Virus record (IMG/VR): IMGVR_UViG_3300047457_000394
DNA: 20,000 nucleotides
Source of the DNA: an uncultured virus (IMG/VR IMGVR_UViG_3300047457_000394)
Lineage: Duplodnaviria; Heunggongvirae; Uroviricota; Caudoviricetes
Reading direction: 5' to 3' (one strand)
Within the stretch, counting starts at the first letter, position 1, and the number at the start of each line of letters is the position of its first letter. The position numbers and the translations under genes were made by a program. A model generated the notes under the pieces. It was not told where the DNA came from and did not search any database. It was given only the letters and a program-made list of their open reading frames with translations. Below are positions 1 to 20,000 of the stretch, piece by piece.

Positions 1-175
1 GCGCTGACCGTACGCTGCGTAGTTGCTTGTTGACCAGTCCGAGATCAGCGCTTGTCTTGATGAACACCGAGTCACCGATGTTCATCGCCTCCCAATGAAT
101 CCAATACTTCACCCCGAACAGGTTCAGGCACCGTATCAGGTCCGGCAGGGGTTCGATCAGGTTGGGTGGCTTCAC
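1..175 (-). CDS. Hypothetical phage protein, partial (runs off the left edge), overlapping the primase 3' end; start uncertain
   Basis: Open frame from GTG at 175: VKPPNLIEPLPDLIRCLNLFGVKYWIHWEAMNIGDSVFIKTSADLGLVNKQLRSVRSA, no stop to base 1. Not in the ORF track. The primase tail it overlaps looks like unstructured filler. Confidence 0.45.
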   Translation of the reverse strand, partial: MKPPNLIEPLPDLIRCLNLFGVKYWIHWEAMNIGDSVFIKTSADLGLVNKQLRSVRSA

Positions 176-3035
176 CAGCGTCGTCTCGAAGCTGGCTTGT
201 AAAGTTGCTAGTTGTGACTCCAAGTTCTTCGGCAATGAAGCAGTATGACCGGGTGACTCCGGCTTCAAAACCAAGAATGGCTCCAGCTCCGATTCGCTTT
301 GAGGTGGCGAGTCCTCCATGTTTCATCATCCCTCGTTCATTCCACTCCTTGATAGCCTGACGAAAGTCAACCTGCCGCTCAGTTAAAAACTCTCTAAGCA
401 CATTACCGGGTACCCACAGCTCACCCGTGTCGGGTTCGAATCGCATGCGAAGCTCCATGCGTGGTGTCTGTAGCGCAGCCGGTGGGATGCCATTGATCTT
501 ATTGACGTTGATGACCAGTGCGTTAGTCAAATTCTGGTTGATGAATGTTGAGAGCACATCATCCGTCACAGCACCGAAGTCCGATGCGGGCAGCAGAATT
601 TCACGACGTATGGTGGCGACCTGTTCAACGGCGTAGCGGTACACCGGTGCGATCGGTATGCTGTGTAGGCTCAGTGTGCTAGCGATCATCCCACCTGCGA
701 TGATGCAGGACAGCACGTGTGAATAGAACCGATCAGACTGGTCTAGGTCAAGGTCTGCGTCCAGGCGCTTCTGAGTGTCGCTGATAAGCTTGCGAACACT
801 CTCCATGTTGTTCATGACGTACTGGATAAAGATCGGACCTGCGAGTCCGTAGTTGTGCTGCAGCTCACTAAATACCGCATCTGTTGTTGCCTTCGGTATG
901 TTCAGCGGGCGCAGTACACGCAGCTCAATCAAACGACGTAGCTCGCCATCGGCGGTGTTCTTGAGCCGGATGAGTTTGTCGTACAGCGATGAGTTGCTGG
1001 ACATGATGAGGAACGTAGACCACGAGGCTGTGTTGACTCGCAGGCGGTTGCTCTGAGACTCCATGCGGTTCCTGCCACGACCTTGCGGGATGTCATAAAC
1101 AAGCTCTGACAACGCCTCATCAGACATGTTGGTCACTTCATCCATCGTGGCGGCAATCGTGTTGAGCATGCCTAGCCACTGCATCTTGGCTAACGTCGTA
1201 TCGTTCTTACGCATGAGCAACCCGTTGGGATGCCCGAAGATGCTGTTGACGACCATCTGCACAGTGGTCTTGCCGGTGCCCGACTTGTTGCTCATCAAGT
1301 TGATAGCAGCACCGCGAATCTCTACACCACCTACCAACTTCAACAGAGGAGCACCGAACCCAGCGAACACCGCCAACGCATGCGCTTCCATGCCGCTTTG
1401 AGAATAGAAGTTAACGATGTTCTTCCAGCTTTCCAAAGTGCCACGCGAAGTAAGAAGCGAAGAGACTTCACGCACTGCAGTAGATGATGGTGCGAGTGTG
1501 GCACCCGATGCTGTGTACTCAAGCTCACCCACTACAAACCCATCAAGGTCTTTGGTCCAGCCCATCTGATTGCGCGTACGGTTTGCAGCCCCACGCTGCT
1601 GCAGTTTCTTAAACGACGCTGCAAAATACGCCATGATGTCATCTACCTTTTTATTGACCACCGCCACGCCCTGCTTGAGCAGCGCGTCACGTAGCTTCTC
1701 TTTCACTAACAGAACATAAACCGGCACAATGATGCGCCGCACACCATCGTGGGGCGAGTGGATATTGATACCCACCATCTCACCGTCCCCTGTGCCGGAG
1801 TCGTCGTAGTCATAGAACCGGTCTGTTAGATAGAGGTCATAAGGGTAGATTTCAGTCTCGTGTGGGTCGCCATCCTCATCTTTGGTACGTTTAAACACAC
1901 CGCCTGTCGTTGGGCGGAAATAGGGCGCAGGGTAGATTGGTATAGCAACGGTTACCGGTGTGTTGTTGGTCTCAGTATTCGTAGGCTCTGGCACAGCCTC
2001 AACAACATAAGTGTCATCTGTCACCGGCGCTTCTTCAATCTTGATGCCCAACTGTATAGGGCTTGTGATCTTATGAGCGCACCCCTCACATGCCGAGGGA
2101 TTATTCATGCGGTACCACTCGCACGTCATGGGGCCAAGAGTTTTCTCAGCCTTAGCGATAGTGTCCTCGGGCGTGTACTCTGGGTGTGGCTTACTGAGCG
2201 TATGCACACTCTCTTCGGCGTCAACACAACGCCACGCAATCGATAGCGCCGCCCGCCACAGCGGCTCCGGCAGTGCTGCTGCCTCTTTAACAGCGTGTGC
2301 AATCTGAGCGCACCCCGTGCCCTTGAGGCTTCGACGTACTAAGCGAGCAAACGATGTAGGGGGGAAGTCGGCTTGCGCATGCTGCCGCGTGAAGTCATCC
2401 ATGCCAAACTGTTTGGCTTCGCTAAGATCGATCTCAGGCTCAGGCAGTTGCGGCTCAATGTCCGACAGATCGAACGACCGCACGGTACCGAAGAGCTTCA
2501 CCGCAAGGGGTGGTGTCGATTTGAAGTTATGTGTGTCCGGCATCCGCAGGACCCGTGCCGCATCAGCAGGTACGGCGGTATCGATCTCAAGGCCGTTATC
2601 CAAACACAACTTCTTAAAGCGCTTCGCAAGCTTGCGCCACTCACCGGCAGGTATAGCATCGTTCAACGGCCAATAGGCATGCAGCCCGCGCCCCGAGGAT
2701 ACAACGACCGGCAGTGGTATGTCTGCGTTAATACAGAACTTTTTCAGCGCGTCGTACGCATCAGCCTGCACTGCGTAGGGCTTACCTTCGCCGCAGTCAA
2801 GGTCAAGGAAAAACGCACGGAGATACGCAGCGTTCTCTGCGGAGCGCGTTGTAGGCTCGTTGAATGACGCTAACGCAAAGTATGCGTTTATGTTTGATCG
2901 ATTGAGTTCGTCCCCACGTTCAATAACCTCCTCGATTGTGTTATGGAATGTTTGCTTGACCGCTTTGTCATTGATCCCTACAACGCAGTAAGGCCCAACG
3001 GGCGGCAGAATGGCTTCATAGAATTGTGTACTCAC
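72..3035 (-). CDS. Primase-helicase: N-terminal AEP/RepB-like primase, Cys-rich domain, DUF927-type domain with P-loop NTPase
   Basis: AEP motifs FFLDLDCG, VVSSGRGLHAYW, RVLRMPDTHN; Cys cluster (C..., TC...CEGC); Walker A SGTGKTT and Walker B TMDE. GTG at 3035 is preferred over the track start 3059, which lies inside the structured leader. Confidence 0.88.
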   Translation of the reverse strand: MSTQFYEAILPPVGPYCVVGINDKAVKQTFHNTIEEVIERGDELNRSNINAYFALASFNEPTTRSAENAAYLRAFFLDLDCGEGKPYAVQADAYDALKKFCINADIPLPVVVSSGRGLHAYWPLNDAIPAGEWRKLAKRFKKLCLDNGLEIDTAVPADAARVLRMPDTHNFKSTPPLAVKLFGTVRSFDLSDIEPQLPEPEIDLSEAKQFGMDDFTRQHAQADFPPTSFARLVRRSLKGTGCAQIAHAVKEAAALPEPLWRAALSIAWRCVDAEESVHTLSKPHPEYTPEDTIAKAEKTLGPMTCEWYRMNNPSACEGCAHKITSPIQLGIKIEEAPVTDDTYVVEAVPEPTNTETNNTPVTVAIPIYPAPYFRPTTGGVFKRTKDEDGDPHETEIYPYDLYLTDRFYDYDDSGTGDGEMVGINIHSPHDGVRRIIVPVYVLLVKEKLRDALLKQGVAVVNKKVDDIMAYFAASFKKLQQRGAANRTRNQMGWTKDLDGFVVGELEYTASGATLAPSSTAVREVSSLLTSRGTLESWKNIVNFYSQSGMEAHALAVFAGFGAPLLKLVGGVEIRGAAINLMSNKSGTGKTTVQMVVNSIFGHPNGLLMRKNDTTLAKMQWLGMLNTIAATMDEVTNMSDEALSELVYDIPQGRGRNRMESQSNRLRVNTASWSTFLIMSSNSSLYDKLIRLKNTADGELRRLIELRVLRPLNIPKATTDAVFSELQHNYGLAGPIFIQYVMNNMESVRKLISDTQKRLDADLDLDQSDRFYSHVLSCIIAGGMIASTLSLHSIPIAPVYRYAVEQVATIRREILLPASDFGAVTDDVLSTFINQNLTNALVINVNKINGIPPAALQTPRMELRMRFEPDTGELWVPGNVLREFLTERQVDFRQAIKEWNERGMMKHGGLATSKRIGAGAILGFEAGVTRSYCFIAEELGVTTSNFTSQLRDDAGEATQPDRTPAGPDTVPEPVRGEVLDSLGGDEHR

Positions 3036-3039
3036 AGTG

Positions 3040-3126
3040 CCCCACGGTGATTGGCACACGGGTAAAAAGGCGGGGCAGCAGCCCGTGGTCTGCTGTGTCA
3101 GGGAGGGATCAGCCCCCTCAAGCCCC
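3040..3126 (-). promoter_or_regulatory. Structured leader/attenuator-like element upstream of the primase gene
   Basis: Minus-strand helices GGGG/CCCC (3126-3123 with 3075-3072), GAGGGG/UCCCUC (3119-3103) and CAGCAG/CUGCUG (3095-3076), then U5 (3068-3064). The loop CCACGGG is complementary to 3062-3057 and 3047-3042. Confidence 0.5.
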
Positions 3127-3134
3127 TGGGGTCG

Positions 3135-3392
3135 CTATACTACGCCAACAGTTCTGTAGCGTTCAAGTAGCACCTTGATCTGCGTCTCCATCGAACTACG
3201 CGGTTTGAAGCGCCCAGTGAACCATGAGTACACCGAGTGCCGCGCTACACCAAGGTCTTTAGCTACTTTAGTCGCTGGGATGTTGTGCTCAATGCAGAAC
3301 AGCCCCAGCTGCACCCCTGGCAAGTTCGGGTCTGCGTTACGTATGGCAGTGACCATAACGTATGAGTATCCCCGTGCATCATTCTTCATCAT
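3135..3392 (-). CDS. Cro/XRE-like helix-turn-helix protein
   Basis: ATKVAKDLGVARHSVYSWFTGRFKP is an HTH pattern; GGAG SD upstream of the ATG ATG at 3392/3389. Confidence 0.75.
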   Translation of the reverse strand: MMKNDARGYSYVMVTAIRNADPNLPGVQLGLFCIEHNIPATKVAKDLGVARHSVYSWFTGRFKPRSSMETQIKVLLERYRTVGVV

Positions 3393-4266
3393 CAGAACTC
3401 CACTGAGCCAGCACATCCTTCACGTCCTTGGGGGCCGCAGCAGGCTCAGCCTTTTTGCTCTCACGCTTGGCTGGTGCAGGCGCAGGTGCTTCGACCACTG
3501 CAGCCGTAGCTTCGGGCGTAAAGCTTTCAGGTAGTGCCGGTACGTTTGCCGCTACGTTGGTTGTGCTGAACTTCGTCTCAATCGCACGTTGGGCATCCTC
3601 AGTCTTGCCTTGCTGCCGAGACATCTCCCACTCGGGCTTCGTCAATGGACGCACTGCACGGAACTTCAACACCGGCACAGACTCACTGGTATCGAAGCGA
3701 GCTTCCGTCACAACGCCGCCCATGGGGATGCCGTGGCCTGACAAGAACTTTGCGTACGCTTGGAAAGGCATCTTCTCGCCCTCGGGCTTGCCGAAGTATG
3801 ACTTCGACGGAAGCTTCAAGCGATACACGTTGCCTTGCATGTCACCCTCAAGCACCACAGCGGTGTTCAAAAAGAACCGGCATGCACGGGACTTGCCTTC
3901 ACCAGAGCCTTCGATGTTCTGAGGACACGTGGCACATGCCGAGGACTGCGGGTTTTTGATCGACGCATCAGGTGTCTTGCTATCTGCAGACCAGCAGTCA
4001 GGTGCCGTGGCTTGGCCTTTGACATAGCTACCCGCGTAGTACGCACGAGATACGCTAGGGGCAGCGTTAACAACTACAAAGTTCATAGCGCGATCTTCGT
4101 TCTTGGCGATCTCCTCGCCACCCACGATCATGCGCCACACACCACCATCGATCGAGATTGACTTGCCTTGCGGGGTGCCAGCTAGACGGCGCGTGAAGTC
4201 GTCCTCATCAGAACGCAGATAGTCAGGCAGGGCAGCACCAGATTTGAATAGAGTGATCTCAGACAT
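3379..4266 (-). CDS. Putative ssDNA-binding/recombination protein
   Basis: 295 aa from MSEITLF (AAGGA SD); CATCPQNIEGSG...RAC Cys motif; Ala/Pro-rich linker and acidic tail WSSDDEE, typical of phage SSBs; lies in the replication module. Confidence 0.55.
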   Translation of the reverse strand: MSEITLFKSGAALPDYLRSDEDDFTRRLAGTPQGKSISIDGGVWRMIVGGEEIAKNEDRAMNFVVVNAAPSVSRAYYAGSYVKGQATAPDCWSADSKTPDASIKNPQSSACATCPQNIEGSGEGKSRACRFFLNTAVVLEGDMQGNVYRLKLPSKSYFGKPEGEKMPFQAYAKFLSGHGIPMGGVVTEARFDTSESVPVLKFRAVRPLTKPEWEMSRQQGKTEDAQRAIETKFSTTNVAANVPALPESFTPEATAAVVEAPAPAPAKRESKKAEPAAAPKDVKDVLAQWSSDDEE

Positions 4267-4276
4267 TTCAGTTTCC

Positions 4277-4666
4277 TTACTTGGTTGCACGACGAATAAT
4301 GATGGAATACTTCGAATCAGCATTTAGACCTTGCGGTAGTTCTCCTGGGTTTTCAGTTAAGAATTGCTTCATGTGTGATTGATGGATTCGTTGCTCAAGC
4401 AGTTGGATCGCGTCGTGTTTTTTGATGAAGCCGTACATCGAGTCCCAGTCGTTGGTCCAGTACCGGGTCTTGACTGAACGGGAAAATGTGCCGTACACAG
4501 TCTTGCCACCATCTTGCCCGGTGGCTTTGCATATCTCTAAAAGAGCTTGTTCGATGGTCTCCATCTGCTCGTCGATCTCCCCCGCCTTCGCTTCGTACTC
4601 CCGCTTCAGTGCGTCCTTCGCGTCCCGCATCTTGATGTAGACGCTTACCAGTTTCGTTGCATCCAT
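4277..4666 (-). CDS. Conserved phage replication-module protein (N-terminal coiled coil), function unknown
   Basis: 129-aa ORF with AAAGGAGA SD; first gene after the promoter at 4696-4723. Confidence 0.75.
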   Translation of the reverse strand: MDATKLVSVYIKMRDAKDALKREYEAKAGEIDEQMETIEQALLEICKATGQDGGKTVYGTFSRSVKTRYWTNDWDSMYGFIKKHDAIQLLEQRIHQSHMKQFLTENPGELPQGLNADSKYSIIIRRATK

Positions 4667-4695
4667 TATGTTCTCCTTTGTGAAGTGAGATAGTC

Positions 4696-4723
4696 ATTTT
4701 ACACTGTTGATCAACCATGTCAA
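4696..4723 (-). promoter_or_regulatory. Sigma70-type promoter with a palindrome in the spacer
   Basis: TTGACA (4723-4718), 16-nt spacer, TAAAAT (4701-4696); spacer contains the perfect palindrome GTTGATCAAC (4706-4715); the -35 box overlaps the helicase stop codon. Confidence 0.7.
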
Positions 4724-6270
4724 GCAATTTCCTCTTCATAAAGCTGTACCAGCGCTTGGTGCATATCCAATTTCCCATCCAATAACGCGTAAATCCTTTT
4801 CTCCACAGGGCTCCCCTGCAGGCGTACAACCGTCACTGGGTTGCGCTGCCCCGCTCGGTGTGCTCGCGCATTACCTTGCATATACAGCTCCGCCGACGGC
4901 ACTGGCCCCCACCACACCACGGTGTCTGCCTTGGTCAACGTCACACCATGCGCCGCAGCTTGAGGGATCAGTAGGATCACCTTGGGGTCCGTCTCAGTCT
5001 GGAACTGTTTGATGAACGTCGCCCGCAGACTTCCTGGTGTGCCGCCGTGGATCGCTGCGTTAGTGATGCCGTCTTTCGATAGCAGCTCCGTTAGTCGCTC
5101 TAGCACGTGCCGGAAGGGGACGAACACAATCACTTTGTGCGTGGTGCCACGCACCACATCCAGCAGCTCGTTGTAACGGTTTGTGATATCGAACTCGATG
5201 ACTTCGCGCTCTGTAGAGTACGCGCTGCCTTGGGATACCTGCAGAAGTTTATTGAGTAGCCCTGCTGCGTTGACTGCGGTGATCTGTTCGCCCGCTGCGG
5301 TAGCCATCATGTTCTTGCGGATGACTTCGTAATACTGCAGTTGTTGTTTGGTCAGCGGCACATCGCGTGTGGTGTAGAGCATGTCCGGCAGGTCGAGGCA
5401 CTCCTCCTTGGTGAACCGGATGGCAGGCTGCAGCACACGATGGACAGTCTCCGCTGCAGAGGCTTTGGGTATCCATTTGAACTGCGTTACCTTGTACATC
5501 ACTTGATCACGAAACGCCCCGAAGAATCGTGGTACCGACGCCGGGTTGACGATCTTAGCTAGACCATACGCATCCACAGGCGACTGCGCAGCCGGGGTGC
5601 CAGTCATAAGCCATATGTATGTCTTGGGCAGCACCAGTGAGGCTAGTGCTTTCCATCGGTCTGTGGTTGCTGATTTAATCGCAGTCGCTTCGTCCACGAT
5701 GATGAGATCAAACTGTTGCTTAGCGAGCGCCTCGCGCACAACCTTAACGCCATCGAAGTTGATGATGGTGAAGTCATACCCGCCACGCACAATCTCTTCG
5801 CGTCTACGACGACTACCAACCGCAAGCGCCACCGTGCGGTGCATAACTGTCTTGAACAAATCTGACCGCCACGCCGTATCCATGATCGACACCGGGCACA
5901 CAATCAGCACCCGCTTGACAACCCCCACCGTCATGAGATAGTCCGCAGCCCACGCAGCGGCAGACGTTTTCCCGGTGCCTGCCTCGTTCAAACAGAAGCA
6001 ACGAGGGTGTGTGGCAAGGAACGCAGCAGTCGTACGTTGATGATCAAACGGGGTGTAGATACCGGGCCACTTGTAGCGCCCGAGGATAGGGTTAGGTACG
6101 TTCTTGATGCGCAGGTTGCGTAAGATTCGCGCTTCGTCAAACCCCCAGTGCACGAGGATTTCACCAACCTCGCCTTCCTTGCGCAGCAGCTTGCTCTTGG
6201 GTATGAGCTTTGTGATTTGCTCCGCCTTCTTGGTGCGGATGAGTAATGCCTTGTTGTCGATGATCTGCAC
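4720..6270 (-). CDS. SNF2-like SF2 helicase
   Basis: Motif I NEAGTGKT, motif II IIVDEAT, motif III MTGTP, motif VI QGNARAHRAGQ; GTG start with GGAG SD. Confidence 0.9.
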   Translation of the reverse strand: MQIIDNKALLIRTKKAEQITKLIPKSKLLRKEGEVGEILVHWGFDEARILRNLRIKNVPNPILGRYKWPGIYTPFDHQRTTAAFLATHPRCFCLNEAGTGKTSAAAWAADYLMTVGVVKRVLIVCPVSIMDTAWRSDLFKTVMHRTVALAVGSRRRREEIVRGGYDFTIINFDGVKVVREALAKQQFDLIIVDEATAIKSATTDRWKALASLVLPKTYIWLMTGTPAAQSPVDAYGLAKIVNPASVPRFFGAFRDQVMYKVTQFKWIPKASAAETVHRVLQPAIRFTKEECLDLPDMLYTTRDVPLTKQQLQYYEVIRKNMMATAAGEQITAVNAAGLLNKLLQVSQGSAYSTEREVIEFDITNRYNELLDVVRGTTHKVIVFVPFRHVLERLTELLSKDGITNAAIHGGTPGSLRATFIKQFQTETDPKVILLIPQAAAHGVTLTKADTVVWWGPVPSAELYMQGNARAHRAGQRNPVTVVRLQGSPVEKRIYALLDGKLDMHQALVQLYEEEIA

Positions 6271-6291
6271 AGACTCTCCAAATGTTTAATA

Positions 6292-6315
6292 GCCGAGGTG
6301 CGGTCTGCACTCGGC
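6292..6315. other. Hairpin between the terminator and the helicase RBS
   Basis: GCCGA-G-GTGC-GGTCT-GCAC-TCGGC inverted repeat with a 1-nt bulge. Confidence 0.5.
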
Positions 6316-6332
6316 GTTTGTTATGTGTCTCC

Positions 6333-6366
6333 AAAAAAGCGAGGTGACTGGGGGGAGTCACCTCGC
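6333..6366 (-). terminator. Intrinsic terminator
   Basis: Perfect 11-bp stem GCGAGGTGACT/AGTCACCTCGC with a C6 loop, followed by T6 on the minus strand. Confidence 0.85.
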
Positions 6367-6405
6367 AAACCAACTTCACAAGGAGAGTCCGGGGAGACGC
6401 CGGAC
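6333..6405 (-). ncRNA. Candidate ~73-nt small RNA with anti-SD motifs
   Basis: Bounded by a promoter (predicted +1 near 6405) and the terminator; 5' hairpin GUCCGG-CGUCUCC-CCGGAC, linker UCUCCUUGUGAAGUUGGUUU, then the terminator hairpin; no ORF. Confidence 0.6.
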
Positions 6406-6411
6406 CTCACA

Positions 6412-6440
6412 AGCCTACGTGGTCACACGTAGACTGTCAA
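6412..6440 (-). promoter_or_regulatory. Sigma70-type promoter with an overlapping palindrome
   Basis: TTGACA (6440-6435), 17-nt spacer, TAGGCT (6417-6412); inverted repeat CTACGTG-N4-CACGTAG (6415-6432) covers the spacer and part of the -10 box. Confidence 0.7.
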
Positions 6441-6692
6441 CTACTTCATGCCCGCTTTACGGGTTCTCGGGAAGCTACGGTTCGCACTCTTAGATACCGC
6501 GCGCAAGTTCCCCTTCGTAGTCCCACCGCCCTTGGCCATCGGCGTCACATGGTCAACGTCTTTACCATCGCCCTTACTGACTCGGCCTTCTTTCTCCAGC
6601 ATGCGCCGAGCTTTGTTACGTGCAGCGCGGTTAGCGATCTGCTCAGGCTTGCCTTGGTACGAGTCATACTCGTTGCGGTAGTTACGTGCCAT
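6441..6692 (-). CDS. Small HNH endonuclease-like protein
   Basis: DVDHVTPMAKGGG...NLRAVSKSANRS HNH pattern; AGGTG SD. Confidence 0.8.
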   Translation of the reverse strand: MARNYRNEYDSYQGKPEQIANRAARNKARRMLEKEGRVSKGDGKDVDHVTPMAKGGGTTKGNLRAVSKSANRSFPRTRKAGMK

Positions 6693-6695
6693 ACA

Positions 6696-7349
6696 TCACC
6701 TATGCTCACAAACGTCCTGTGAGACAGGACAAAATTTACACAGCCCACTGGGCGTGGCATTCCAAACATCGACCGCTACAGTATCCTCAATCGCTGCCGC
6801 ATGTCCTGCCCATCGAGATAAAATGTCCGGCATGTGCTCACGATAATACCGAGCTTGGATCACATCCCCCGGCACAAGGAAGAACAGCATCGCCTTTACC
6901 TTCAGCACACTGGGATGGTGCGCCATCGTCATAGCCGCCATGAGTTCTAACTGCGATGTATCTGCATAGCGACTCGATTTGCCTGTCTTCCAATCTGCTA
7001 ACCACGCGATCTCATTGTTGACCACCAGCAGGTCAGGGATACCTCGGAACCACACGTCCTTATCGAAGAACCCGCAAGGTGTGAAGTCCTTGCGAAGCCC
7101 CAACTTTTCTTCACAGAACCGTTGCCCAGGCATATCACGAATGCCTTCAAGCACCTCAGTGTGCCGTTGCAGATGTTCCGGTAGCTCCGTGCCGTCCTTG
7201 AGAAACTTCTCAATCGCTTCGTGCACAAGATTGCCGTATGTCGTAGCTTCGGTGGGTTGAGACTTAAACCGTTTGAGGATTCGAACCTGCTGGTACCGCC
7301 GTGCACAACCTTGGAAGTCTTTGATCGATGAGTGTGAGTGTATGAGCAT
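6696..7349 (-). CDS. PD-(D/E)XK exonuclease (Cas4/RecB-like, phage type)
   Basis: SHSSIKDFQGC N-terminus, GNLVHEAIE, RGIPDLL...ADWKTGK catalytic motif, C-terminal CKFCP...C. Start moved to ATG 7349, past the pol stop. Confidence 0.85.
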   Translation of the reverse strand: MLIHSHSSIKDFQGCARRYQQVRILKRFKSQPTEATTYGNLVHEAIEKFLKDGTELPEHLQRHTEVLEGIRDMPGQRFCEEKLGLRKDFTPCGFFDKDVWFRGIPDLLVVNNEIAWLADWKTGKSSRYADTSQLELMAAMTMAHHPSVLKVKAMLFFLVPGDVIQARYYREHMPDILSRWAGHAAAIEDTVAVDVWNATPSGLCKFCPVSQDVCEHR

Positions 7350-7363
7350 GATTGTGTTTACAT

Positions 7364-8314
7364 TTAGCAATCCCCGTATGATGCACCCCACCCTACCTCA
7401 CATGCAAGGGGGAGCGTTTTAGCCCACGCCGGTCGCCACGACATACATTCCTCAACATATTTCACGGCTTCTTCAACCTGCGCCTCGGGTGCGACACAGG
7501 CAACCGCATCATGGACAGTCAACACCACCTTGTACCGCTTGGCGATGCGCAGCATCTGCTCAGCCACGATGCACCGCGCGATCCCCTGGCAAAAATTCTC
7601 CACACTTTTGCCTCCGTATATGTCGATCACCTGCCCACGTGAGTCGTACACCCACCGCAAGGTGCCGTCATCCCGGCGCTCCTGCCGAAGCCCTGGGTAC
7701 TGAATGTGTGTACCGTTCGGAAGCGTAAGCCCCACGCCCGGCATAGCCTTCACGATATTCTGCCGGTCCACAACCATCGGCATATGCGCCGCCAGCATCG
7801 AGAGCGCAACGTCTGCAGTTTTCCATAGCTCAGGTATGCAGTAGTACGTCCGTCGATAGGTATCTACTATGCGCTTGGCTTCCGCATCGTCCACCACAAC
7901 GCCCGCACCCGTCTTCAGGAAGAGCTGTAGCTTCTTGTGCCCGACTCCATAACCACAACCTAACACAGTTGACTTTCCAATGAACCGTTGTTCTTTTGTT
8001 ATCTGGTCAGGCGCAACCCCGTAGATATGCGAAGCCATGATGCGATACACGTCTTGCTTTTGTTCAAACGCATCAACGAGGTCTTGCTGCCCCGCTAACC
8101 ACGCCAGCGTCCGCGCTTCGATCTGTGAGGAGTCTGAATCAATCACCACGTAACCGGGCGGCGCTTTGATAGCTTTCTTGATCTTGCCTGCGTTAGCTGT
8201 GCGTGATGGAAGGTTTTGAAGGTTAACCGAATCAGAGTTGTGTACCAATCTACCGTTAGCTACAAACCTATGCCTCGGCCCGCAGTTTTTGATGTCGTAT
8301 ACCGCAACCAACAT
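7364..8314 (-). CDS. DNA polymerase family A, C-terminal half, fused to a split-intein C-fragment
   Basis: SD AAAGGAGA and ATG 8314; 26-aa IntC then SDSVNLQNLP; motif A DSDSSQIEAR, motif B RFIGKSTVLGCGYG, motif C TVHDA. Confidence 0.92.
   Translation of the reverse strand: MLVAVYDIKNCGPRHRFVANGRLVHNSDSVNLQNLPSRTANAGKIKKAIKAPPGYVVIDSDSSQIEARTLAWLAGQQDLVDAFEQKQDVYRIMASHIYGVAPDQITKEQRFIGKSTVLGCGYGVGHKKLQLFLKTGAGVVVDDAEAKRIVDTYRRTYYCIPELWKTADVALSMLAAHMPMVVDRQNIVKAMPGVGLTLPNGTHIQYPGLRQERRDDGTLRWVYDSRGQVIDIYGGKSVENFCQGIARCIVAEQMLRIAKRYKVVLTVHDAVACVAPEAQVEEAVKYVEECMSWRPAWAKTLPLACEVGWGASYGDC
8237..8314 (-). mobile_element. Split intein C-fragment (IntC, 26 aa)
   Basis: MLVAVYDIKNCGPRHRFVANGRLVHN|S: block F VYDI, block G ending in HN, +1 Ser at 8236-8234. 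Confidence 0.9.
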
Positions 8315-9068
8315 GTTTTCTCCTTTGTAAAATTTCGTCGTCTGTAAAGCCTTTATGTATCCACTGACGAACGGTTTCATAAGTGATGTCACTTCGCTGC
8401 GCTAGGATAGCTCGTACCCGCTCCCCCATAGTGGTTCGTTTGTATTGGCGTTTGTTTCTTGCTTGTTCCGAACGCGTGGCCCATCTCAGATTCCCAGGTT
8501 CGTAGTGCCGGTTGTTATCGATCCGATCTAACGAGTGTGCCGGCGTAGGTCTAGGGCCCAGGTTGTAGAGTATCCATTCGACTGCGCTTCTAATACTCGG
8601 GAATCTAAACTCAATGCCTCTACCGCCATAATTTTCATAGACGACGTTTTTGGGGTTTGTACAGCGACCTTTAGCCCCCACAGCGGTAGCCCTAGTGCGC
8701 TGTATATCTTCAACAGAAAACCGTTGTCGTAGCGGGTCATTCAGGAGGGTCTCGGCCAAAACCTCTAATGCTACTGCAGAGGCAACGGTAGCTTGGCGCC
8801 TACGTTCTTCAGGGTCCATTCGTGCCATTTTTGCTCGGCTAGAGCAGGACCTGCAAAACTTAGAGTTACCGCTTAGGAGGTCACTAACCCTTAGCGCTCG
8901 CTCAACCCCGCAAGCACATCTGCACAAAACCCTATCTTTTGTAGTTACGAATAAGTCTCCTAGCGGTGTCCACGTCGTCTTGGGTAGGGCTTCGAGGAGT
9001 TTGGATTTTGTGGCCTCCCTGCATCGCATCTCGTAAGCTAATCTCGCCGGCGTCTGTGAATACGACAT
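8268..9068 (-). CDS. Free-standing HNH homing endonuclease between the pol halves
   Basis: CRCACG...LLSGNSKFCRSC Zn motif; RCTNPKN..YENYGGRGI; SLDRIDNNRHYEPGNLRWATRSEQARNKR; HTH-like C-terminus. Exact start uncertain. Confidence 0.88.
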   Translation of the reverse strand: MSYSQTPARLAYEMRCREATKSKLLEALPKTTWTPLGDLFVTTKDRVLCRCACGVERALRVSDLLSGNSKFCRSCSSRAKMARMDPEERRRQATVASAVALEVLAETLLNDPLRQRFSVEDIQRTRATAVGAKGRCTNPKNVVYENYGGRGIEFRFPSIRSAVEWILYNLGPRPTPAHSLDRIDNNRHYEPGNLRWATRSEQARNKRQYKRTTMGERVRAILAQRSDITYETVRQWIHKGFTDDEILQRRKHVGCGIRHQKLRAEA

Positions 9069-9255
9069 GATCGGGTGTCCCTGTTACGTTGTCCCATGTG
9101 ATGACTTCTTGGTAGCCGCTGAACTGAACACCTTCGTGCTCTACAAACTTTTCCCCATCCCACACAAGGTCGTCTGCGAGTACGTCAACGATACGTTTTG
9201 TCATCACCCCATGCTGTGGATCATACACAATCACCTCAGTATCGGCAACTAAGCA
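8932..9255 (-). mobile_element. Split intein N-fragment (IntN, 107 aa)
   Basis: Begins at Cys (9255-9253), CLVADTEVIV (block A), directly after the extein ...HSGRWSG; block B VTGTPDHVVFT (TxxH); ends at the stop at 8932. Confidence 0.9.
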
Positions 9256-10212
9256 GCCAGACCAACGACCCGAGTGTGCCCCGTAGTATCTAAGCGGCAC
9301 AGGAAACTTGCCACGATAGGACATATCTATGAACCGCTGAGTGCGTGTCTCCTCGATCGTGCTCTTCACACCCAACCGTGCGGCAACGATAGCCTGCACT
9401 TCAACGTCTTCGTGCTCAAGCAAAGCTTTGAACGCTTCATCAGTCTTCGCAAACGCGAGTGTCTGCTTACCCGTGGTCGGACTTGTCTTCATCGGTGGCT
9501 CAACGCCACGCTCTTTGAGCATCTCAGCCAACTGCGGATTACTCATCAGACGAGATTTATCGTCGGCACTCAGCTTGCTGAGTAACGCTTCCTTCTTAGC
9601 CAGCACGTCCGCCAAGTGGTCCTGCAACAACTCACGATCCAGCTCAAGCACGGGGTCTATGAACATCCGCAGAGTGAGATCAATCAGTTGAAGCTCTTTG
9701 ATGGGGAACCCACGCCGTAGGTACTGCGTAAACAACTCATACGTAAGCTCCACATCATTGACGCAGTAAGCACCATACCGTGCCAGTGACTTGGCATCGA
9801 AGTCTTTGTAGTTCTTACCGATTGCTGCAACAACTTCGTCACCCTTAGCACCGACTCCCATACGCTGGGCTTGAGTCTTGAGGCTATGGCTCTTCTCATG
9901 CGGAAACAAAGCGCGAGACATACCCATGATATCCAGCCACGCCTTGGGCTCCACGCCGTAGTGCCACTTGAGGATCGCACCATCGAACATGGTGTTCTGG
10001 GCTACCACCATTGCGTTGCCCCAGTCGATAGCCGCCAGTGCTGCCTTTACTTCAGGCTTGGGGTACCACTTGGTAGGGCCGTGATCGATCTTGATGGCGA
10101 CACCAATCGTCTCGAACAGGGGGCTGCGGATGTACTCCTCGGTTGATATCTTTGAGAGCGAATACTCTCGGTCGTAATAAGTCTCCAGATCAAGCACAAC
10201 GACATCAGACAT
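8932..10212 (-). CDS. DNA polymerase family A, N-terminal half (3'-5' exonuclease and thumb), fused to IntN
   Basis: ExoI VLDLETYY, ExoII AQNTMFDGAIL, ExoIII YCVNDV, YYGAHSGRWSG; 319-aa extein followed by the intein. Confidence 0.92.
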   Translation of the reverse strand: MSDVVVLDLETYYDREYSLSKISTEEYIRSPLFETIGVAIKIDHGPTKWYPKPEVKAALAAIDWGNAMVVAQNTMFDGAILKWHYGVEPKAWLDIMGMSRALFPHEKSHSLKTQAQRMGVGAKGDEVVAAIGKNYKDFDAKSLARYGAYCVNDVELTYELFTQYLRRGFPIKELQLIDLTLRMFIDPVLELDRELLQDHLADVLAKKEALLSKLSADDKSRLMSNPQLAEMLKERGVEPPMKTSPTTGKQTLAFAKTDEAFKALLEHEDVEVQAIVAARLGVKSTIEETRTQRFIDMSYRGKFPVPLRYYGAHSGRWSGCLVADTEVIVYDPQHGVMTKRIVDVLADDLVWDGEKFVEHEGVQFSGYQEVITWDNVTGTPDHVVFTDAGEISLRDAMQGGHKIQTPRSPTQDDVDTARRLIRNYKR

Positions 10213-10504
10213 CCGTTACTCCTATGACGCGAACAGCCTCGATGTTGGTCTCATCAACGACAAGCGCCACACCACCGGCTTCGCGTATTTTCATAATCTC
10301 AGCAGCTTGTAGTGCCGTTGGCACATTGCCTTTGGCTTTGCACTCGATAGCGAAGAACGCGCCGTTGACGCAGCCTACGATGTCAGGAATGCCTTGCCTG
10401 CCATAGCCGTTAGCGGGGGGCATGAAGTAGTAGACCCCCATCTCATCAAGAATTTTGCGAACGGCTTTCTTAACTTTTACTTCAGGAGTTGCTGCCATAG
10501 CCAC
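10205..10504 (-). CDS. VRR-NUC domain nuclease (Holliday-junction-resolvase-like)
   Basis: TPEVKVK...GIPDIVGC...FFAIECKA...PTALQ...GGVALVV. Confidence 0.85.
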   Translation of the reverse strand: MAMAATPEVKVKKAVRKILDEMGVYYFMPPANGYGRQGIPDIVGCVNGAFFAIECKAKGNVPTALQAAEIMKIREAGGVALVVDETNIEAVRVIGVTDV

Positions 10505-10808
10505 GCCTCCGCAGTTCGTTGTACTTTTGTTTGTAGTGGTGATACTTACCAGCGTCGGGGCTGTCTTTCTTACCTTGCCGCATCGCGTACTTAATAAGAT
10601 TTCCTTTGACGAAGCCCAAGAACTCTTCGCGGGTCAGCAGGACCTCCATCACGTCCCAGGGTTGTGGGTCCATCTCCTTGTAGTGGCTGCCGCCGACTTG
10701 GCGGTCGTTTGCAGAAGCGATAGGGGTAGTGTCATCCAGGGGGCTTTTGGCTTGTGTCATATCGTATTCCTCTAGTTTGCGTTTGATGATGTCGTTAAGG
10801 GTTACCAC
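10482..10808 (-). CDS. DUF3310 (SaV-like) protein
   Basis: ANDRQVGGSHYK...QPWD...GFVKGNLIKYAMR...DAGKYHHY; alternative start ATG 10760. Confidence 0.8.
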   Translation of the reverse strand: MVTLNDIIKRKLEEYDMTQAKSPLDDTTPIASANDRQVGGSHYKEMDPQPWDVMEVLLTREEFLGFVKGNLIKYAMRQGKKDSPDAGKYHHYKQKYNELRRRGYGSNS

Positions 10809-10984
10809 GGCGCGTCTCCGGCTTCGCGGTGTAGTTCATCAAAGGTGGGTTTGCCGTCGTGTAGGGGTGGGTTTGTGAGTGGTCGTAAAGACTCTAGGTT
10901 TGTTGGGAACGGCCACGTAGGCGGTGTGTCGGTAGGTCCAGAGCTTTTTGCCTTTGACGATTCGATAGCCTGCTGTTCCTTCAT
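10802..10984 (-). CDS. Small hypothetical protein (TWPFP motif), mostly nested in the HTH gene
   Basis: AAGGAGATGGAGC precedes ATG 10984; its stop overlaps the next gene's start. Confidence 0.5.
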   Translation of the reverse strand: MKEQQAIESSKAKSSGPTDTPPTWPFPTNLESLRPLTNPPLHDGKPTFDELHREAGDAPW

Positions 10985-11111
10985 GCTCCATCTCCTTGAG
11001 GATCTTTCGTATCGTAGTGGTTGAAACAAGAAACCGAATTGCTAGCTGGTCTACATGAAGAGGTGTCTTAATACTCTTGATGTATCGTTCAAGCTTATCC
11101 CTTGTTCGCAT
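10839..11111 (-). CDS. Winged-HTH DNA-binding protein (DeoR/HTH_11-like)
   Basis: GGAGG SD, ATG 11111; [28 protein letters not shown]. Confidence 0.7.
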
Positions 11112-11295
11112 AGTTAACCTCCGGCACCCAGTGTTCCAGTGCTTTTGCCGGGTATATCTGTACAGACCCTTTCTCCGTCCAGCTCTCAACTGCATACCCT
11201 TCTGGGGTTAGTGTCGTGGAGTAGGTTCCTACGATAACCCCGTGCCACTGAGATCCAGATACTTTGCGAACTGTGTCGCCTCGTTTGAATTTCAT
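11095..11295 (-). CDS. dfrB: Type II (R67/DfrB-like) dihydrofolate reductase homolog
   Basis: [36 protein letters not shown]...[10 protein letters not shown] matches the R67 DHFR core, including the VQIY active-site motif. Confidence 0.88.
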
Positions 11296-12041
11296 TTGTT
11301 TTTCTCCTTCAGCTTTGCTTCGATTTGATCGAACAACTTTCGTGTATATCCTTTAATCGGGGTGTCTCCCCACGGCCCAATGATTTCCTTGATCTCCTCA
11401 TCCGTCAGCCCGACCCATTGGCGCTTCGCTTGTTTCAACTCTGCTCTCAGCCGTTGCTGCTCATCCAGCATCTCAGCAAACTTTTCGTCGTATGCCTTTA
11501 CCGTGTCCCAGTCAGGTTTAAAGTCGTTGATTGATTGTGGTGCTGTGTAGAGCGGTCGCACGTTGAAGCCCTTCTCGCGCTCAATATCGGCATAGTCCTG
11601 AGTCGTCCAGTCTCGAATTACTTCGTCCCGGTCGTCTGCCAGAAAGTCGTACATCCACGCAACCGGCCTCGCCTTCTGCCGCGCACAGACCAGACAACCG
11701 TCACCGGGGATGATCGCCTTCCAGCCGCATTCCTCGCACAGTTCGAGTGAGGTTTGGTCGTACTGCTCTGCCTTGGCGCTTTTATATCCGTCATACCACG
11801 CGCTTTTCGCTTGCTCTCTTGCGGGGGCTAACGGATTGCATAAAGTGTTATCCCATGACACATATGAACCAGATGCGCTCTGCTTCTCAGCCTGATCGAT
11901 GGCAGCGCGGAGGGCGGTAATAGTTTGGTTGATGAAATGCTCTGGAAAACTCATTACCTGCTCATGGGCGTACTCATGAAAGCAGGTAGAAACTGACTTC
12001 TCCAACGCCTCCAGCGCCTGCTTCATCGCTTCAATGCTCAT
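11292..12041 (-). CDS. Mosaic hypothetical phage early protein
   Basis: 249 aa; recurrent phage segments [15 protein letters not shown]...[15 protein letters not shown], plus a CEECGW...CLVC ribbon. Confidence 0.7.
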
Positions 12042-12265
12042 GATGCGTACCCGTCTTTAATGATCTTTGCCTTCGCCTCTTCAATCGCACCGATCAGACC
12101 AAGCCTGTCTTGCTGCATAGATGTTTTGATCATGAATTGATTGCGGGCTTTCCAGAACAGCAACACGACCACGGTGTCTGGGTTCTCGTCCATCGCCTCT
12201 TGCAATACTTCGTGCGCGGATTCTTTATATTGATTCGGGATATCTACAGGTTTTAGTGCGCTCAT
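12038..12265 (-). CDS. Hypothetical protein
   Basis: 75-aa ORF with ATGA coupling to the next gene. Confidence 0.65.
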   Translation of the reverse strand: MSALKPVDIPNQYKESAHEVLQEAMDENPDTVVVLLFWKARNQFMIKTSMQQDRLGLIGAIEEAKAKIIKDGYAS

Positions 12266-12272
12266 ATTTAAC

Positions 12273-12288
12273 CGGGGCCGAAGCCCCG
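12273..12288 (-). promoter_or_regulatory. C(UUCG)G hairpin between a putative SD and the start codon
   Basis: AGGA-CGGGGC-TTCG-GCCCCG-GTTAAAT-ATG on the minus strand. Confidence 0.5.
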
Positions 12289-12295
12289 TCCTGTT

Positions 12296-12523
12296 TTAGT
12301 ATTTCCAAGTAGCAGCTTTCACTGCCCACATCTGCCCGGTCTGGATCTCTGTGATGGCAATGCTCGCCATCCGTGCAATCTCCGCGTTTGGTTGGTTCGT
12401 GCGTAACTCATGAATCTCATCGATCAGTTCCGCGCATTTGCGCTTGATCGCATCAACCGTCGGGTCGTTGCTGGGGTTAAACGTCAGGCCAACTGCTTTT
12501 TCGCCGAAGGTCAAGTCACTCAT
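12296..12523 (-). CDS. Acb2/Tad1-like helical-hairpin protein (candidate immune-nucleotide sponge)
   Basis: VDAIKRKCAELID...ARMASIAITEIQTGQMWAVKAAT resembles the Acb2 C-terminal helix (R..AI..T.IQTG.M...A), by recall. Confidence 0.6.
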   Translation of the reverse strand: MSDLTFGEKAVGLTFNPSNDPTVDAIKRKCAELIDEIHELRTNQPNAEIARMASIAITEIQTGQMWAVKAATWKY

Positions 12524-12717
12524 TTCCATTCTCCAAATTGTCGATACATTGATTCAAACTCACCATCCCACGGAACAAACGACCGTGTGCCGTCGTGCAT
12601 AGCCCACTTCCGATTGCATCTGGTGCAACCAACCTGCCGAGCGCCGGGATTAAACACTCGCTGCACCACATACTTGTGACCAAAAACCGCGCATAGAAAT
12701 CGTTCTATCAGGCTCAT
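12520..12717 (-). CDS. Small Zn-ribbon hypothetical protein
   Basis: CAVFGHKY...CTRC; ATGA coupling. Confidence 0.65.
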   Translation of the reverse strand: MSLIERFLCAVFGHKYVVQRVFNPGARQVGCTRCNRKWAMHDGTRSFVPWDGEFESMYRQFGEWK

Positions 12718-12905
12718 ATCTCTACCCCAAACCGGTCGATGATGTCGTCCATTACTTCGTATGCCCCTCTGCGGTCACAGATTCTTATGCACTCACGAAC
12801 AATCAGCTCGGCAAACTTTTCAGGATCAAGTTCACCTGCAACATAGTCACCGTTGCTTTCTAACATCAGTGCTTGGTCATAAAGTTTTGCGATTCGTTCG
12901 TTCAC
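12714..12905 (-). CDS. Hypothetical phage protein
   Basis: MNERI...EKFAELIVREC type small ORF; GTG start coupled to the upstream stop. Confidence 0.65.
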   Translation of the reverse strand: MNERIAKLYDQALMLESNGDYVAGELDPEKFAELIVRECIRICDRRGAYEVMDDIIDRFGVEI

Positions 12906-13036
12906 AATATCCCCCTACCAGTCAGCACCCACATAAACGGGAATGCAATCAATCGAATCAGTCGCCCAAGGACGCTTGAGTTTCTGCTCGTATTGAACTC
13001 GATGACTTGTTCTGTGTAGTCTGTTTGGTTGTTCAT
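12902..13036 (-). CDS. 44-aa protein with a hydrophobic C-terminus (not in the ORF track)
   Basis: MNNQTDYTEQVIEFNTSRNSSVLGRLIRLIAFPFMWVLTGRGIL; ATGA overlap at the start and GTGA overlap at the end. Confidence 0.65.
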   Translation of the reverse strand: MNNQTDYTEQVIEFNTSRNSSVLGRLIRLIAFPFMWVLTGRGIL

Positions 13037-13290
13037 TCCACCCTCTCATACGTTGCTTCAAAGATGTCAGGCTTGCAGGGGTAGTTTTCGTTTTTAATCC
13101 CGGTGATGATCCAATCGCCTGGGGTGACAATATGACCTCCCTCTAAAGTCTTGACCCAGCCATAGCTTTTATGTGCGGGGTCTGGATTACCCGCTATGTC
13201 TGAGAACGGGTATGGCTCGACAGCGGGATGATCACCCATCTTGAACCACTGCGTGGCCTCGATGACCACGGGCTTCTTTCTGAACTTCAT
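13033..13290 (-). CDS. Widespread conserved phage protein (KKPVVIEA...PGDWII...YPCKPDIF type)
   Basis: Recognisable motif set; function not assigned. Confidence 0.8.
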   Translation of the reverse strand: MKFRKKPVVIEATQWFKMGDHPAVEPYPFSDIAGNPDPAHKSYGWVKTLEGGHIVTPGDWIITGIKNENYPCKPDIFEATYERVE

Positions 13291-13538
13291 TTCTCACCCC
13301 TTGCTCTGATAGAAGCAGCTATACGTTGCCGCTCTGATTGCAGTATCTCTAGCGTTCTGGTTTGTACAGCCTCTCCTGTCCCTTGCAAGGCCAACTGAGC
13401 ACACGCCTCTCGTTCATACTTCTGGCCAGCCTCGTAAGCCTCTCGCCAGAACTTCTCTAGGCCCGATGAGTTGAAGCACCAACCAGCAATCATTGAGCTG
13501 TACTTCTCTGCTCTACTCAGAATGTCGTCTTGTGTCAT
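13287..13538 (-). CDS. Hypothetical protein, EREACA family
   Basis: MTQDDI...EREACA...IRARGEK. Confidence 0.7.
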   Translation of the reverse strand: MTQDDILSRAEKYSSMIAGWCFNSSGLEKFWREAYEAGQKYEREACAQLALQGTGEAVQTRTLEILQSERQRIAASIRARGEK

Positions 13539-13765
13539 CTCGTCTCTCCTGTTGCTTTGGCGATGGAGGCGCAGACTTCGGCGTAGACATCCGACGATTC
13601 AAAGCCGGCTGACAGAAGGAACGCCTCGCAAGTTTCCAATGCCTTCAGCAGATCAGGCGCTGCGGCTGCCAGTGTCCAATCATCTCGCGTGGTCGGGCCA
13701 TCCAAATCCCAATCGCTGGACCCAACGTAAACAGCCTTCCACGGCCCTGGCGTGTGCTTGCTCAT
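13535..13765 (-). CDS. Hypothetical phage protein (HTPGPW...AAPDLL type)
   Basis: MSKHTPGPW, AAAPDLLKALE, AKATGE; coupled at both ends. Confidence 0.75.
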   Translation of the reverse strand: MSKHTPGPWKAVYVGSSDWDLDGPTTRDDWTLAAAAPDLLKALETCEAFLLSAGFESSDVYAEVCASIAKATGETR

Positions 13766-14049
13766 TTCTCACTCCTTGCTCGAATAGCTTCGGTCAGTTT
13801 AATTGCCCACACAGGTTCGTCGTATTGCAAAGCGTAGTTATCTACCAACTGAGCGCACGCCTCTCGTTCTGCCTTTACCGCAACACACGCCGGTCGCTGG
13901 CACTCATCATTGCAGGTGTGGATGCCGTCCCACCGCAAATGCTCCAGGATGCGGTCTGCAAATCGCTCTAGCTGCGTCTGATACGGCTTTTGACCAGCAA
14001 CCCATACACCAGCCTCTTTTGCGATACGCAGGATGTCGTCGCGTGTCAT
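13762..14049 (-). CDS. Hypothetical protein, EREACA family
   Basis: MTRDDI...LERFA...EREACA...IRARSEK. Confidence 0.7.
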   Translation of the reverse strand: MTRDDILRIAKEAGVWVAGQKPYQTQLERFADRILEHLRWDGIHTCNDECQRPACVAVKAEREACAQLVDNYALQYDEPVWAIKLTEAIRARSEK

Positions 14050-14228
14050 ACCTGCCCCCTTTCTTTAATAAGCCAAGCACATTGACAACGGCTGTCTGTC
14101 AGTGCAATACACACCTCTCGCTCGGCTGCGGCGACAAGGGCGGCGAAGCGTCGCAGTGACCCGTTGTCTCCATCAAAGCCTACGAATCCAGCCTCCCTAG
14201 CCATTCGGGTGATGTCGTCCTTGGTCAT
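14046..14228 (-). CDS. Hypothetical protein, EREACA family
   Basis: AGGAG SD, ATG 14228; MTKDDITRMAREAGF...AAEREVC. Confidence 0.7.
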   Translation of the reverse strand: MTKDDITRMAREAGFVGFDGDNGSLRRFAALVAAAEREVCIALTDSRCQCAWLIKERGQV

Positions 14229-14395
14229 CTCGTCTCTCCTTTTACCTTCGGCCCTGGCTTTTTTGGTTCGTACTTCAAACCACGCTCCATGATGATTTCC
14301 ATCGTCTTCCACCGTTCACCGCACTGGCAGGCGTAGTATCTGAACTCACCCTTGACGGTTCGATGGCGTACGTCCGTTGTGCATACAGGACACAT
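14225..14395 (-). CDS. Small Zn-ribbon protein (NrdR-N/Ogr-like; not in the ORF track)
   Basis: MCPVC...YYACQCGERWKTMEI, 56 aa; overlaps neighbouring start and stop codons at both ends. Confidence 0.65.
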   Translation of the reverse strand: MCPVCTTDVRHRTVKGEFRYYACQCGERWKTMEIIMERGLKYEPKKPGPKVKGETR

Positions 14396-14610
14396 CACTT
14401 GTACTTCATCCGCGTGGGTGATGGAACGACAAACGAGTTCAACATCACTGGGCTATCCGGCTCGTGGTAGAAGTTACGCAGGTGCATCTCGTGCTCCTGC
14501 AAGAACATGTGTGGGTGCTTGGACTTCACGGCATTGATCGCTTCAGTGAGCGCCTTGTTGCTTTTTGATAGGTCTTTGGACTTCGGTACGGATTTGAGTT
14601 CATTAAACAT
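14395..14610 (-). CDS. Hypothetical protein
   Basis: AAGGAGA SD before ATG 14610 (MFNELK...). Confidence 0.6.
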   Translation of the reverse strand: MFNELKSVPKSKDLSKSNKALTEAINAVKSKHPHMFLQEHEMHLRNFYHEPDSPVMLNSFVVPSPTRMKYK

Positions 14611-14782
14611 GGTTGGTCTCCTTGAGAAACTGGATTGCAAGTTGTTGATACACAAGCCGGGACTCAGTTGTTATCTGTGCGCAAAGGTCTCGTGCTTCCA
14701 TCACACGGTTATCACGCAGAGCCTCTTCCAAGTCGGCTAGTAGCCGCTTCAGATTCAAAATACCTTCGCTGTAATCAATCAT
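14603..14782 (-). CDS. Hypothetical protein
   Basis: GAGGA SD before MIDYSEG; helical small ORF. Confidence 0.6.
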   Translation of the reverse strand: MIDYSEGILNLKRLLADLEEALRDNRVMEARDLCAQITTESRLVYQQLAIQFLKETNHV

Positions 14783-15170
14783 TTTCTTCCTCTTGCTTTT
14801 TGATGTCGTATTCACTTACACCGGGTGCCAACAAATACAACTTGTAGTTGCGGTTGAAGTTAAGCCGGTCCATGTCAGTGAACCCACCACGAGTGCCCGC
14901 CCGCAGATCGGCCATGATGTTCTTCAGACGCAACCTGAACTGGCCCGCATCAAAGTCAAGCCACATGGCGTACTCATTGAGCCCTGACACAGACTCATCA
15001 AACAGAAACCGCATCGCAGTGAAAGCCTCGATACGCAACCGCACACCACGTTTATTCTTCTCACGCAGAGGCTCAAGGCAAGCATCCCGCAGCGCGGTGT
15101 GAACCACAAGCGCTAGCAACGTCCTACATGCTTGGGTTTGTTCTGCAGCGCCAAGCTCCATTGGTTTCAC
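14775..15170 (-). CDS. Hypothetical protein
   Basis: Open frame; probable GTG 15170 overlapping the upstream TGA (ATG 15161 is an alternative). Confidence 0.6.
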   Translation of the reverse strand: MKPMELGAAEQTQACRTLLALVVHTALRDACLEPLREKNKRGVRLRIEAFTAMRFLFDESVSGLNEYAMWLDFDAGQFRLRLKNIMADLRAGTRGGFTDMDRLNFNRNYKLYLLAPGVSEYDIKKQEEEND

Positions 15171-15541
15171 GACCGGACCCCTGCCAGCCACCGCCAGAAC
15201 CTACGCCACGGCGACAGAGGGGGCGCTACCTCAACGAACGAACCGGGAGGAGGCGTGACTTTTTCTTCGACTGTTGAGCTTGAAAGCGTAACAAGCCCAT
15301 TATTTGTAAGTGGTGCGGGTTCCGATGGGAGGGAGGCAATCCCGCCCAGAGGCGTGATAGTAAGCTGCGCCTCTTTCCTGAGTAGTTTGCGCTCCTCATA
15401 CACCAGCGAGGGATGGCACTGATAGCGCTTGACGATGATGTCGATGGGCACACCTTTCTTCAGGGCACGGCGCACCTTGGCGCGTTTGGTCATCGGTTTG
15501 GGTCCACGCTTGCGAGTCGTTGGAATAATGTTAGCTGTCAT
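15167..15541 (-). CDS. Hypothetical protein with a basic HTH-like N-terminus
   Basis: KVRRALKKGVPIDIIVKRYQCHPSLVYEER; AAGGA SD. Confidence 0.6.
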   Translation of the reverse strand: MTANIIPTTRKRGPKPMTKRAKVRRALKKGVPIDIIVKRYQCHPSLVYEERKLLRKEAQLTITPLGGIASLPSEPAPLTNNGLVTLSSSTVEEKVTPPPGSFVEVAPPLSPWRRFWRWLAGVRS

Positions 15542-15825
15542 TTGTTGTCCTTCAATTGTTTGAACTCAATAAGATTCAGATCACGATCAGTCAGGAACCA
15601 CATCACCAAGTCAGGCGGCGGAGCAGGCACAGGGACTATGTAATCACCCAGGTAGGCTATGTCCACAATCCGCTTAAGCCACGCAGGCTGTTCGCCTATG
15701 TTGCCGTGGCCCACAGTCTCAACCGCCTCACGGTATGTCCTTATTTCATACTTGTCATCTCTCTCCTCATAACGATGTGTGTAAGTCTCAAGCCACATGC
15801 CAGCCATCACGTATTGTTCAATCAC
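15538..15825 (-). CDS. Hypothetical protein
   Basis: 95-aa ORF coupled at both ends. Confidence 0.6.
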   Translation of the reverse strand: MIEQYVMAGMWLETYTHRYEERDDKYEIRTYREAVETVGHGNIGEQPAWLKRIVDIAYLGDYIVPVPAPPPDLVMWFLTDRDLNLIEFKQLKDNK

Positions 15826-16733
15826 GCTGCAAGCTCCATCGGTTCATCTTCCGCTTCATCACTCAACCCCCAGTCACGATCGCCCAAAAGCTTCTCAACC
15901 CGAGCCCGCAGCACTTCACGGGTATCGGCCTCCTGACGCAGGGCATCCGTCGTCACCCCATCGACTGCACCTAGCAAACCCTTACGCATCGCCTCAAGCT
16001 GCGGATCGTTCGATACGTTGAAATGCTCAAGCAACCCACAAAGCTCATGCACATTACCCAGCAGTGAGTCGTATATCTTGCCGCGCTTGCCGTCAGTCTT
16101 TGGCGACAACTGCTTCTGCAGTCGAGTCAGTGCTGAATAGAGACGCTCCCAAGAGTCACGCGCTGCGCGCTCCTGCATGGCTTTCATTCGTTCCTCATAC
16201 TGCGTAACCAAAAGCTGCTGCGCAGTATTCTCAAGGTCAATACGAAAGTCACCCGATGTGGGCAGCGGCATGTAAGTCAACGTAAATGCGAAGCGCCTAC
16301 GAACCTCAGACCGGCTCAGATACTCACGCCGATCAAAGAGTGAGCCCAACTGGAACGCAGCCGCAGACACCAGCGTGTCGTACTTGTCGAGGAACGCATC
16401 GACGAGCCGCCAGAACTCACGCTCCTCGTTGTACATGATGTCTTGATGCGTCTGCAGTAACGACGCTGGCAGGATGCGCAGCCCACTGTCCGACCACGGT
16501 GACGTGTATTTGTAGTTAGCCGCACGAAGCCGCGCTTGAAACGATGTGATGGCATCAAGCTCTGCACAATCAGCGAACAACGACTTGTACACCGACGCAG
16601 CCCGCTTACTCTTGGCCCCCTTACTGGAAGTCACTTCATCACGAGTGCGCTTGTCCTGCACCCGACCCATGTACGTGCTGATTGAAAGATCAACGAGCAA
16701 CGCGCCACGCGCTTGACCTGACATGATGTCCAT
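15822..16733 (-). CDS. DUF3150-like helical phage protein
   Basis: 303 aa; YKYTSPWSDSGLRILP, FLDKYDTLV, FDRREY, DFRIDL pattern; AAGGAGAG SD. Family call is tentative. Confidence 0.55.
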   Translation of the reverse strand: MDIMSGQARGALLVDLSISTYMGRVQDKRTRDEVTSSKGAKSKRAASVYKSLFADCAELDAITSFQARLRAANYKYTSPWSDSGLRILPASLLQTHQDIMYNEEREFWRLVDAFLDKYDTLVSAAAFQLGSLFDRREYLSRSEVRRRFAFTLTYMPLPTSGDFRIDLENTAQQLLVTQYEERMKAMQERAARDSWERLYSALTRLQKQLSPKTDGKRGKIYDSLLGNVHELCGLLEHFNVSNDPQLEAMRKGLLGAVDGVTTDALRQEADTREVLRARVEKLLGDRDWGLSDEAEDEPMELAA

Positions 16734-16746
16734 GAAACTCTCCTTG

Positions 16747-16761
16747 TTTTAACGGTTAAAA
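16747..16761. promoter_or_regulatory. 15-bp palindrome, copy 1 (putative operator)
   Basis: TTTTAAC-G-GTTAAAA between a stop codon and an RBS; identical to 19446-19460. Confidence 0.6.
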
Positions 16762-17016
16762 TTATTCTGCTTCGGCACGAAGCTTGGTCATTGTGATCAG
16801 TGCGTCGTACTCAATCTGCGATAGAACTTTCAAAGTTAACATGTCCTCGACCTTTGGTTGATTGATTTTGTCTATGTAGTTGGTCCCATTGATACCTTTT
16901 CCCGTTCCCACCCACTCAGACACCTTGACCTCGCAGCCATCGACAACCTCGACTAATCTCTCAAGCTGTGCTGCGGTCAACACGATTGGGTTTGATATAG
17001 AAACTAAGAATCTCAT
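16762..17016 (-). CDS. Hypothetical protein
   Basis: GGAGGTG SD before ATG 17016 (MRFLVSIS...). Confidence 0.65.
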   Translation of the reverse strand: MRFLVSISNPIVLTAAQLERLVEVVDGCEVKVSEWVGTGKGINGTNYIDKINQPKVEDMLTLKVLSQIEYDALITMTKLRAEAE

Positions 17017-17017
17017 C

Positions 17018-18169
17018 TCACACCTCCACACGAATAGTTGTACCGAACGGCGCTTTGCGTTTGCCTGCGATGGCCCACAGCGTGGGCCAGTCTGATTTAC
17101 CCCAACTGTTGCCGATCTCACCATCAGTCAGCACGATGACCGCCTCGGGCTTGATGCGGTTGTCTCGAAGATAATCAAACACCACGTCGGCACGTGTGCC
17201 GCCCCCACCCTTGGGCTTGAGTGTTGCCACTGCGAAGTGACCATCATCAAACACCTGATCCCCCGCCACTCGTGTATCCCAATACAACACACGCACACGA
17301 CTGGGCCTGACCTGCTCGATGACCCCCTGAAGCTCCGACACAAACGCAGTCATCATGGCGCTACCGAAGCACGACCCCGAGGTATCAAGCGCCACCACAA
17401 GCTCGCCCATCGTGACCCCCTGCAGTGTGGGCATATACACGTCATCACTTAGGTAGCGTCGGTTCGGTTTGCGCCACGAGGACTCGTCCTTGCCTGCACA
17501 AAGCTCAGACACAAAGTCGCGCAACACTTCACGCCAATTAACCTTGGCTTCGAGCAACGCACCGAACACACCGTCCTGACTACCTGCACCATCCTTGCTA
17601 CGCTGGCGCTTGACGATCTCACCCTGACGCACAAGCCGCTGGATCTCCTCGGTTAGCTTCTCACGCTCCTCAGCGCTGCGCCCATGGGCCTCATCCCACA
17701 TGTGCTCATCGAACCCACCACCTCCGCTACCACTACCCCCGTTCTTTTTCAGGTCGTCATAGATCTGCCTGACCGACCAGCCCCGATACTTCTCATCGAG
17801 CATCCCACCGATCTGCGGCATGCGTATGAACCCTGCATCCTTGTCGGCATCGAGCAACGATATGTTTACGAAATAATCCGCAGCCTGATTCGCAAGCTTG
17901 GGGTTTTCATCGAACAACCCGCGCCACATGTCCAGGTGCAGGTACGCCACATGCGTGGCCTCGTGGAGGATCACGAACCTAAGCTCGGGGTCACTGAGCT
18001 TCTCGATAAACGATTCGCCGTAGAACTTGTTGAGCCCATCGGTACAGGCTGTGGGTATATCTTCGCGCACCTCAGTGCGCCCCGACGCAAGTATCGGCCC
18101 GAACGAACACCACATCTTGTGGTGCATGATGGACACGTGCTGCCTACGGATGCGATCTAACGGACTCAT
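17018..18169 (-). CDS. Metallopeptidase-VWA protein (DUF2201-like)
   Basis: TACTDG, HEATH (HExxH), WRKPNRR, MIDAS DTSGS, GGGGT, LTDG. Confidence 0.88.
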   Translation of the reverse strand: MSPLDRIRRQHVSIMHHKMWCSFGPILASGRTEVREDIPTACTDGLNKFYGESFIEKLSDPELRFVILHEATHVAYLHLDMWRGLFDENPKLANQAADYFVNISLLDADKDAGFIRMPQIGGMLDEKYRGWSVRQIYDDLKKNGGSGSGGGGFDEHMWDEAHGRSAEEREKLTEEIQRLVRQGEIVKRQRSKDGAGSQDGVFGALLEAKVNWREVLRDFVSELCAGKDESSWRKPNRRYLSDDVYMPTLQGVTMGELVVALDTSGSCFGSAMMTAFVSELQGVIEQVRPSRVRVLYWDTRVAGDQVFDDGHFAVATLKPKGGGGTRADVVFDYLRDNRIKPEAVIVLTDGEIGNSWGKSDWPTLWAIAGKRKAPFGTTIRVEV

Positions 18170-18342
18170 GGTTTTCTCCTAAGTTTGCCTTGCAATGCCC
18201 AGTCTTGAATGCTTCGTTCAACGCGCCCCATCTCATAGCGTTTCATGGGCGGCACATACGCAAGCCCGATGCGACCTGGGTGCCAATCTTTACGAAGCCG
18301 CACCACCGTGCGACCGTCTGCTGTGTGCTCAGTAATCAGCAT
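18166..18342 (-). CDS. 58-aa hypothetical protein (not in the ORF track)
   Basis: MLITEHTADGRTVVRLRKDWHPGRIGLAYVPP...; fills the gap and overlaps the next start (ATGA). Confidence 0.6.
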   Translation of the reverse strand: MLITEHTADGRTVVRLRKDWHPGRIGLAYVPPMKRYEMGRVERSIQDWALQGKLRRKP

Positions 18343-18343
18343 C

Positions 18344-19426
18344 TCAGTTCCCCTTCAGATACTTGGCTTGGCCTGCACTGAGCTCCGTGTATGCACGGCA
18401 CATGGCCAGCATCGTGAGCTTGGATTTAACGCCAGCGATTGTCGTTATGAACAAGTGACGTGCTTCGAATGACTCCCAGCGCTTGACGTACTCACAATAC
18501 GCAGGCAACGACGCAGGCTGCGCCCGGTTCGCAAGTTTGAAAGCCATGAGAAAGTAAGCAGACACACCGTCCGGCAGGGGCGCATCCTTGGGGGAGGACT
18601 CGATAAGTTTCAGTGGTGGCAGCTTGTCGTCCAGCAACACCGCAGCCTCAAGCATCCTCGCCGCAGGCTCACCGATCGTACCTGCCAGTGCAGGCAAGAG
18701 CGCACTACCCAGACGGTCACGTTGTTTGATGATGTGTGACGCCCGCTCAAGCGCCCGCCCCGAGCAGTATGTCTTGGTGTTACCCGTCAGTGGGTTGAAC
18801 ACGTACGGGTTCTTAGGATTAGTGAGCGCGTCGTACCGCTCGAACACCTCGGGGGTATCAAACACAAACTTCATTACTGCAGGGTCGATATCGTTCTCAG
18901 CTGCCCACAGCAGCCACCCAGTGGGCTTCCCCTCAGCGTCAAGGACTTCGGGATTGGCGTAGTCCACCACCGTCATGCGGTTATAGCCATGTGCAGGCAG
19001 TGAGTCGCCCACCCCGTCAGAGTCTAGGTTACCGGTGGCGAATACGTAAGAGCCGTATGGCAAGGACAGGTCGCCCAATCTGCGGTCGTTGGCTAGTGGC
19101 CACAGCATATTCAGCACGGGCTTAAGCGCTTTACTTAGCTCATCCAGCATGATGAGGACGGGTTGGTCAGACCCACGGCGCAGCCCGAACCGATTGTTCG
19201 GAGCGTAGGAAGTTGTCATGGTCTCGCGGTCCACCACCGGCATGGCGATATCGCCAAGGTCTAACTGAGTGCAGTCCACGTAGCAGGGGGTGTGGTCAGG
19301 CAGTTGCTTAGCGAGTTCCTTGAGGATCGCAGACTTACCCATACCCGGCTGCCCCCGCAGCATCACGGTGACTTGAGTACCCACGGTACGGATGAGGGTT
19401 ACGGCTTGTTCGAAATTGACTTGCAT
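18344..19426 (-). CDS. MoxR-like AAA+ ATPase
   Basis: Walker A GQPGMGKS, Walker B IMLDE, ATGN sensor 1, NR arginine finger; adjacent to the VWA gene. Confidence 0.88.
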   Translation of the reverse strand: MQVNFEQAVTLIRTVGTQVTVMLRGQPGMGKSAILKELAKQLPDHTPCYVDCTQLDLGDIAMPVVDRETMTTSYAPNNRFGLRRGSDQPVLIMLDELSKALKPVLNMLWPLANDRRLGDLSLPYGSYVFATGNLDSDGVGDSLPAHGYNRMTVVDYANPEVLDAEGKPTGWLLWAAENDIDPAVMKFVFDTPEVFERYDALTNPKNPYVFNPLTGNTKTYCSGRALERASHIIKQRDRLGSALLPALAGTIGEPAARMLEAAVLLDDKLPPLKLIESSPKDAPLPDGVSAYFLMAFKLANRAQPASLPAYCEYVKRWESFEARHLFITTIAGVKSKLTMLAMCRAYTELSAGQAKYLKGN

Positions 19427-19445
19427 GATGATTCCTTGTGAAGGT

Positions 19446-19460
19446 TTTTAACGGTTAAAA
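19446..19460. promoter_or_regulatory. 15-bp palindrome, copy 2 (putative operator)
   Basis: TTTTAACGGTTAAAA between a stop codon and the ATPase RBS. Confidence 0.6.
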
Positions 19461-19634
19461 TTAAAAATCTGCTGACTGCACCACTTGTGCGCCTTGCTTC
19501 TCGCAGAGCACTACAGTTATTTCATATGTTTTCTTAGCTTTGAACATGGCAGCAGCTTTTAGCTGTGCTTCGTAAGACGTGGCGGCGTAAACCTCACAAG
19601 TCTTACCACGGTAAAAGCATTTATATCCGTTCAT
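19461..19634 (-). CDS. 57-aa phage protein (not in the ORF track)
   Basis: AAGGAG SD; MNGYKCFYRGKTCEVYAATSYEAQLKAAAMFKAKKTYEITVVLCEKQGAQVVQSADF. Confidence 0.7.
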   Translation of the reverse strand: MNGYKCFYRGKTCEVYAATSYEAQLKAAAMFKAKKTYEITVVLCEKQGAQVVQSADF

Positions 19635-19679
19635 TTAAAACTCCTTGTAGGGTTTGGTTTTGGTTGAGTTAAACGACAA

Positions 19680-20000
19680 CTACAGGACAAACACATCAGA
19701 CTCGACGGTGTGTTTCATCTCGGCTTTGGCAACAGCCATGAGCTTGGCCCAGCACTGAGACGTACTTGCTTCATCCCACTTACGCATGCCCCACACCGGC
19801 GTGTACTTGTAAGACGCAATCACCCCAGGCCAATACTCGGCAAACCTAAAGTCGGTTAGTGCCCCACTGATACGGCGGCTGTCAACCGCGAAGGGAGCAT
19901 CGCCTGGGGTCGCATTCGCATACAGCACTGGGAACAATGCTTTGAACCCGGAGTCCTTGATTGCTTGTGTGAAAGCTTTAGTCTGTTCTCGATCCACCAC
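19680..20000 (-). CDS. Hypothetical protein, partial (5' end outside the window)
   Basis: Open frame from the right edge to the stop at 19680. Confidence 0.6.
   Translation of the reverse strand: MVDREQTKAFTQAIKDSGFKALFPVLYANATPGDAPFAVDSRRISGALTDFRFAEYWPGVIASYKYTPVWGMRKWDEASTSQCWAKLMAVAKAEMKHTVESDVFVL

Follow-up and report, generated by a model that had tools for sequence, protein, structure and literature searches.

In the fractured genes of Dassa et al. (2009; PMC2677866), as far as the available text of that report goes, the two halves of an essential phage DNA-metabolism gene are each fused to one half of a split intein, and a separate endonuclease gene lies on the same strand between them; this gene is preceded by a non-coding hairpin leader of 27–51 nt, overlaps the C-terminal intein half (IntC) by 6–69 bp, and is missing from some derivatives. 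The nucleases described in those portions are GIY-YIG or Vsr-like, HNH being only predicted, and the hosts include no family A polymerase. The Aeh1 nrdA/mobE locus, discussed in the same source, also has an HNH gene between the halves of an essential phage gene and overlapping the downstream half, but it has no intein and its halves assemble without splicing. In the nested-endonuclease inteins of Gosselin et al. (2025) and Phillips et al., judged from the accessible parts of those works, an endonuclease with its own start and under purifying selection is encoded in another frame of an unbroken intein; these nucleases are endonuclease VII-like, Vsr-like or LAGLIDADG, and Gosselin et al. place the second open reading frames typically outside the splicing domain. 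Hidden out-of-frame HNH genes of the ShiLan type occur in phage methylases, where, in the available text, no intein is present and the host gene is unsplit (Arsenault et al. 2025, PMC11855218).

The locus studied here belongs to a freshwater phage and lies in a window of 20,000 nucleotides (IMG/VR record IMGVR_UViG_3300047457_000394), the whole stretch of DNA that was analysed. Its family A DNA polymerase gene is split in two by a split intein, all on the minus strand. As the preliminary description had proposed, three frames are used: PolN-IntN (10212-8932, 426 aa) is the reference frame, an HNH-like open reading frame (9068-8268, 266 aa) is in the +1 frame relative to IntN, and IntC-PolC (from the ATG at 8314 to 7364, 316 aa) is in the +2 frame. 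The overlaps it gave, 137 nt between the nuclease gene and IntN (9068-8932) and 47 nt between the nuclease gene and IntC (8314-8268), agree with these coordinates. PolN (9256..10212), the N-terminal extein, carries the 3'-5' exonuclease domain and part of the polymerase domain and ends in GRWSG (phrog_17 over residues 1-319, E 5e-30; Pfam DNA_pol_A_exo1 at E 5e-4, below its cut-off), and the C-terminal extein PolC (7364..8236) matches PF00476 (E 2e-37). The cassette from IntN to IntC spans 1,019 nt (9255-8237); intein motifs account for the insert, and Rfam gave no match at E<=1 over 7300-10300. A tRNA search found none, and promoter-like and terminator-like sites occurred at chance level only. 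The locus works like the fractured genes of Dassa et al. and links the fractured and nested layouts, both already published; relative to the available text of PMC2677866, it differs in that the leader and hairpin are absent and the nuclease gene starts inside intein block B, overlapping IntN by 95–179 nt across the family. Our literature search found no fractured family A polymerase with an HNH-type gene starting in block B; preprint supplements may list cases. Taken together, the sequence comparisons make it likely that this is a mobile cassette of split intein and endonuclease in a phage polymerase, with a separate nuclease start, homing and a nested-then-split origin.

The layout is widespread. 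Viral, metagenome, genome and phage collections were searched, with the best 80 matches retained from each of the larger scans, so that the counts describe a sample, and one drawn from related, non-independent sequences. At least 232 complete intein elements were recovered, or at least 136 after merging at 95% identity, in a set restricted to elements with IntC and Cys1. The window's PolA site accounts for at least 79 distinct elements among the matches listed; 67 of these are split with a +1 HNH gene (IntC in frame +2 in 60 and in frame 0 in 7), which bears out the separate out-of-frame nuclease gene between the split intein halves, nine are split without an intact HNH gene, and three are contiguous mini-inteins (L112, L200 and L299). 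Two neighbouring sites hold at least 13 further split elements with a +1 HNH gene, and at other sites there are at least 28 contiguous inteins with a related HNH gene nested in the +1 frame (20) or the +2 frame (8). A second scan with the nuclease alignment, together with six annotated loci, gave 86 loci among the matches listed, namely 29 nested in an open intein frame, 7 intein-linked but not nested, and 50 without an intein match; the nested form is also present in Sodalis phage SO-1, where it is annotated as an intron.

The two intein halves carry the features of a class 1 intein, namely Cys1, a block-B TxxH motif, a terminal His-Asn and a +1 Ser, Cys or Thr. IntN (8932..9255, 107 aa) begins with Cys1 at 9255, has its block-B histidine at His63 and ends at the TAG stop 8934-8932; C1, T60 and H63 are invariant in 23 IntN sequences. 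IntC (8237..8314, 26 aa) ends in His-Asn and is followed by the +1 Ser codon TCT of the C-extein (8234..8236); of the 79 filled alleles among the matches listed, 70 have Ser at +1 and 9 have Cys. None of the library intein models reached its cut-off for the intein halves, the IntC match to TIGR01443 having E 0.055, below its cut-off. The predicted IntN-IntC complex scored 0.88, compared with 0.08 for the best of three controls, with runs agreeing in at least 91% of contacts and a partner pLDDT of at least 82; the score mark used is passed by 116 of 157 solved complexes and by 2 of 215 mismatched pairs, and resemblance to solved inteins may be the reason that this pair passes. PolN-IntN and IntC-PolC would accordingly be made as two chains and joined by protein trans-splicing through Cys1, the block-B His, the terminal His-Asn and the +1 Ser. 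The second chain would be translated from its own ribosome-binding site (8312..8325), AAGGAG at 8325-8320 ahead of the ATG at 8314, which does lie within the 3' end of the nuclease gene as previously described (duplex −8.7 kcal/mol; median −6.2 kcal/mol over 67 elements). An overlap of the nuclease gene with IntC is present in all 67 elements, ranging from 4 to 74 nt with a mode of 20 nt (46 of 67), close to the range in the available text of Dassa et al.; the 47-nt overlap of the window is a local read-through.

The sister clade of the split elements consists of contiguous inteins with the same +1 HNH gene nested out of frame and the intein frame open, exactly the layout of the Gosselin type as far as that source is available. 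In the nuclease tree the split-clade proteins form one branch (support 97) beside the contiguous nested branch, and both lie apart from 43 of the 45 free-standing genes; this tree omitted three proteins without the motif and five duplicate loci, with the site-A split elements thinned to 28 named loci. In the concatenated tree of 43 elements, from which three loci without a parsed intein were left out, the split (95) and contiguous nested (91) clades are sisters joined at 100. We had expected the split clade to fall inside the contiguous clade, and these two trees gave sisters instead, with no indication of the direction of change; an intein-only tree, weak because it is a quick version on 110 columns, nests the split forms among the contiguous ones. 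The literature search returned no report of nested and split forms as sister clades, and preprint supplements may hold related cases. The window's intein frame over the nuclease gene contains 23 stops in 206 codons, without an open frame from Cys1 to the terminal Asn. Stops in the intein frame are easy to gain and hard to purge, which favours a change from nested to split and makes the reverse route implausible. We therefore lean towards a nested ancestor for the split form, a contiguous intein whose +1 frame already encoded the nuclease. Once IntC had acquired a separate start, stops would have accumulated in the intein frame across the nuclease gene, and the two overlaps, 5' and 3', would be all that is left.

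The preliminary description had the endonuclease invade the intein and split it, which is one route only, given that the sister clade has the same +1 HNH gene in unbroken inteins. A version of that route, differing from the preferred explanation in origin only, would have a free-standing nuclease gene invade a contiguous mini-intein and split it at once, later recruiting upstream intein codons for its start, so that the 5' overlap grew afterwards. It fits the contiguous mini-inteins at the window's site, where no contiguous element with a nested HNH gene was found among the 79 elements in the matches listed, as well as the separate branch of the split-clade nucleases and the distance between block B and the Cys motif, which is 53 codons for 46 of 65 elements here and 58–67 in the sister group. 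A second nested group lies among the free-standing genes in the nuclease tree, and the nuclease family has thus entered the intein family at least twice, which also suits such an invasion. However, the intein and the nuclease group with the contiguous nested elements and not with the 45 free-standing genes, the split and nested nucleases share the +1 frame, and both the non-coding leader and the hairpin of the Dassa type are absent; we consider this route unlikely, though a serious alternative to the nested-then-split derivation.

The putative start of the nuclease gene is built from codons of the splicing motif. Within the initiation region (9064..9081), the His63 codon CAT (9069-9067) is followed by G, and its last two bases together with this G form the +1-frame ATG (9068-9066). 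The block-B His codon is CAT in 44 of the 45 elements in which a G follows, and in only 2 of the 21 in which the next base is not G; the control His40 of the same elements is CAT in 16 of 43 (Fisher P=2e-10, a value that ignores relatedness and hence overstates the evidence, the elements being related). A weak purine tract, GGGA at 9081-9078, comes from a Gly codon that is GGA or GGG in 38 of 45 elements, and the ribosome-binding duplex at the window's ATG is weak (−4.8 kcal/mol). An ATG at nt 155-212 is present in 64 of 67 elements; 20 of the 23 elements without the ATG at 188/191 have another at nt 151-214, and 30 elements with an ATG at nt 158-164 have a median duplex of −7.0 kcal/mol, mostly contributed by Glu-Val codons. 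No +1-frame stop occurs in 2,983 overlap codons of 67 elements, compared with 242 in 3,350 codons upstream and 225 in 2,983 codons of the +2 frame over the same overlap; the window taken alone is weak in this respect, synonymous recoding keeping its 5' overlap stop-free in 16.6% of 500 shuffles. No hairpin was found over the nuclease start (folding z +1.0).

Substitution patterns over 12 disjoint pairs delimit the doubly used stretch. In the intein frame dS drops from 0.78 to 0.25 at His63; dN/dS over the dual-coded stretch is 0.35 in the intein frame and 0.58 in the HNH frame, whereas for IntN residues 88-107 the two values are 1.10 and 0.20, respectively. Near IntN residue 87, selection thus shifts from the intein frame to that of the HNH gene. 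Because of the fall in dS at His63 and this hand-over, we regard only about 75 nt as truly dual-coded (8995..9069, IntN residues 63-87 over HNH residues 1-25) and the IntN tail (8935..8994), where constraint acts on the HNH frame and not on the intein frame, as a by-product; the limit agrees with the predicted IntN-IntC interface, which extends to residue 87. It is very probable that the nuclease has its own start at ATG 9068 and would be made as a third chain, the start having been selected into the block-B His codon; other lineages would start a few codons upstream of this position, at ATGs derived from Tyr, His or Asp codons, and draw their ribosome-binding site from the Glu-Val codons. Alternatively, a +1 ribosomal frameshift in the overlap could yield the nuclease as a PolN-IntN'-HNH fusion without its own start. 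The weak ribosome-binding site at ATG 9068 would suit such a mechanism, as would the occurrence, at a neighbouring site, of natural proteins in which PolN-IntN and HNH are fused in frame (P0128 with 10 members and P0132 with 3), yet a frameshift needs no ATG, and here codon choice holds the ATG in place and a lost ATG is replaced by another close by; we judge this mechanism improbable and retain a separate start.

The nuclease gene (8268..9068) matches phrog_374 (E 8e-30) and phrog_3377 (E 3e-28), and the model of its protein has a mean pLDDT of 91. The protein comprises the overprinted N-terminal helix, a Cys-rich putative Zn ribbon (C49-C75), a YGGRGI motif, the core (D181-R182-x-D184-N185...Y189...N193...N205) and a C-terminal helical domain. 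The PHROGs label, HNH, agrees with the name given to it before, but Arg182 stands at the position of the canonical catalytic His, and the motif is DR..Y instead of canonical HNH. A canonical HNH homing endonuclease of the I-HmuI type was considered and set aside, the His after the metal-binding Asp being absent. R182, D184, N185, Y189, N193 and N205 are invariant in 24 aligned sequences, D181, Y189 and N205 are conserved among homologues, and DR together with Y is retained in 117 of 120 homologues. The motif thus reads as PacI-like, with no His, a loop Tyr and putative Asp and Asn ligands; Y189 is presumably the counterpart of PacI's Tyr, judging by the spacing. PacI was also the best nuclease match by fold (Z 6.0, rmsd 3.8, 85 aligned residues for the full model), with the core alone giving Z 5.5, rmsd 3.9 and 86 aligned residues, on a par with an axonemal chain (5.8) to which it is unrelated. 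Foldseek searches with either the full model or the core had no match at E<=0.001, Pfam and NCBIfam had no match for the nuclease, and a sequence search of solved structures returned nothing relevant and no PacI match. As far as the available text describes them, His-Me finger nucleases of the PacI type (group 20 of Jablonska et al. 2017, PMC5714182; Pingoud et al. 2014, PMC4081073) share the lack of a catalytic His, the Asp and Asn metal ligands and the conserved loop Tyr; PacI itself is a dimeric restriction enzyme, an active one in which Tyr replaces the catalytic His, and the window's nuclease differs in having no sequence match to it and a middling fold score. Since the canonical His is absent, activity here would need a Tyr of the PacI type.

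It had been suggested that the nuclease gene cannot be deleted cleanly because it carries the translation signal of the downstream half, yet its core has been lost several times with both ends kept, by 606 nt in L059, 540 nt in L158 and 468 nt in L161, and it is likewise gone from L049 and L196. With more than 99% identity to full elements, L158 and L161 may be assembly variants; L059 (92%) and L049 (71–77%) are more distant from the elements compared. Such forms parallel the endonuclease-less derivatives noted in the available text of PMC2677866. They bear on the possibility that the +1 gene is not, or never was, an active nuclease, and serves instead as a DNA-binding protein or as a translated leader bringing ribosomes to IntC-PolC. 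The Arg in place of the canonical His agrees with this, as do the three core deletions, all multiples of three, and L049 and L196, in which the +1 frame continues straight into IntC and the local ribosome-binding site is poor. On the other hand, the core has a dN/dS of 0.11 (12 disjoint pairs) and retains D, R, D, N, Y and N, which exceeds what a leader would require, PacI is active with its Tyr-for-His substitution, most elements have a strong ribosome-binding site of their own for IntC, and the remnant frame of L158 has gained a stop; an inactive product accordingly has little probability, and we continue to read the gene as encoding a candidate nuclease.

An assembly error, or the decay of an intein with an in-frame HNH domain, is barely conceivable: the layout is odd, and IntN and HNH share a single chain in 3 of 17 longer homologues, but these three fusions, like the rest of the 17, lack IntC, no contiguous intein with an in-frame HNH domain was found among the 136 elements or the 79 at the window's site in the matches listed, the same frames recur in dozens of elements whose nucleases are only ~40–60% identical, and read contigs from four runs of four studies show no insertion or deletion. 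One of these contigs covers the whole stretch; contig joints over the cassette were left out of the comparison, being derived from more distant polymerases. The refuting outcome named in the preliminary description, a decayed copy of an in-frame domain, was therefore not observed, and on these comparisons the layout is almost certainly real and selected.

The target of the cassette was examined in empty alleles. Among the matches listed, 78 polymerase matches were scorable and 74 were empty; the +1 residue of the empty alleles is Gln in 72 of 74 and Ser in none, whereas the corresponding counts in two other subfamilies are 15 of 78 with Ser or Thr and 31 of 75 with Ser, again among the matches listed. 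The empty target had been given before as GRWSG-SDSVN; the close empty alleles lack Ser at +1, and the assay substrate so named is therefore wrong. In a mixed infection, the nuclease would nick or cut empty polymerase alleles by means of a PacI-like Asp/Asn metal site with Tyr for His, and repair would copy both the cassette and the +1 codon, so that Gln is replaced by the Ser that splicing requires. In the available text on ShiLan-type genes (PMC11855218), invaded alleles similarly have Thr or Ser where empty alleles differ, and one protein is likened to PacI; the import of a +1 residue by inteins is offered there as speculation.

Tentatively, split inteins may also arise when a contiguous intein is overprinted and then breaks, here in a cassette that carries its own +1 nucleophile and a homing enzyme of the Tyr type. 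If so, the nuclease borrows its start codon and ribosome-binding site from conserved splicing-motif codons, its dual coding ends when the intein breaks, and translation of the downstream polymerase half can later come to use the borrowed start, as in L049 and L196. The cassette would then bring its +1 nucleophile to a site whose empty alleles mostly lack Ser, Cys or Thr, and one family would display mini, nested, split, core-deleted and IntN-HNH fused stages together. With its natural allele pairs, the family makes testable the origin of split inteins without a lethal intermediate, the translation of out-of-frame homing genes and the import of a +1 nucleophile; most worth testing are the start in block B, the import that turns Gln into Ser and the natural series of stages. 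It is also a resource of about 67 natural split inteins with a 26-residue C-terminal half.

Mobility is indirectly indicated by closely related alleles, which provide a natural test set comprising the window, L003 and the empty allele L219. The PolC of L219 is 98% identical to that of the window, differing at the +1 codon, where L219 has Gln (CAA), and at +8, +9 and +27. Between L003 and the window there is no difference in the 1,019 nt of the cassette, compared with 64 in 900 nt upstream and 43 in 870 nt downstream, the differences beginning at −127 and +99. Near-identity extends even to the empty allele over about 110 nt on the upstream side of the site and 100 nt on the downstream side, and a contig of run X8, from another study, has 88 differences, the number expected for the L003 haplotype. 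An identical element within flanks diverged by 5–7% points to recent transfer. The pattern is what homing with short co-conversion leaves, and ordinary recombination could move such a block; that the nuclease drives homing nevertheless seems probable to us. Elements closer to the window in the intein tend also to be closer to it in the extein (rho 0.77 between the two identities), and much of the inheritance would thus be vertical or the homing short-range.

Met81 is where gene callers place the start of the window's nuclease (protein P0001, 186 aa), a call that omits both the overlap and the Cys-rich domain. The 5' part of such nuclease genes persists in two homologous split elements, L049 (2501-3008; coordinates within each locus) and L196 (2501-2873), which lost the nuclease core; in both, the +1 frame, read from the ATG that is written in the intein codons, continues without interruption into IntC-PolC, which has a poor local ribosome-binding site. 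The polymerase half may now be served by the start of the nuclease. A different junction was observed in the 578-aa homologues P0128 and P0132 (clusters of 10 and 3 members, respectively; seen as proteins only), in which the nuclease core is joined in frame onto PolN-IntN, the Cys-rich part of the nuclease is missing and the chain terminates without IntC; these fusions may represent a stage on the way to a nuclease in frame with the intein.

Two inteins of the window's family were found per polymerase gene in L060, L063, L067, L069, L097, L103, L189, L199, L200 and L204, often with one intein split and the other contiguous with a nested HNH gene. At a nearby polymerase site there is a parallel series of elements with a different ORF, identified by eye as GIY-YIG-like; this series includes a contiguous form with a +1 frame of 373 codons (L206:935-2137), a form in which the intein frame is open over a long stretch (L119), and split forms (L118, L199, L114, L203 and L018). 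The split inteins of L151 (2501-4105), L153 and L155 have a middle of 1.2-1.3 kb that contains, in place of the nuclease, small and unrelated ORFs along with an AAWEAA repeat.

In Sodalis phage SO-1 (L296; NC_013600.1), the gp38/gp39 region annotated as a 'type I self-splicing intron' is in fact a contiguous intein with an HNH nested in the +2 frame. The nested gene of Pseudomonas phage MR14 (L298) is absent from the annotation. Moraxella phage Mcat20 (L299) carries a 417-nt mini-intein within a short ORF (310 aa), apparently a fragment of a polymerase, and this locus is the likely source of phrog_26005.

In the window, the polymerase lies within a minus-strand replication module (72-10504) that comprises, all on that strand, an Hjc-like resolvase (10504-10205) and a PD-(D/E)XK nuclease (7358-6696), both assigned by Pfam, together with a SNF2-like helicase (6270-4720) and a primase-helicase-like gene (3059-72), both recognized by eye only. 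Downstream of the PD-(D/E)XK nuclease gene is a second, free-standing small HNH-like gene (6441-6692, minus strand), whose 83-aa product has the usual Asp-His and a Pfam HNH match (E = 0.007) that falls short of the cut-off of that family.
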